Origin: a virus
Length of the DNA stretch: 64,000 bases
Direction: 5' to 3' (one strand)
IMG/VR virus record: IMGVR_UViG_3300044701_001468
Both the position numbers and the translations under genes were made by a program. The notes beneath the pieces were generated by a model, which saw nothing but the letters and a program-made list of their open reading frames with translations, ran no database searches and was not told the DNA's origin. This document shows, one piece after another, positions 1 through 64,000 of the stretch. The first letter of the stretch is position 1. Each line of letters starts with the position of its first letter.

Positions 1-3000
1 TCCTGTAATAATATTGCCATATTCTGTGTGGAAAATATCACTATTTTTAGATGTGATGTTATATTCTATAATTTCTCTGTTGTCGGTAGTTGTGTTGTTA
101 GCAATTACAATAATTTTTATTCCAGATTCGATAGTGGGATTGTATAGTGTAGTTAATCCAGAATTTGTTGCGCCTCTAGTTAAAACAAGCTCAGATGTTG
201 AAATTTTAACATCATCTAATTCAAAGGTTTTTAATTCATTATCTAAAACTTTGATGTAACTACTACTATTTGTTGAATATAATTTATTTACTAAAATATC
301 ACCAGTATTTGTAAATCTGATCAAAGTATCATTTGTTAATCCAGATGATAGAGAAATATCTAAATTTGTTCTGGTTGTTAAAAATTTGGTAGTTGTAGTT
401 CCTGTGGTATCTAAAGTTGCCGCTAAATTATTAAAAGTTACCGTACTTACATCTAAATCTAAATTATTATTTGTTGATGTTATGGTATCAATTGTTTTGA
501 AATTTAATGCAGTCGTAGTTAATTCTAACGTGTTTGATCCGTTATTATAAAAATATAAAATATTTTCATTAGCACCTGGCGCAGATTCTGGAATAATGTA
601 GGTATTACCATCTACGTCTCTAACTCCCCCCAAACTAGTCCAATTAGTCCCGTTATATCCTTCAAATTGAGTAAATGAAGTGCTATATCTTATTGAACCA
701 GTAGATGGGCTTCCTCTTTCTAGAGTAGTGCCAGATGGAAGAACTAAAGATGTGGTTGAATTTATCGATACTTTTTTGCCAGCAAATGGTGAAATATTGA
801 TATCATCATCCACTGAAGAAATAGTATTTGATGCAATCTTTAATTTATCGCTATAATAAGTATCAACATTAAAATTTATTCTGGTTGAATTGGCAAAAGT
901 TATTGGACCATAAATTTTTCTAATCCATAATAATGTTACTCCGCCATTTGTAGCCGTTCCAGAAGTGTGTGATGGACTGCTATTGCCAGAAGTTCCTGCA
1001 ACCGTAACTTCGTATACATTTTCTCCATAATAAACAAGATCATTCAGAGCGTATGGGGTAGTGATTTGCCATAAAAGAACACCACTTAAATTAGAAGAAG
1101 TGATAGTATTTACATTTTGGAAATTAAATTCTAATGGAGATAATTGTAGAGAATTATTTCCTCCATTATAAAAATAAAATGTATCATCATTTGCTCCAGG
1201 AGTTTTTTCTGGAATAATATAAGTATTTCCATCAATATCTCTAACTCCTCCTAAAGAAGCCCACGCTAAACTGGAAGCATTATATCCTTCATATTGTCCG
1301 ACAGAAGTATTGAATCTGATTGAACCAGAAACAGCATCTAAAGGTCTTTGTAGAGTGGTTCCAGCAGGAACTTTAAATGAAGATGTAGCATTAACAAATA
1401 CAGATTTGTTAGAATCTGGTTGGATAGTTATTCCAACACCATTTCCAGTTAATGGTACATCTACAATTTCTTCAATTAATGTGTTGCTTAATTTTAATTT
1501 TTGATTGATAGAAATATAATTATTAGATGTAGCTGGTAAATTAATATTTCCTTTTATATCTAAATTTGCATTATTCAAATCTAACGTGAAAATATCATCT
1601 GTTCCATTATTGACATTCAATACCTTACCAGATCCACCAGTAATATTTAAATTGGTAATTGGATTAAACGTTATTCCTCCCGATACCGATGCTATGGTAT
1701 TTGAAGAAATTGAGATATTTCCTATTGTAGCATTACTAGAAACACCTAATGATTGTAACTGCGAAGAATTTGCTGACAGAGTACTTAAAGATGCTGATCC
1801 GTCTAGAGATAGTGAAATTTTATCTTCGGGCGAAACTGCAGTAATGGAAATGTTGGATAATGTTAATGTGGGTGGAGTACCTGATACAACATTAATAACA
1901 TTTCCTTCGTTGGCGTGAGATGCCCCCTGAACAGCACAATAATAGTATAATGTTGATAGTGTATCTTGAGTAACACTAATTGTTATCGTTTTATTTAATG
2001 TATCGGTTGTTACTCCTGGTGTGTATACCACACCAGTTCCAATTCCCCTTCCGCCATCAGAAACGGTATTAAACTGGAATAAATGGGATACATTACTTCC
2101 ATCACTATAATCAAAAATATACGTGTATCCAATATATAAAGTCAACACTGGTGCTTCTACATAACCCAGTCCATCATTTAAATCCAACCAATACTTATAA
2201 GATCCAGGTAATCCTAAACATTTTACCTTATATCTAAATGGTATTTTTGGAATTAAAACATCACCTAATTGATATCCAACACCACTAGATCTAACGTCTA
2301 CTGACGAAACATTACCTACATTAGATAATGTATATGCAAATCCAGAACCACTTCCAGATGATGCTGTGTTTATTGTGTAAACAAAACCAGATCCAGTTCC
2401 ACCAACATTAGATCTAGCAATACTTAAAGTGTCAGTTGCTTTATAATTAAATCCAACATTAGTTATTGTAAATGATGATACAACATTACTTGTTATTACT
2501 ACGCTTGCTTTTGCTCCATAACCATATCTTCCGCTTGTTCCAGTAGTAATTGTTATATTTGCTCCCATTCCAGGATGAGCTTCACAATCATATCTTAATG
2601 TTGTTCCTGTTGTTGCAGTTGGTAAAATAACAAGATCTACAAATGATCCAGCGGTTCCAGGAGTTCCATTAGTGAAATAAAATACTCCAGCAGGAAGAAG
2701 ACCACCAGTATTACTTCTAATTATAAATGGGTGGGTGTCATTTGAAACACTGGAGGTGTCAAATCTATATGTATTGCCTCTAATTAATGATAATGTTTGT
2801 TGAGTTACTCCATTAATTTGATATACGCTGTTGGGTGGTGGAGTGCCAGGATTTGCTACAGATGTGACTGTATATGTTGTTGTTGGTACATTATAAACAG
2901 GAACATTATTATAAGTGCCATCTGTGTATAAGGTTCCTGGATTCGTAATAGTTCCTACTGGAGTACTAGCTCCAATTATTGTATTACTTGCATTTAAAAT

Positions 3001-3870
3001 ATCGTTTATTAAATATCCATTATTTCCGTTCGATTTTGGTGTTACTGATGAAACTGCATATGGAATTTGATTAATAGTAAACTGAAATCCAGATCCACCG
3101 CTAGTTCCCCCTCCTTGCGATTGAGGAAGAACTAAATCTGCATTAGAAACTGACAGAACATTTCCATTAACATATCCTGTACCACTATTAGTTATGGTAA
3201 CACTAGTTACTCCTTGTCCAACTTGTGATACAACTATAGTTGCTCTGGCTCCATTTCCAGACCCACCACTTAAAGGAACATCAGTATATACAGAAGCCGT
3301 ATAACCAGATCCAGGATTGGTTATAGATCCAACTATTCCGCGAACTACTATATCGGCAGTAGCGCCAGTTCCGCTACCATTACTTAATGGAACATCTGTG
3401 TATGTTCCAGGAACATAACCAGATCCAGCATTGGTTATAGTGCCAGCAAATGGCGATACCTCTAAATCTAGTAGTGCGTTATTTCCAGATCCACCACTAA
3501 CTGCTATGTTTTCGTAAATATTGGCGTAATAATTTCTTCCAGGTATATCAATTGATAATGTATCTATTACTTGACTCTGTACCTTTATATTTTTATAAAA
3601 ATAGGACGAATCAATATCAAATCTTGTTATTTCTTGTCCATAAGATGCTACTGATAATACATTTCCAGTTTTATATAATCCAGTATTTGTTTGGTTAGTG
3701 AAAAATAAAGAAGGAGCACTTCTACTCCCATTGTTTAAAGAAAATGTTCCCGATAAACTACCACCAGCACCCCCGCCAAGATCAAATACATCTTGAGCTA
3801 GTAAATTTATTTTTTGCCTCTGTATTTCAAGAGTATCGGTTAATGCTACATTTCTAAGTACTGCTGGCAT
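1..3870 (-). CDS. Tail fibre-like structural protein, 3' end runs off the window (missing from the ORF track)
   Basis: ATG at 3870 (MPAVLRNVALTDTLEIQRQKINLLAQDVFDL) with an open frame to position 1 (1290 codons read by hand). It is G/S/T/N-rich, with GSGY repeats, cupredoxin-like C-x2-H-x2-M and duplicated GSIRFN...SLGGVRDIDGNTYI domains typical of cyanomyovirus fibres. Confidence 0.85.
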   Translation of the reverse strand, partial: MPAVLRNVALTDTLEIQRQKINLLAQDVFDLGGGAGGSLSGTFSLNNGSRSAPSLFFTNQTNTGLYKTGNVLSVASYGQEITRFDIDSSYFYKNIKVQSQVIDTLSIDIPGRNYYANIYENIAVSGGSGNNALLDLEVSPFAGTITNAGSGYVPGTYTDVPLSNGSGTGATADIVVRGIVGSITNPGSGYTASVYTDVPLSGGSGNGARATIVVSQVGQGVTSVTITNSGTGYVNGNVLSVSNADLVLPQSQGGGTSGGSGFQFTINQIPYAVSSVTPKSNGNNGYLINDILNASNTIIGASTPVGTITNPGTLYTDGTYNNVPVYNVPTTTYTVTSVANPGTPPPNSVYQINGVTQQTLSLIRGNTYRFDTSSVSNDTHPFIIRSNTGGLLPAGVFYFTNGTPGTAGSFVDLVILPTATTGTTLRYDCEAHPGMGANITITTGTSGRYGYGAKASVVITSNVVSSFTITNVGFNYKATDTLSIARSNVGGTGSGFVYTINTASSGSGSGFAYTLSNVGNVSSVDVRSSGVGYQLGDVLIPKIPFRYKVKCLGLPGSYKYWLDLNDGLGYVEAPVLTLYIGYTYIFDYSDGSNVSHLFQFNTVSDGGRGIGTGVVYTPGVTTDTLNKTITISVTQDTLSTLYYYCAVQGASHANEGNVINVVSGTPPTLTLSNISITAVSPEDKISLSLDGSASLSTLSANSSQLQSLGVSSNATIGNISISSNTIASVSGGITFNPITNLNITGGSGKVLNVNNGTDDIFTLDLNNANLDIKGNINLPATSNNYISINQKLKLSNTLIEEIVDVPLTGNGVGITIQPDSNKSVFVNATSSFKVPAGTTLQRPLDAVSGSIRFNTSVGQYEGYNASSLAWASLGGVRDIDGNTYIIPEKTPGANDDTFYFYNGGNNSLQLSPLEFNFQNVNTITSSNLSGVLLWQITTPYALNDLVYYGENVYEVTVAGTSGNSSPSHTSGTATNGGVTLLWIRKIYGPITFANSTRINFNVDTYYSDKLKIASNTISSVDDDINISPFAGKKVSINSTTSLVLPSGTTLERGSPSTGSIRYSTSFTQFEGYNGTNWTSLGGVRDVDGNTYIIPESAPGANENILYFYNNGSNTLELTTTALNFKTIDTITSTNNNLDLDVSTVTFNNLAATLDTTGTTTTKFLTTRTNLDISLSSGLTNDTLIRFTNTGDILVNKLYSTNSSSYIKVLDNELKTFELDDVKISTSELVLTRGATNSGLTTLYNPTIESGIKIIVIANNTTTDNREIIEYNITSKNSDIFHTEYGNIITG

Positions 3871-4075
3871 TTTTTATAAATTCTCTTAAAAGATTTTTAA
3901 TATCTGACAATTCATTTTTTAGATCTTCAACATCATTTTGTAGAGTTTTCAAAGAAGCTCTACTATTTTTCAATTTTTTTGCGTCTTCGAACGCACTATT
4001 ATCAGTATTTATAATAGCTCCAGTAAAACTATCTCTAATTAAATAATCATGATCTATTACTTTTAAATATTCCAT
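3854..4075 (-). CDS. Small coiled-coil protein between the VrlC-like and fibre genes
   Basis: 73-aa ORF abutting both neighbours, with a heptad-like C-terminus. Its position matches cyanomyovirus synteny. Confidence 0.8.
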   Translation of the reverse strand: MEYLKVIDHDYLIRDSFTGAIINTDNSAFEDAKKLKNSRASLKTLQNDVEDLKNELSDIKNLLREFIKNASST

Positions 4076-7000
4076 TAGAAAGTAGCAACCACTCTTACAT
4101 CTTGAATCTTAGGAACAAATACTGGTTGTGAACTTCTCATAACAATTTTTATAGCAAATGACGAAAATTCATTTAAATTGGAAATACTATATTTGTATTC
4201 TTTATATGAATTTTTGTTTTCAATGTATCCAGCGATTGAGTTATCACTTGAAGGAACAACTCTTATGTCTGGTGATCCATCGCCATTAAAATATTCCCAC
4301 CCAAGATCATCAAAATTGAATTGTGAACTTGCTGGTTTAACTTTATACAGCACCTGAATATCATTTTCTTCAAACAGATTTGCAGTTAATTTGACATCTA
4401 ATCCAGTAGAAGAATTTGCTAAAGAAATTTCTTTTGTTACATATTTTGCAATAGTTGAACTATTTTTTAAATTTTCTGAAACATAAAGAATTCCATCTGA
4501 ATATGATATAGATTTAATTTCTAAGAAAGATTGAGTATCTGATGATTGGTTATCATATCCTAAGATATCACCTACTCGGAAAATATCAGTTGCCTGTGAT
4601 GTACTGGTATTACTAAATGGTATTCTTGCGTAAGAAGATCCAGTAGTTGCCGCAGCAGTGTAATTATCATTAATTGGGTTTTTATTGTTGGAAATTTTTA
4701 ATTGTTTTTTCTCAGCATCCCATGATATTACTTTACCACTAATAACATTAGTATATGACTTTGTTAAATCTGTTTTATCCAATGCAACAACACCAGAATT
4801 ATATGGGAATGCGAATTTAATCTCAGTCAAACCATCAGATGAAGTGAATATATTACTTAAAGTTGGTTGAGAAGTAAACACTAATCTTTCACTTGGAGCA
4901 AATAGTATATCTGTGGTTAATTTGATATACAATTCATTTGTAGTTGTATCTAATTTTACCAGAATACCTTGTGCTTTTGAAGTATTTCCAGTTACGATCT
5001 TTTGATTTCCTGCATCTCCAACATTAATTGATGAAATATCAGTTCCAGTTACAACCACTTTATAGATTGGATAGAATTGTAGAATTTGATCTCTTCTACC
5101 AAATCTATACTCTTTGCCAGATGGTTTCTCTACTTGATTGTTTACGAGTTTTACCGAAGCGGCTCTAAGGTCAATAACAGGTGATAGGGTAGAAACATCA
5201 GAATTTAAGTATAACTTATAAGTCAATGATCTATTTTCTACAGAAGAAGAATTTTTGAGTTCGTTAATTCTAGAAGCAAGGACTTTTTGATTGTTGAAAT
5301 AATGAATTTCATTTAAGAAAGTTTTTTCAAATCCATCATTTAAGGTTGTTTGTGAATAATTTGAATAATTTGTGACTGAAGAATCTACTGGAATGATATT
5401 AGTAGTTTTTACTTCTGCATTAATTTTCGTGTTGCTGAAATTTAAATATGATACTTGAGCATATAATTTTTCATATTTTCTGTTATATGTGGCAAGAACT
5501 GAAGAACCGCCACCTACTGCATTTGAAGCAGCACGTAATTCTGGGTTTATATTATAAAATTCGTTTCCAGAATTTATAACTTTAAATAAACGGGTAGTCA
5601 ATACATCGGAGGTAATTCCTCCAACATCAACAACTTTTTTAAAGTTTACATATGATTTGCCAGTATCTTCAAATCCGTTATTTCTGTGGTTAACTTTAAT
5701 AATTTTATTATTGTTACGGAATAACAAAGAAGTTGCTGTGGTATCGGAAAGAGAATCAGTTTCAAAAGGATTCTCGTCTAATAACTCATAACCTAGTTGC
5801 TCATTGGTTAATTCGATAATGCCTTGTTTTGATTTATCAAATTCTGCTCTGTATAATTTAAACTTAATATCTTCAAAAAGATCTTCAGTCCATGTATCTA
5901 CGTTTTGTGATTTGTAAACAGATCCTAAAAGTGGTTGTGAAGTAACTGTCGAATTAGTTGATATTTCTAGTTCGCCAAGTTTAGATGCCCACAATAGATA
6001 ATCTGTAGAATCTGTTTCTACTGCGAATGCATATTCTGTATTATTTTGTAAATAAACAGGGTATTCAAAAGTGAAATGGGATGGTGTAGTTGAATTAGTT
6101 ACTGATGTGGTTCCAGGATCTACTGCAACGCCCATCTTAACTGCTGGTGTATCGATTTCCAATAGTGCTTCTATATCAGCATTAGAAGCAGATAATCCTG
6201 TAGATTTGATAATAACTGCAGGTGGTTCTGTATAACCAGATCCACCAACAACTAATTGTGTATCAAAAATGTTTCCACCAGAAACAGAGCATGTTGCAGA
6301 TGCTGTGGTCCCGCCTAAAAGCTGAGGACTGACAATTTGAAGAGTAGCGGTATCGTAACCAGAACCAGTATTGTTAATTTTTAGACCAACAATTCTTCCA
6401 GAATTTTTGGCAATCGTTACTTTTAATGATGTAGCATTTGCTGCATTGTATGTGTTTAGTGAAGGAATTGATAAAACTTCATTTTGTATGAATGTCTTAC
6501 CATTGTGATTGCTCAATACTAATGTATATACTTGATCGTTTGTTAGAGTATATACTCCAGTTACAGAAGGAATTAGTTTAGTATTATTTCTATCATATAT
6601 CGCTTTGATTGGTCCAGCAGCACCAGAAGACGAACCAGTGACACTTTCTCCCTCTGTTAAGTATAGAGTTCCATTAGTGTAAATTTTTAAGTTGGTGTCT
6701 GGATTCAAAACACATTCGCTACCAGGAACAATATATTTTCCTGGTTTTCCGCTTTCTATGTTAGTTATATAAACTTTAACTGGTATAGTTGAACTCTTTT
6801 TATTAAAGAACAAATCAATGCCAGTTAAAAATACGCCACCATCATAACCTTCAATCATAAATGATTGCGATAATGGATTTGGTGTAGTTTGTGCTTTTGC
6901 ACTTTCTACAAATTGAATACCTTCTTGTGATTTTAATATTGCTGGTGTAGTGGAAATAATCGTCGCTGGTTGTGAAGGTAATGTTCCAGTAGCATAATAT

Positions 7001-10000
7001 TTAACTTCTGTAAATGAATCTACATCACTTGATGTAGAACCAGTCGAATCAGATGTAAATTTGATGGTCTTTATTCCTGTTATGAAAGATAGGGGAGATC
7101 CTTTCTCGCTATCGTAAGAAATTGTATTAACATCTCCAGTCCAAGATGTTCCACTCTGAGGTGGTAACCCAGATGGAATCAATAGCATTCCACTAGCATT
7201 ACCATTTGCATCAGTAGTTAATATATTTCCGAAAGTACTTAATGAATTTCCACCAATTCTAGTATACTTATAGTCAGGTACAACCCATCTGTCAATAGAT
7301 TGTCCATCCATAAAGACATAAAACTTGCTCAATGGTTTCATTCTCTTGATGGTGAAATAAACTGGTACTGATCTACAGAATGTTTGAATCGAGGAAGAAA
7401 CAATATTAGATCCTACGCTTCTAGTAGAAACACCTTGAGCAAGAGAATTATTTTGTGGACTTATATTAGAACTGCTTGCAGTAGTTGCATTTGAAGTGGT
7501 ACTGGTTGATGAGAGAGAAGAAGTATCACTTAATGAGGTTACATTATAAAATACTCTATTAGTTCCTATCCAATTGACAATAAAATTATCAAAGATGCTG
7601 GCAAATCCTTCTCTAGCATCATTTTTTGCATAGAATACTGAGAACACTTTGCTATCATTATCTAAAATTAGTGGTGTTTCTTTTTGATCATACCACTGAT
7701 CAATATTTGGTGTAATTGATGCATCGCCAACATATTGATCAACAACAAATGGATTTGGATTTAGTGTTTTTGTAGCGAATACGTTTTGAATAGCAGTGAC
7801 ATCAGAATATGGTAAAGTGATAACACCATTACTATTTTTATAATTTGCTAATGTTCTTTGCTCATCTCTAGTATTCACTTCCTTAAGTGAATATGAACTT
7901 TCGATTGATCTAGGTCTTAAAGTAGATTGCTGAGTATCAATAGCACATTTATAATCTATTGACGTTAAATTTCCAACCCCATGATTTTCAAAATTATCTA
8001 CAATAAATCCTGTCTTAAATTTATCAGCACCCACATCATCTTTAACTTGCATATTTAAAGCTTGCTGCTCTAATACGCTGAGGAGAGTGTATTGTTCTAG
8101 TCTTTCGATACGCTTTTCTAATTTGCCAATATCGCGCATCGTGTATCGTTTGTTGTCAACTGGAATTATACGAACATCATTTGCTGTGTTCGTATAAGCA
8201 GGAACATACATGTAGTATAATGCCAATGAATCATCGACATCTGCTGGTTTTGTTGGATTTAGAGAAGAATTGCCTTCTTTGACAAAAAATTCTCCTTTTT
8301 TATTTACAAAAACTCCATCAATTCTATCTAGATATTGTCTTGAACTGAAGGAAATTGTGTATTCTAATCCTGTTTCTGTTGCTGGAGTACTCGATGTAAT
8401 TCCACCAGATCCAGTAAAGTTATTGAAATCTTTTACTGAAAGAATAGCAGTATCTTGATAACCACTTACAATGGCGGTAGAATCTACTTTTGGTCTAAAA
8501 TCAAATACATCTCTTAAAGAAATTTTGCCGTAAACATTAGAATTAAATACTGGAATTTCGTTTAATTCTACGCCAGATTCGTGTAGATATGAATCAACTG
8601 TACAAAAATCTCCTTGAGAATGTTCAAAATAATCGAATGAAATAATCAACTGACCAGTTGGAGCAGTATATCCTGGTTTTAAAATGAGGCGCGAAACGTC
8701 ATAGAACGTATCTCTCTGACCATCATCAAAGGAAAATCTTTCTGTTACATCGGTTCCCGTAACTAGTTCTCCTGAAGCTGATACAACTGGAGGAGTCTGT
8801 GATGTTCCTTCATAAATATATCTAATTTTAAATACGTCGGAATATGATAAAATGTCATTACTATTTGTGTCGTAGTTTCTGCCACGAATAGGAACTACTC
8901 TATCTCCAGGAGAAACTATAAGAATTCTTTGATTTCTATATGCTGTTTTTAATCTTGGTCTTGCTTTAGATACTTGTAAGGTTGCAGTTAATTTTAAGAT
9001 GGGGAAATTAGTGCTAGTTCCAAAGAAAGATGATGGTAAAGTGATACTTACACTACCAGCAGTAGTACCATTTGTTGTATCTGTGGTATTTGAGATGGAA
9101 ACTTGACTTTCTTTTAGATATATGATATCTCCTGATTCTAGAGTTGTTGAACTTTTTTTATCTAGAACTGTCATAATAAAATTACTTTCAGTAAAAGAAG
9201 CAAAACGTTGCGTTCCGTATGGCAATTGAGCAGCAAATGTTACATTACCACCACTAGTCGAAGCAGTAGTAACAAAATCTCTTCTGAAATAATATGTAAT
9301 CTTTGAATCTTCCGAATTTAATGCAACATTTTCTAAATATTTGCATCCTGTTGGAACTACTAATGAACCAGTAGATGCATTTCCAATATTTGGTCTAACT
9401 CTAACAATAGATGCATTAGAAACATTTTCTCTGAGAACATTATCGATATAGATTTTAGATTTGATTAATCCTTGTGCTTTTTCTACTCTTTGTACTATTG
9501 TTCTATTAATGTTATTTGCATCATCAGTAAATTGAATAGCATCACCTTGTACAAGACTAGTAGAAGGATCTCCAGCAAATCCATTACACTCTAAATATTT
9601 TAATCCTTTTTTCCCAGAGAACGTGAAGTCAGTTAAGGTTTGATTGGTAATATAAGAACTTAGGAAAGATTCTACATCAGCAGTAAATGTATATGCATCA
9701 CCTGCTCCAAATGTTGATTGTACAGATTTTACATTTTGTGGACTATAATTTGTTACTGTATTTCTGTATAGAACTGCAGCAACTACGCTATTCTGTGTTG
9801 GATTAGTGGATCCAGTATTGAACGAAACTGCTGGCGTAGTAGCATAAGTTTGTGATACTAAATTTCTATCCTTGATAATAATTTTGTAAATGCCTGTCAA
9901 ATAAGTTCCAATTTCGATTGATGAAGTATCATATTCTACTCCATCAATTTTAATTTTAGTAGTAGTTGAAGAGTAACCAGCACCTCTATCCATAACGACG

Positions 10001-12714
10001 AAATGCGAAATGGTTCCCTCTCTAGCAATTCTTCTTGAATTTCCATCTTCATCCGTGATTGTTTCTCCAGAAATGAATTCACCCGAAAGAACTCTAACGA
10101 ATAAAGTATTGCCAGAAGTATACTTTGTAGTAGAGGATCCTTCTATGACTCCATATGCACCACTAGTAGAACCAACTACATATTTGCCTGGAATGAAAAT
10201 TAGATTATTTAATTCTTGATCTACAATAATTTTTGTGAAAAATGTTGGGTTAAAATATGCCATTTTGAAAATGGCGTTATAACTTGATGTAAATACCGCT
10301 TCTGCTTTTGCTCCAGATCCATTTCCACCAATAAAAGTAATTTCTGGTCCAGAAGTATACCCAGTTCCAGGATTTGTAATAGTTATAGAAGTTACCGCAT
10401 TTCCAGAAATATTAGCAGTAGCAGTTGCACCACTACCTCCACCACCACTGATAACAACAGTTGGTGCTCCAGTATATCCAGATCCACCAGAGGTAACCTT
10501 TATCTCTCCGATACCACCCGTAGTGGTTCCTCTACCCTTGGAAAGAACAATATCCAAATCTGGATTGAATCCTGCTCCTTTTTCTACCAAATTGAAATCT
10601 TTTGGTTTACATACACCAATAATAGGAGTGATTACCTCGTTGTAATCATAGATCTCAGAATATGGGAAAATTGTAGAAACTCCAGTTTGGAAATAATAAT
10701 TTTGTGCGTCAGATTCTGATACAAAAAGTTTTTTCCTTCTGGTTGATGGATCAGTATCATCATATTCTCTGAGAAGTTTATAAATGTCTTCTTTGTTTCC
10801 AGCAACTGTTAATTCCAAAAAGTCAATAGTTGTTGCAGATACCGAAATATCAAAAGGACGTTTGACAATAGAATATGATAAAAGATCCAAACTTCTTACT
10901 GTTGTTGTAGCGGGAGAAGTCCCTTTATTAACTACATACCACAAAGTAGTAAAACTACTACCAAAAGTATTTGAAGTTGGGAAAGTTCTACTAGCGTAAT
11001 TACCAGGATTTGGTAGATATAGTGTAACAACACCAGTATCTAAAGTAAATTTTTTAGATCTACGAGCAACCGTTTGTTTTGTTGTATCAGTAAAACTAAT
11101 GGTTGGAGCGGCAGTATATCCAGATCCAGGATTTGTTAATGTTACACCTGTTACTTTGCCGTCTGCGGAAATATTTGCAATACCATATGCCTGTACTCCA
11201 CCACTACCAGGACTTGCAAACGCCACTGAAGGAGCAGTAGTATATCCAGAACCTTGATTCGAAATAGTTACGTTTGTAACTACTCCACCAGAAATGGTGA
11301 CATTTGCTGCAGCACCAGAACCAGTAGTTGTTTCCGTGTTGTTATATCCAATAGAACCATCATTAAATACTGAATTTAATTGAATGGTAGGATACGCAGT
11401 TAATTCTTGTCCATCAGCATTTACTGGAATACTTCCATATACGTTTCTTAAATTGAAATATGAAAGACCAGTTGCTTTTAAACGAGTATCATCTTTTATT
11501 AGTGTATCTCGCGCTTTACTTACTTCTAGATATTTTACATCTTTATTGATAATTTCATAACCTTTGATGTATGCTTTGCCACTACCAATACCAGCAACCA
11601 TCAAAGAACTTGCTTCTTCTACAGATTTATTATTTACTAGTTCTGTCTCTACATTTAATGGATATAATCCTTTGTTATTATCTTTTTGATAATATTCTCT
11701 AAGATCCAGAGCAAAATTATCTACAACATAATCACCTGATTCATCATATGTTCTTCTTGCTAAAGTTTCTTCAATTAGGTTGTAATCAGTTGGTTTTACT
11801 AATTGTTGAATAATTCCATTTTTAATTGAAACTAATTGTACATAATCTTCATCAGTAAGTCCATCATATTCCTTAGCAACTAAAGATAAATTGATTTTTA
11901 ATCTATGTGCTCCAGGAGCAGAATAGTTGGAAAACCCCTTTGCGTTATCGTATAGTGATACGTCTTGTTCTGGAGTTACAATTTCTTCAGTTATTTTAAA
12001 ACCTACTTTTACTGAAGGTTTGTTGTAATACTTATCTACAACAATAAGTTGTTCACTATTATTAACAAAATATCCGTTGACAAAATATACCCCCTGCTCT
12101 ACTTTAACGGCTGAGGCGTATCCCATCGCTGGACTATCGATAGTGGAAATAACTCCAGTATCATAATCTTGAATGTTTATGGTAGTAGGCAATACACTGC
12201 CATCAGTTCCAACAACTAAGGTTGGTGTATCTGTGATATTTAATGCTTCTAAAGTTTCTCCTTGTCTGAAAGTAGACTCGGAATTATTATTTCCGCTATT
12301 TGTATATTTTACGAAAATAACATCAGATTCTATATCAGTTCCATATGCGTATGAAATTACGCTAGCAGTAACACCAGAAGTTAATCCTTGGAGAGTTGCT
12401 CCAATCAAATTGGAAATATCATATTTTTGAAATACGATATTTCCGTTAATGTTAACAGCAACTTCAGAAACTGCTGATAATTTTACATAATCTAATTTAT
12501 TGTTGAATGCAACTTCTCCAGGAATTACCTGTTGCCCCTGTTTGAACTTATTGCGACCAATGTTTTCAATTTGATTCTGCAATACAGACTGGAGAGATGT
12601 TAACTCTCTAGCCTGTATTGAATATCCTGGTCTAAAAAGAACTTTGTAGTATCCTTTAGATGAATCAAAATCATCGTTGTATGGAGGCACATTAAGATTA
12701 ATCTTCTGGGGCAT
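4075..12714 (-). CDS. VrlC-like (DUF4815-type) large virion structural protein
   Basis: 2879 aa. The N-terminus MPQKINLNVPPYNDDFD...YYKVLFRPGYSIQARELT and LARRTYDESGDY motifs are characteristic, and it lies directly downstream of gp8. Confidence 0.85.
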   Translation of the reverse strand: MPQKINLNVPPYNDDFDSSKGYYKVLFRPGYSIQARELTSLQSVLQNQIENIGRNKFKQGQQVIPGEVAFNNKLDYVKLSAVSEVAVNINGNIVFQKYDISNLIGATLQGLTSGVTASVISYAYGTDIESDVIFVKYTNSGNNNSESTFRQGETLEALNITDTPTLVVGTDGSVLPTTINIQDYDTGVISTIDSPAMGYASAVKVEQGVYFVNGYFVNNSEQLIVVDKYYNKPSVKVGFKITEEIVTPEQDVSLYDNAKGFSNYSAPGAHRLKINLSLVAKEYDGLTDEDYVQLVSIKNGIIQQLVKPTDYNLIEETLARRTYDESGDYVVDNFALDLREYYQKDNNKGLYPLNVETELVNNKSVEEASSLMVAGIGSGKAYIKGYEIINKDVKYLEVSKARDTLIKDDTRLKATGLSYFNLRNVYGSIPVNADGQELTAYPTIQLNSVFNDGSIGYNNTETTTGSGAAANVTISGGVVTNVTISNQGSGYTTAPSVAFASPGSGGVQAYGIANISADGKVTGVTLTNPGSGYTAAPTISFTDTTKQTVARRSKKFTLDTGVVTLYLPNPGNYASRTFPTSNTFGSSFTTLWYVVNKGTSPATTTVRSLDLLSYSIVKRPFDISVSATTIDFLELTVAGNKEDIYKLLREYDDTDPSTRRKKLFVSESDAQNYYFQTGVSTIFPYSEIYDYNEVITPIIGVCKPKDFNLVEKGAGFNPDLDIVLSKGRGTTTGGIGEIKVTSGGSGYTGAPTVVISGGGGSGATATANISGNAVTSITITNPGTGYTSGPEITFIGGNGSGAKAEAVFTSSYNAIFKMAYFNPTFFTKIIVDQELNNLIFIPGKYVVGSTSGAYGVIEGSSTTKYTSGNTLFVRVLSGEFISGETITDEDGNSRRIAREGTISHFVVMDRGAGYSSTTTKIKIDGVEYDTSSIEIGTYLTGIYKIIIKDRNLVSQTYATTPAVSFNTGSTNPTQNSVVAAVLYRNTVTNYSPQNVKSVQSTFGAGDAYTFTADVESFLSSYITNQTLTDFTFSGKKGLKYLECNGFAGDPSTSLVQGDAIQFTDDANNINRTIVQRVEKAQGLIKSKIYIDNVLRENVSNASIVRVRPNIGNASTGSLVVPTGCKYLENVALNSEDSKITYYFRRDFVTTASTSGGNVTFAAQLPYGTQRFASFTESNFIMTVLDKKSSTTLESGDIIYLKESQVSISNTTDTTNGTTAGSVSITLPSSFFGTSTNFPILKLTATLQVSKARPRLKTAYRNQRILIVSPGDRVVPIRGRNYDTNSNDILSYSDVFKIRYIYEGTSQTPPVVSASGELVTGTDVTERFSFDDGQRDTFYDVSRLILKPGYTAPTGQLIISFDYFEHSQGDFCTVDSYLHESGVELNEIPVFNSNVYGKISLRDVFDFRPKVDSTAIVSGYQDTAILSVKDFNNFTGSGGITSSTPATETGLEYTISFSSRQYLDRIDGVFVNKKGEFFVKEGNSSLNPTKPADVDDSLALYYMYVPAYTNTANDVRIIPVDNKRYTMRDIGKLEKRIERLEQYTLLSVLEQQALNMQVKDDVGADKFKTGFIVDNFENHGVGNLTSIDYKCAIDTQQSTLRPRSIESSYSLKEVNTRDEQRTLANYKNSNGVITLPYSDVTAIQNVFATKTLNPNPFVVDQYVGDASITPNIDQWYDQKETPLILDNDSKVFSVFYAKNDAREGFASIFDNFIVNWIGTNRVFYNVTSLSDTSSLSSTSTTSNATTASSSNISPQNNSLAQGVSTRSVGSNIVSSSIQTFCRSVPVYFTIKRMKPLSKFYVFMDGQSIDRWVVPDYKYTRIGGNSLSTFGNILTTDANGNASGMLLIPSGLPPQSGTSWTGDVNTISYDSEKGSPLSFITGIKTIKFTSDSTGSTSSDVDSFTEVKYYATGTLPSQPATIISTTPAILKSQEGIQFVESAKAQTTPNPLSQSFMIEGYDGGVFLTGIDLFFNKKSSTIPVKVYITNIESGKPGKYIVPGSECVLNPDTNLKIYTNGTLYLTEGESVTGSSSGAAGPIKAIYDRNNTKLIPSVTGVYTLTNDQVYTLVLSNHNGKTFIQNEVLSIPSLNTYNAANATSLKVTIAKNSGRIVGLKINNTGSGYDTATLQIVSPQLLGGTTASATCSVSGGNIFDTQLVVGGSGYTEPPAVIIKSTGLSASNADIEALLEIDTPAVKMGVAVDPGTTSVTNSTTPSHFTFEYPVYLQNNTEYAFAVETDSTDYLLWASKLGELEISTNSTVTSQPLLGSVYKSQNVDTWTEDLFEDIKFKLYRAEFDKSKQGIIELTNEQLGYELLDENPFETDSLSDTTATSLLFRNNNKIIKVNHRNNGFEDTGKSYVNFKKVVDVGGITSDVLTTRLFKVINSGNEFYNINPELRAASNAVGGGSSVLATYNRKYEKLYAQVSYLNFSNTKINAEVKTTNIIPVDSSVTNYSNYSQTTLNDGFEKTFLNEIHYFNNQKVLASRINELKNSSSVENRSLTYKLYLNSDVSTLSPVIDLRAASVKLVNNQVEKPSGKEYRFGRRDQILQFYPIYKVVVTGTDISSINVGDAGNQKIVTGNTSKAQGILVKLDTTTNELYIKLTTDILFAPSERLVFTSQPTLSNIFTSSDGLTEIKFAFPYNSGVVALDKTDLTKSYTNVISGKVISWDAEKKQLKISNNKNPINDNYTAAATTGSSYARIPFSNTSTSQATDIFRVGDILGYDNQSSDTQSFLEIKSISYSDGILYVSENLKNSSTIAKYVTKEISLANSSTGLDVKLTANLFEENDIQVLYKVKPASSQFNFDDLGWEYFNGDGSPDIRVVPSSDNSIAGYIENKNSYKEYKYSISNLNEFSSFAIKIVMRSSQPVFVPKIQDVRVVATF

Positions 12715-12766
12715 TTTACGTGCTCAGTCTGCTTGATTGGGTTGGATTATAATAAAAATTATGATA

Positions 12767-14521
12767 TCAGAATTCAATAACTAATTTAATATCTTCAATT
12801 TGATCTGCTGCTCTAGTAATTAGTCTTCTATTTTCAACATAAATTACTTCTCCAGAATTATTTGCAATTTCTGGACTTGCTAATCCAGATGCAAAAGTAA
12901 CTCCAAGAGCAGTAGCATTATATGCAGTATCTACGGTACCAGTTCTACCACTTGTTGCCCCAGTAATTGGATTAGCAGCAGTCGAAACAAATGCGCGAAC
13001 AACGCCATTGTCTGTATGCTCATTAGGTGATTGGTAATACTTAAGAACACCAGCTGTTGTGCTGCCAGTATCTAAAGTCCAAGATACTACTCTTCCTTTT
13101 GAAATTAAACCGCTATTCGATTGTGTAATAATTTCATCTGCGACAAAATTTCCAGAAACGCTAGTTAGTTTTACAGAATATAGTCCAGAAGCATTATCTG
13201 CTGTCAAGAAACTAGATGATCCAAACTGAAGAGGATCTTGAACGATACCAATTCTGCGGAAATCGTTATCTACAGGGAAATCTCCAGAACCTTCTGCGTA
13301 TGTTAGACGAATATTTGTCATAACACGCTTTGAATTCATTTCCAATACTGGATCGGCACCATGTCCGCCCTGAGGTGGGATGATGATTTCAATTTCTCCT
13401 CTTGCACTTCCACCAACGGTTGCCAAAGAAGACAATCCTGCGTTGGTGTAAAGATATCCATTCTTAAGAATTACATTACCATAAGTATATCCAGATCCAG
13501 CTGCATTTATTGATACTGCAGTGATTTGACCACCACCATTTGTTGTGATCTGAACTTTTCCGCCAGTTCCATCGCCTTGAATAGCAGCATATAGTGTGCT
13601 ACTCGTTGGAAGACCAGATCCAGCATCCTTTAGAAGAGCAACTGAGATAGCACCAGCAACTGCTCCTGTTTGAACTGTTCCGTTTAGAACAATTGGCATG
13701 AAGTCAGTAGATAGGAATTTAATTACATCATCCGTTGGGATGGTGTACATATACTTCCAAATATATGTACCAGATGGTTCTGTATAAATGCCACTACTAT
13801 AAGTTCCTTCCCCACTTACTGGTACTGTTCTTGGGGGATATGTGGCACTTTGACCACTCAAATTGGAAGGATTTGTTCCGTTAAATAAGCAAACAAAAAC
13901 TTCATACTGATCATTCATTACAGCATACTTTGCAGTTGCCATTGAACTTTCGCCAGTAGCTGAAAGTTTTTGTGAACTATAATCAGGTCTCCACATATCA
14001 AATTTGGGGTTAGCGGAAAGATCCCAATTATAACGTCTAACTACGTGTCTAGCATAAGAAGATGTAATTCTCTTAAGAGCAATTAGATCATCATATATTT
14101 CATATTTCTCTTCTTGGTTATCAATGGGTGCAGTAGGAACATCTTCCGTTGCATAACGATAAACACCTGTCTTTGCGGTAGCAGTAGAACTATTGCCAGT
14201 TAAAGTTGATCCAGCAGCTGGAGTAGCACCAACAGTTGGTCCAATACCAGTTAAAAGTAAACTATTTGGATAAACTTCAGCAACAACACCACTGAATGTT
14301 GCAGCACCTAAAGATGCTCCAACATAGACACTTTCTCCCACCGAGAAATTTGTTGCGCTTACTCCATAAATTTCTAGATATGCTTTCCATCCTTGTGGTC
14401 TACCAACAAAGAAATACATTCTAGAACGATTTGTGTCAGCGTCGCCAGAACCTTCTGAAAGAGATTCCAGAAATTGTTTGGCATTAAAAATTCTGAACTT
14501 TTCAGAAATGATTGCGGGCAT
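12767..14521 (-). CDS. gp8: Baseplate wedge subunit gp8
   Basis: MPAIISEKFRIFNAKQFLES, YIWKYMYTI and C-terminal GEVIYVENRRLITRAADQIEDIKLVIEF motifs. Confidence 0.92.
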   Translation of the reverse strand: MPAIISEKFRIFNAKQFLESLSEGSGDADTNRSRMYFFVGRPQGWKAYLEIYGVSATNFSVGESVYVGASLGAATFSGVVAEVYPNSLLLTGIGPTVGATPAAGSTLTGNSSTATAKTGVYRYATEDVPTAPIDNQEEKYEIYDDLIALKRITSSYARHVVRRYNWDLSANPKFDMWRPDYSSQKLSATGESSMATAKYAVMNDQYEVFVCLFNGTNPSNLSGQSATYPPRTVPVSGEGTYSSGIYTEPSGTYIWKYMYTIPTDDVIKFLSTDFMPIVLNGTVQTGAVAGAISVALLKDAGSGLPTSSTLYAAIQGDGTGGKVQITTNGGGQITAVSINAAGSGYTYGNVILKNGYLYTNAGLSSLATVGGSARGEIEIIIPPQGGHGADPVLEMNSKRVMTNIRLTYAEGSGDFPVDNDFRRIGIVQDPLQFGSSSFLTADNASGLYSVKLTSVSGNFVADEIITQSNSGLISKGRVVSWTLDTGSTTAGVLKYYQSPNEHTDNGVVRAFVSTAANPITGATSGRTGTVDTAYNATALGVTFASGLASPEIANNSGEVIYVENRRLITRAADQIEDIKLVIEF

Positions 14522-14548
14522 GTTTTTAGTCTCTCTAAAAGGATATTT

Positions 14549-14562
14549 TATTTATATTTATA
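14549..14562 (-). promoter_or_regulatory. Two overlapping T4-type late promoters (TATAAATA) upstream of gp8
   Basis: The plus strand reads TATTTATA at 14549-14556 and 14555-14562, 28-41 nt upstream of the gp8 ATG. Confidence 0.75.
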
Positions 14563-14566
14563 CAGG

Positions 14567-17500
14567 TCAAACGGAATATGGCATGATATTATTAGTACTG
14601 GAAACGATATTCGATCCCTTGTATAGTGTGCATCCAGTAAAACTGGTCGAAGTTTTTCCTGTATATTGAACCACACTATAGGTTGACCCATTACCAGTAA
14701 ATAGGTAACCAGATGAAGGGAAATAAGTTGTATTTCCAGTTACATTAATTATATTGGAAACGGAAAGGTTAGTATTTCCATTCGCTAGAACTATTGAGTT
14801 TTGAATTGATGGATGTGATAAATTCCAGATATTTCTAGATTTTGTAAAAGAACTAAAATTGGAAACATCAAAATCTTCAATTGTCACGTAATTATAATTG
14901 ATGCTAATATCATTAAAAGATAATTGAGATACAAATGCAGCACCAACATTCATGTTATACCAATAATTGTATCTCGATAGACTATTCGAAAGACTTAATT
15001 TAGTATATTGTGTTTTGTATGATGTTTGAGCATTAGCATTATTCACAACAACAATATTTCCATTTCTCTGAGAAATTTGATTAAATGGAGTATCTAATAT
15101 TATTATAGTATTATTTCTTTGAATAACTTCATTTGTTAATAATACCGATTCTTCATAATAATCAGCAAATCCAGTACTATTTAATAAAGTAATTGAATTT
15201 ACTAATTTTTGAACATTTACTACTGGAACATTTTCTACTTTGGATTCTACTTGTGTTGTTATAAATTGTGTTATCTTATTTTCTGTAAATTGTATACTTG
15301 CAGTAACTTGTAGAATTGAAGTATACTGATCATTAACTGCTCCAGAAGATGAAACATCTACAGATTTTTGAACAATTGTTGTTATTTGTTCACTAATATT
15401 TTGTACTTTAGGATCCGTAATTAATTGAGAAATCGTAGTGATGCTTGGGGCAACACTAGACATTGATGCATATTGAATATCGAGTTTAGCAATTGTGGAA
15501 ATGTCATCAACACCAGCATCAATAATAGTTACATCGTCGCTATATTGCCTTACGAAAGCGCCAGCTGGATGCGTTTTTATTGTAGTTCCATCTACTCCTC
15601 TAACAACCCCCAAGAAACGATCAGATAGCTTGCTGGAATAAGAAACTATCTCATCTTCGACAAGTAGTTTGCCGAATGATTTGAATTTTTCAGTGGTTGG
15701 TACATAAATGATTTTGTCTGTGAGAGACAGAGAAGAATCCAAGTAAGCACCAGTTTCATGTAGAGACCTATATGCAAGAAGATAGTTCGCTTTTGCGAAT
15801 GTTCTCACATATGAAGTTAATTCTCTTTCTGCTTTAATAATAGTTGCATTTTGGAATAAAGAAACCACCTCAATTGGTACTTGACCATTACTGAAGAAGA
15901 ATTGAACACTAGTCGAAATAGAACTGACATTAGCATTTAGATTAAGTACACTTGTGTGTACGTTCAAACATTTTTGAACAGGTAATTTGACATTTTCACT
16001 TTTTTGAACAATTGAAGTTATTTTTCTATCAGTATCAAATGGAGTTACTGCGACAACAGAAGATATAGTAATAATTGGAGGTTGTGGACTATCATCAAAA
16101 GTTGCTCCAGAGGTGATATACAATGTCCCTGCATTTTCAATCTTAGGAGACATGCTGACAATAATTTGTGTTACATCAATACTTCTTTGTTTACGAATTA
16201 CGTCATATCCTCTAGAGATGTAAACTTTTGGCGCTACAAGATAATCACTTCCTTGATCATATAATACTATGTCAATTACTTCTTCATCGTGAACGATTGC
16301 ATATGCTTTTGCACCACCACCTTGAGCTGGTGCAATAATAGTTCCACCCTCATCTTTTTGTGCTTGAGCAACAAAAATTAATTGGGGTGCAGTTTCATAC
16401 CCATATCCAGCTGCAACAGGATAAATTTGTTTTGTTACATAAGAATCCCAGTCTTTTTTATTCCAGGTCAGAGAAACTACTTTGCCGTTTTCTATGTTTG
16501 CAGAAACATCTAATCCCTCTCCATAACCAATACCATTATATGTACTAGTGCCTAGTTTTCCGTAGTAATTTGAATTAACGTCATCTACATCTCTATAACT
16601 AGTTTTAGTTACTATATCTGATTTTGATAAAATTGTTCTAAATTCTGATTCACCATCTATTTTTAATAAATCGCCAACATCAACAAAATCTTCTTTTCTA
16701 AAACGAGGACTATTTTTTAACAACCAACCAGGAATTGATTTTCTCAAAATGTCTTGTTGATCATCATTTTTTTCAAATGATTGTATCGATATTATTCTAG
16801 ATGATTGAATTACTAAATTCTGTTTGGTTACTCCATTATATCCCACAATTTCCAAATTTTCTGATGAAATGAATCTTTTATTCTGAGAATCTATTGTTAG
16901 TTCAGTATTTGTGCCATTATAATATGATGTTCTAATAATACCTTGAGTAGTATTAGATTTAATTGTTGCTCCATCAATTTCAATTGGATAATCCGAAGAA
17001 AGATTTCCAGAAATTGTAATTATAAATCTATTGAAAAATAGTGAGGTCTCGTAATTAAATGCATTTAATGCCTTTTGATAATCTCTACCATAGGTATATA
17101 AAATATTAACTTTTTGACCCACTCTAATTGGTTCTCTAAAGATAATATTACTTCCATTAATACTATAATTTTTTAAACGCTGTTGGAATACTCCATCAAC
17201 GAAAACTAAAACATTTCTGTCTTCATCAACGATTACAGTTTTGCCACTGACGGCAGAACGTAAAATAAATGGACCTGCATTAATTCCATTAATAAATCTA
17301 GAATCTATTAATAATCTTTCGTAACCAGAAACAGAAACTCCATAAAAAGATTGTTTTGTGGATTCAAAAGTTCTTGGTGGTTCTACAAAAACTATTTCAT
17401 TTGGTGTTGTTGTTCTTCTAATATAATATGATCTATCGAGTGGAAGCAGAGGAGTGCTTCCTGCTTGCTGTAAAACACCATCAATTGCGACTAATAAATT

Positions 17501-20500
17501 TTCGTTAGAAGATAAAGTTACTGGTGAATTATCTTCGTAATATAATGGGAAAGAAGATGCAATACCATTAAATTGAGAAGATATATCTTTGATTTTTTTG
17601 AAATATTGATTATTTAATTCATTATTTTTAAATTGTATAATTCGAGCAACAATTTTTTGTGGTGGACTATCTACTCCTTCTCTATATGATGAAAGTGGTA
17701 TTGGTTGACCACCAACACTTCTATACCCAAGAGGAGCTTCTGCAAATGTAATTTGTGTTCCTGAAATAGTAAATGCTTTTCCAGGTTCTTGTAAAATACC
17801 ATCTAATGATAGAATTACATTATTGACATTAGAAACAGAATATGGAGTATTTGATCCCTTTAAAGTGATTGTGAAGGTTTTGTTACCGCTTCTGTTTCCA
17901 TTTGAATCAAAATAACCACTAAAATCTGGAGTTAGTTTGATATCATAGGAAAGCATCTCTCCCGTATCAAATGTAGATGCAAATACAGATCCTCTTCCTC
18001 TAATTACATTTAAATTTGAAAGATTAAATGTACTTTGAGTTATTACTCTATGAGTATTTTCTATGGTTACTTTATTTTTTTCAGGATCCCATAATTGAAT
18101 AAAACTTACATGATCAATTTTTGGTTGTACTGGTTTTATTTTGTTTTCTACTTCAGACTCTACAGAAACTTCTCCGAATACTTTAAATCCAGCTGGGTGT
18201 ATTGTTTGGGTAACTAAACTTCTCCAAACATCAATCGGCGTTTTGGATTTGATTACATAAGAATAATCTTGATAGAAATACGAATCTGCAATTCTTTGTG
18301 AATCTGAACTAATCTTTGATCTGTCAGAAGCGTAGTAACCCAAGTTATCATAATATGATTTTATGTTATCAGATAACAATCCAACAAAGGATTTTACTAC
18401 ATAAGCAGTTTTATTTTTAATTTTGCCAACAATGGTTAAATTTTCTTTAAATTCTCCTTCTATTTTTTCAATTCTTAGTATATTTGTATTTTCTCTCCAA
18501 CCATTTTTTGTTACAAATCCCTTAGCGATTAAAACACCACTATCGTATTGATTAATTTCTTCACCATCAATAAAGGCATTTTCTGGGAAATTATTTACCA
18601 CTAAAATACGTGGGGTTGTGAATATCTTCCTTATGGTGGTATCTCTATTATAATTCTTTCCGTTTTCTATGATCGAGATGCTCTTAGGAACTCCAATAGA
18701 TGCACTGGAAAAATATATCTTAACGTCAGTTTCGATAATTTTGATATCAGGCTGGCGATTATATCCAACACCCCTATTCTTAGTTACTATACCAGATATA
18801 GATCCGTTAGAATCCTTAATTATCTCAAATTCAGCAAATTTTCCATCAGTATTCAGTAAAATTGCCTTTGGTTTTGAATAATTTTTTCCAGAACTTATAA
18901 TATTAATAGAAGAAATATTTTTCGCAATACTATTCCAATTAACAACAGCAACACATTCGTTTTCTGCTGCTGGTCTTACTCCATACACTCTAGGAATTTT
19001 TATAAATTCTTTACCTTGATTTTCTATTACAACACTATTAATTTGCCCGACAGAAGAAGCAGAATTTGTGTTATATGCGATAGTTCCCGATCCATCATAT
19101 TTTGGATAGGAACTCATCTCATATACAATGCTATTGGGGGTTGTATATGTAACAATTTTCGATCCCTGTAGAGGATCTTCAATTAGTTTCAAATATGATT
19201 TATCTGAATCTATTATTCCTGCTTTGTCAAAATAGAAATAATTTACATATTTTGTACTAGTTTCTTTTGTAGTAGATAATACTCCATTATCATAATATGA
19301 CCCAAATCCAAATTTAACTTTAATATTTGAACCAGGAGATCCAGGAAGAATAGTATTTCTTAAACTTTCCGTTGAAATAATATTAAAATTACCACTTGGA
19401 GAAAATTCCAAGAAACTGCCAGTCAAAGAATAATGTGATGTATCAAATTTATAAGTGTAATATTTTTGAACATCGATAATTGGATTTCTTGACCAATTAA
19501 TATTATCATACGAAAATTCAAATTTATATGCTTGATTTTCGATATTATCTTTTACATATACTAGTTTTTTTGGAGTACTAGAATCAAAGAAACTAATTCC
19601 TGAGTATAAGGAATTTATGGATCCTAAAACTCTATCTACACCATAAACAACCACCAGTTCTTGAGAATTTTCATCGTAGGAAAGAACGTATCCATCTTTA
19701 TCAGTATTACCAACATGAAAATCTACTGGGAGTGTATATTTTTCGTATGCACTCGAAACTAGTTCATTGTTGAAATGATTTACGACCGTCGTTTCCTTCT
19801 GCCCACGTAGTACATCTACATATAATCCATTGTTTGAAATTGCAGTTACTTTTACAATTTCTGATCCTAGTTGTAAATAATCATTATTTGAGATAGATTG
19901 AACATCATTTAGATATAATCTAGTATTTGTTGTCGAAAATCCTACATGCGTTACTTCTAAAATCAAAAATCTCGTTGAAGTTGTAGTAACTGATCTATCC
20001 AAAGAAGAATTTTGAACGGTTAACAAATCTCCTTGTTTGTATCCTTTACCTTTAGATGTTATCGTGATTGATGTGACAACACCATTAGTAACGGAAATTG
20101 TTGCTCTAGCATTGTTAGTATTGCCTGCTTTTCCTATAACAGCATCCGAACTATTACCAACTACTCTTCCTTCAATGTCTCTGCATTTTGTAATATCATT
20201 GAAAATTAATTCAACGTTAGTAAATGTTTGATTTCCTGATGTAGTTGATGCATAATCACCAGTTGTGACAAAATTAGAATTTGCGTATGCATAAAATCGA
20301 GTTAGTGTGGCAGTACCATTAGAAACTGCTCCAGAAGAATGTGAAGGTGGAACATTCCCAGTGATTCCAGAAGTTGTTACCTGATAAACTAAAGAATTAT
20401 ACGTTAAATACTCGCCAGAAGATACTGAAGTATTTGCAGTCCATGATTTACTGGTAATATTATAACTACCATTATTTAAAACTCGTTGACTTCCTAATCC

Positions 20501-23500
20501 AGTATCAACAATAGTTTTTGTGTAAGATGGTGAAGATAATTTTACTTTTTGATAAATTCTTCTTCGAGTGTAAATTGTAGTTTCGGTCGTAGACGAATTT
20601 GGAATAATATTAACGTCAACTATATCACCACGCGAAACTTTATGTTCTGTAGAGGTTTTCAGAATAGCAATTTTATCATTAATTGATATAGGTTTAATTT
20701 GACTACTTAAATTGATGATATTTACGATTGAACTGCCTACAGTATCAGATAAGGAGAAACTCTTTATGTAAAAATTATCATCTACAACAAAATTTCCTTG
20801 AATGACCTTAATTTTTAAATTATTTTTTAATTCTGAAGACTCTAGAATCAAACCTCTAGCTTTCTCACTAGTACATACAGATCCTGGAGTTAAATTATCT
20901 GTTAGTGTAATTAACGAACCTGTAGGAGATGAAGAGATTCTAAATGCTAGTGGTTCTGGATTTCTTACATAATAAATTTGGTTTGCAATTATTCCTGAAA
21001 AACTATTCGAAAATACAATTGGTTCACCTTCAGAAAAAATGTTAGAAGCAACTACTAGTTTATTTGAATTTACTTTAAGAATTACAGATTGTTTTCCATT
21101 CGTCAAAACAACATCTGAATTTGCTGTATAAGAAGAAGCATTATCTAAAATTAAATTAATTACGTTGATAGTGGATGATAACGTATTGGTAGCGTTAAAT
21201 GTTCCTGATACATTCCTCAAAACCAATGTTTTATCATCAAAAACATCTCCAATTAACTGACCAGACGCACCTGTTGATTGTTGCGTTACAATATCACCAC
21301 TGAAAAAATAACAAGAATTTTCTGTGGTTATTTTTACGGATTTTGTTTGTTGTGATTCGATTGATTCTACATTTTTTCCTTTGACTGACGAAACTTTGGC
21401 AATTAAACCAGAACCTTCGGTGTCGGTGTAGTCTACTTCTACAATGCTACCATTTCCAAACGTATTTGTTGAATAATCACATGTTGCTGATGTAACACTT
21501 CCAGACTTAATGGAATCTACATATGCAAATATTGATGATCCGTTTTCAGGAGTGCTCTGCGTCTTTAATCTACTTACTTTTTTGGGTAAATCTTTTTGAG
21601 AAATAGATTTATTATAATTTGAATCTACTGGGATAGAATAATAATTGGATCCTATAAAATATGGATACACTGGAGTATTACCAGCAGTAATTGTCAAGAA
21701 ATATGCATAAGTTCCTTCTGGATATTCTGGAGTGATACAGAATCTACCATTATTTTGATCTAGATCTCCAGATCTATGAGAATATGAATAATCCTCTATG
21801 AAAGATCCCAATGGATAGTCTGATAAAGATGGACCTCCAGATCTGCTAATGTTTAACGAATAACTAGATCTCATTCTAGAAATAGAAGAAGATGCGTTTG
21901 TTGGATTTGAATATCCATATGGACCATAAATTGGATTTCCATCATATGCATATCCCAAGATAGGTGAATGCGATAAAGTTGATGGAACATTACCTAAACT
22001 ATCTAAGTTATCATTTAATGATACTCTTAAACTTTTTGGATTCGCTAAGTAAGAATATCCATACCCCAAAGACGTATCATTATTTTGGAAAAAATAACCA
22101 TAATTTGCATCTAAACTATTTTGCAGTTTAGCATACCTATTCTTTCTCCATGTTCTTACTTCGCTTATAGCAGTTGCTCCAGATCCAACTGGTTCTATAA
22201 TTACTTGAACATTCTGTTGAGTATAAAACTTTCCTCTATCGTTTTGTACAAAACCAGTTATTTTACCATCTGTTGAAATTTCGGCAGTATAACTTGCGAA
22301 TCTACCTCTTCCCAGAGAATCTTTAATAATAACTCTAGGTGGAGATGAGTAGTATTCGCCAGGATTAATAATATTCAATCCAGTAATCTGATCTCCAGTT
22401 ACTACTGCTTCTACAACTGCATTTCTACCAGAAGTAATAGTTACTTTTGGTACTGGAGGGAAAAATCCAGATCCAGATGTAATAACATCAATTCTTTCTA
22501 CGACTTCGCCCGACATAATTGCCTTAGCCGATGCAACTATGTTATCAGAACCATCTTGAACCAATACATATGGTGCTGTAGCATATCCACTACCTTGAGA
22601 AGTAACTATGATATTAGTGATTTCGCCAAAAATTACTTTTTCAGTATCTTTTGCTCCCCTAATAGTCACTCCGTTTACTAAAATACCAATATCTGTATAT
22701 GGCGTTTCGTAAATCTCTGTGGTAATTGATGGATACTTTCGAATGAGTTTTAAATGCTTTTGATCTTGTAAAGTTTGAGACCAAGAGTTCAATCCAATGG
22801 CATGAGATGGGTATCCAGATGATGTGATATAATAATATTGCTCATCCTCATAAATTGCAGAAACTTCGGAGATGGTCTGCTGCAAATCTGATGATATTGA
22901 CGTATTAGATGAAGTAGGAGCACTATATGTCTCATTAATTTTCCATCTTACGTCATTATTCGCATTATCAAAAATAATTCTATTTCTAGTCTCAAATCCT
23001 GATCTTGAATATTGTACTAAATCGTTTTCTTGTGAATATGGAACATTAGAATCAATGTTCAAAGAGTAAATTACACCAAAGACAAGTAATTTAACTTCTT
23101 GTGATGCACCAAAGGTATCAACGTAACTACCAGTAACCAAAGAAAAATCATAAACTGGTGTATTTACTGGATGTGATTGTGGTGAAGATCCTCTACTTTC
23201 GATAGTAAATTGATTTACATTTTTTGATTTGTAATTAACTACTTCATTTCCTATTAAAAGTTGTCCAGATAGAGAATTCCAACCAGTAGTGGAATAAACG
23301 TAAATATTTTTATTTGCTCCATCTGAACCAGATAAAAATTTGGTTAAGAATGTTTGAGAAGCAACGGAAAATTCTCCAACAACACTAGACTCTGATAAAA
23401 TTAATTCGTAGAAACCATCACCAATATCTTTTACATTGTCTACAATGGCAAAAGCTGTTTTGATTGAAGAGTCAAAGGTATTTTCTGGTTGAGTAATTTT

Positions 23501-24292
23501 CTCCCCAATCAACTTTGTTACATCGCCAGAAATGACTCTTACTTTTAGTGAATAGTTGTCTATCCATTCACCAGATGATGATTTGAATGTACTTTCTCTT
23601 GGATAGTAAACACTGGGAACATCAGTAGGATCTTTAGCAATGATTGAATTGAATAAAAATCTAATTGATTGATCTGTTCCCTTTGACTGATAAAACTTCT
23701 TAATGTTCTTGATTAATAGAGTTTTATCTACTTCTGGTTTTAAATCTTTTTCTGGAAAATCACCAAGATACTGAGACTCGAAATTTTTGATTAATGAATA
23801 TAAAAATAAATTACTGATATTGGATACAATTTTGCCACTCAGGTGCTCTGTTCCAGTTCCTAAGTCTGCATATTCTACATTTGTAATATCAGATTTGCTG
23901 TACAGATCACCAAGTTTTGTTGTGGCGTTTATATTTCTGTAGCAATCAACAAAAGAAGTTGCTGTCTTTGTTTTGTAAAATACTGCTTCATCTTCTATCA
24001 GAATATACCCATTGGTATCTGGAAAAGACGATGTATCGGCAACATTAATGGTTGTTGATGTCGCTGAAATATTAGAAGTTAACGTAGTATTCTGTTGAAG
24101 AATAGTTTTTTCGTAAGTATCAATATCATGATACTTCGTTAAATTATTAATAAGATCTATAGGTTGCCCAGGCAATTCAAGCTGCTCGTAATATTTCTGC
24201 ATAAACGCAGAAAACTGAGGATATTCCGAAGAAATAAACTTTGGTAGTTGATCATCAACTAACGATGAGAGCTTTCTAACCTTGGTTGCCAT
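14567..24292 (-). CDS. gp7: Baseplate wedge initiator gp7-like giant protein
   Basis: 3241 aa between gp6 and gp8, with LPKFISSEYPQFSAFMQKYY, FYQSKGT, HSPILGYAYDGNPIYGPYGY and DSYFYQDYSYVIKS...HPAGFKVFGE motifs. Confidence 0.85.
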   Translation of the reverse strand: MATKVRKLSSLVDDQLPKFISSEYPQFSAFMQKYYEQLELPGQPIDLINNLTKYHDIDTYEKTILQQNTTLTSNISATSTTINVADTSSFPDTNGYILIEDEAVFYKTKTATSFVDCYRNINATTKLGDLYSKSDITNVEYADLGTGTEHLSGKIVSNISNLFLYSLIKNFESQYLGDFPEKDLKPEVDKTLLIKNIKKFYQSKGTDQSIRFLFNSIIAKDPTDVPSVYYPRESTFKSSSGEWIDNYSLKVRVISGDVTKLIGEKITQPENTFDSSIKTAFAIVDNVKDIGDGFYELILSESSVVGEFSVASQTFLTKFLSGSDGANKNIYVYSTTGWNSLSGQLLIGNEVVNYKSKNVNQFTIESRGSSPQSHPVNTPVYDFSLVTGSYVDTFGASQEVKLLVFGVIYSLNIDSNVPYSQENDLVQYSRSGFETRNRIIFDNANNDVRWKINETYSAPTSSNTSISSDLQQTISEVSAIYEDEQYYYITSSGYPSHAIGLNSWSQTLQDQKHLKLIRKYPSITTEIYETPYTDIGILVNGVTIRGAKDTEKVIFGEITNIIVTSQGSGYATAPYVLVQDGSDNIVASAKAIMSGEVVERIDVITSGSGFFPPVPKVTITSGRNAVVEAVVTGDQITGLNIINPGEYYSSPPRVIIKDSLGRGRFASYTAEISTDGKITGFVQNDRGKFYTQQNVQVIIEPVGSGATAISEVRTWRKNRYAKLQNSLDANYGYFFQNNDTSLGYGYSYLANPKSLRVSLNDNLDSLGNVPSTLSHSPILGYAYDGNPIYGPYGYSNPTNASSSISRMRSSYSLNISRSGGPSLSDYPLGSFIEDYSYSHRSGDLDQNNGRFCITPEYPEGTYAYFLTITAGNTPVYPYFIGSNYYSIPVDSNYNKSISQKDLPKKVSRLKTQSTPENGSSIFAYVDSIKSGSVTSATCDYSTNTFGNGSIVEVDYTDTEGSGLIAKVSSVKGKNVESIESQQTKSVKITTENSCYFFSGDIVTQQSTGASGQLIGDVFDDKTLVLRNVSGTFNATNTLSSTINVINLILDNASSYTANSDVVLTNGKQSVILKVNSNKLVVASNIFSEGEPIVFSNSFSGIIANQIYYVRNPEPLAFRISSSPTGSLITLTDNLTPGSVCTSEKARGLILESSELKNNLKIKVIQGNFVVDDNFYIKSFSLSDTVGSSIVNIINLSSQIKPISINDKIAILKTSTEHKVSRGDIVDVNIIPNSSTTETTIYTRRRIYQKVKLSSPSYTKTIVDTGLGSQRVLNNGSYNITSKSWTANTSVSSGEYLTYNSLVYQVTTSGITGNVPPSHSSGAVSNGTATLTRFYAYANSNFVTTGDYASTTSGNQTFTNVELIFNDITKCRDIEGRVVGNSSDAVIGKAGNTNNARATISVTNGVVTSITITSKGKGYKQGDLLTVQNSSLDRSVTTTSTRFLILEVTHVGFSTTNTRLYLNDVQSISNNDYLQLGSEIVKVTAISNNGLYVDVLRGQKETTVVNHFNNELVSSAYEKYTLPVDFHVGNTDKDGYVLSYDENSQELVVVYGVDRVLGSINSLYSGISFFDSSTPKKLVYVKDNIENQAYKFEFSYDNINWSRNPIIDVQKYYTYKFDTSHYSLTGSFLEFSPSGNFNIISTESLRNTILPGSPGSNIKVKFGFGSYYDNGVLSTTKETSTKYVNYFYFDKAGIIDSDKSYLKLIEDPLQGSKIVTYTTPNSIVYEMSSYPKYDGSGTIAYNTNSASSVGQINSVVIENQGKEFIKIPRVYGVRPAAENECVAVVNWNSIAKNISSINIISSGKNYSKPKAILLNTDGKFAEFEIIKDSNGSISGIVTKNRGVGYNRQPDIKIIETDVKIYFSSASIGVPKSISIIENGKNYNRDTTIRKIFTTPRILVVNNFPENAFIDGEEINQYDSGVLIAKGFVTKNGWRENTNILRIEKIEGEFKENLTIVGKIKNKTAYVVKSFVGLLSDNIKSYYDNLGYYASDRSKISSDSQRIADSYFYQDYSYVIKSKTPIDVWRSLVTQTIHPAGFKVFGEVSVESEVENKIKPVQPKIDHVSFIQLWDPEKNKVTIENTHRVITQSTFNLSNLNVIRGRGSVFASTFDTGEMLSYDIKLTPDFSGYFDSNGNRSGNKTFTITLKGSNTPYSVSNVNNVILSLDGILQEPGKAFTISGTQITFAEAPLGYRSVGGQPIPLSSYREGVDSPPQKIVARIIQFKNNELNNQYFKKIKDISSQFNGIASSFPLYYEDNSPVTLSSNENLLVAIDGVLQQAGSTPLLPLDRSYYIRRTTTPNEIVFVEPPRTFESTKQSFYGVSVSGYERLLIDSRFINGINAGPFILRSAVSGKTVIVDEDRNVLVFVDGVFQQRLKNYSINGSNIIFREPIRVGQKVNILYTYGRDYQKALNAFNYETSLFFNRFIITISGNLSSDYPIEIDGATIKSNTTQGIIRTSYYNGTNTELTIDSQNKRFISSENLEIVGYNGVTKQNLVIQSSRIISIQSFEKNDDQQDILRKSIPGWLLKNSPRFRKEDFVDVGDLLKIDGESEFRTILSKSDIVTKTSYRDVDDVNSNYYGKLGTSTYNGIGYGEGLDVSANIENGKVVSLTWNKKDWDSYVTKQIYPVAAGYGYETAPQLIFVAQAQKDEGGTIIAPAQGGGAKAYAIVHDEEVIDIVLYDQGSDYLVAPKVYISRGYDVIRKQRSIDVTQIIVSMSPKIENAGTLYITSGATFDDSPQPPIITISSVVAVTPFDTDRKITSIVQKSENVKLPVQKCLNVHTSVLNLNANVSSISTSVQFFFSNGQVPIEVVSLFQNATIIKAERELTSYVRTFAKANYLLAYRSLHETGAYLDSSLSLTDKIIYVPTTEKFKSFGKLLVEDEIVSYSSKLSDRFLGVVRGVDGTTIKTHPAGAFVRQYSDDVTIIDAGVDDISTIAKLDIQYASMSSVAPSITTISQLITDPKVQNISEQITTIVQKSVDVSSSGAVNDQYTSILQVTASIQFTENKITQFITTQVESKVENVPVVNVQKLVNSITLLNSTGFADYYEESVLLTNEVIQRNNTIIILDTPFNQISQRNGNIVVVNNANAQTSYKTQYTKLSLSNSLSRYNYWYNMNVGAAFVSQLSFNDISINYNYVTIEDFDVSNFSSFTKSRNIWNLSHPSIQNSIVLANGNTNLSVSNIINVTGNTTYFPSSGYLFTGNGSTYSVVQYTGKTSTSFTGCTLYKGSNIVSSTNNIMPYSV

Positions 24293-24299
24293 TTATATT

Positions 24300-26099
24300 C
24301 TACTCTTGAATGAGGGTAAATGAACTATGATCAATATCAATATCTAAGAAGATTTCTCTCTTAGCAATAATGTCATTATATTCTGGTTTTACACGAATTT
24401 CGATTCTATTATCGGAGAAGGTTCCTTTAATAATATTTAAATCAAATACTTGAATTTCTCCAGTGACATAATTAATTATTCCTTGATTTTGATTCAGAAC
24501 AATTTTTTCACCAGTCTGTGAGTCTAATCTGTATAGAACTATTTTTCCAGATCTATCTTCCAAATACACCGTATAAGAAGGATATTTCTGAACTACAAAT
24601 CCAGTAGAAGACATGGCATTGGTAGTCGAATCATTCAAAAATGGATTATTAAAACACAATTCATAATATGCATTATTATTTAACGAAGGATAAAAATCCT
24701 TTCTCATGAGAATTGTAGTTAAGTTAGATTTTATAGATCTATCAGAACTATCAACTACACCCACTATTTTACTATATCTAAACTTCCCACCAAATTTCTC
24801 AGTATCACTACTTGCAATATATTTTGCGATATTTTCAATAATCTTTGTTTTTAAAGAATCTGCACTTAAATTAGTGACAGATTGGTTGTAGAAAATGTTG
24901 CTGTACAACTCAACGTAAATAATAGAAGCATCAACAATTTCTGGAATAACAGATGCTACCGAATATTTTCTTAATTCATCCAAAATAATTTTTTTGGTGT
25001 ATGAAGAAATATATGCTGAATTGGTTGGTTTTATAGAAATTTTAACTTTACCATATTCGGGAGGATCTGCATTCTCTCCACCATAAGCAATAATATCTGC
25101 TATATTTGGATATACTCTTTTAACAATAGCAGAATAGTCTACAGCAGTTACGGCACGATTCTGTGCTCCATACATTGCTGGTGCATTGATTTTTATACTA
25201 TCAATGCTTTCTATGCCACTGCCGCCAAATGCTTTTGCAATAGTAGTAATGTTGTTAACTTGAACTATGAAATTACTATTTCCACTAACATCACTAACTA
25301 CACCAGAATAATTAAATATAGACGCTCCGTTGGTTGCATCTGCATTGGTAACTAAGTAACTTACTTCAACAACTTGCCCAGTGGTTAATTTTTTGCCAAA
25401 TACGCCATCGCCAAAAATTAACTTGTAATTTTCATCTTCAATTTCATTGATGAAGAATACTGGAGATGATGGAGTAGTGTTTAAAATATTGTCGGAAAGA
25501 ACATATCTTTCGTAGATAGATGCCGATGGAGAATCAAATACTCTAACTCTAATCGTGCTGACATCAATATTTGCGTTGTTTAATATTACATTAAACACTC
25601 CGCCGCCTACTGTGTAAGTATTGGTAACAAAAGTTCCTTCGTAAATTTTTAAATTATTGAATGATACTGTATTATCTGGCAATACATTTGCCTGCACATC
25701 ATCCAAAATAACATATTGATATAATTTTTCATCTACGTTTGTTAGAAACGCATTTCCTCTTCTTAAGAATACTGTGCTTGGTAATGTTGTTCCTTGTAAA
25801 GTCAATGAACAAGATACAGCAGCAGATGAAGCAACAGATGATCTTGGTGTATATCCTAGTTGTTTCGCTATAGCAACTACATTATCACGAAGAGTAGCAG
25901 AATCTAAAAATGTCTCATTAACAACCATGTTGGCGTTAAAAGACGTATAATAGGTATTATATGCTAATACGTCCAGTAATTGCCCTAATGTAGAACCCTC
26001 AAAATCATAATCAGTAAAATCCGAATTCGCTCTCAAATAATCTCTGAGAGCAACTTTAATATCAAAATAATCTAAATTTGTTAACTGATTGTATGGCAT
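24300..26099 (-). CDS. gp6: Baseplate wedge subunit gp6
   Basis: LDYFDIKVALRDYLRANSDFTDYDFEGS...LLDVLAYNTYY and QNRAVTAVDY motifs. Confidence 0.95.
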   Translation of the reverse strand: MPYNQLTNLDYFDIKVALRDYLRANSDFTDYDFEGSTLGQLLDVLAYNTYYTSFNANMVVNETFLDSATLRDNVVAIAKQLGYTPRSSVASSAAVSCSLTLQGTTLPSTVFLRRGNAFLTNVDEKLYQYVILDDVQANVLPDNTVSFNNLKIYEGTFVTNTYTVGGGVFNVILNNANIDVSTIRVRVFDSPSASIYERYVLSDNILNTTPSSPVFFINEIEDENYKLIFGDGVFGKKLTTGQVVEVSYLVTNADATNGASIFNYSGVVSDVSGNSNFIVQVNNITTIAKAFGGSGIESIDSIKINAPAMYGAQNRAVTAVDYSAIVKRVYPNIADIIAYGGENADPPEYGKVKISIKPTNSAYISSYTKKIILDELRKYSVASVIPEIVDASIIYVELYSNIFYNQSVTNLSADSLKTKIIENIAKYIASSDTEKFGGKFRYSKIVGVVDSSDRSIKSNLTTILMRKDFYPSLNNNAYYELCFNNPFLNDSTTNAMSSTGFVVQKYPSYTVYLEDRSGKIVLYRLDSQTGEKIVLNQNQGIINYVTGEIQVFDLNIIKGTFSDNRIEIRVKPEYNDIIAKREIFLDIDIDHSSFTLIQE

Positions 26100-26103
26100 T
26101 TCT

Positions 26104-26499
26104 TTATGCTCTGGTTCTTTCTAGAAATAACTCGATTGTCTGGTATTGTTCTGGCAACCCAACCACTTGATATTCTATTTCAATGTCATATCCATTAGCA
26201 TCATAATTTTCTTCAGCAATTATATTTTTTAACCTTACTCTCGGCTCGAATGCATTGATAGTATATTCAATTTCACTCTTTACAGCATCGGCATTAATAA
26301 AGTCTAATGGTTCAAATAACAAATCAGTGATCCTGCTACCAATGTTTGGATTGAAAAATCTCTCTCCAGGAGCAGTTGTGATTAAATTTTGAATAGATTG
26401 TTTAATAGCAGTAAAATTTTTAGTCACCAATAAATCATCAGTGACTGGATGTTTTGCAAACGTAATACTGATGTCTTTAAACGACCTACTTACAGGCAT
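26104..26499 (-). CDS. gp25: Baseplate wedge subunit gp25
   Basis: FKDISITFAKHPVT...AIKQSIQNLITTAPGERFFNPNIGS...FEPRV. Confidence 0.95.
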   Translation of the reverse strand: MPVSRSFKDISITFAKHPVTDDLLVTKNFTAIKQSIQNLITTAPGERFFNPNIGSRITDLLFEPLDFINADAVKSEIEYTINAFEPRVRLKNIIAEENYDANGYDIEIEYQVVGLPEQYQTIELFLERTRA

Positions 26500-26509
26500 A
26501 AAAATACCA

Positions 26510-26529
26510 TATTTATAGTATTATTTATA
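26510..26529 (-). promoter_or_regulatory. Two T4-type late promoters upstream of gp25
   Basis: The plus strand reads TATTTATA at 26510-26517 and 26522-26529. Confidence 0.8.
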
Positions 26530-26556
26530 CCTGTATGGGTAATGTCTGTCGGAGAT

Positions 26557-26757
26557 TTACACCATCCATTCGACATAATCATCAAAACCATCCTTACCAC
26601 CACAGAATTTTGACATTCTATCTTCTGGAGGATCATTTTTTTTCTTCTCTGTCGGAGTCACGCGCTTTTCATAACCATAATCAGTAATTAATCGCGTAGT
26701 TCCCCACATTTCGCGCATGTAATTAACGTCTCTATCTGGATTTGGAGTGTTTGCCAT
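26557..26757 (-). CDS. Cyanomyovirus-type hypothetical protein
   Basis: 66 aa (NPDRDVNYMREMWGT) with a GAGG RBS upstream. Confidence 0.8.
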   Translation of the reverse strand: MANTPNPDRDVNYMREMWGTTRLITDYGYEKRVTPTEKKKNDPPEDRMSKFCGGKDGFDDYVEWMV

Positions 26758-26812
26758 CTGTTTTTCCTCAAAATTTGATTAAAACAGAACTTTTTACGGG
26801 GTTGCTATCCCG

Positions 26813-26852
26813 AAAAAAAGCGGTATTTCACCAAAAATAGGCAAAATACCGC
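26813..26852 (-). terminator. Intrinsic terminator
   Basis: 9-bp stem GCGGTATTT/AAATACCGC (26820-26828 / 26844-26852) followed by U7 on the minus strand (26813-26819). Confidence 0.75.
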
Positions 26853-26880
26853 AAAAATTATCTGTATTCCTTCGAAATTT

Positions 26881-27027
26881 TCACGAACCCTGCCCGCGAT
26901 AACGCTTTTTGCGTCCATTTCGACTCGTTGCAGCAAGATTTGTATTCTTTGAGCGCCCTTGACTAGTAAGCTTGGGCTTTCCAGGCACGTAATTCGTCTT
27001 ATTCAAACCAACTTTTGCTTTTGCCAT
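26881..27027 (-). CDS. Small basic protein (48 aa, not in the track)
   Basis: Hand translation: MAKAKVGLNKTNYVPGKPKLTSQGRSKNTNLAATSRNGRKKRYRGQGS. It matches the K/R-rich cyanophage protein usually found near gp25. Confidence 0.75.
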   Translation of the reverse strand: MAKAKVGLNKTNYVPGKPKLTSQGRSKNTNLAATSRNGRKKRYRGQGS

Positions 27028-27037
27028 AACTTTTACC

Positions 27038-27412
27038 TCACTTTGCTTTAGTTTTTAATCCAATAAACACTTGATCTTCAGTAAATGGACCGAGAATAAT
27101 CGGTCTTTCTGTCCCCTCTATCACCGTAACATCTCCTGATATTACAGGTTGCAACTTACTAATGAATACATTAGGATTTGACTTGGCAATATATGTCCTA
27201 ACACCACTGGTTAAACACGGAAGAATTGGAATAATCGGTTCGCCAATCACTGGTACTGGCAAAAGTTTATGTTCAGCAAATCTAAATGGTTTTTTACCAG
27301 AAAATACATTAGGAGCAGCGATTTCAGTTCCTAATGGGGAAGGTTGAAATCTACAATTGATACCCCCAACGGAAATGGTATCGATTGATGCACTGAATGC
27401 AATGTTGGACAT
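27038..27412 (-). CDS. Probable PAAR-like spike tip (gp5.4-like)
   Basis: 124-aa Pro-rich beta-type sequence in the position of the spike gene upstream of gp25. A late-like AATAAATA lies at 27438-27445. The literal PAAR motifs are degenerate. Confidence 0.5.
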   Translation of the reverse strand: MSNIAFSASIDTISVGGINCRFQPSPLGTEIAAPNVFSGKKPFRFAEHKLLPVPVIGEPIIPILPCLTSGVRTYIAKSNPNVFISKLQPVISGDVTVIEGTERPIILGPFTEDQVFIGLKTKAK

Positions 27413-27627
27413 TATTGGTCGAAATTACTTTCGATCCTATTTATTCTAGCATACAGATCGTCCAGTGTCAAATTTAATTTTTCATAGTCCTCCTTATGCG
27501 GCGGACGATAATAAATCACAAACGGATCTGGTAATTTACTTAAACGTAACTCTATTTTACTTAGAGTTCTTTCTAGATTCTTTAGTTGAATCTCCAAATC
27601 CTTTACCTGCTGTTCTAGTGTCACCAT
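27412..27627 (-). CDS. Hypothetical coiled-coil protein
   Basis: The likely start is MVTLEQQ at 27627 rather than 27699. It contains the IYYRPP...LDDLYARI motif. Confidence 0.65.
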   Translation of the reverse strand: MVTLEQQVKDLEIQLKNLERTLSKIELRLSKLPDPFVIYYRPPHKEDYEKLNLTLDDLYARINRIESNFDQ

Positions 27628-27889
27628 AGAGATCTCGCAGGTTGTCTTCGAGACTTTCGGTAGACTCGATGTTGCTTCCAAAGGATGAGGAGTCTTCATA
27701 AATTACATTTCCAGTTTCATCAAAAGTTGAAATATTTACTTTGTCATCAGTGCTGTATATACCCTGATACCACTTGTCTGCTAACTCTAGCATGTGATCA
27801 GCTAACTTATCATAATCAGTGAAAGTTTGATCGTCAACCACTTCACCTTCCTTGTTAACAATTTGATAATTAATCTTCTTCTCGGTCAT
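27557..27889 (-). CDS. Hypothetical acidic protein
   Basis: Likely start MTEKKINYQ at 27889. Confidence 0.65.
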   Translation of the reverse strand: MTEKKINYQIVNKEGEVVDDQTFTDYDKLADHMLELADKWYQGIYSTDDKVNISTFDETGNVIYEDSSSFGSNIESTESLEDNLRDLYGDTRTAGKGFGDSTKESRKNSK

Positions 27890-28070
27890 TTGCAAATTCC
27901 TCGTCAACTCGTTCAACTAAAATAGTGCCATCTTTGTTCACACTCCATTCTAGCACATCGCCCTCTTCCCATCCAACACTTTCTAATAGGTCTTCGGGGA
28001 GTGTTACGAAATACTCCTGAAAGTCATCATTGTATTCTACCGTTGTTTCGTATACTTTATGCATTATCAT
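27870..28070 (-). CDS. AbrB/MazE/SpoVT-like small protein
   Basis: VTLPEDLLESVGWEEGDVLEWSVNKDGTILV fits the swapped-hairpin AbrB pattern. Confidence 0.65.
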   Translation of the reverse strand: MIMHKVYETTVEYNDDFQEYFVTLPEDLLESVGWEEGDVLEWSVNKDGTILVERVDEEFANDREED

Positions 28071-28091
28071 TCATATAATCTTTTTTATATA

Positions 28092-28274
28092 TCACACTTT
28101 TGAAAGAATACGCCCATGCGGTAACCATTTCTCACACTTTGAAATCCCATAAAGAAATTCATCATATTTTTTATATGTTATTGTTACCTGTCTTCCATTG
28201 GTGCTGAAAGCATGAATCTCCATGGAACTTTGGTCTATTATAACATAACTTATCTCTTCCACAACATACTCCAA
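28092..28274 (-). CDS. Hypothetical protein
   Basis: 60-aa ORF in series with its neighbours. Confidence 0.55.
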   Translation of the reverse strand: MEYVVEEISYVIIDQSSMEIHAFSTNGRQVTITYKKYDEFLYGISKCEKWLPHGRILSKV

Positions 28275-28396
28275 AGTTCTTTCAGTACTATGTAGATATA
28301 CCCAAACTCTTCCATTCTAGTCGTCTTGGTGGACCTCGGATTGCATAGAGTAATTCCAGATTGCCATGGGCGAACGTTTTGAGGTTTTTGAGTCAT
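28250..28396 (-). CDS. Hypothetical protein (48 aa)
   Basis: Likely start MTQKPQ at 28396, with a TTRMEEFGYIYIVLKEL motif. Confidence 0.55.
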   Translation of the reverse strand: MTQKPQNVRPWQSGITLCNPRSTKTTRMEEFGYIYIVLKELWSMLWKR

Positions 28397-28538
28397 TTTT
28401 ATTTGGGAAAAATTTTTTTTATAAACGTGTAATCGATCGAGCGTTTTCAAAGTTTTGTAGGTTAATAGTATCTATGACTTTTCGCTCGGCCGCGCCGCCA
28501 TAACGATAACGTTATAATATAACTGCTGCTCTGCCCCC

Positions 28539-28748
28539 TCAGGGGAGGGCAGCGAGTGCCTTCCTGATCACGGCGGACATGCCAGGGGAGATGGTGCTGC
28601 GCCCCTTGCTGCCATGCGTCGGCAGGATGATGTCAGTCTGCCAGGCGGGGTGATTCCAGATCTGATGCGATGCTGTCGTTCGCTTGAGCACGGCGCCGCT
28701 CGCTTTCAGATCTCGCTCCGCTTGCTTCCACTTGAGAGGTGAGGGCAT
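28539..28748 (-). CDS. hicA: HicA-family mRNA interferase-like protein
   Basis: 69 aa, basic. GAVLKRTTASHQIWNHP...IILPTHG...ISPGMSAVIRKAL matches the HicA (G/A)SH...HP...P-x-H...G pattern. Confidence 0.72.
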   Translation of the reverse strand: MPSPLKWKQAERDLKASGAVLKRTTASHQIWNHPAWQTDIILPTHGSKGRSTISPGMSAVIRKALAALP

Positions 28749-28772
28749 GGTGTGATAGGATGATGGGTCGGG

Positions 28773-28970
28773 TCAGTCTTCAAATGTGGGGAGTTTGGCG
28801 ATCGCCTCATCATGATGGGTCTCGGCATACTGGGCGGCGAGGACAGAGGCAGGCAGTCCCCAATGGATGAACTGAGAGGGGCGACTGCCGTTGTTCAGTT
28901 GATCGTGGCGGGAGATCCACCGAATCTGGCGGGTGGCGAGGTCAGAGCACTGGGCGAGGGGGAAGCGCAT
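28773..28970 (-). CDS. Hypothetical early protein
   Basis: 65-aa ORF just downstream of a TAGACT -10 (28992-28997). Confidence 0.7.
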   Translation of the reverse strand: MRFPLAQCSDLATRQIRWISRHDQLNNGSRPSQFIHWGLPASVLAAQYAETHHDEAIAKLPTFED

Positions 28971-29010
28971 TGGTTGGTTGCTGATGTGGTTAGTCTACAG
29001 GGTCAGCGCC

Positions 29011-29160
29011 TCAGCGCCCATCCCAGCAGGCAGTCTGCCAACCGTCCCGCTCCATACGGCGGCGGTCGAAGTCGTCAGCATCCCAGCGATCGTCGAAGTC
29101 CATGTCGAAGATCTCGCCAGGGGCATCTTGGATCTCGGTGAAGCAGGTGTCGAATTCCAT
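29011..29160 (-). CDS. Small acidic early protein (49 aa, not in the track)
   Basis: MEFDTCFTEIQDAPGEIFDMDFDDRWDADDFDRRRMERDGWQTACWDGR, preceded by a cassette promoter and leader. Confidence 0.7.
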   Translation of the reverse strand: MEFDTCFTEIQDAPGEIFDMDFDDRWDADDFDRRRMERDGWQTACWDGR

Positions 29161-29201
29161 GGTTCGTTTCGTTTGATTGATCTTAGTCTACAGGGTCGGG
29201 G

Positions 29202-29342
29202 TCAGTCCAGCGAGGCGATCTGTGCCACCTTCTCTGCTGTCACAGCGTCAAGGGTCTGGGCAGTCTGCAGGATGGCGCCAGCGGTCTGAGAGAACATCAG
29301 CAGCAGAGCAGCAGCGAGGGCGAGGCGAAGGGTGTTTGCCAT
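29202..29342 (-). CDS. Small secreted/membrane protein (46 aa)
   Basis: Likely start MANTLRLALAAALLLMFSQTAGA, a signal-peptide-like sequence. Confidence 0.6.
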   Translation of the reverse strand: MANTLRLALAAALLLMFSQTAGAILQTAQTLDAVTAEKVAQIASLD

Positions 29343-29349
29343 GCTAGGA

Positions 29350-29511
29350 TCAGCGATCGAACTGAGCGAGGGAGGAAGGGGCGATGTGAGAGGGAGAACC
29401 ACAGGAGCGGTAGAAGTCTACCATACGCTCTGCCTCTGCCAGGGTGGGGAACCACTGCGACCGCCACTCACAGGCATTGTAGGGGGTCTGGTAGCGAACT
29501 TCGATTCTCAT
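29350..29511 (-). CDS. Hypothetical early protein (53 aa, not in the track)
   Basis: MRIEVRYQTPYNACEWRSQWFPTLAEAERMVDFYRSCGSPSHIAPSSLAQFDR, following a cassette promoter. Confidence 0.75.
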   Translation of the reverse strand: MRIEVRYQTPYNACEWRSQWFPTLAEAERMVDFYRSCGSPSHIAPSSLAQFDR

Positions 29512-29551
29512 GGTCGTCTCGTTTGGTTGACTCTGTTAGTCTAGAGGATGA

Positions 29552-29746
29552 TCAGTTGCACCAGGCGGCGAGGTGTGCCAGTTCGCCTGCCGTCTCCTGC
29601 AGGTTGGATTCGGTCAGACCAGCGAGGCAGGATTCGAGATCATCGGGGTCGATGGCGTCGATGTCCCCATTGATCTCCCATGCCTGTGCCTCAGCGAGGG
29701 CGAGGCAGCGATCACGAAGCGAGAGGGTGAAGGTCTTTTCTTTCAT
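29552..29746 (-). CDS. Hypothetical acidic early protein
   Basis: 64 aa. The TAGACT -10 (29753-29758) lies only 7 nt from the ATG, so the transcript may be nearly leaderless. Confidence 0.7.
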   Translation of the reverse strand: MKEKTFTLSLRDRCLALAEAQAWEINGDIDAIDPDDLESCLAGLTESNLQETAGELAHLAAWCN

Positions 29747-29755
29747 GCTGTTAGT

Positions 29756-29998
29756 CTAGATGGAGATGGTCTCGTGACGCTGCAGCAGGGTGCGGTTTGC
29801 CCACTGTCCCAGCGAGGTGCCAGGCATCATCAGGCGCAGCATGTCACGGCGGCGGCAGTCGTGACCGCTGACGCTGCCAGAGTGCCATTGCACGATGGCG
29901 CGACGGGTCAGGGGCGACAGGATCACACGCTCACAGGCGCTGCTAGGGCGTTGCACGTTGATGAACACAGGCAGGTGATCGATGGCGAAGTTCAGCAT
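29756..29998 (-). CDS. Hypothetical early protein
   Basis: 80 aa, following a cassette promoter (30026-30085). Confidence 0.75.
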   Translation of the reverse strand: MLNFAIDHLPVFINVQRPSSACERVILSPLTRRAIVQWHSGSVSGHDCRRRDMLRLMMPGTSLGQWANRTLLQRHETISI

Positions 29999-30082
29999 GG
30001 GTTGGGTTGTTTGGTTGACTCTGTTAGTCTAGAGGGTCGGCGGTCGATGCTGGGGGCAGCGTGTGCCACCCCCTCAGGTGTC

Positions 30083-30511
30083 CTAATAGTCGCTGAACAC
30101 AGCAACCTGACGATACTTCACTTCACAGCAGGTGAAATCGTAACGCAGGGAGGAATCGTAGGTTGCCTGCCAATCTACAACCAAAGCACAGGGAACATCG
30201 TGCAGATCGCTATAGTATTCTTCAGCGAAGTCTGCCTCAGATTCATACCAACCACGGAAGCGATCATCACATCCTTCGATGTCAGAAACGCAACCCATTT
30301 CACCAATCAAAGCATCAACGGCATCATATCCGATCGCTTCACCACAGCGGCAATACTCTTCATAATAGGAGACAAAATCGTTCTCATTGTAGGTGTCGAT
30401 GAACTCCAGCATATCATCCAGAGCATAGTTCTCATCGATCAATTCATCGATCTTCTCAACAGCAGCAGCGGAGAGAACTTCTTTGTAGTTTGCAGTCAAG
30501 GTGATGCTCAT
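30083..30511 (-). CDS. ArdA-like acidic antirestriction/DNA-mimic candidate
   Basis: 142 aa, very D/E-rich. The C-terminal FRGWYESEADFAEEYY...VP..LVVDWQATY resembles the ArdA C-terminal domain. Confidence 0.55.
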   Translation of the reverse strand: MSITLTANYKEVLSAAAVEKIDELIDENYALDDMLEFIDTYNENDFVSYYEEYCRCGEAIGYDAVDALIGEMGCVSDIEGCDDRFRGWYESEADFAEEYYSDLHDVPCALVVDWQATYDSSLRYDFTCCEVKYRQVAVFSDY

Positions 30512-30589
30512 GTCGTTTGTTTGGTTGACTCTGTTAGTATGGCAGGGATTGGGGAGGAAGTCAAGAGGTCTGTGCCACTTGTTGGATTG

Positions 30590-30757
30590 TCACATCCCGT
30601 TCAGGAAGTCTGCCATCGCCTCCTGATACTCATCATAGGTTTTGAAGCGGTCAGCGAAGCGAGCGGGCACCTTGCCATCGAACTTAGCAGGGGCGGGCAG
30701 GTCGCGCCCCTTGGCGAGGATCTGCTGTTCATAGACGTTGGGGTTGAAGCGGGTCAT
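30590..30757 (-). CDS. Hypothetical early protein (55 aa, not in the track)
   Basis: MTRFNPNVYEQQILAKGRDLPAPAKFDGKVPARFADRFKTYDEYQEAMADFLNGM, following a cassette promoter. Confidence 0.75.
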   Translation of the reverse strand: MTRFNPNVYEQQILAKGRDLPAPAKFDGKVPARFADRFKTYDEYQEAMADFLNGM

Positions 30758-30838
30758 TCGGTCTCGTTTGTTTGGTATGCTTTAGTCTACAGGGTCAGGC
30801 GGGGGATCTGGTCCCCCTTGTGCCACCTTGCCAACTGG

Positions 30839-31072
30839 TCAGGGCAGCACCGCCAGACGCTCAGCGAGTCGCGCCTTCGCTTGAATCTCCTCAAGCGAGG
30901 GGATCTGTTCAATCCAACGCATCTCACACTTAGAGTAATCGTATCCCTGAACTTCCAATTCTTTCATGTATGCCACAGCGGCGGAGTGATAATCGAACAG
31001 ACGCAGGGAAGAGAAGTCTTCACCTTCATAATCCCATCCGCCGATGACAGCGTAGGCGCGAGGCGTTTCCAT
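30839..31072 (-). CDS. Hypothetical early protein
   Basis: Likely start METPRAYAVIGGWDYEGEDF at 31072, just after the cassette leader. Confidence 0.75.
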   Translation of the reverse strand: METPRAYAVIGGWDYEGEDFSSLRLFDYHSAAVAYMKELEVQGYDYSKCEMRWIEQIPSLEEIQAKARLAERLAVLP

Positions 31073-31245
31073 TTGATCTCCGTTTCGTTTGGTATGCTTT
31101 AGTATTGCACCGATCGGGGGGCATCGCAAGGGGGTCTGTGCCACCTGTGCTAGTGTCCACTGCCCCCTAGACAGACGCCCCCTAGGCGACTAACCTAGAG
31201 GGCGGGAGGGGAGGGAAGGGGGCAGCGAAGCGGCCGCCCAGTTTG

Positions 31246-31422
31246 TTATACTTCCAGTAGTTCAGGATAGTATTGCTGAACCTCTTCATTCAGTTCTTCA
31301 TCGTTATACTTATCGTATCCCTCCATGAGATAATCGTAGCAGAGACACATCATAGTTTTGAGATCCATGTCATCCAACATTTGCTGGACAAGTTGATCCT
31401 GAAGTTCTTTGCGATCCATCAT
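31246..31422 (-). CDS. Small acidic protein (58 aa, not in the track)
   Basis: MMDRKELQDQLVQQMLDDMDLKT...YYPELLEV, with an ATGA overlap with the upstream gene. Confidence 0.75.
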   Translation of the reverse strand: MMDRKELQDQLVQQMLDDMDLKTMMCLCYDYLMEGYDKYNDEELNEEVQQYYPELLEV

Positions 31423-31544
31423 TTGTTCAGGGGAGAATTGTAGAAAGATTTGAACACCGAAATCACAATGATAGCGGTGGAGATGACACCAACGAACCCG
31501 AGGTAAGTTACAGCGTCACCAGTGAAATTGTAAGATTCAGGCAT
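31419..31544 (-). CDS. Small single-pass membrane protein (41 aa, not in the track)
   Basis: MPESYNFTGDAVTYLGFVGVISTAIIVISVFKSFYNSPLNK, following a cassette promoter. Confidence 0.7.
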   Translation of the reverse strand: MPESYNFTGDAVTYLGFVGVISTAIIVISVFKSFYNSPLNK

Positions 31545-31630
31545 CGGATTTGTTTGACTCTGTTAGTATTGCATCAAATGTGGGCAGATGGTGATACCCT
31601 GTGCCACTTGTTGAACTGGCACAGGGTCAC

Positions 31631-31659
31631 TTGACAATGATATCAGAACTCGATAGTCT
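31631..31659 (+). promoter_or_regulatory. Counter-oriented sigma70-like promoter
   Basis: TTGACA (31631-31636), 17 nt, then TAGTCT (31654-31659). It is adjacent to the palindromic operator at 31596-31627. Confidence 0.55.
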
Positions 31660-31780
31660 CAAGGGTAGGAGAATTCTGATACTCATCTGCCGAATCTTCG
31701 GTCAGAGTATCAAGAACTGCCATCAGTTCGTTACCATCAGCGGCACGATTGAGCAGGGAAAGCATTACTTCTTTGGTCAT
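31643..31780 (-). CDS. Hypothetical protein (45 aa, not in the track)
   Basis: MTKEVMLSLLNRAADGNELMAVLDTLTEDSADEYQNSPTLETIEF. Confidence 0.7.
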   Translation of the reverse strand: MTKEVMLSLLNRAADGNELMAVLDTLTEDSADEYQNSPTLETIEF

Positions 31781-31822
31781 GATGTTGTTGGGGGTAAGGT
31801 ATACTATAGAGATTGAATATGA

Positions 31823-31951
31823 TTAGACATCATATTCAATTGTCATCGTATCTTCGATGATATAATCATCGATGATATAACCATCTTCATCTAGAAAGAT
31901 ATCAGCCACCTCTTGTTCTACAATTTCTTGATACATTTCAGAAATGGTCAT
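31823..31951 (-). CDS. Extremely acidic micro-protein (42 aa, not in the track)
   Basis: MTISEMYQEIVEQEVADIFLDEDGYIIDDYIIEDTMTIEYDV: 14 D/E and no K/R/H. Confidence 0.6.
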   Translation of the reverse strand: MTISEMYQEIVEQEVADIFLDEDGYIIDDYIIEDTMTIEYDV

Positions 31952-31975
31952 TAGTTAACTCCTTGAGGATTAATT

Positions 31976-32003
31976 AAATTTATAACTTTAAAGTTATAAA
32001 TTT
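31976..32003. repeat. Perfect 28-nt AT-rich palindrome
   Basis: AAATTTATAACTTTAAAGTTATAAATTT is its own reverse complement. Confidence 0.9.
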
Positions 32004-32021
32004 TAAATTTCTTAAAATTCA

Positions 32022-32108
32022 AAGATTCTGAGGTTTCTGAGAATTTTAAGTTTTCAAGGTTTCTGAGAATTCAAAGTTTGTTAAAATTCTCAGAAACCTC
32101 AGAATCTT
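32022..32108. repeat. Perfect 28-bp inverted repeat with 31-nt spacer
   Basis: AAGATTCTGAGGTTTCTGAGAATTTTAA (32022-32049) pairs with TTAAAATTCTCAGAAACCTCAGAATCTT (32081-32108). A third GGTTTCTGAGAATT copy lies in the spacer. Confidence 0.9.
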
Positions 32109-32422
32109 CAGTTCAGGCGCATTCCAGAAAAGAAAGGAATTGCACCGCCTTCCTGACTCACAAACCACTCAAATTTCTTCTGAAACACACGCTCACCAGG
32201 GATACCATGCTCACAGAGAATAGCATTCAGGCGAGACTTGGTGGTGTTAGATTGCCAACCACCATCAAAAAGAGTAACAAAGCACTCGCCAATCTCAGCG
32301 ATTTTGTTACCATGCAGGAAGACTTCGCTCACACCATCATTGGTGACAACTTTGGTGTTATCTTTCTGCCAATCTTTGCCGTTGGTGATAGCGGCGTTCA
32401 TTTGGCGTTCGATGAGGCGCAT
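32108..32422 (-). CDS. Conserved phage hypothetical protein
   Basis: Likely start MRLIERQM at 32422, after promoter TTGACT-17-CATACT (32447-32475). It has LHGNKIA...DGGWQSNTTKSRLNA motifs. Confidence 0.8.
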   Translation of the reverse strand: MRLIERQMNAAITNGKDWQKDNTKVVTNDGVSEVFLHGNKIAEIGECFVTLFDGGWQSNTTKSRLNAILCEHGIPGERVFQKKFEWFVSQEGGAIPFFSGMRLN

Positions 32423-32530
32423 GGGTCGTTTGCTGTTGACTTGGTTAGTATGGAGCCGATCAGGGCAAAAGTCAACCCCCCTAACCATCACCTTTGCTTA
32501 TGGGTTCGATCAGGGGGGCTTATCGTTGAG

Positions 32531-32594
32531 TTTTCCACAGGGTTGTGGAAAACTATTGAAAGTTTTCCACAGGTTTTAGTATATCTGTGGAAAA
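32531..32594. promoter_or_regulatory. Cluster of four DnaA boxes in alternating orientation
   Basis: TTTTCCACA 32531-32539, TGTGGAAAA 32544-32552, TTTTCCACA 32563-32571 and TGTGGAAAA 32586-32594, all intergenic. Confidence 0.75.
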
Positions 32595-32602
32595 CTATTT
32601 AC

Positions 32603-32767
32603 TTACCATTCAATATTATCTCCATCAAACTTAATTCTTTTCTGCTTCTTAGGAGTGCGTCCGAGATTCTTAATCTTAACGCCATACGTATTCTCTACTA
32701 CTTGTTCATCAAACTCGTCGAAATCTTGATAGAAATCGTTTTTGTTGGAGTTCTTACTACGTGCCAT
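32603..32767 (-). CDS. Hypothetical protein (54 aa, not in the track)
   Basis: MARSKNSNKNDFYQDFDEFDEQVVENTYGVKIKNLGRTPKKQKRIKFDGDNIEW. Confidence 0.65.
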   Translation of the reverse strand: MARSKNSNKNDFYQDFDEFDEQVVENTYGVKIKNLGRTPKKQKRIKFDGDNIEW

Positions 32768-32835
32768 TTGTTTGTTCTAAGGTGTCTACAATCGTCTGTA
32801 AGGGATATTGACAACCAAATTGGTGCAATCACCCC

Positions 32836-32865
32836 TTGACAAACATATTTATTGTGTGCTAGGGT
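32836..32865 (+). promoter_or_regulatory. Counter-oriented sigma70-like promoter
   Basis: TTGACA-18-TAGGGT with an extended -10 TG at 32857-32858. Confidence 0.5.
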
Positions 32866-33110
32866 CAGTCAACCAGCAGTTTCAGAGTGCCTTCGTTGAC
32901 ACTCTGGTTGATGAATCGACCCACCGAGATATCCTCAGAGTCGAATTCAGCAAGCAACTGACTATCAAATCCGACAGCATCTTCAGTGCTGTAAGTATAA
33001 GATTTGTCGGAATTGCTATTATACTGAATAGAAACCGTGTTCTTTTCAGTATCAATAACAATGTTTTTGATAGCAGAACTAGGAACTTCTTGGTAGTTTT
33101 TAACAGACAT
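32865..33110 (-). CDS. KTSC-domain-like protein
   Basis: SSAIKNIVID...VSIQY...YTY...SVGRFIN pattern. It has its own promoter, TTGACA-17-TATTAT (33138-33166). Confidence 0.6.
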   Translation of the reverse strand: MSVKNYQEVPSSAIKNIVIDTEKNTVSIQYNSNSDKSYTYSTEDAVGFDSQLLAEFDSEDISVGRFINQSVNEGTLKLLVD

Positions 33111-33169
33111 TCGATTGATTTGATCGATTACTTAGTAATAATACTATGGTCTTCTGAGTTTGTCAAGGG

Positions 33170-33390
33170 TTTTTTGATTAGTTTAACTTATATAACAATA
33201 GTATTATATTATAATATGTTATTATAATTATAATGTTTCTCAAAATTCTCAGAAATCTCAAAAACTTAAAAAACTTAAATATTAAGATTTCTAAAAAACT
33301 CGAAAACCCTTGGAAATACAGAATTCTCGGTTTTGACGCTTTTGAGATTTCCGAGATTTTTGAAATTTCTGAGATTTTTGGGTTTCCACA
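33170..33390. repeat. AT-rich tract with (T/C)GAGATTT / AAATCTCA short repeats
   Basis: A near-pure A/T run at 33181-33233, then CTCAAAATTCTCAGAAATCTCAAAAA facing TTTTGAGATTTCCGAGATTTTTGAAATTTCTGAGATTTTTG. Confidence 0.7.
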
Positions 33391-33396
33391 CAAAGC

Positions 33397-33473
33397 TTGA
33401 CAACTCGTTAGGTCGCGTGCTAAGACTACAACAACTCAGAGCATTTCGTAGCATATACGAAGGTTTCTGAGTT
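33397..33473 (+). ncRNA. Putative promoter plus hairpin RNA (counter-transcript)
   Basis: TTGACA-18-TAAGAC(T) with an extended TG, followed by the hairpin AACTCAGA/TCTGAGTT enclosing TTCGTA/TACGAA (33433-33473). Confidence 0.35.
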
Positions 33474-33555
33474 CATTATACTATTTCTACACACTATAAC
33501 ACTATCGTTATACATCACCAAACTATATTTAATTAAACCTTTCTTAATCTAATAG

Positions 33556-33576
33556 TTTTCCACAGGTTTTTCCACA
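33556..33576. promoter_or_regulatory. Second DnaA-box cluster (two direct boxes)
   Basis: TTTTCCACA at 33556-33564 and 33568-33576, plus a 1-mismatch box GTTTCCACA at 33382-33390. Confidence 0.7.
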
Positions 33577-33603
33577 ACCTGACTATACCAGCACCTAGAC
33601 AAC

Positions 33604-34305
33604 TCAATAAAACGTAGACTGTAACTTAAATGTTTCATTCCGCAACCTTTGTATATCACTCAGACTATACTCTTCATCTACTACTACATTATACTCTAAT
33701 GATCGTTTCATTGGTATGATTTGCATCATTGGTGTACCCACTGGTATAAGAGTAACACCATCAAGTACATGCCAAAAGAATTGTACATTAAGAGATGATG
33801 ATTCTTGAGGATCAAGGATACCAGTTGTATGAGTAAACCTCACTTCATTATTATAGTGTACATGAGTAATAAGAAATACAATATCTTTAGGTGCTTGTAC
33901 TCTCCATCCAAAATCAAATTTAAATATGGATGATAATGATGAGTGAGGTGTTGAGTGATATTGAGAAAATAATTCTGGTGGATGTAGGGAGAATTGTATA
34001 GGAGAATCTGTTGCTGCTATATTAACGATTGGCGACTGATGATTAGAGTCAGTGACGACACGAATATCTGTAGGTGTAGGTAATATCCATCCTGTATTCA
34101 TCATTGAGCGAATACCAGGGCACTTAGCAATATTACCTATACGTTGAGTGAATGGGCATTTTTTAGTATGAAGATCTTTTGTCAGTTGTTTATACTGCTG
34201 ATGTGGTTGTTGTAACCAAGATCTTTGAATTGATTGTGCTGATACGATTGGATAGTTTGCTGCGACACCATCAATGATATTATAGAATCGAATATTACGT
34301 TTCAT
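33604..34305 (-). CDS. Cyanophage-type hypothetical protein (possible dUTPase-like beta fold)
   Basis: 233 aa with KCPGI...GWILP, HFW-like QFFWH and GTPMMQIIPMKR motifs. Confidence 0.7.
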   Translation of the reverse strand: MKRNIRFYNIIDGVAANYPIVSAQSIQRSWLQQPHQQYKQLTKDLHTKKCPFTQRIGNIAKCPGIRSMMNTGWILPTPTDIRVVTDSNHQSPIVNIAATDSPIQFSLHPPELFSQYHSTPHSSLSSIFKFDFGWRVQAPKDIVFLITHVHYNNEVRFTHTTGILDPQESSSLNVQFFWHVLDGVTLIPVGTPMMQIIPMKRSLEYNVVVDEEYSLSDIQRLRNETFKLQSTFY

Positions 34306-36744
34306 AATACTTATTGTATGTTTCTTTTAGAAGAGTTAGAGCATCATGATATGGTGTGATATCAGTATCATATTCATCACCAAAATTCCATTCATTAAGT
34401 TGTTGAATAGCAGCAGTTGTTGCATTCATGAGAGTCAGTAAACCTTCACGATCTACAACAAGTGTTACCAGTGGTTCTTGATCAATTTTACTTGAGATTT
34501 CCATGATAGGGTATGAAGAGAACGTTTTGTTTAGAATCTGAGTGTCTAGCAGCAAACCAATCAAAGAACTCTTCTTCTAGTGCTTGTGCATTGATTCGAT
34601 GTTTAGTTTTAAGTTGTGGTGTTTTACATGCACGAGAACGACTGAGTAGGTAATCGATACGAATACCCGCCCAATCGATGAGTTCATTGTAGTGTTGCTC
34701 TTTATTCATTGATAGTAAGAATCATTGAGAAATGATCATAAGATTGCATTGATTGATTTGCTGGTAGGAGTTCTTCAACAGATTTAACCCATTCAGCAGG
34801 GAATTTATCACGCTTTCGTAGTAGTTTAACAAAATCATCATACTCTAGATCAGATTGATCAATAACAACTTTGTATTGAGTTTCGTTGAGAGGAGCAAGA
34901 GTAATCATGAGTCGTAAGGATTATTTGAATGTAAAGCATAGTTAAACACTAAAGCAATCAATGCTAGAGCAAACCATGCTGCAAAAAATGTCATCATTGT
35001 GGTAATGGTTTTAAACGGCGAGAGACACAATCTTGGAATTGTTGCCATTCTTTTTCTGTGAAGTTGTCGGAAGCATAAGGTATGCCAACATAAGCAGCAC
35101 AATAGCGAGCAACATTTTCTGGAACAGCATAAGGATCAGTGGCAGCAATCAGAGTAGACAGAGCAAGTTCAATCATGATTTGTAAACTCTTTCATTAACT
35201 CATTTAGTCGTTGATTAGATCGATAGTTTTGAATGATGTCAACGACACAATAACCAAAGGCAAATCCTGCCATGATAGTAGTAATAATCATAATAGTTTT
35301 TAGCGAGCGTAAAGATAAGAACCTGCCCAATCGGCATTAGCAAACAGATATTCGCGGTCAGAGATCAAACGAAGATCATAACGTACACCTTTGGCAGGTG
35401 CTTTAAGGCTAGCGGGTTTGTACACTTCACCAGTCTTTTTATCAATGAAAGCATGAATACTATCACGCTTACCATCGATACACATAAAGATCTTGTGATA
35501 CTTACGACCAGAAGAATTCAGTTCGTAACCATAACCATCAGGTGCAACGTGAGTGAGAGCATCACACAACATCATACCATACTTAACAACATTCAGATAC
35601 AGAGTGTTGCGAGCATCTTGCTCTGCTTGGAAGTCAGCGAAGGTGGCAGTCATTTGTTCTGTGCTGTTGTATGTATGATACCAAGGATGCCAGGACATGT
35701 CAAGGTATGGGGGCATTAGCAATCCTTATCGAACCATCGAGATTAAATACAGATCCACAATCAGGGCAATTCCACGAGTGAATTCTATCAGTTTCCCAGC
35801 TTGACACAGCGATTACAGTAGAGTAAAAGTATGGCGGGGAATGATTTTCATGATACTCAGGAGGAATTGGAAGTGTATGCCACAACGAATTACATACTGG
35901 ACAATGAGAAATCTTATCCATTAAGTAAACTCCGCAATATAATAATCAACAGTCACCTCATTCTCCGCAGCAAGACGCTCAAGATCTTCTACATAATAGT
36001 CAATCAATTCCTTCTCACGATATTCTTCAATATTGAGAAGAATTTCAGACATGTCTTGTTCTTCAGTCATTTCGCGTAAATGCAATTAGGATTGTGAGGT
36101 TGCTGAGCACATGCTTTATCATATGCTTTCATCAATTCTTGATCACGTTTGATCAACATGCCATTCCACATCAGAACAGCAATCACACCAAGAAAAATGT
36201 AAGTGATGTTTTTGGATTTCATCAGCAAGCACCGTAGAAAGGATTACCGAGTTGGGGAAGATTAGAATTGTCGCGGGTCTGAACATAACCATATGCTTGA
36301 CGCTCACGAATATCAAGCATCATCTCCACACGATTCAGAAACTTTTTAGATACTTGACCATGAGGAGCAAAGGTAACAGCACGAAGAAACCACTGCTGCG
36401 AAATATCACCATAAGGAGTTTTGACAGGGTAGAAGTCAACAATCATGTTGCCATCCTTGCTAGTCAGTTGGGGCGTTTGCAGAGTCTGCATCGGTCTGTC
36501 TCGATTACCTTAGTAGTATAAGGGATCAGGGGTCCAGTGTCAAGCGTCCCTTTGATTTGCTTTTCTTATGGGTCGCTGGGGTGGTCGATTTGGATTGCTT
36601 TTCTTTTGTGATTTTTTGCTGTTTTCTAATGTACTCTACTGCCTTGTCAGCGGTCGCAACATCTGCAATCTGCTGCCCATTGTAAAGTATAACGTATCTA
36701 GTGCCATGCCACGGCACTGCTGCATATCCATCTTTAGTAATCAT
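34295..36744 (-). CDS. Block of about 11 small early hypothetical genes
   Basis: Abutting ORFs: 34295-34504, 34488-34709, 34702-34908, 34905-34997, 34994-35176, 35169-35291, 35700-35921 (CxxC...CxxC zinc ribbon), 35921-36070, 36067-36222, 36222-36491, 36526-36744. Many have ATGA overlaps. Confidence 0.65.
35300..35653 (-). CDS. Conserved T4-like phage hypothetical protein
   Basis: Start MTATFADF after promoter TTGACA-17-TATCAT (35675-35703). It has GRKYHKI...HAFIDKKTGEVYKPASLKAPAKGVRY...WAGSYLY motifs. Confidence 0.8.
   Translation of the reverse strand: MTATFADFQAEQDARNTLYLNVVKYGMMLCDALTHVAPDGYGYELNSSGRKYHKIFMCIDGKRDSIHAFIDKKTGEVYKPASLKAPAKGVRYDLRLISDREYLFANADWAGSYLYAR
36515..36543 (-). 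promoter_or_regulatory. sigma70-type promoter
   Basis: TTGACA-17-TATACT. Confidence 0.8.
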
Positions 36745-37646
36745 CGCTTAACAATTAAAATTTCATGTGATTCTTTTGCTACATCCTGTGCTGGTGTTAG
36801 AATGCCACGATCCATTTTATTCTTACCAATTCTCTTCTCTCCTAGAGCATATGAGTAATGCCACTCTGGATAGTACAATTCAAAGTCTTTGTAATACTCT
36901 CGAATCGTTTCGCAGTTATTGTAAGATAGAATGAATGTACCTTTGTGATTGTGCAACAGATCACGCAGCTTTTCGTGATCAAATCCAGTGTGATGTACGT
37001 CGATGTTGCAGTTAGGATACATGCCTTTCAGCATTTTATTGTCGCTGTCCTTCTCTAGGTAGTAGGGCGGGTCCAGGTAAATGAAATCACGAGAAAATTC
37101 AGGAATGACATCCACGAAGTTACCTTGTGCCACTGATAATAGTGGATTGCGATAACTACGAATGTTGTCTACCATTTTATGCCACTTCTTCTCGTCCTGA
37201 TAGATCTTACTGATCCATCCCAAATACATTGGACCATAGGACAAATTATGATTGAAATAGTAGTATGCTGCAGCAGTCACTGCTGACAACTGAATTGGAT
37301 CACGCTTATAATAGTCTGTGCGCCAATCCTTGAGCAACTCCTGTGTATTCTCCCACTGAATCAAAATCTCTTTGATCTCAGCATACCTTTCCTTGGTAGG
37401 AGTCAGTGTCATCATCTCATCTGCTAATTCTTGTGGAGAATTCAGTAGTACATTCCAGAAGTTGACTAGAACATCGAAAATATCGAATCCCAGAACGGGC
37501 ACACCATACTCTGATGCCCAACGCGACTCAAGACTGCCACCACCAACAAATGGTGAAATAATACGCTCAGGTTTGGTCTCGATGTAACCCGTAATGATAT
37601 TATACGCTTTAGATTTACCACCAGCGTAGCGAATAGGTGTCTTCAT
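36741..37646 (-). CDS. DNA adenine methyltransferase (Dam/D12 class)
   Basis: True start MKTPIRYAGGKS at 37646 (the track extends it into the upstream gene). Motif I PFVGGGS and catalytic DPPY are present. Confidence 0.92.
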   Translation of the reverse strand: MKTPIRYAGGKSKAYNIITGYIETKPERIISPFVGGGSLESRWASEYGVPVLGFDIFDVLVNFWNVLLNSPQELADEMMTLTPTKERYAEIKEILIQWENTQELLKDWRTDYYKRDPIQLSAVTAAAYYYFNHNLSYGPMYLGWISKIYQDEKKWHKMVDNIRSYRNPLLSVAQGNFVDVIPEFSRDFIYLDPPYYLEKDSDNKMLKGMYPNCNIDVHHTGFDHEKLRDLLHNHKGTFILSYNNCETIREYYKDFELYYPEWHYSYALGEKRIGKNKMDRGILTPAQDVAKESHEILIVKR

Positions 37647-37650
37647 AGAT

Positions 37651-38223
37651 TCAACTGCTCTTAGATGTACGATCAATCTTGTATTGACCAAATGCTTCGT
37701 GAATGTTGCTGGGAAGCGAAACGCCAGTCTCCTGATAGTTCCACTTGGGATAGCAATCTTCAATGATATTATACTGCGAAAGGCAATTTTCTTCAATACC
37801 CTTTGCGCTCACAGGAACAACCACTTGATTAGACTTGAACAACCCAGGCACCTCAACTACAATGGGTTCCATGTAAATCATATACACTTCGACTTTATTA
37901 CCTTTGTCGAGTTCTTCACGCATGAACCAGTTAATAGCAAATCGATTGATACCAGGGTCATCTTGACCAGCATTCAAATAAAAATTCATGCAACCTTGAA
38001 TGCCACTCTTAGTGGAAGACTGACCAATTTTATATATCTCCTCGTTGACACACAGAATATACACCAGCGAAACGTGTTTTGTCTTCAGTTTCTTGGGGAA
38101 ATTACTATCGTAATTCAGTGTCAGTTTAGTTTTGTGAAATACATGTTTAGGACCAGAATAAATTTCGGTTCCGTGTACAATTTCTCCTACTCGAATTGCA
38201 GTGGGAACATCAATAATTTTCAT
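37651..38223 (-). CDS. GIY-YIG endonuclease, R.Hpy188I-like
   Basis: LVYILCVNEEIYKIGQS (GIY-YIG hairpin), NKVEVY, SAKGIEENCL and YPKWNYQE align by eye with my recollection of R.Hpy188I (LVYVFVIQGKIFKIGHS...VQVY...AENVIL...KPIGCTQT). Confidence 0.6.
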   Translation of the reverse strand: MKIIDVPTAIRVGEIVHGTEIYSGPKHVFHKTKLTLNYDSNFPKKLKTKHVSLVYILCVNEEIYKIGQSSTKSGIQGCMNFYLNAGQDDPGINRFAINWFMREELDKGNKVEVYMIYMEPIVVEVPGLFKSNQVVVPVSAKGIEENCLSQYNIIEDCYPKWNYQETGVSLPSNIHEAFGQYKIDRTSKSS

Positions 38224-38246
38224 GGTTGGTTGGTTGGTATCTTGGT

Positions 38247-38275
38247 ATTATAAGGGAATGGGGGGCGCTTGTCAA
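38247..38275 (-). promoter_or_regulatory. Perfect consensus sigma70 promoter
   Basis: TTGACA (38270-38275), 17 nt, TATAAT (38247-38252). It drives the nuclease and methyltransferase. Confidence 0.9.
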
Positions 38276-38288
38276 CCCCCCTTGACAC

Positions 38289-39539
38289 TCATGCAATAAT
38301 GCTGGTGGGCGGCACCCCCTTCACAAAGATAGCATCAACAACTGCCTGCAGACGTTTCTGAATCTGAGCACCATAATTGCCGTAGATGGGTACAGTTACG
38401 AAACCAAAAGGTTTGCGATAGTTACCCAGATCACCAGCGGTAATCTTACCTTCCGCAATGTCACGCGCATCATCAGCATTCATGCGGATCACACGACCAA
38501 TGGTTTGCGCCATCTCTACGATGTTAAGGTTACGAAGCAGCACACAATGCGTCAGACCAGGCACATTCATACCCTCAGACAGGATAGAATAGTGAAACAC
38601 AACAAACTTACGATTGGGATCTTTGCCCCACGCAGTCAACGTGTCAAAGAATACCTCACGATTTACTTTGGTCTTGTTGATATATGCACCATGCTTAGCA
38701 GTGATGTGCATCACATCATAACCACGCTCAGTGAGATCCTGCAGCATAGAAGTTGCAGCAACCATTCCCCAAATAATCTTGCTGCTAGGTGCTGCTACGA
38801 GGATTTTCTGCCCAGCATCAGCATCAAGATTATCAATGATGTCAAGCACAGTATTGCTATCGCAATCAGCAGCGTTAGACTTGGTGCGAGCAACTGCAGG
38901 TTGCTCATGAACAACAATCTGGGGAGGAATGATGCTGCCAGACTCAATCAATTCCTGAGCAGGAACGATGTGAAGAGTCTTACCGAACACCAGAGAGTTG
39001 TTCATACCACGACCCATAGGATTCTTCGACTGACGAGGAGTTGCAGTGAAGAAGTAGCAGGCATTTGCCATCTGAGAAACCATAGCAGTTTTAGGAAAGA
39101 ACTGCCTGCTGGTAGCATTGTGTGCTTCATCGAAGTAAGCAACATCAATATCTACACCTGCCTCAACAATCTTGTGCAGAGAGTTGTAGGTAGTGAAGAT
39201 CAAGCAAGACTCACCAGCAGCGCGGGCAGTGTTGTTAAACAGACCAATCTTATCAGATTTGGTGCTGCTGAAGTGATGAGTATCACCAGAGTGAACATGA
39301 AGAATGTGAACATTCTTGGTGTCAATTACTTGCAGGTATTCTTCACACAACTGGTTGACCAGCAGCAGGCGGGGGCAGACCACAACCGCCGTCAGACCAC
39401 GCTGAGAGGCGCTCAGACGGCGCTGGAGGTCCATGATGGCAATCAGAGTCTTGCCGCCGCCAGTGGGCACCAGAACGCTGCCGTGGGACGCTTGGAGCAT
39501 GGCATCGAGAGCAGTCTGCTGGTGGGGGCGAAGTTTCAT
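38289..39539 (-). CDS. SF2 helicase, type III restriction Res-subunit-like (DEAH)
   Basis: PTGGGKT, DEAH, TAT, SEGMNVPG and QTIGRVIR motifs. It has its own promoter, TTGACG-17-TATTAT (39563-39591). Confidence 0.88.
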   Translation of the reverse strand: MKLRPHQQTALDAMLQASHGSVLVPTGGGKTLIAIMDLQRRLSASQRGLTAVVVCPRLLLVNQLCEEYLQVIDTKNVHILHVHSGDTHHFSSTKSDKIGLFNNTARAAGESCLIFTTYNSLHKIVEAGVDIDVAYFDEAHNATSRQFFPKTAMVSQMANACYFFTATPRQSKNPMGRGMNNSLVFGKTLHIVPAQELIESGSIIPPQIVVHEQPAVARTKSNAADCDSNTVLDIIDNLDADAGQKILVAAPSSKIIWGMVAATSMLQDLTERGYDVMHITAKHGAYINKTKVNREVFFDTLTAWGKDPNRKFVVFHYSILSEGMNVPGLTHCVLLRNLNIVEMAQTIGRVIRMNADDARDIAEGKITAGDLGNYRKPFGFVTVPIYGNYGAQIQKRLQAVVDAIFVKGVPPTSIIA

Positions 39540-39631
39540 GGCGAATTGATTTGTATGAGACTATAATACAGGCAAAGGCAGGAGTCGTCAAGACCCCTGC
39601 CCATTAGCGTTGCTTATGATAGCAATAAAGT

Positions 39632-40039
39632 TTACTTATTCATCTGAAGTGTGGGCACAGGCATACCACCTTCGGTAGGCACATAGATGGTTACGTTACC
39701 ATTTTTGCTACCATCTTCCAGACCAGTGATATACAAATACTGAAGATATTCACGATTATCTTTCAGACTATCACCGATGATTTGGTTTGCTTTGGCAACA
39801 CCAGTAGCACGAATGATCTCAGCATCAGCAAGTTGTTGTGCCGAATCTTTCTTTGCTTGTGCTTCCAGAACTGCTACCTGACGAGTATATTCTGCCTTTT
39901 GCAGTTCTGCTTTACCAGCAAGAGATTGTTGCCACACATTGTAGAGTGGTCCACCAAAGAATAGCAGAGCAACGACAACTACAAACCCACCACCAATAAC
40001 AATGGCAACAGGGGTATTAGGATCATTGTAACGAGTCAT
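39632..40039 (-). CDS. Membrane-anchored coiled-coil protein (SPFH/band-7-like C-terminus)
   Basis: N-terminal TM segment, AEIIRATGVAKANQIIGDSL and IYVPTE motifs. Confidence 0.7.
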   Translation of the reverse strand: MTRYNDPNTPVAIVIGGGFVVVVALLFFGGPLYNVWQQSLAGKAELQKAEYTRQVAVLEAQAKKDSAQQLADAEIIRATGVAKANQIIGDSLKDNREYLQYLYITGLEDGSKNGNVTIYVPTEGGMPVPTLQMNK

Positions 40040-40054
40040 AATTTACCTCAAAAA

Positions 40055-40450
40055 TTAAACAGCAAGGGCGCCAGAAGGAATTTCTACAACTTCAGGCAGT
40101 TTACTATCATCAAACTGATTCATATTATAGCACACCCACTCACGACCACGGAAGATATATGCAAACTCTTCGCTGTTATCAGGCAGAAGATATTCACACA
40201 GGTTAGCATCAAGACGAGGGGGGCAGTTATCACCACGAGCAGAATAATACTCGGGTTGATAGTTGCCATTCTCACCAGTCCAGCAAGTGCTCATGTCACC
40301 ACCATCAATCAGTTCAGCGACTTTATCTTTGGTGTTGTAGTGAGTGTTAAGAATACGTCCCAACCATTCGGGATAACCATCCCAATGATGATAGGCAGAC
40401 AGAATGCTGCCATCTTTCAGTTCAATACCAATGCGAGAACGAGTTGCCAT
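40055..40450 (-). CDS. Conserved phage hypothetical protein
   Basis: MATRSRIG...YHHWDGYPEWLG...GGDMS motif. Confidence 0.8.
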   Translation of the reverse strand: MATRSRIGIELKDGSILSAYHHWDGYPEWLGRILNTHYNTKDKVAELIDGGDMSTCWTGENGNYQPEYYSARGDNCPPRLDANLCEYLLPDNSEEFAYIFRGREWVCYNMNQFDDSKLPEVVEIPSGALAV

Positions 40451-40480
40451 GTCAGTTAATAAAATAGGAATCAGGTTGGT

Positions 40481-43105
40481 TCAGAACTTTACATTAACGC
40501 CAACAACTTTTGCCTTAGGATTGCGAGCGAGAGCAGTCTCACGAGCATTTTGAGGATTAGTAGCAATCACTTCTTCATCCCAAGTTTTACCACCAACATA
40601 AAGTTTGACGAGATAAGTCATGGGTGTCTCTCGATTACCTATGTAATATAGGGCATTCGGGGGCAGGAGTCAAGGGGTCGAACCATCAGGGTTTCTTATA
40701 CATCGCTTTCAGTGTAGCGATTTCTGCTTTTAGTTCTAACATATCCTGCCTCAGATAGTCATAATCATTCTTCAAATATCCATTTTGTAGTGCTTCATCA
40801 ACAAACTTACCACGATAGATGTTAAGTTCATCATCTGTCTCTACAAATAGATTCTGAAGTTCTTCATATTTGATTTTGAGTTCTTCAAAGTTACGACGCC
40901 AAGAATCACGCTCATCTCGCATAGCGTTATATTCCATTTGCATCAGTTCTTCGTCACTATACTGGTTCATCGCAGACATTTTGAATTGCTTCCATGAGCA
41001 TAGCAGTGATCTGTTCTTCTGTCAAGTGATTGAACATTGCATACGCTGGATCATTTTTATCCCATGAAATAGTCAACGAACCATCTTCATTTTCTGTTAT
41101 GCTCAATGAATCAGTAGACATCGTTAGTTACCTCAAACATAGTATAATTAATCAGAGCATCAATTTGTGCTTGTAGTCTATTTTCCAACTCGTAGAGTGC
41201 ATTGGTAGTTTCTACATTTTCTTGTTCTAAAATATTCACTTTTTCTTCGAGAAATCTGACACGTTCCTCTAAACTATCGTTTTTCATGTGAAATCGCATT
41301 TCCTTTTCCTTGTAGTGATTTAGCAAGAAGATGACTATAATAATCTAGGTATTGAGGATCAAATGATGCTACAGAACCAGCATTTTTGATATGGTCGCGC
41401 ATCTCGGTGAGTTGCTGCCATTCTTCGTCTGTCATGGTTTTTTTAGCGTTTGTCATAGTATATTATCAGGAAATGCTGATAAATCAAGGTTTCTTTATAT
41501 TGTCTTTTTATTGTTGTAACAATTTGTTACAATACACCAACTTCTCTAAGATACTCACGATATCTAGCAAATCTACCAAGGTGTGGTTGACGTGGAATCT
41601 CCAACTGATGGCAAATTTCACAATAACATAACCATTCATACCATGGTGTAGTTGGATCTAACTCATGGTATGGATAGTAATCAGGTTTTTTTTCTCTTGT
41701 TTTAGAGTTTTCCACCTACTTCACCTTCATATGTTTTGGAAGTAGTCCAGCCTTCTTGGCATCCTTTAAGGTAAAATCTGGTTGCTGTAATACAAGTGTC
41801 TCTGTGTAATGACATGATGAGTCCTCTCCCATCTTTGTGAAAACTTTTCCAAGTTTTCCAGCGAGTTTCTTCAACACGGAATGTATCATCAATCCAATCT
41901 ACCTCAGCAATTTCAGGGTGTTCGTTTGGGTGGTTCATTCAAATTCTCGAATACGATTTTTGATTGTTGCTGTGTGATATACGTTCTCAACTCTGGTGTC
42001 TCCTGCCATTCCCAGATTGTTCCATCTTTCTGCGTATGAGTCTTTGTTACTAGTTGTATTTTCATGGATCTCAATGAGTATTTGTGTTTCGTCATTCCAA
42101 TGCCTCAAAACACCTGCTACAATGAAGCAGTTAGTGATAAGATATGTAGCGAAGATAATAGTGCGAATGATAGCAACCTTATCTGCTTCGTGATCTTTGT
42201 TGCTTGCTTTTTGCCCCAGTGCTTTCGCCCACCAGCGCCACATCATTCGTTGTTGCTTCATAGTCAGTTACTTTGTATCGTGTGATATGTTTAATGTAGT
42301 GGTCGTAGCATTGAAACCAGCAGGTTTTCTTGTCGTTGCCGTCTTTGTATTCTAAACGAATAGGGAATCCAGGATGAGGAAACTTAGCGGGGTCATTGCT
42401 GAGTTTAAGACTACATTCCTGTTGGGTAGGTGTAGGGATCTTTGTATCCTTCTTCTGTTTTGTCAGTTTGCCCCAGTTTTGATCCGTTTCCGCTTTGGCG
42501 GTAGCGCGGGTGTTCTTGGCAGACTTCGTAGCAGGCATCGTAGAAACTTTTTTCGGCATAACCACATCCTAACATGAAAGATTTAAAAATGTCAAGCAAC
42601 TCGTGTGCATTGAGGTCGTCACACTTTGTTGAGATTGTCAGTGTCTTGGATGGGTAGCGTTCACCCATACACACCAGTTCATCGTTTTTGTAAGTGAAGG
42701 TTGTTGTACTCATCGTCCTGTTATGTCCTCATAGTCTTGTAGTTTACCATATTTGAAGTGCAATTTCAAGCGGGGCCAGTCCTCCCATGCTCCCTGCCAA
42801 TTAGCAGGATACACTTCGATATACCTTGTGATATAACATGGTTGATATTTGCCATGCACACCAGTAGGAACCCATTCATGATTAAAAAACTTCTTGTCTG
42901 GATTATACTTAGGATGACCTTCTTCGTATATCTCCAGTGTGCTGCATCCAATATAACTTGGATACCACAATAGACCACTGGGATCTAACCAGTAGTCTGT
43001 CATGGTGCCACCAATACCATCTTCAATATCTTTGGTTTGGCACACCACATTTGTAAACTGCTCGCCCAAATCATATGATGAGCGGAAATAGTCGAACATA
43101 CCCAT
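40481..43105 (-). CDS. Block of about 11 small hypothetical genes
   Basis: 40481-40621 (promoter TTGACT-17-TATATT, 40645-40673), 40686-40979, 40957-41121, 41111-41287, 41274-41456, 41527-41715, 41702-41938, 41913-42065, 41935-42261, 42179-42559 (internal promoter TTGACA-18-TAGGAT, 42566-42595), 42411-42713, 42710-43105. Confidence 0.6.
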
Positions 43106-43109
43106 AATT

Positions 43110-43430
43110 TTATCCGATTACTCTATAACATATGGTAGCATTACCACGACTGGGAGAAGAGATACGAGAGAATGCTGCGTAACTCAAATCTAAATCAGCA
43201 TGGCTATATGGTCCCCTATCATTTATACGAACAATAACTTGCTTCATATTGTCTTGATTGGTGACACGAATTCTGCTACCCATTTTAAGATATGGGTGTG
43301 CTGCGGTTAATTGATAAGCACTGAAACGTTCACCATTAGCAGTTCTTTGTCCATGGAAACCATCACCAACACCATAGAAAGTAGCAATTCCACACATTAG
43401 ACCAGCAATAATCATTCTGATTGCTCCCAA
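43110..43430 (-). CDS. rlpA: RlpA-family lytic transglycosylase (DPBB)
   Basis: ATFYG...FHGQRTANGERF...TAAHPYL..GSRIRVTN...VIVRINDRGPY...DLDLSYAAF. Confidence 0.9.
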   Translation of the reverse strand: MGAIRMIIAGLMCGIATFYGVGDGFHGQRTANGERFSAYQLTAAHPYLKMGSRIRVTNQDNMKQVIVRINDRGPYSHADLDLSYAAFSRISSPSRGNATICYRVIG

Positions 43431-46400
43431 AGTTTGTTGTGTATTATTTCAATACATTGATTCCATTTATAAGAGTTTGTGTCATGCTCTTTTGGCAACC
43501 ATTCTTCAACAGCATCCACAATCTCGTCACATATATCAATAGAGAAACCAAGTTTGTTTCTCATCACACTCCACAATGATTCAGTCATAGGGCACCTGCA
43601 CATCCTTCTTCCATACATCAGTAAAGCACAACCATGGCTCCTCTTTGTGTGACATTTCTGCCATCCAATGCTGACCATTCTCATCAATCGCATCCAAGTA
43701 ATGAATGCGAGTCTTAGGGTCAATCGTGCGAGTCACATACACAAACTTTACTTTATTCATTTCCTATCACCCCATAGTTGCTCAAAATGCTTACCATCTC
43801 TACCACAATACATCTCAAAATCTCTGGCATTTTCACAACTTTGACTTTTTTTGTCTCCAGTTATAAAATCACCAGTTACGATGGGATTATAGCACCGATC
43901 AAGTGAGTTATTCCCAAAAAGATGACCTAACCAACTTTTCCTATAGTAGAGACAATCTTTACATAGTTTTCGTTGTTCAGAAGTCATACTTCACCTCTGT
44001 TTCTTTCATACGAAGCAGGAAACTATCGTCACCAATGTCACCACTGTAGAGATAATCAATATGCTTCATAATCTCTGCCATCTTACGCAGTTTGGGGATT
44101 TGCTCCTGTAAAACATCAATCACATCAGGGTCGTGGTTGGGATACCATTCACAACCATAAGTGCGATCTTCATTCCTTTCCTTACCATTATTCTCAATCT
44201 CTACTTCCAACTCATCAGCAAATTGTGAGACCTTGTAATAGTCGTAATCTCCAAAGTGTCCGCCGCTCATTTCATTTCCTCGTATTCGTCAATCTTTTCG
44301 TTGATAAATCCAGTCATATCAATGGTGTATGGATTTGTGCCCTCAATCTCACAATCAAGGAGAAACTCCATAACAGCACCAAGGATCAGACATGCTTTAC
44401 GCTTATCATCCATTGGTTGAGCAATGTAGTGAACAATGTGGTCGTAGAGTTCATCGTAAGTCATTGGTAGTCCTCATCATCAAAAGTAAAGTATTCGTAG
44501 ATAGCAGACATCACAGCTTCGTCAATCCTTTCCATAACGGCACTTGGCAAAGGATTCTCTACATGTTTGTGTGCAAGATGCCAACCACGACGCACACCTT
44601 CTTCAATCGCCATCTCTAAGATGACACGAGTTTTAGCTTTCATTCTTCATCCTCCACAACTGCCCAACGATTTAGTGCCTCACGGATAGTTTTCCTAACT
44701 TCAGGATAAAGATTGTAATACCCTCCAATCTCATCCCAAAGTTCATCAATTTGTTTATCAGTGGGAATGTTAGTCATTCGATTACCTCTTTGATTTCAGA
44801 AATGATTTCCCAGTGTGCATCAGATTTGTCACCGAAACGATTAGTTCCAGTGCGAGTGCTGACCCACATAAAGTATTTGCGATTCTCTGATGCTAAGAAT
44901 AACTCACCACCAGTATCCTGTTCTACAATACAAACAGGATTGCCCTCCATGATGTTAGCAAAACGATTCTTTGCCTTGCTGCTTTTGGGTTTTACGATAA
45001 CCTTTCTCATTTTGCAACAAGCAACAGAATAGCAATAACGACAAAAGCAAGAATAAGAGTAATCCACAAGGGAGACAATACCCACACCCAAGGCCAGGAA
45101 ATGACTCCAGCAAGTTTCAAACCAATAAACAGAATGGTGAGCATACCAGTGAAACCAATACCACCACCAGAAGAAGAGTTGTTGTTAGCCATGTAGATGC
45201 TTAAGCAGTTCGGGGAAGTTTGCTTTACCATGTAATAATACCCCACCCACCACGCACATGTCAAGTAGGAAGAGTATTAGTAAAAATAATGTGATGTATA
45301 ACTTATCCTTATCAGACGGGTTCATGGATACCTGCCGACAATCTCAATAGTATATCTTATCTGTCCACCAAATCCAGTAAATGAGTTATCTACTTGTGCC
45401 GAAATAGATGATACACATGCTTTTCCGTTTGCCACATCATTTATCACCTTGCACATTTGCTTTTCCATTTCTGTGACTTGTGGCAACCGAAATGTGTTTG
45501 GATTAACAGATGATGTAGTTTTGCCGTTACTAATCAGTGCATCGGGTTTGAAATAGCTGCCATCCATACTGATAGCACCATTGTTTATAGTGGCGGCAGG
45601 AATGACAAATGCACCACTATCCATGATTTCTGACCCACCATTGATAGTTAATGATGGTTTTGGTGGATTTACATTGATAATATCATCTGCCATACTTCCA
45701 AGCAGTCCAGATGATGTGTATCTTTCCTTCATCTCTTTGATGGATAGAGGCGGCTTTTTTTCTTCTACGACTTCTTCTTTCTTCTCACCGTAGATTTCTT
45801 CAAATTTTTGAATAAGCGGGTTTGTCATTGATATGATTCTCCATAACGATGATATCTTTCAAAGTTGCGTGGTGCTGATGTCAGAAAATCACAGCGAATC
45901 TCAAACCACTTCCAGCGGAATGAGAATCCTGTGAGTGATCTACTACCGAAGCTAATCAGCAGCATAGGGAATATTTCTGTAGCAGGATAATCATCCCACT
46001 GAATGACAACATCCATCAATGCGAAATGTGGATACCATCCAAGCAGTTGAAAATACCATTCGTGCCCAAAGTCTTCGTAGTGGTAGTAGTTGAAGAGTTT
46101 CATTCTGCTAACCTCAGTTTGCGCTCGGGTGAAGGGATATGTATACGATATGCATCATCATACGGATAGACATATTCATAATACCAACCTACATTGATGG
46201 TCTCCCAGAACTCTTTCATTCCCCAGTAATCACCAGCATTATAGGCTTCAAGGGCACTGCAGATATAGCGGAATCCTTCAATGAAGTCTTCCCATTTGCT
46301 TTCTTTAAACCTCATGGCGTTTCATCACTCCAATAATATCTCAGTTGGTCTCCAGTGATATTCAAATGATAAATCTTACCATCTTGTCCATAAACACCAA

Positions 46401-48850
46401 TCCACAGTGCTCGTTCGTTCATACTTTCCAGGTGAAACAACTTCACCTCTTCCAGTACAATTTCATCAGGGTTTTCAGTCCAATTTACTAATTTAGTCAT
46501 GAGTAATTAACGTGTAGATGTGATTGCCATGTGAATGCAGGTTGATCACATCGATGTACTTGAACTTTTACATGATTTGGTATCAGTTCAGCATACTTTT
46601 CCATGAACTCTTCTTCAGTCAGTTCATCGCAACCACGCAAGTAATGATCATCAGGTACAAACTTTGCGAATCGTTCATACTCACGGTCTCGATCAATTAA
46701 TTGATAGTTACGGCAAATTTGTAGCCAATACGATCTACCCTCACCAGTGGCAAAATAATCAATCGCAAAGAAACGATAGAATGGTTTGTCAGTCATAAGT
46801 GGAAAATAGAAATACTTTAATTGTTTGTCCGTCATCTTGAAGACTTACCTGAACATTAGAGCATTCATATCGGACAAACTCTCTGCCATTATCAGTAATA
46901 ACTTCAACACGGGTAACATCTGGATAATTCTTCAGAAAGTCTCCATTTGGTTGTTGTATGTCTTCAGTCATTCAGTTTTGCCTCCAGTTTCTCAATCCTA
47001 TTCATAAGTTCTGTGATAATGTGTATCAAAGAACGATAATCAATTGATTCCGTATCATCACCATTCTCCATATCAATATAATTTGAATAGAGAAGTTCTT
47101 GTGTAAGGTTTCGTTCAGTCATTGTTTTGTCTCACTCGTTCAAGAAACTTGGTTGCTTGATTGTCTAATTGTTCGATCAGATCTTCAATATCACTGATAG
47201 AAATATGAGTGTATTCATCATTCAGATATTCACAACGCAGGGCATCAATCATGGATTGAAGAGTAATCATTTGTGTGTGCTCTGGTGTAATGGGTGTGCC
47301 GTGAGGCAATCCAGCACATTCCATATTGTAGTAATCATTATATCGTTGTAGAACACGATTACTTTTTTCTCTACGTTCTGCCTCTTCAAGCATTTCTTCG
47401 TGTTTCATAGCTCACCTCAAAACATACTGAATTAAATTTACCTTTAATGCCTCTAAGTTCTATTTTAGTATGCTGAGAGTGAACATGCACATGCTCAACA
47501 TAGTATTTGTCACCAACTATTAGAATACCAGTGGGGTCGGTATTATTTCCCCACTGAACTTGTTCTCTACTACAACCAAGAAACTTTACTGTGTTTCCTA
47601 CTCTGATTTTATCCATTAATGCCCACCCAAGATTAGGCCAAGTATCTCTATATATTTGATTGAGACGCTCGTTGCCGTAATCGATCATCTTGGTTGTTCT
47701 TTTGTTTGCGTATACGCACAATCATACAATTCGTTAAGTATTTCATTACACTCATGGTATTGTTTACTATCATGAATACATTTATCAATTTGATAACGAC
47801 GGACAGAAGTAAAAATTAATTTATATTGTTCAGGTGTGAAGTTCATAAGTAGGCGGATGATATTTTAGATATTCATAAAATGTAAGTTTCATTTCTTTCT
47901 TTGACATGCCACAATGCTTTGCTGCTGCTGGTAATGTCATTTTGGCATGAAACAATGCTTCGTTTGCTTCTTTAACATTTTGTGGAGTTGTCTTAACTGG
48001 AATATCTACCAAAGATAATAGTGGCATTATTAAAAAAACCAAATTTGAATAAGTTTTACTGCTTCTACAATAGCAAAAAAGGCACGAATTGTCAAGATAT
48101 CCCACATTCTCATTTTCTGAAAATGTGGCCAAGACATTGCATTACCTATCATTCTACAATAGATACCAACTTCAACATTCGTAAATAGAATAACAATATA
48201 TCCCACCACAAACATCATATTACCAACTACTCTCAACCAACTAAGAATAGGATAGTTGGGATCTATAAATCTATATTGATTCAATCAGTTGCCCTCCATT
48301 GTGCAACTTTTGTGCGAACAGATTGAAACTCTTCAACATGCTGAAGAATACGATGTGCTGCTTCTTTTGCAGTTTCTTGGTCATCTTCATTCCAACTGGA
48401 AACTTCAGTCCAAACGTAATAGATTTCATCGATAATGGAATCTACGAGTTTATCATAATGAGTCATTTAATTACCTCCAGTTGACGCTTGAGCGCCTGTT
48501 TACGAGCTTTTGCCTGACGCAGCATCTGAGGTTTCAGAGTACGTTTTGCTTCTTTTTTAGAATGATGCTGCCAGTTGGGCGTGGTCATTGTTCTATCCTT
48601 TTATGATTATATAGGACTATTGAAAAGTAGGACAAGTGAAGTAAGAAACTTCATCACCTTCTTCTGCAGTTCCCCACTCATGAAACTCTTGGCACAGAGC
48701 GAAGATATCAGCGTCACGTCCACCCATCTTGTCAAGGATTTCGAAACGTGCCTCTACATATTCAATAATATTTTCAACAACTTTTTCAACGTCGTCAGAT
48801 TCGATCATAGGAACAACGCCGTCGTCGCCGTAGTCGATGATGCCTTTCAT
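43412..48850 (-). CDS. Block of about 20 small hypothetical genes
   Basis: Abutting ORFs include 43412-43588, 43581-43760, 43757-43987, 43977-44270, 44267-44464, 44461-44643, 44640-44777, 44774-45010, 45007-45192 (membrane), 45322-45828, 45825-46103, 46100-46315, 46312-46500, 46497-46835, 46789-46971, 46964-47122, 47115-47408, 47386-47688, 47685-47846, 47830-48027, 48030-48284, 48281-48466, 48463-48588, 48617-48850. Promoters lie at 45235-45264 and 48878-48906 (TTGACA-17-TACACT). Confidence 0.6.
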
Positions 48851-48902
48851 GAGAGGGGTCTTTTTGAGTACAGAGTCAGTGTAGCACCCCCGTCAACCCC
48901 TG

Positions 48903-49274
48903 TCAAGCCCCCTCGGCAGGTTCCTCGTCTGGCGGGAATAGTCTTTCGTTTTCAAATACACTATTACCATTTTCATCAAAAATGTGAACATAAACATAAT
49001 ATTCATCATCCATTTCACCTTTAAATGGGAACCACTCTTCAGCTTTCTGAATAGCAGCCATGGCATTGTTGACAAAAATATAATTATGTAGAGATCCTTT
49101 TACACCTGCAAAAATTTCTGGAGGTAATACATTATTATAATGAGTCCAAACCTCGTTAATTTTATCTACATCTTTAGATTGATCAAGACCAACTGGTTTG
49201 AAATAAAGTAAAGCTTTTCCAGCATTTCTTGCTGCTTGTTCTAAAAGATCAATGAATGAAAATACTTCGTGCAT
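48903..49274 (-). CDS. Hypothetical protein
   Basis: 123 aa, translationally coupled to the upstream oxygenase (shared base at 49274). Confidence 0.75.
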   Translation of the reverse strand: MHEVFSFIDLLEQAARNAGKALLYFKPVGLDQSKDVDKINEVWTHYNNVLPPEIFAGVKGSLHNYIFVNNAMAAIQKAEEWFPFKGEMDDEYYVYVHIFDENGNSVFENERLFPPDEEPAEGA

Positions 49275-49945
49275 TATTGTAACCCCTCGTAATTACCAAA
49301 TTGTCTTTTAAGTTGAAATTTAAGATTTAAAATGCCTTCATATACTTCTGGCATTTCCGTTAGCAATCTGTCATTGTATTTATCCCACAGAACATGCAAT
49401 TCCGAATGCATATTTCTGATGACTGCATTTTGAATGGAAGATTCAATCCAAAACACTATAACTTTTCTCGAACCTTTGGTGACTTCATTAACTTTATGTC
49501 TTAATCCAGTTGGATAAACAATTAATTTACCCGCTTCTGGTTTAAATTTGAGTTCTTGATTACCTACCATAATACATAATTCTCCACCTTCATATTCATC
49601 TGGAGAAGATAGAAAACAAGTAGCACTATAATCTGTTCTAGTTCCCGACATCAAATAGTGATCATTATGAAATCCATAATGCATACCTTCATCATATTTC
49701 AAAAAATAGATTGAACCAAACTTTCTTACACTGAGTAGATCACTCAAATACATATCATCACAAAGACATTTCAAAAACAAACCAGAAGCTGCTTGGTAGT
49801 GTTCATCAACCACCATTTGCTTGTTGTTTTTGACATTCTTGGATCTAGGTCCAGAGAACTTTCCATCTTGAAAGTTTGAAAACTCATAAAAATTCAAAAA
49901 ATGACGTACTTTAGTGTCATTTAAAAAATCAAGTTCATAAATCAT
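49274..49945 (-). CDS. 2OG-Fe(II) oxygenase (PKHD/PiuC-like)
   Basis: HxD (FHND), DYSATCFLS.PDEYEGGEL, YPTGLRHKV and GSRKVIVFWIES. Confidence 0.9.
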   Translation of the reverse strand: MIYELDFLNDTKVRHFLNFYEFSNFQDGKFSGPRSKNVKNNKQMVVDEHYQAASGLFLKCLCDDMYLSDLLSVRKFGSIYFLKYDEGMHYGFHNDHYLMSGTRTDYSATCFLSSPDEYEGGELCIMVGNQELKFKPEAGKLIVYPTGLRHKVNEVTKGSRKVIVFWIESSIQNAVIRNMHSELHVLWDKYNDRLLTEMPEVYEGILNLKFQLKRQFGNYEGLQ

Positions 49946-49951
49946 ATAATT

Positions 49952-50884
49952 TTATTCAGTAGGAGGGGTTTCTGCGTCTTGGTGATATTGTTGGAATTCT
50001 GATAGTTCTTTATCAATCATAGCATCCAGAGCAACAGGATTTGTGTTTACAAATGGTACTAGATTTTGAGCAGGCAATTCATAAGTCATATCAATCTTCT
50101 TCATTGCATTGTCAAGAAGTTTTCTTGCATTTTCATAATTAAGATCTTCAACATTTCCAATGCCTTCGAGGATAGATGGTAGACCAAGATGCTCAAGGAA
50201 TCTAATCAATTTGAGTTTTGCTTGAACAACTGCTTTACTTTCAAACTGATCTGGTGTTGACAAATATTCTGGTCTTGTTTCCGAATCTGGGAAGTAAATA
50301 AAATATTCTTTTGGTCCCATAGGAAACTCCACCTTCAAGGTGTTAGTTTCCCAATCTGGATGATCACTCATATCTCTAAGATATTGGCGATACTTGAACC
50401 ACATTTCCTTTTCACCTTCATTCTTGAAAGTTACATCAGGAAGAACTGCCCAATCGCTAGCAGCAAGATACTGATTACGCATGTTAAGAACATTTTGCTG
50501 ATAAACAGTATTTGCTTCTTCTGCTTGCTGTTTTACTTCCTCAAGGATTCTTCTATAATCACTAATTTTTATATTTTCATACGCTCTCATACATGCAGAG
50601 AAAGCATGTCTTGCATCCTCTGGTGTTGCTTCCACGAAAGTATATACTCTTTCTACACTTTCTCTAATTCTATAGTCATATACTTGCTTTTTCTTTTCAC
50701 AGAGAAAAGATCCATCGTTATAGTATTCAAATAAAATTATAGCATCTTTATCAGAATGCCAAAATTCTCCAAGATCTTCGTAAAGATCATTTAGATCTTT
50801 CTCGTTAATCTTAATTGCTTTACCACCATAGTAAATAATGCTTTCGGAAAGCAATAACTGCAACAATAGAGTCTTTTCTTCCAT
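49952..50884 (-). CDS. Protein with a phage tail assembly chaperone domain
   Basis: RNQYLAASDWAVLPDV...WFKYRQYLRDM...FP motif. Confidence 0.75.
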   Translation of the reverse strand: MEEKTLLLQLLLSESIIYYGGKAIKINEKDLNDLYEDLGEFWHSDKDAIILFEYYNDGSFLCEKKKQVYDYRIRESVERVYTFVEATPEDARHAFSACMRAYENIKISDYRRILEEVKQQAEEANTVYQQNVLNMRNQYLAASDWAVLPDVTFKNEGEKEMWFKYRQYLRDMSDHPDWETNTLKVEFPMGPKEYFIYFPDSETRPEYLSTPDQFESKAVVQAKLKLIRFLEHLGLPSILEGIGNVEDLNYENARKLLDNAMKKIDMTYELPAQNLVPFVNTNPVALDAMIDKELSEFQQYHQDAETPPTE

Positions 50885-50893
50885 TTTTTTTGC

Positions 50894-51553
50894 TTATCCT
50901 CTAGGAACTTTGATGTACCAACCCGTCAAAACATATTTATCTTCAGAATAAACTGTTAATCCTCTATGAACATGGGTCATACCTGCTGGCCAAACAACAC
51001 AGGTTCCAGCCTTTGGTTGTATTCTTGTTTTTTGATATAAGAATTCTGTTTCGCCTTCATTTTCTGGAAGATCATTTAGGTAGATCATCCAAACCAATTC
51101 TCTTTGAGCATGATGATACGATCCTGCTTCATAATGCCAAACGTGATACCCACCGCAGGGAGGAGTTCTTTGCATTTTGATATCAGTAGATACCATAGGA
51201 ACACCAGCCAATTGACCATATTGTTCAATATAATGCAAAAAACATGCTTGAAGGTATTGATTAACTTCAGATGATAATTGATCGTTATGATAGTTTAAAA
51301 GAATACTAGTGTCCTTTCTACCAAGATTTTTTGTGGAAAATTGCTGTTTTCCATCCATTAAAGTATCTAAAACACTAGGTCCATCACTTTGTTGATGAAT
51401 AGAATTTGTAGACGCATCAGTATCAACTACTGCGTTAAAATATTTGATTAATTTTTCACAAACAAATTTAGGAACATGATTTTCCCAAACCCCGATAAAA
51501 TCCTGAAAGTCGCCTTTCATCAATTCAATAGGTTTAATAGGCACAATTGACAT
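50894..51553 (-). CDS. 2OG-Fe(II) oxygenase
   Basis: GGYHVWHYE, WMIYLNDL...GETEFLYQ, WPAGMTHVHRG and KYVLTGW. Confidence 0.9.
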   Translation of the reverse strand: MSIVPIKPIELMKGDFQDFIGVWENHVPKFVCEKLIKYFNAVVDTDASTNSIHQQSDGPSVLDTLMDGKQQFSTKNLGRKDTSILLNYHNDQLSSEVNQYLQACFLHYIEQYGQLAGVPMVSTDIKMQRTPPCGGYHVWHYEAGSYHHAQRELVWMIYLNDLPENEGETEFLYQKTRIQPKAGTCVVWPAGMTHVHRGLTVYSEDKYVLTGWYIKVPRG

Positions 51554-51570
51554 AAATTACTCCAAAAAAA

Positions 51571-52878
51571 TTATATGGCTTTGATGAGATATTTATTCCT
51601 GTGATAAGGTTGCATCATAGGCAAAGTTTCGGCACTTGTCAAGTTCATCGAAAGTCTAGAATCAAATAATGTTCTAGAACTAGAAGACATAACAAAAGAT
51701 CCTTGATTCATTTCCATTCCCGCTTGAGAAAGTGGAATAATTTTAGTTACTGTGTTATCCAAATCAGTTGCAGCATTGGCACCTGGAGAATAGGAAGCAG
51801 ATTGTGCTCCAAGATTGCCACCAAATTCATCATGCCCCCATGTAGCAGAGTTTGGTCCAACAATGCTAAGTTTATGTGTATGTTTTCTTAGCGGTTGACT
51901 AACTCCTGGATTAGTAAATGTAACAGATGGAGCAGAAGTATATCCAGCACCAGCAAAAGTGATGGTGACAGAAGTTACCGAACCACCGCTGATATTAACC
52001 GAAGCAATAGGACTAGACCCACCCGCTGGAGGATCACTAAAAATAATGGAAGGAGCAATAGTGTATCCAGATCCTCCACTATTAACAGTAACACTGCCAA
52101 CTCCTCCACCAGATAGATTAGCGGTTCCAGTAGCAACAGACGTACCAGCTGCTCCCTGAACAACCCTATTGTATGTCACAATAGTTTGATCGTTCAACGC
52201 CTGCCATACTGGAATTTTATCATTTACTGGACCTGGACCACCATCAGCTGTACTACCAGCAGTAGCACTATTAACTCTTCTACAATGTGTCAAAGAGTGT
52301 GTATGTGGTGGGGCTTGATAAACACCAGCTTGTTTTAGTGGTCCAAGTACCTGAGTGATATTACCACTAATATTTGCAGTAACATCAGCAATTGCCGTAT
52401 CAAATCCAGAAGTTCTGTATGTTCCGATATCAAAAGTATCGTCTTGGGTTGGATTGAGCTGTCTTAAACTATCAATTACATATTGACCACCCCTAGATCC
52501 TGGTATGTTAATACTGGCAGTAGATCCTCCACCTGGAGCGGTTGATGGCGATAATCCTGGACTAGATGTTGAGTTGCCATCAACTACACCAGTTCCACAT
52601 ACATACCTACCTCTATAATTCGGTAGATTGAATGTTCCAACATAATTTGGATAAGATCCAGTAACAGTACCACCATAACTGGTTCCTATTACTTGATACA
52701 ATGCATAGTATTGATTTGGATTTAATGCAGATCCATCACATTCCAAATACCCAGGATATCTTGACGAAATCTGCCAATCATCACTACCACTAGACCACCC
52801 AGATGGTTTAGCTATACAAATTACTGTGCCTATTGCAGCACCACTCTTCTGAATCTGTTGTGAGTAATACTTTGGCAT
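51571..52878 (-). CDS. Tail-collar-domain fibre protein
   Basis: GYLECDGS...YYALYQVIGTSYGG...FNLPNYRG collar domain, HTH repeats and C-terminal PYHRNKYLIKA. Confidence 0.85.
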   Translation of the reverse strand: MPKYYSQQIQKSGAAIGTVICIAKPSGWSSGSDDWQISSRYPGYLECDGSALNPNQYYALYQVIGTSYGGTVTGSYPNYVGTFNLPNYRGRYVCGTGVVDGNSTSSPGLSPSTAPGGGSTASINIPGSRGGQYVIDSLRQLNPTQDDTFDIGTYRTSGFDTAIADVTANISGNITQVLGPLKQAGVYQAPPHTHSLTHCRRVNSATAGSTADGGPGPVNDKIPVWQALNDQTIVTYNRVVQGAAGTSVATGTANLSGGGVGSVTVNSGGSGYTIAPSIIFSDPPAGGSSPIASVNISGGSVTSVTITFAGAGYTSAPSVTFTNPGVSQPLRKHTHKLSIVGPNSATWGHDEFGGNLGAQSASYSPGANAATDLDNTVTKIIPLSQAGMEMNQGSFVMSSSSRTLFDSRLSMNLTSAETLPMMQPYHRNKYLIKAI

Positions 52879-52880
52879 GG

Positions 52881-53792
52881 TTAGTACTTGATTAGATATT
52901 CTACTAAAATGAATGGAGGTTGAAGATCGTTCATGACTTCGGTATTATCAATTCTTAACGTAACATTGGTAACTATGTTTTCGGCACTTATATTAAAAGT
53001 TGGTATGTTGCCATTAATTGATCTACTAGGATTACCTCTTTCAATAACATGATCATGAGCCGTATCATTTAAAGTTAGTCCAGTTGACGGAACAATACTA
53101 GTAGCGGCTTCTACACCCCAAATATCTTTTTGTGAATATCCACCACCAGTATCAGCATCACCACTAACAATTTTACTGGTGGGATCTTCAATACTAGCAG
53201 TATTAGAGAAGTGAGCATGTGGAAGAAAAGTATCATTTGGAACTGTGTTGCTACTAGTAGCAGAGTTAATTGTTATACTAAAATTACCACTAAATGCAAC
53301 TGCTCTTCCTGGAGCAATAAAAAATCCAGTAGAACCAGCGGTATTTCCCTGGTAACTCATTTGGGCAGTTACAGTATTTCCTGTTCCTAAATTAGAACTT
53401 AATTCCGTAGCAATACCAACTCTTCTATTTTGTGTGCCGACAGTATTGTTGTTAAAAACAGCAGAATAAGTACCACTTTGAGCACCAGCTCGAACATATT
53501 TTGACCCCAGATCAGGTAATTGGAATTGTCCTCCAGTTCCATCCTCATTTGCTTCCTGCAAGGTAATATATGGTTTTCTGTAAATACTATCAGCACCAAC
53601 ACCAAGAACAGCTTTTAAATCTGGATATAAATCTCCATTCACAACACTACCATCACACCTCAGATAACCAGCTGGTATTTTACTTGTCCAACTCGAAGAA
53701 GCGGGATCTTTTCCATTTAATTCGACAGGAAATGGATAGATCGTACCAACTGCTCCACCAAATTTTCCTTTTTCGAAAGAATAGTTTCTCAT
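52881..53792 (-). CDS. Tail-collar-domain fibre protein
   Basis: PAGYLRCDGS...YPDLKAVLG...FQLPDLGSKY and C-terminal QPPFILVEYLIKY. Confidence 0.85.
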   Translation of the reverse strand: MRNYSFEKGKFGGAVGTIYPFPVELNGKDPASSSWTSKIPAGYLRCDGSVVNGDLYPDLKAVLGVGADSIYRKPYITLQEANEDGTGGQFQLPDLGSKYVRAGAQSGTYSAVFNNNTVGTQNRRVGIATELSSNLGTGNTVTAQMSYQGNTAGSTGFFIAPGRAVAFSGNFSITINSATSSNTVPNDTFLPHAHFSNTASIEDPTSKIVSGDADTGGGYSQKDIWGVEAATSIVPSTGLTLNDTAHDHVIERGNPSRSINGNIPTFNISAENIVTNVTLRIDNTEVMNDLQPPFILVEYLIKY

Positions 53793-53793
53793 T

Positions 53794-54888
53794 TTAGTAT
53801 GCCTTTATAATATATGTTGTTGTTACCGAAGCAGTTTCAACATCAGCATTATAAGAAAGAACACTTTGATTATTTGCATTTGCTGGAGTTACATTTCCAG
53901 TTTGAATATCAGAAATTGTTACAGCAGTTGGAGATCTGAATCCTCCCATGTTAATACTATAGTTAATATCGGCATGACTATGCCCAGTTAACTGAGTAGT
54001 ACCAGCATTCACCCCACCCCAATTATAAAAAGTTCCACTTAAAGTAGTTGGCCAATTATAAGGATCTGTTTGCAACACAGTATCATCACTACTACCCAAC
54101 CAGTTTTTTGGAGCTGCATTAATACGTGGAGGACTATTTGTATTAACTGGACCACTAGCATTGAACGAACGTTCATTACCACTTCCACCTAATGGAAAAC
54201 CACCAAGCAAAGAGTTTTTATATAATGCGTTCACATTATTAGATGTCCAATTCAATTCACATGCATATGTTGTAATAGTAGCACAGCAGTCAGCCCAACC
54301 AAAAGGTCCACAACCATTGAAAGGACCATTAACAGCACCATTTTGACAAGACTCAATTTGAGGAGAGTTTTGTTTAGATACCGAACTATATCCACCACTA
54401 TGACTATGACTTGCTGTGTGCATGTCACCCAATTTTCTTTCGGCAATAATTACAGATTCAAAAATTGCTGGTGGATTCGGCGTGACATCAGAAATGACTC
54501 CACTATATCCAGCAGTAGAAGAAATATTATTATCAATAGCACCAACTAAATCAATTGTAGAAGTATAATTAGTGTTATTTGCATTTGCGCTATCATTACC
54601 AACTAAAGCGGTGAAAACTGAAGATGTTCCAGCTGGAATGTATGCAGTATCATTTTTAAAATCTACAAGCGCCTTAGCACCAATATCTGGCAATCTAAAT
54701 GTTCCCGTACCAGACCCATATGTAGTACCAATAGTAGAATAAAGTAACGGAAATTCAGTATTATTTTTGTAAGTTCCATCACAAAGTAACCATCCTTTAG
54801 GAATCTGAGTTAATGCACCAGACCAGGGGATGATAGTACCTATTGCCATCCCCTTCATCGATTTAATTCTATTATAATTAACCGACAT
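53794..54888 (-). CDS. Tail-collar-domain fibre protein
   Basis: GTIIPWSG...PKGWLLCDG...FPLLYSTIGTTYG...FRLPD, HSH motifs and C-terminal TTYIIKAY. Confidence 0.85.
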   Translation of the reverse strand: MSVNYNRIKSMKGMAIGTIIPWSGALTQIPKGWLLCDGTYKNNTEFPLLYSTIGTTYGSGTGTFRLPDIGAKALVDFKNDTAYIPAGTSSVFTALVGNDSANANNTNYTSTIDLVGAIDNNISSTAGYSGVISDVTPNPPAIFESVIIAERKLGDMHTASHSHSGGYSSVSKQNSPQIESCQNGAVNGPFNGCGPFGWADCCATITTYACELNWTSNNVNALYKNSLLGGFPLGGSGNERSFNASGPVNTNSPPRINAAPKNWLGSSDDTVLQTDPYNWPTTLSGTFYNWGGVNAGTTQLTGHSHADINYSINMGGFRSPTAVTISDIQTGNVTPANANNQSVLSYNADVETASVTTTYIIKAY

Positions 54889-54889
54889 A

Positions 54890-57800
54890 TTAGATCTCCA
54901 TTAACCACCAACCTTGAGCATCAGTATCAATTGCTACACCACCGCCGTCAGTTGCACCAAAGTAAATTAAACCAAATGAAGCGTTAGGTGTTTGAACCAA
55001 CAATTCACCACCTGTCCAAGCAGAACCTAACCCACCAGCTGTAGAACCAGTTGCATCCCCTTGAACTTTGATTCCAGTAGGAGCTCTGAGTATTAAAGTA
55101 CACTGATAAGAGAGATTTCCACCAATGTCAACGAATCTAATCATATCACCTGTTTGAGCTGTTGAAGGTAGTTTGAGAATTAATGTAGTGTTAGTTCCAG
55201 CAGGTCTGATAATGTATCCCTGATTTACTCCTAAGGTAGGAGCGGTAGAATCAGTGTTTGATCCAGTAGCAAACCAATTCCATCTCGATCCACCGCTAGA
55301 TGTTCTGTAATTTGTAATACCGAAAGCATCAATACTTGCATCTTGTTTAAATTTATATGGTTTGGCGTTGCTAACACCAAGTCCATTAATTAGTAGAGAA
55401 ACATTAGCAGAAGAAGGAGTAGCGGTAGAAACTCCTGTAACTGTTAAGTATCTGCCAACTATAGTATCACCAGTTGAAGCATCAACCGTAAACTTATTAG
55501 TATTTATAGCAAGGTTTCCGAGGAAAGATGTATTGCCATTTGCAGTATCAACCTGGAATGTTGTAGTTCCAGCGCCATTTGTAATTGTTAGATACTGGGT
55601 AGAAGCAGTAGAACTTCCATTTAAAGTAATTGTATTTTCTACTGTTAATGTACCAGCAATATTAGTATTTCCATCAGCAGTTCTGATTGTAAATGTTTCT
55701 GCTGTAGATCCATTAGTTACTACTAATTTTTGTGCGGTTGAATCAGTTGCAGAATTACCAGAAAGAGTTAGCGTATCATAAACAAGTAAAGTTCCAGTGC
55801 CATTTCCAGTGGTTCCTGTAGGATTTCCTATGATCGTGTTACCAGTGGTTGAATCAACTTCAAATACTGTTTTTGGAGATACCGTTCCACCATCAGTGAT
55901 CGTCAACTTCTGAGGAGACGATGCGTTGATGGAAGTAATTATCATAAATTCATTATCAATCTTGAGAATATCATTCGTCTTGAAAGATCCACCAAATTCT
56001 GCCAGATTAATTACAGAACCATTTACTGTGTATGCAGCGCCACCAGAAGTACCACCGATATCAACAACATTAATTACTGGATATGTTTCGGATAACTGGA
56101 AGATTTGATCGCTTCCAGAAGTAGAAACATTTACAATATAATAACGAAGAGCAGTAGTAGTTATTCCAGTGATAGATCCAACACTGGTAAATGTGACTCT
56201 ATATCCATTCTCTAAGTTGCTACCAGCAGATGTCAAGAAGTTTGTGCTTGCATTAATGCTGCTAACTGTTTTGTTTAGTGCAGAAGCTGGGATTGGACCT
56301 GGATCAACGTAAGTTGCACCAGTTACCTTATTCAATTTGTAGATAATAGTATCATCTAGATGAGCAGCAGCGGTAGTTCCATCAACTGCTCTACTTACCG
56401 TCATGGTAAATGGCGAAGTAGATGTTGGTGGAGTTGTAACTCTTACAATTTCCTGATCAATCAAGAGATAATCAAATTGACTGATACCAGCAGCATTCTT
56501 AACTGGTAGTGTTGTATCAGATGAAGACCAAGGAACGCCACCAGTGGTATCAATTTGAGTATACTTGAGAGTTGCGGATCCGCCTACTGTTCCACTAGTT
56601 GTTATGGTAACAGCAGATCCGCCAAGAATAGTAGATACCTGGAAACTATTAGAAGTTCTATTAATTACATAATAATCAACACCAGCAGTAACTCCAGTGA
56701 AATTAGAAATATTTGCAAATCTAATTATATCATTATTATAGAACTTATTATCAATTACAGAGAATGTATTGCTCGTGATTGAAGTGATATTTGTAGCGCC
56801 ATCAATATCATCAATATACTCATAGTAAGTAACATTGAGATTAGCAAGAGAACCAATGGTATGTGCTGCAGCAGTTGTATTGAGAGATGCTCTAGTTACG
56901 CTTACCGAAGAATTTCTAAGACCACCGATGATAGTTAAATCACCATAATCGGTGATATTTCCATTAACGATTAGAGAGTTTCTGATAGTAGTATTACCAG
57001 CAACCGCACCCATATTGATGACAGCGGCAAAATTACCGATGTTAAGTACGTTTGCTGTTCCTGGGTTGTTGAGGAAGTTAAAGGTAGTAGCACTAGTCTT
57101 GATAGAACCACCATTAACTTCAAGATCTCCATCTAATTGTACGTTCTTATTTCTAATTGTTAGTCTGGATCCAGATGAATTATTAAATGCGCCACCAATA
57201 GTGATGTTGGATACAGCAGTTAGAGAAGAAGAAGCATTGCCAATATTAATAGTCGATGTTGTAGCGCCAGTGTGTAGATTTAGTGTAGCAGTAGTAGCAG
57301 CAGTGCCAATCGAAAGACTTTGCGTTGTAGCAGAATTGCCAATATTTAAAGTTTGAGCACTAGTTGCACTATTGAATAGATTTGCAGTAGTTGCAAACCC
57401 AGCAAAATTCAAGGTTGTAGCAGTACCAGTAGTATTCAATAGATTGAATGTTGTGGCAGTTGTGGTTAGATCGCCACCATTAACTGCTAAATCATCTTCG
57501 AAAGTTAGTGAACCAGTAAATCTTGATGTTCCAACAACAACAAAGTTGCGATCAAGTTGAGCATGAGTAGCATTAATACCTACTCTACCATTTGTTAATC
57601 CATTCGGAGTGGTAGCAACTCTTAAGGTTGAAATATTAGAAGGTGTTGCACTATCACCACCAACTAAGAAAGCATAATCCTGATTTGTCTCAGTTTTGGT
57701 AGTAGAAGATTCAGTGGAATAAGATAAAATTTTCTTACCACTAATAAATGCATTACCAACTAGATCTAAGTTAGCTCTTGGAGTTGTCTCAGTAGAAACA

Positions 57801-60800
57801 AATGCAGTTTTGTAAGCAGTGTGTGCAGATCTAGCAACTGTATTAATACCTAATTTATAATCACCAATGCTAGTAGTTTCTGTTCTTAGTGCTTCTGCAC
57901 CAATTACACCCACTTCTTTAAATGCAGTTTGAGATCTTGCAATATTGATAGATGGTTGTGCTACTTGATCAACAGGATATCCATTATTTGGTGTTGGAAT
58001 TGCAGTGTAAATTGGTAAATTAGCATTAGTTAAGATATTAACATATGCGTTACCACTAGCAAATGGATCCAATACACTTGAATATACAGGCCATACACCA
58101 TTAACTCCCTGTAGACTTCCAGTTGCACCAGTGATTCTAATTTGAGTTGAAGATGTAATACCAAGTGTATTGTTAGTAACACCTGTATTCCAATTCAATC
58201 TAATAACAGTTCCAGTAGAGTTTCCTTGAATTCCTAGAATTTGTGGATTTACTCCAACCGATGACTGATTATCAATAGTAATATAATCGTTCGCATATAC
58301 CCAAGCGAGAGAACCAGTAAATAAGGTCTGTGCTCCCTTGAACAATACATCACCAGATGCGAGTGGCGCTAAAGTATTGAAGTATGCGTTTGCTGGTTGA
58401 TCTGCACCATATAATGAAGTTGTGTTTGGTGTTACATTAGAAATAGCACCTCTAAATGTGTATCTCTGTGTACCGCGTGGATGCATATTCCAAACGGCAG
58501 AAGAAATAGTATTCTGATGTAGGGTGATATCTCCTGTTTTTTGACCAGCAATATTTGTCTCTAGTCTTTGATCATAATTTCCATCAGCAAATGGTTTTCC
58601 ACTTGTATCGGTATAAATTGTCAATGCATTGCTGTTCAATACAGCTCCAAGCATTGTTGGACTTTGAATAGCAACTGGGCAGAAGAATGTGCTTGTCTTG
58701 GTTCCCTCTAATCCAGATACTGTAATGATATCATTGAACGTAACTGGAGTATCAAATGTTGTTACAAGAGTTCCAATATCTTCCGTTTCGTCAGCAGATT
58801 CAACCAAGATTGCCTGCTCTAGGAATGTCTCTTCGCCTGTAATAGCATTGATCTTACGATTACCGATATAAAGGTCGCCATTAGAGTTTAGACCCGTGTA
58901 GAAGACGATACCAGCGTCCTCACGCTTCGCTTGAGCATAGAAGTCTTGCGTGTCCGTTAGAACGACTTCCTGACGCGCTGGGAAACCAGTAGAGTAGTTA
59001 CCAGGACCGAAACCTAGGTATTCAAAGGTGTGGTTACCAGAACGAGCAATAGATGGACGACGAAGTTCTACATAAAGTTTCTTCTCCAGTGGATATGGCG
59101 AATCTCCACAGATAGAAATTTTTCTTGCTTCAGAACCAGCAGATGCTGATCCTGGTTGTGCTTGAATTACATTTGATCCAGTAAATGTATTGAGTTTGGT
59201 TCCAGAATCACTGATTAAATCATAAACAACTTCTTTGGTAAGAGATCCTTTAGAATCGTTAACTGTCACCAATCCATGAACATAGTTGTCGGCAGCAGAT
59301 ATCGTAGCTGGAGGATCTAGTAAAGTAGCAGAACCTGTGTCTATACCCTTGTACCACTCAGGATCATTTTTATAGAATTCTGGGTAAATTTTTGATACTG
59401 GTTGCGAGAATCTAAAGTTTCTAAAGTTTTCCCCAACACCAGATCCAGTAGGATAAGGTCTGATGTCACCACGGAGACAAGTCAAGTAATAAACACCATC
59501 TTGTTGTCCGAAAATTCTTCTGCGAATTGTATTAATATCAAAAATATAATAAGTATTCTCAAAATCATCTACGTCTTCTACATCAGCGATAGTGTACGAA
59601 ACTCCATTATCATCATTAAGTGTATCACCAGGAGTCATCGTGTAAACGTTAGCACCCTCAATAACATACAAGAAATTAGCAATATCAGATCTTCCTGAGT
59701 TTGCATCTTCTAGAAGAGTAGCAGTAACTTTTGTAGATCCAGTTCCCTGACTGAAAGTAGTGGTTACGTTATTATTGTAATCAATACTAGAATTACCAGC
59801 AAAATCTTTCAAGATCATGTAATAGTTATTTTGATATGCAAAATAAGCATGTACATAAGCAGTTCCAGAAGAATTTCCAGACCACGTAACTTTATTTGTG
59901 TTATTTGAATTAGGAATACTACCGATAAAGTTACCCGATCCACCTTGAGGAGCAGAAATTTTTACGGTTGTGAATAGTTTTGTCTTGTAATCATTATTAT
60001 CAACACCAATATCAAATACAGTTAATTCTAGATAATTTTGATTAGAGATTTGTCTCTTTCTAGCAGACTGAATGGTGAATGAAATTTTAGAATTAGTTTC
60101 TACACGCTTAGGATTACCAGCTGGTGAAGAGTCATAAGTACTGATGTAATTAGGATTTAAAACTAATTGTTCTGCAGTGGTTAGTCCCAACTTTTCGCCA
60201 GTTACTGGTGCTACAAAGTTAGCAACACTAGAACCAGTTGATGTTGGTTTTAGAAGAATTTTTTGAGGTAGTAGTCTTCTCTTTTCATCAGTTCTAATCT
60301 TAAGAACAAATCCATTTAAAGGATCTCTTACTGTCTTGAGATTTTTAGGAATTACATAACGTAATCTATAAACTCTATCTTCCTTAGATCTGGTATCAAC
60401 CACTCTTTCATAATAGGTATCAGTTGTTGGAGCAATTCTTCCTTCAAAAATTGATTCCTTCATCTTAGGAATAATTTCATTTCCAGATACTAAAGTATTG
60501 ATATACCAAGATCCATTGTTATTTGAAGCAGTGGTTCCAACCACTGGATCAAATTTCATTGGGCTTCTCTTCTTGCTCGCAAAAGTATAGAACTTAGCAG
60601 TGCTACCTGTTTGGAACGTTACTGGAGAAGATAAAACAAGATTGCCACCACTATCTACTGTTGCAGACTCGTGAATAGTAAATCTTGTGCTACTGACATA
60701 ATTTACATAATATTCTACTTTACTGGATAGGGTTGTTCCGCCAAAAGAAGAAGATAATGTTGGAAGAGCACTTCCAGAAATATCACTACCTACTCTAAAG

Positions 60801-63800
60801 AATACTCTCTGTAAAGTAGTATTTGGTGTTGGTTTATCGAAAATATGTGGTCTGTCAGTCTCAAATTCTGTGCTACTTCCAGATGCTAATCCAGTTTGAT
60901 ATTGATGTAGATCGTATTTGATATCTAGAACATACTGATAAACATCAATCTCAACCTGAGAGTCAACCGCATCAGTTTCGGAAGAATAAATGTAAATACC
61001 AGCAGCAGCATTTTCTTCGCTTGTTGCAAGCATTAGATTTTGTTGGTTGGATCCATTAAATCCAATCGAAGTAGCATAATTAAATGGATCAGTTCTTCTA
61101 CCTGGAGCAATTACATAGTATAGTGTGTTGGTATCAAATCCCTTTGGAAGACGTATAACTCTTTTATCTGGATTTGTTCCTGCTTTAGCTCTAGGAACCA
61201 ATCTAACTGGTGTTCCTGTTTCTAAATCATGTGGGTTTGTTGTAGCAGCACCATTGCTATCATACTCAGTTAACGTGAACAATGTTGATCTTTGAGCAAG
61301 TGTTCCCGTATTTAAAGTAGAAGCAACTCTAGGTACAGTTCCAACACCAGAATTAATGATGGTGCTAATTGTCTGGAAGTAATTTGTAATAGATAAAGCA
61401 GTTGAAGCACATTCTCCACCAGGAGCACCAGTTGATGGGTCTCCAGCAGCAAGGTAGTTATAATCTTGAATAACTGCGGAATCTGTAATTGGATCGAGTG
61501 CTGTGCTCCAAAGACCAGATGTTAGTTCAACATATAGTTTTACCGTTGTTGAAGAAGCAGTTGCATTTACGGTAGTACCGCTATTAAATCTACTTCCTTG
61601 TGTTCCAAGTTCAATTTGATTGCTGGTTAATCCGTTGGTTCCATCACCAATTTTTTTGATGTATGCGGTGCTAGGAATAGTTGATGTGAAATTAACTACC
61701 GAAGAAGAAGAGGTAGGAATTGCATCAACACTTCTTACTCTCATACCAATAGAGAGTCCAACTGTGCTGGAAAGTGTAACAATTGCAGATCCAGAAGTTG
61801 TTGTTGCGTTATTAATGTAAGTATTGTGATTTCTCATCGAAGAAATCGCCAAGTTTCTTACATAATTGTAAGCATCAATAGTTTCTGGTCTTTCATTTTC
61901 AATATAATCTAGAGTAAATCCATCTTGATTACCATCAGTGGTATCTGTATTCAGAGGAATGGCAGTATAGTATGCTTCTGCTGCATTAATAGTATTTTCG
62001 TTACCACCTAATCTTAAGTCAGAAGTTACTGCTTCAATGATATATCCAATATCACGCTTACACTTACTTGCTTCACTAATTTGTGACCACTGACCTGGAT
62101 TTTCAGTTGGTAGTCCGTTTAAATTACCATTAGCAAGAGAAGTATTGATAATAGTAACTAATGTATCAATTGTGTTTCTAACATTAGCACAATCCCAATC
62201 ACCATTATCAACCGCAGGAAGATTGGTTAGAGTTCCAGCAGTAATTACACCAGTAACAATAGCAAATAAGTTGTCAACTGTTGTTCTAACGTCTGCACAA
62301 GAACTTGCAGAAGTATTAGCAATGTTTCCACCACCGCCACCAGCAACTGAAGGACCAGCAGAAATAGTTAGATTCTTAACCGTAAGTTGGTTTGTGATTG
62401 CCTGCTTTACAAGATTTCTAGCAGCATTGAAAGCAAATACAGATTGTGTTTCTTCACCTACTAGTCCACCAGAAAGAGGAGTTCCAGAAAGAGTAAAATA
62501 TTCTCTTACAGCACCAACTGTAAATTCATTACCACCCCAGAATAAATCCTGTGCAACTGAATCTACAATATAACCAATATCTCGCTTACACTTGGTATCA
62601 TTACCCCCAGGAACGACAAAGGTTGGGAATGCCGCCTGCATCTGAGAGAATGCAGTATCAATAATTTCGGTTCTGTTGCTATTGATTAGAGCATAAGAAT
62701 CCTTAAATCTACCTACACTAGGATCATCGTTAACTGGATCAATAGTGATATTAGAAACATAATACGCACCAGTTGCAGGAGAAACTGAAGGAGCAACAGC
62801 AGCAGTATATCTGAACTGAGTTGCTGTTAATCCAGCAGAAAGAACTGCATATTTGCCATTATATTCAGTTTGAGTTGCACCACCAATGGTAACAAATGTT
62901 CCAGAGGTGAGGTTATGTGGGGTGCTGCAAGTAACGGTGATTGTAGTACCACTACTTGTGATTGAAGTAACAGATAAAAGTGATTTATTTGTTAATAGGT
63001 TAGAAATTGCTTTTTTACACCAATCTTTTGCTCTATTGAAAGCAAAGATTGATTGTGTTTCTTCACCAGCAAGTCCATTGCTAAGAGGGGCACCAGCATT
63101 AGTAAAGTATGCTCTGGTTGCGGCAATCATGTTTGCATTACCGCCATCATAAAGATCAGCAGCAATAGCATCTACAATATATCCAATATCTCTCTTACAC
63201 TTATCATTCTGCGAACCAGGAACGGTAAATGATGGGAACGCAGTTTGCATCTGAGCAAACGCATAATCAATAATTTCAGTTCTGTTTGCGAGAATAAGAT
63301 TTCTAGCGTCTCTATAACGACCAGTTTCAGATGTAATATTTGGATTTACATATGGTCTATTTTGTAGGTATGGATATTTCTCTAGAATATATCCAAATGC
63401 TTCAGATTGAATGAATGTTTTATTTGCATCAATTAGGTTGGCAGCATCTTGTGCTTTGTTATATGCTGCATCAAATACAGTACCACCAGTTGGATTTAAT
63501 GTGCTTACAGCAGCAGTCCATTTTTTAAATCCAGATGGAGATAGTTCAGCTGATTTAACGTTAGTATTATCTAATTTAACATAGATTTTTTCATTTCTTC
63601 TAGCACCAATTCTATATCCATTTACAGTAGATGCTGGGCGATCTTCTGGATTTCTTGTCGTCTCGGATCCAAGATATAGTTTATTGGTGTTACTAGAAGA
63701 TCTAGTGTAAGGGAAATCAAGAACATAATATTGTTGCTTTGATTTATTCAACGAAGAAAGAGTTTTTGGAGGAATAATATCAGTAATATATCCACCCTTG

Positions 63801-64000
63801 TCTTGGTTGAATGCAAATCCTTTATAACCCTTCGAGTGCATCGAAGTGTTACCGAAGTTTGAGTTCGAGTTGGTGATTGACATGTCACCGCCAGACTCAA
63901 GTAGGAAGTGATCAGCAAAACCTACAGCAAAGATCGAAACGTTCTGAATGAATGAGTCATCCGAAGCACGAACGTGGAAGTTTCTCCAATCATCCTTCCA
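54890..64000 (-). CDS. Giant fibre-like virion structural protein, 5' end outside the window
   Basis: The frame stays open upstream of the track's Met (WKDDWRNFHVRASDDSFIQNVSIFAVGFADHFLLESGGDMSITNSNSNFG), giving more than 3037 aa. It has pectin-lyase-like and helical KCKRDIGY repeats, a T/S/G-rich fibre half, and a gp9/10-like LPSTAQTGDMIRFVD C-terminus. Confidence 0.85.
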   Translation of the reverse strand, partial: WKDDWRNFHVRASDDSFIQNVSIFAVGFADHFLLESGGDMSITNSNSNFGNTSMHSKGYKGFAFNQDKGGYITDIIPPKTLSSLNKSKQQYYVLDFPYTRSSSNTNKLYLGSETTRNPEDRPASTVNGYRIGARRNEKIYVKLDNTNVKSAELSPSGFKKWTAAVSTLNPTGGTVFDAAYNKAQDAANLIDANKTFIQSEAFGYILEKYPYLQNRPYVNPNITSETGRYRDARNLILANRTEIIDYAFAQMQTAFPSFTVPGSQNDKCKRDIGYIVDAIAADLYDGGNANMIAATRAYFTNAGAPLSNGLAGEETQSIFAFNRAKDWCKKAISNLLTNKSLLSVTSITSSGTTITVTCSTPHNLTSGTFVTIGGATQTEYNGKYAVLSAGLTATQFRYTAAVAPSVSPATGAYYVSNITIDPVNDDPSVGRFKDSYALINSNRTEIIDTAFSQMQAAFPTFVVPGGNDTKCKRDIGYIVDSVAQDLFWGGNEFTVGAVREYFTLSGTPLSGGLVGEETQSVFAFNAARNLVKQAITNQLTVKNLTISAGPSVAGGGGGNIANTSASSCADVRTTVDNLFAIVTGVITAGTLTNLPAVDNGDWDCANVRNTIDTLVTIINTSLANGNLNGLPTENPGQWSQISEASKCKRDIGYIIEAVTSDLRLGGNENTINAAEAYYTAIPLNTDTTDGNQDGFTLDYIENERPETIDAYNYVRNLAISSMRNHNTYINNATTTSGSAIVTLSSTVGLSIGMRVRSVDAIPTSSSSVVNFTSTIPSTAYIKKIGDGTNGLTSNQIELGTQGSRFNSGTTVNATASSTTVKLYVELTSGLWSTALDPITDSAVIQDYNYLAAGDPSTGAPGGECASTALSITNYFQTISTIINSGVGTVPRVASTLNTGTLAQRSTLFTLTEYDSNGAATTNPHDLETGTPVRLVPRAKAGTNPDKRVIRLPKGFDTNTLYYVIAPGRRTDPFNYATSIGFNGSNQQNLMLATSEENAAAGIYIYSSETDAVDSQVEIDVYQYVLDIKYDLHQYQTGLASGSSTEFETDRPHIFDKPTPNTTLQRVFFRVGSDISGSALPTLSSSFGGTTLSSKVEYYVNYVSSTRFTIHESATVDSGGNLVLSSPVTFQTGSTAKFYTFASKKRSPMKFDPVVGTTASNNNGSWYINTLVSGNEIIPKMKESIFEGRIAPTTDTYYERVVDTRSKEDRVYRLRYVIPKNLKTVRDPLNGFVLKIRTDEKRRLLPQKILLKPTSTGSSVANFVAPVTGEKLGLTTAEQLVLNPNYISTYDSSPAGNPKRVETNSKISFTIQSARKRQISNQNYLELTVFDIGVDNNDYKTKLFTTVKISAPQGGSGNFIGSIPNSNNTNKVTWSGNSSGTAYVHAYFAYQNNYYMILKDFAGNSSIDYNNNVTTTFSQGTGSTKVTATLLEDANSGRSDIANFLYVIEGANVYTMTPGDTLNDDNGVSYTIADVEDVDDFENTYYIFDINTIRRRIFGQQDGVYYLTCLRGDIRPYPTGSGVGENFRNFRFSQPVSKIYPEFYKNDPEWYKGIDTGSATLLDPPATISAADNYVHGLVTVNDSKGSLTKEVVYDLISDSGTKLNTFTGSNVIQAQPGSASAGSEARKISICGDSPYPLEKKLYVELRRPSIARSGNHTFEYLGFGPGNYSTGFPARQEVVLTDTQDFYAQAKREDAGIVFYTGLNSNGDLYIGNRKINAITGEETFLEQAILVESADETEDIGTLVTTFDTPVTFNDIITVSGLEGTKTSTFFCPVAIQSPTMLGAVLNSNALTIYTDTSGKPFADGNYDQRLETNIAGQKTGDITLHQNTISSAVWNMHPRGTQRYTFRGAISNVTPNTTSLYGADQPANAYFNTLAPLASGDVLFKGAQTLFTGSLAWVYANDYITIDNQSSVGVNPQILGIQGNSTGTVIRLNWNTGVTNNTLGITSSTQIRITGATGSLQGVNGVWPVYSSVLDPFASGNAYVNILTNANLPIYTAIPTPNNGYPVDQVAQPSINIARSQTAFKEVGVIGAEALRTETTSIGDYKLGINTVARSAHTAYKTAFVSTETTPRANLDLVGNAFISGKKILSYSTESSTTKTETNQDYAFLVGGDSATPSNISTLRVATTPNGLTNGRVGINATHAQLDRNFVVVGTSRFTGSLTFEDDLAVNGGDLTTTATTFNLLNTTGTATTLNFAGFATTANLFNSATSAQTLNIGNSATTQSLSIGTAATTATLNLHTGATTSTINIGNASSSLTAVSNITIGGAFNNSSGSRLTIRNKNVQLDGDLEVNGGSIKTSATTFNFLNNPGTANVLNIGNFAAVINMGAVAGNTTIRNSLIVNGNITDYGDLTIIGGLRNSSVSVTRASLNTTAAAHTIGSLANLNVTYYEYIDDIDGATNITSITSNTFSVIDNKFYNNDIIRFANISNFTGVTAGVDYYVINRTSNSFQVSTILGGSAVTITTSGTVGGSATLKYTQIDTTGGVPWSSSDTTLPVKNAAGISQFDYLLIDQEIVRVTTPPTSTSPFTMTVSRAVDGTTAAAHLDDTIIYKLNKVTGATYVDPGPIPASALNKTVSSINASTNFLTSAGSNLENGYRVTFTSVGSITGITTTALRYYIVNVSTSGSDQIFQLSETYPVINVVDIGGTSGGAAYTVNGSVINLAEFGGSFKTNDILKIDNEFMIITSINASSPQKLTITDGGTVSPKTVFEVDSTTGNTIIGNPTGTTGNGTGTLLVYDTLTLSGNSATDSTAQKLVVTNGSTAETFTIRTADGNTNIAGTLTVENTITLNGSSTASTQYLTITNGAGTTTFQVDTANGNTSFLGNLAINTNKFTVDASTGDTIVGRYLTVTGVSTATPSSANVSLLINGLGVSNAKPYKFKQDASIDAFGITNYRTSSGGSRWNWFATGSNTDSTAPTLGVNQGYIIRPAGTNTTLILKLPSTAQTGDMIRFVDIGGNLSYQCTLILRAPTGIKVQGDATGSTAGGLGSAWTGGELLVQTPNASFGLIYFGATDGGGVAIDTDAQGWWLMEI

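Follow-up and report, generated by a model that had tools for sequence, protein, structure and literature searches.

Six perfect copies of the 9-mer TTTTCCACA are packed into 1046 bp (32531-33576) of the genome of a T4-like cyanomyovirus, where they form two clusters, each of which lies beside a putative early-type promoter, one of these promoters being apparently non-coding and antisense. At a confidence that we would put at about even, we read them as an array, acting in cis, on which the DnaA protein of the host would dock and gate a non-coding promoter cassette.

The window analyzed here, the whole 64-kb stretch of DNA, is part of a 103.7-kb IMG/VR contig that is estimated to be ~54% complete. 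The contig belongs to a T4-like cyanomyovirus, with gp25, gp6 and other structural genes present; among cultured phages, it is closest to those of Synechococcus, S-PM2 for example, with a patchy DNA identity of just 71-85%. All genes near the box locus are on the minus strand, and many of them are small early genes without known function. Leftward of the locus lie an ArdA-like gene and then gp25-gp6, and rightward, beyond the phrog_7084 gene, genes for a methyltransferase, an endonuclease and a DEAD-type helicase. Synteny with the T4 oriF region (uvsW, the origin, gene 25) was considered and rejected: the 416-aa helicase encoded at 38289-39539 contains generic DEAD/ResIII domains and no match to the solved UvsW. 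Between gp25 and the box locus there is a GC-rich island (27870-31500; GC content of 0.48-0.54 compared to 0.32-0.38 around it) that contains an antitoxin domain resembling MazE (27870-28070), the ArdA-like anti-restriction gene (30083-30511) and, under the Pfam cut-off, a weak HicA-like match (28539-28748), with four copies of GTTAGTCTA located between the small genes of the island (28989, 29535, 29750 and 30023). The elements of the box locus and its immediate neighborhood are as follows.

32108-32491, minus strand: gene of the Kyano_Gp96 family (PF23790 / phrog_554), with the family match from residue 24
32447-32475, minus strand: promoter-like site of the Kyano_Gp96 gene (TTGACT, 17 nt, CATACT), with GGGGGTTGACTTT conserved in relatives
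32531-32594, no strand assigned: cluster 1, with four perfect copies of TTTTCCACA arranged + - + -
32603-32767, minus strand: 54-aa ORF between clusters 1 and 2, no family match
32865-33110, minus strand: 81-aa gene (phrog_4357), driven by the putative promoter P-
33138-33166, minus strand: P-, putative promoter (TTGACA, 17 nt, TATTAT; 11/12 match), leftward, in the sense direction
33150-33300, no strand assigned: AT-rich block, GC 15-19%
33237-33380, no strand assigned: arrays of 9-bp repeats, TTCTCAAAA x3 and inverted TGAGATTTC x3.9
33382-33390, plus strand: one-mismatch box GTTTCCACA, just upstream of the -35 of P+
33397-33426, plus strand: P+, putative promoter (TTGACA, 18 nt, TGc-TAAGAC) that opposes all neighboring genes
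33433-33473, plus strand: hairpin at the predicted start of the P+ transcript (173-nt fold, z = -4.9)
33556-33576, plus strand: cluster 2, two perfect direct TTTTCCACA boxes, 12 bp apart
33604-34305, minus strand: 233-aa gene (phrog_7084), with its 3' end toward cluster 2

Because the Kyano_Gp96 family match begins at residue 24, the true start of this gene is probably M24 at 32422, so that the gap that contains cluster 1 probably spans ~180 bp (32423-32602) and the TTGACT-17-CATACT site (32475-32447), which falls within the nominal start of the ORF, probably is the gene's own promoter. Cluster 1 starts 56 bp upstream of the -35 element and occupies positions 56-120 bp upstream of this promoter. 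No tRNA or Rfam RNA was detected in the gap; the sole Rfam matches are spurious microRNA hits to a long, near-perfect hairpin (32022-32107) located directly 3' of the Kyano_Gp96 stop codon. On the transcribed strand, this hairpin folds at -43 kcal/mol (z = -7.95), and its building blocks are TTCTSAGAA units, a word family to which the 9-bp repeats at 33237-33380 also belong; of the five exact copies in the window, four are inside this 1.2-kb region.

The perfect boxes are located at 32531(+), 32544(-), 32563(+), 32586(-), 33556(+) and 33568(+). The first-pass annotation had reported four alternating boxes within 64 bp, two direct boxes approximately 1 kb away, a near-match at 33382 and two isolated copies elsewhere; all of the coordinates are exact, the two direct boxes are present, the near-match is GTTTCCACA, and the only other copies in the window are those at 27(-) and 51332(-). 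The boxes of cluster 1 form inverted pairs with spacers of 4 nt and 14 nt. The further statement that the boxes flank an A/T tract holds in the sense that the AT-rich block lies between the two clusters, an interval that also contains two small genes.

The 64-kb window contains 8 copies of TTTTCCACA compared to 1.43 expected and a maximum of 4 in 100 shuffled sequences, and the Poisson probability of finding 6 or more copies in 1046 bp is ~2e-13. In the whole 103.7-kb contig, the count remains at 8, compared to none for the reversed control word. In an unbiased scan of all 9-mers, a k-mer check that had been called for, TTTTCCACA is the most locally clustered 9-mer of the contig. The one-mismatch variants of TTTTCCACA, in contrast, occur at the chance level (31 found and 30 expected); the excess is therefore confined to perfect sites, and selection appears to act on these. 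The one-mismatch box GTTTCCACA is not conserved in two relative loci (L016 and L019).

The enriched word is identical to the published species-specific consensus of the cyanobacterial DnaA box, and in Cyanothece and Anabaena, DnaA has been found to bind the TTTTCCACA box in vitro (PMC4674748). With six perfect boxes in 1046 bp, the locus thus has the composition of an oriC-type box cluster that matches the host DnaA consensus. The contig and five complete genomes of box-positive phages were searched for a gene with a DnaA domain IV, and none was found, so a binder of the DnaA class would have to be that of the host.

A search of IMG/VR for the inverted box pair retrieved at least 120 loci, of which 73, among the matches listed, share genes or synteny with the contig; in these 73 loci, the boxes are located 2.5-6 kb upstream of gp25-gp6, often beside a Kyano_Gp96 homolog. 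Since this set was chosen by the motif itself, two motif-blind samples were drawn. The first consists of cultured phages found via gp25 and taken in even steps down the ranking, with the addition of S-PM2. Of the 13 Kyanoviridae, 8 have at least two boxes that lie within 60 bp of each other at a distance of 4-8 kb upstream of gp25-gp6 (S-PM2, ACG-2014a, S-RIM2, S-SSM5, S-RIM12, Syn9, ACG-2014d and S-RIM32), and none of the sampled complete genomes contains a second box locus. The remaining five (S-H9-1, ACG-2014f, P-SSM4, S-CAM7 and P-TIM40) have no boxes, degenerate ones included, which indicates that docking of DnaA is not essential to the family. In T4, phiM7 and T4-like phages of Vibrio and Acinetobacter, no cluster of TTTTCCACA or of TTATCCACA was detected. 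The second sample consists of IMG/VR relatives found via gp25 with at least 5 kb of upstream sequence; here, the cluster is present, again 4-8 kb upstream of gp25-gp6, in 9 of the 14 loci, which, given the duplicate contigs among them, represent six distinct viruses, and the control word is clustered in none of the 14. Both the enrichment over shuffled sequences and the conservation in relatives, for which the first-pass annotation had asked, are thus borne out.

The two-cluster layout, with four boxes followed by two or three more ~1 kb away, persists down to 62-76% identity of gp25. The boxes of cluster 1 are invariant in six of the seven motif-blind relatives, with variable spacers. Cluster 2 varies in the number and orientation of the boxes, with a direct pair in the present contig, an inverted pair in L016, and three boxes in L019 and S-PM2; what is conserved at cluster 2, by comparison of these loci, is the presence of boxes and not a hairpin. 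Elsewhere, loci with up to 8 perfect boxes were found, and many relatives have only two or three. The distances between neighboring boxes in the 73 loci, among the matches listed, peak at 11-13, 21-24 and 34-35 bp, with a contribution from direct repeats at 11-12 and 21-22 bp, which were not selected by the search pattern; this periodicity fits what would be expected if the bound proteins were lined up along a single face of the helix. The flanks of the phage boxes are biased (60% have A at -2, 65% have G at -1 and 94% have R at +1). No clear bias is apparent in 13 host boxes, so that the phage flanks are more constrained; the tighter flanks could reflect either a different binder or merely shared descent.

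Two observations on the relatives concern individual sequences. The 10-nt spacer between boxes 2 and 3 (32553-32562) occurs among the relatives, L317 and L328 included, either as ctattgaaag or as its reverse complement, ctttcaatag, a reversal that would result from a recombination flip between inverted boxes. In S-PM2 (NC_006820.1, 17.4-19.3 kb; locus L129), RefSeq places tRNA features, some of them over three DnaA boxes at 19231-19264; ARAGORN found no tRNA in the 12-kb S-PM2 locus, and the RefSeq tRNA coordinates look misplaced.

The 493-bp gap between the 81-aa and 233-aa genes (33111-33603) contains, in this order, P-, the AT-rich block, the repeat arrays, P+, the hairpin and cluster 2. 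The equivalent of P- in Syn9 is a perfect TTGACA-17-TATAAT promoter. The AT-rich block is separated from cluster 2 by 250 bp and from cluster 1 by 560 bp, and the stretch immediately upstream of cluster 2 has a GC content of 28-33%. The TTCTCAAAA and TGAGATTTC arrays, which could be iterons or phased A-tract bends, make up 33-nt inverted arms between P- and P+ and are also found in L016 and L019.

No ORF was found downstream of P+. This putative promoter combines a perfect -35 element and a TG motif with a weak -10 element (TAAGAC), and because the -10 ends in C, it falls below the threshold of the consensus scan. Its core, cgtgcTAAGAC, is kept in S-PM2, Syn9, S-RIM2, S-RIM32 and ACG-2014d, and in another group of relatives, the same place is taken by a perfect TTGACA-17-TACAAT. 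The 120 bp downstream of P+ have a GC content of 28-38%, and the predicted RNA is G-poor (GC skew of ~-0.5). The boxes of cluster 2 (33556 and 33568) are 125-145 bp downstream of the predicted start; across the related loci, the distance from P+ to the first box ranges from ~75 to 240 bp. With a loose promoter pattern, for which we estimate an expectation of ~0.02 per locus, P+-like sites facing the boxes were found in 42 of the 73 related loci and P--like sense sites in 51 of the 73, in both cases among the matches listed.

The same layout of promoters and boxes is found in S-PM2 and Syn9; this promoter context had escaped the first-pass annotation. P-TIM40 keeps the back-to-back promoters and has no boxes, which suggests that boxes were added to a promoter cassette that is older than they are. 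A second conserved element, at 32826-32858 between the 54-aa and 81-aa genes, is kept in L016 and L019; it carries TTGACA-17-TAGGGT on the plus strand and a late-type TAAATA on the strand of the genes. In Syn9 (NC_008296.2, 52477-52635), an annotated 52-aa 'gp86' spans the box pair and the antisense promoter region and is probably non-coding DNA rather than a gene.

The docking array, as we envisage it, would work as follows, with the binding of DnaA to the boxes, the firing of P+ and any link to replication inferred from sequence. Host RNA polymerase would fire the sigma-70-type promoters right after infection, and bound DnaA would stimulate or block transcription from the promoters of the cassette, such that the non-coding P+ transcript would become coupled to the state of the host DnaA. 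This transcript might then prime or activate a T4-type origin, with DnaA as a gate or a roadblock and not as a melter. The P+ cassette is the best candidate for a transcript-primed origin.

Several observations argue against this scheme. The -10 element of P+ is weak and the promoter failed the consensus scan; the variable distance from P+ to the boxes is unsuited to a precise operator; and G-poor RNA, such as that predicted for P+, does not generally favor R-loops. Furthermore, the flanking genes are co-directional and the GC skew, which had been put forward as an origin marker, shows no turn at the box locus. The lack of boxes in 5 of the 13 cultured relatives and the tighter constraint on the flanks of the phage boxes compared to the host boxes also count against docking.

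The host origins provide the natural reference for the phage array. The host sample comprised 40 genomes of the family because the first Synechococcus genome came without dnaN; a scan of prokaryotes for the inverted box pair was swamped by chance matches and other phyla and left one usable Synechococcus genome. The 150-350 bp that precede dnaN were examined in 26 picocyanobacterial genomes and contain 1-6 sites within one mismatch of TTTTCCACA, mostly degenerate, with 0-3 perfect boxes, so that the phage locus, with its six, exceeds the host origin in perfect boxes. The identification of TTTTCCACA as a cyanobacterial DnaA box in the first-pass annotation accordingly agrees both with the published consensus and with these degenerate versions in the hosts. 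The 1.9-Mb genome of a marine Synechococcus, which encodes DnaA, contains 24 perfect copies of TTTTCCACA compared to 4 of the control word.

This abundance of perfect boxes in the phage is compatible with a DnaA sink, in which they would titrate host DnaA, increasingly as the phage genomes multiply, such that no new rounds of host replication begin and nucleotides and replisome parts are freed. The E. coli datA locus, which works with IHF and promotes the hydrolysis of DnaA-ATP, is a parallel: it likewise consists of high-affinity boxes outside the origin that are able to hold DnaA, but those of the phage are linked to promoters, with no known helper site. With a hundred phage copies, the phage boxes would exceed the 24 perfect ones of the host genome many-fold; the enrichment is limited to perfect and presumably highest-affinity sites, with no unwinding element alongside; and the trait is optional in the family, as would be the case for an accessory trait of host takeover. 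A sink, however, needs no fixed place, whereas the boxes are always found in the same cassette, downstream of the antisense promoter, which favors a role in cis over a pure sink. Moreover, many relatives keep only two or three boxes, a small sink before replication, and in any event, T4-like cyanophages shut off their host or degrade it. On balance, we consider titration as the function of the boxes unlikely.

A copy of oriC, at which box-bound DnaA would melt the adjacent DNA and load the helicase, would account for several phased consensus boxes, an AT-rich block nearby, a single locus per genome and repeat arrays that resemble plasmid iterons. The phage array shares with picocyanobacterial oriC the consensus 9-mer, the clustering and the presence of boxes in both orientations. 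The two differ in the DnaA-trios, three or more repeats with the consensus 3'-GAT-5' located within 16 nt of a box, at which DnaA melts the DNA (PMC8287927). In the host origins, mostly degenerate boxes are combined with such trios: in 9 of the 26 loci, the dnaN-proximal site consists of a box, 10-13 nt and (CTA)3-4. In the phage array, the boxes are perfect and the trios are missing: the runs at the six boxes reach at most 3 generic trios, a length that arises by chance 40% of the time, with no CTA run, and a box followed by three YTA repeats was found in none of the 73 phage loci, among the matches listed, compared to 9 of the 26 host loci. The absence of trios both here and in these loci implies that the locus is not an oriC-type unwinding module. 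Furthermore, the AT-rich block is 250-560 bp away with genes intervening, the 5 box-negative relatives among the 13 presumably replicate without boxes, and T4-type phages prime replication via transcripts and recombination (PMC3016281). The host-like origin suggested in the first-pass annotation hence survives as far as the boxes, their enrichment and their conservation are concerned and is not supported as a strict copy of oriC, given the lack of trios and the relatives without boxes; DnaA-driven melting at this locus is, in our estimate, quite improbable.

Equally improbable, in our view, is a third possibility, namely, that a phage early protein or another host factor binds the 9-mer, whose identity with the DnaA box would be coincidental. 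The flank bias of the phage boxes, which is unclear in the 13 host boxes, the enrichment of exact copies alone and the nearby small early genes without known function are all compatible with such a binder; against it, a 9/9 match to the consensus of the host initiator is very unlikely to arise by chance, T4-like phages of non-cyanobacterial hosts have no clusters of TTTTCCACA or TTATCCACA, and no DnaA-like DNA-binding domain is encoded. Finally, a role of the inverted boxes at the RNA level, as hairpins between early genes that terminate, process or stabilize transcripts, is highly implausible: a scan did call two terminator-like hairpins on the plus strand (32543-32596), with stems of up to 11 bp (AGTTTTCCACA / TGTGGAAAACT), but this strand has no upstream gene, cluster 2 is a direct repeat that cannot pair, the relatives contain direct arrays with spacings of 11-12 and 21-22 bp, the loops range from 3 to 26 nt, the arms never co-vary, and the pairing expected of an intrinsic terminator is not kept across relatives.

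The docking array that we favor instead finds its closest parallel in phage lambda. In lambda, two footprint-confirmed DnaA boxes are located downstream of pO, the antisense oop promoter beside ori-lambda, and DnaA stimulates the origin-activating transcription (PMC3985674). At the sequence level, the present locus has the same composition, that is, at least two boxes downstream of a short, putatively non-coding promoter directed against the main transcription. In both cases, the host initiator would modulate origin-linked transcription rather than melting, a role that is only predicted for the phage described here. The differences are that lambda, a temperate phage, encodes its own initiator O and has iterons, whereas the present phage is lytic and T4-like, with no known initiator, and that there are up to six perfect boxes here and eight elsewhere. 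By analogy, the design of the array would seem closer to that of lambda than to oriC.

The T4 origins consist of a promoter followed by an AT-rich element, with the transcript used as primer, and oriE combines an early promoter with spaced repeats; DnaA is not mentioned in the review of these origins (PMC3016281). The phages are related, and the cassette described here resembles oriF (uvsY) and oriG (gene 34) in its putative promoter and AT-rich stretch, with a transcript that would serve replication and not coding, and oriE in its early promoter and evenly spaced direct repeats. Unlike the cassette, the T4 origins have no DnaA boxes, and middle promoters in T4 depend on MotA. Tentatively, and with clearly less confidence than in the docking array itself, we suggest that T4-like cyanophages might have a single transcript-primed origin, gated by host DnaA, at which the first round of replication is started or timed.

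In the literature searched, we found no paper that links TTTTCCACA or DnaA boxes to cyanophages. Among the viruses that infect the main primary producers of the ocean, T4-like cyanophages rank with the most abundant, and their origins are unmapped. If the docking array is real, a lytic phage with its own replisome would still read or drain the initiator of its host, and the dynamics of infection would be tied to the cell cycle and growth state of the host. If these phages do have a DnaA-gated origin, it would be the first one linked to DnaA in any lytic phage of the T4 type, and infection would then be tied to the replication state of the host and hence to its growth and light state.
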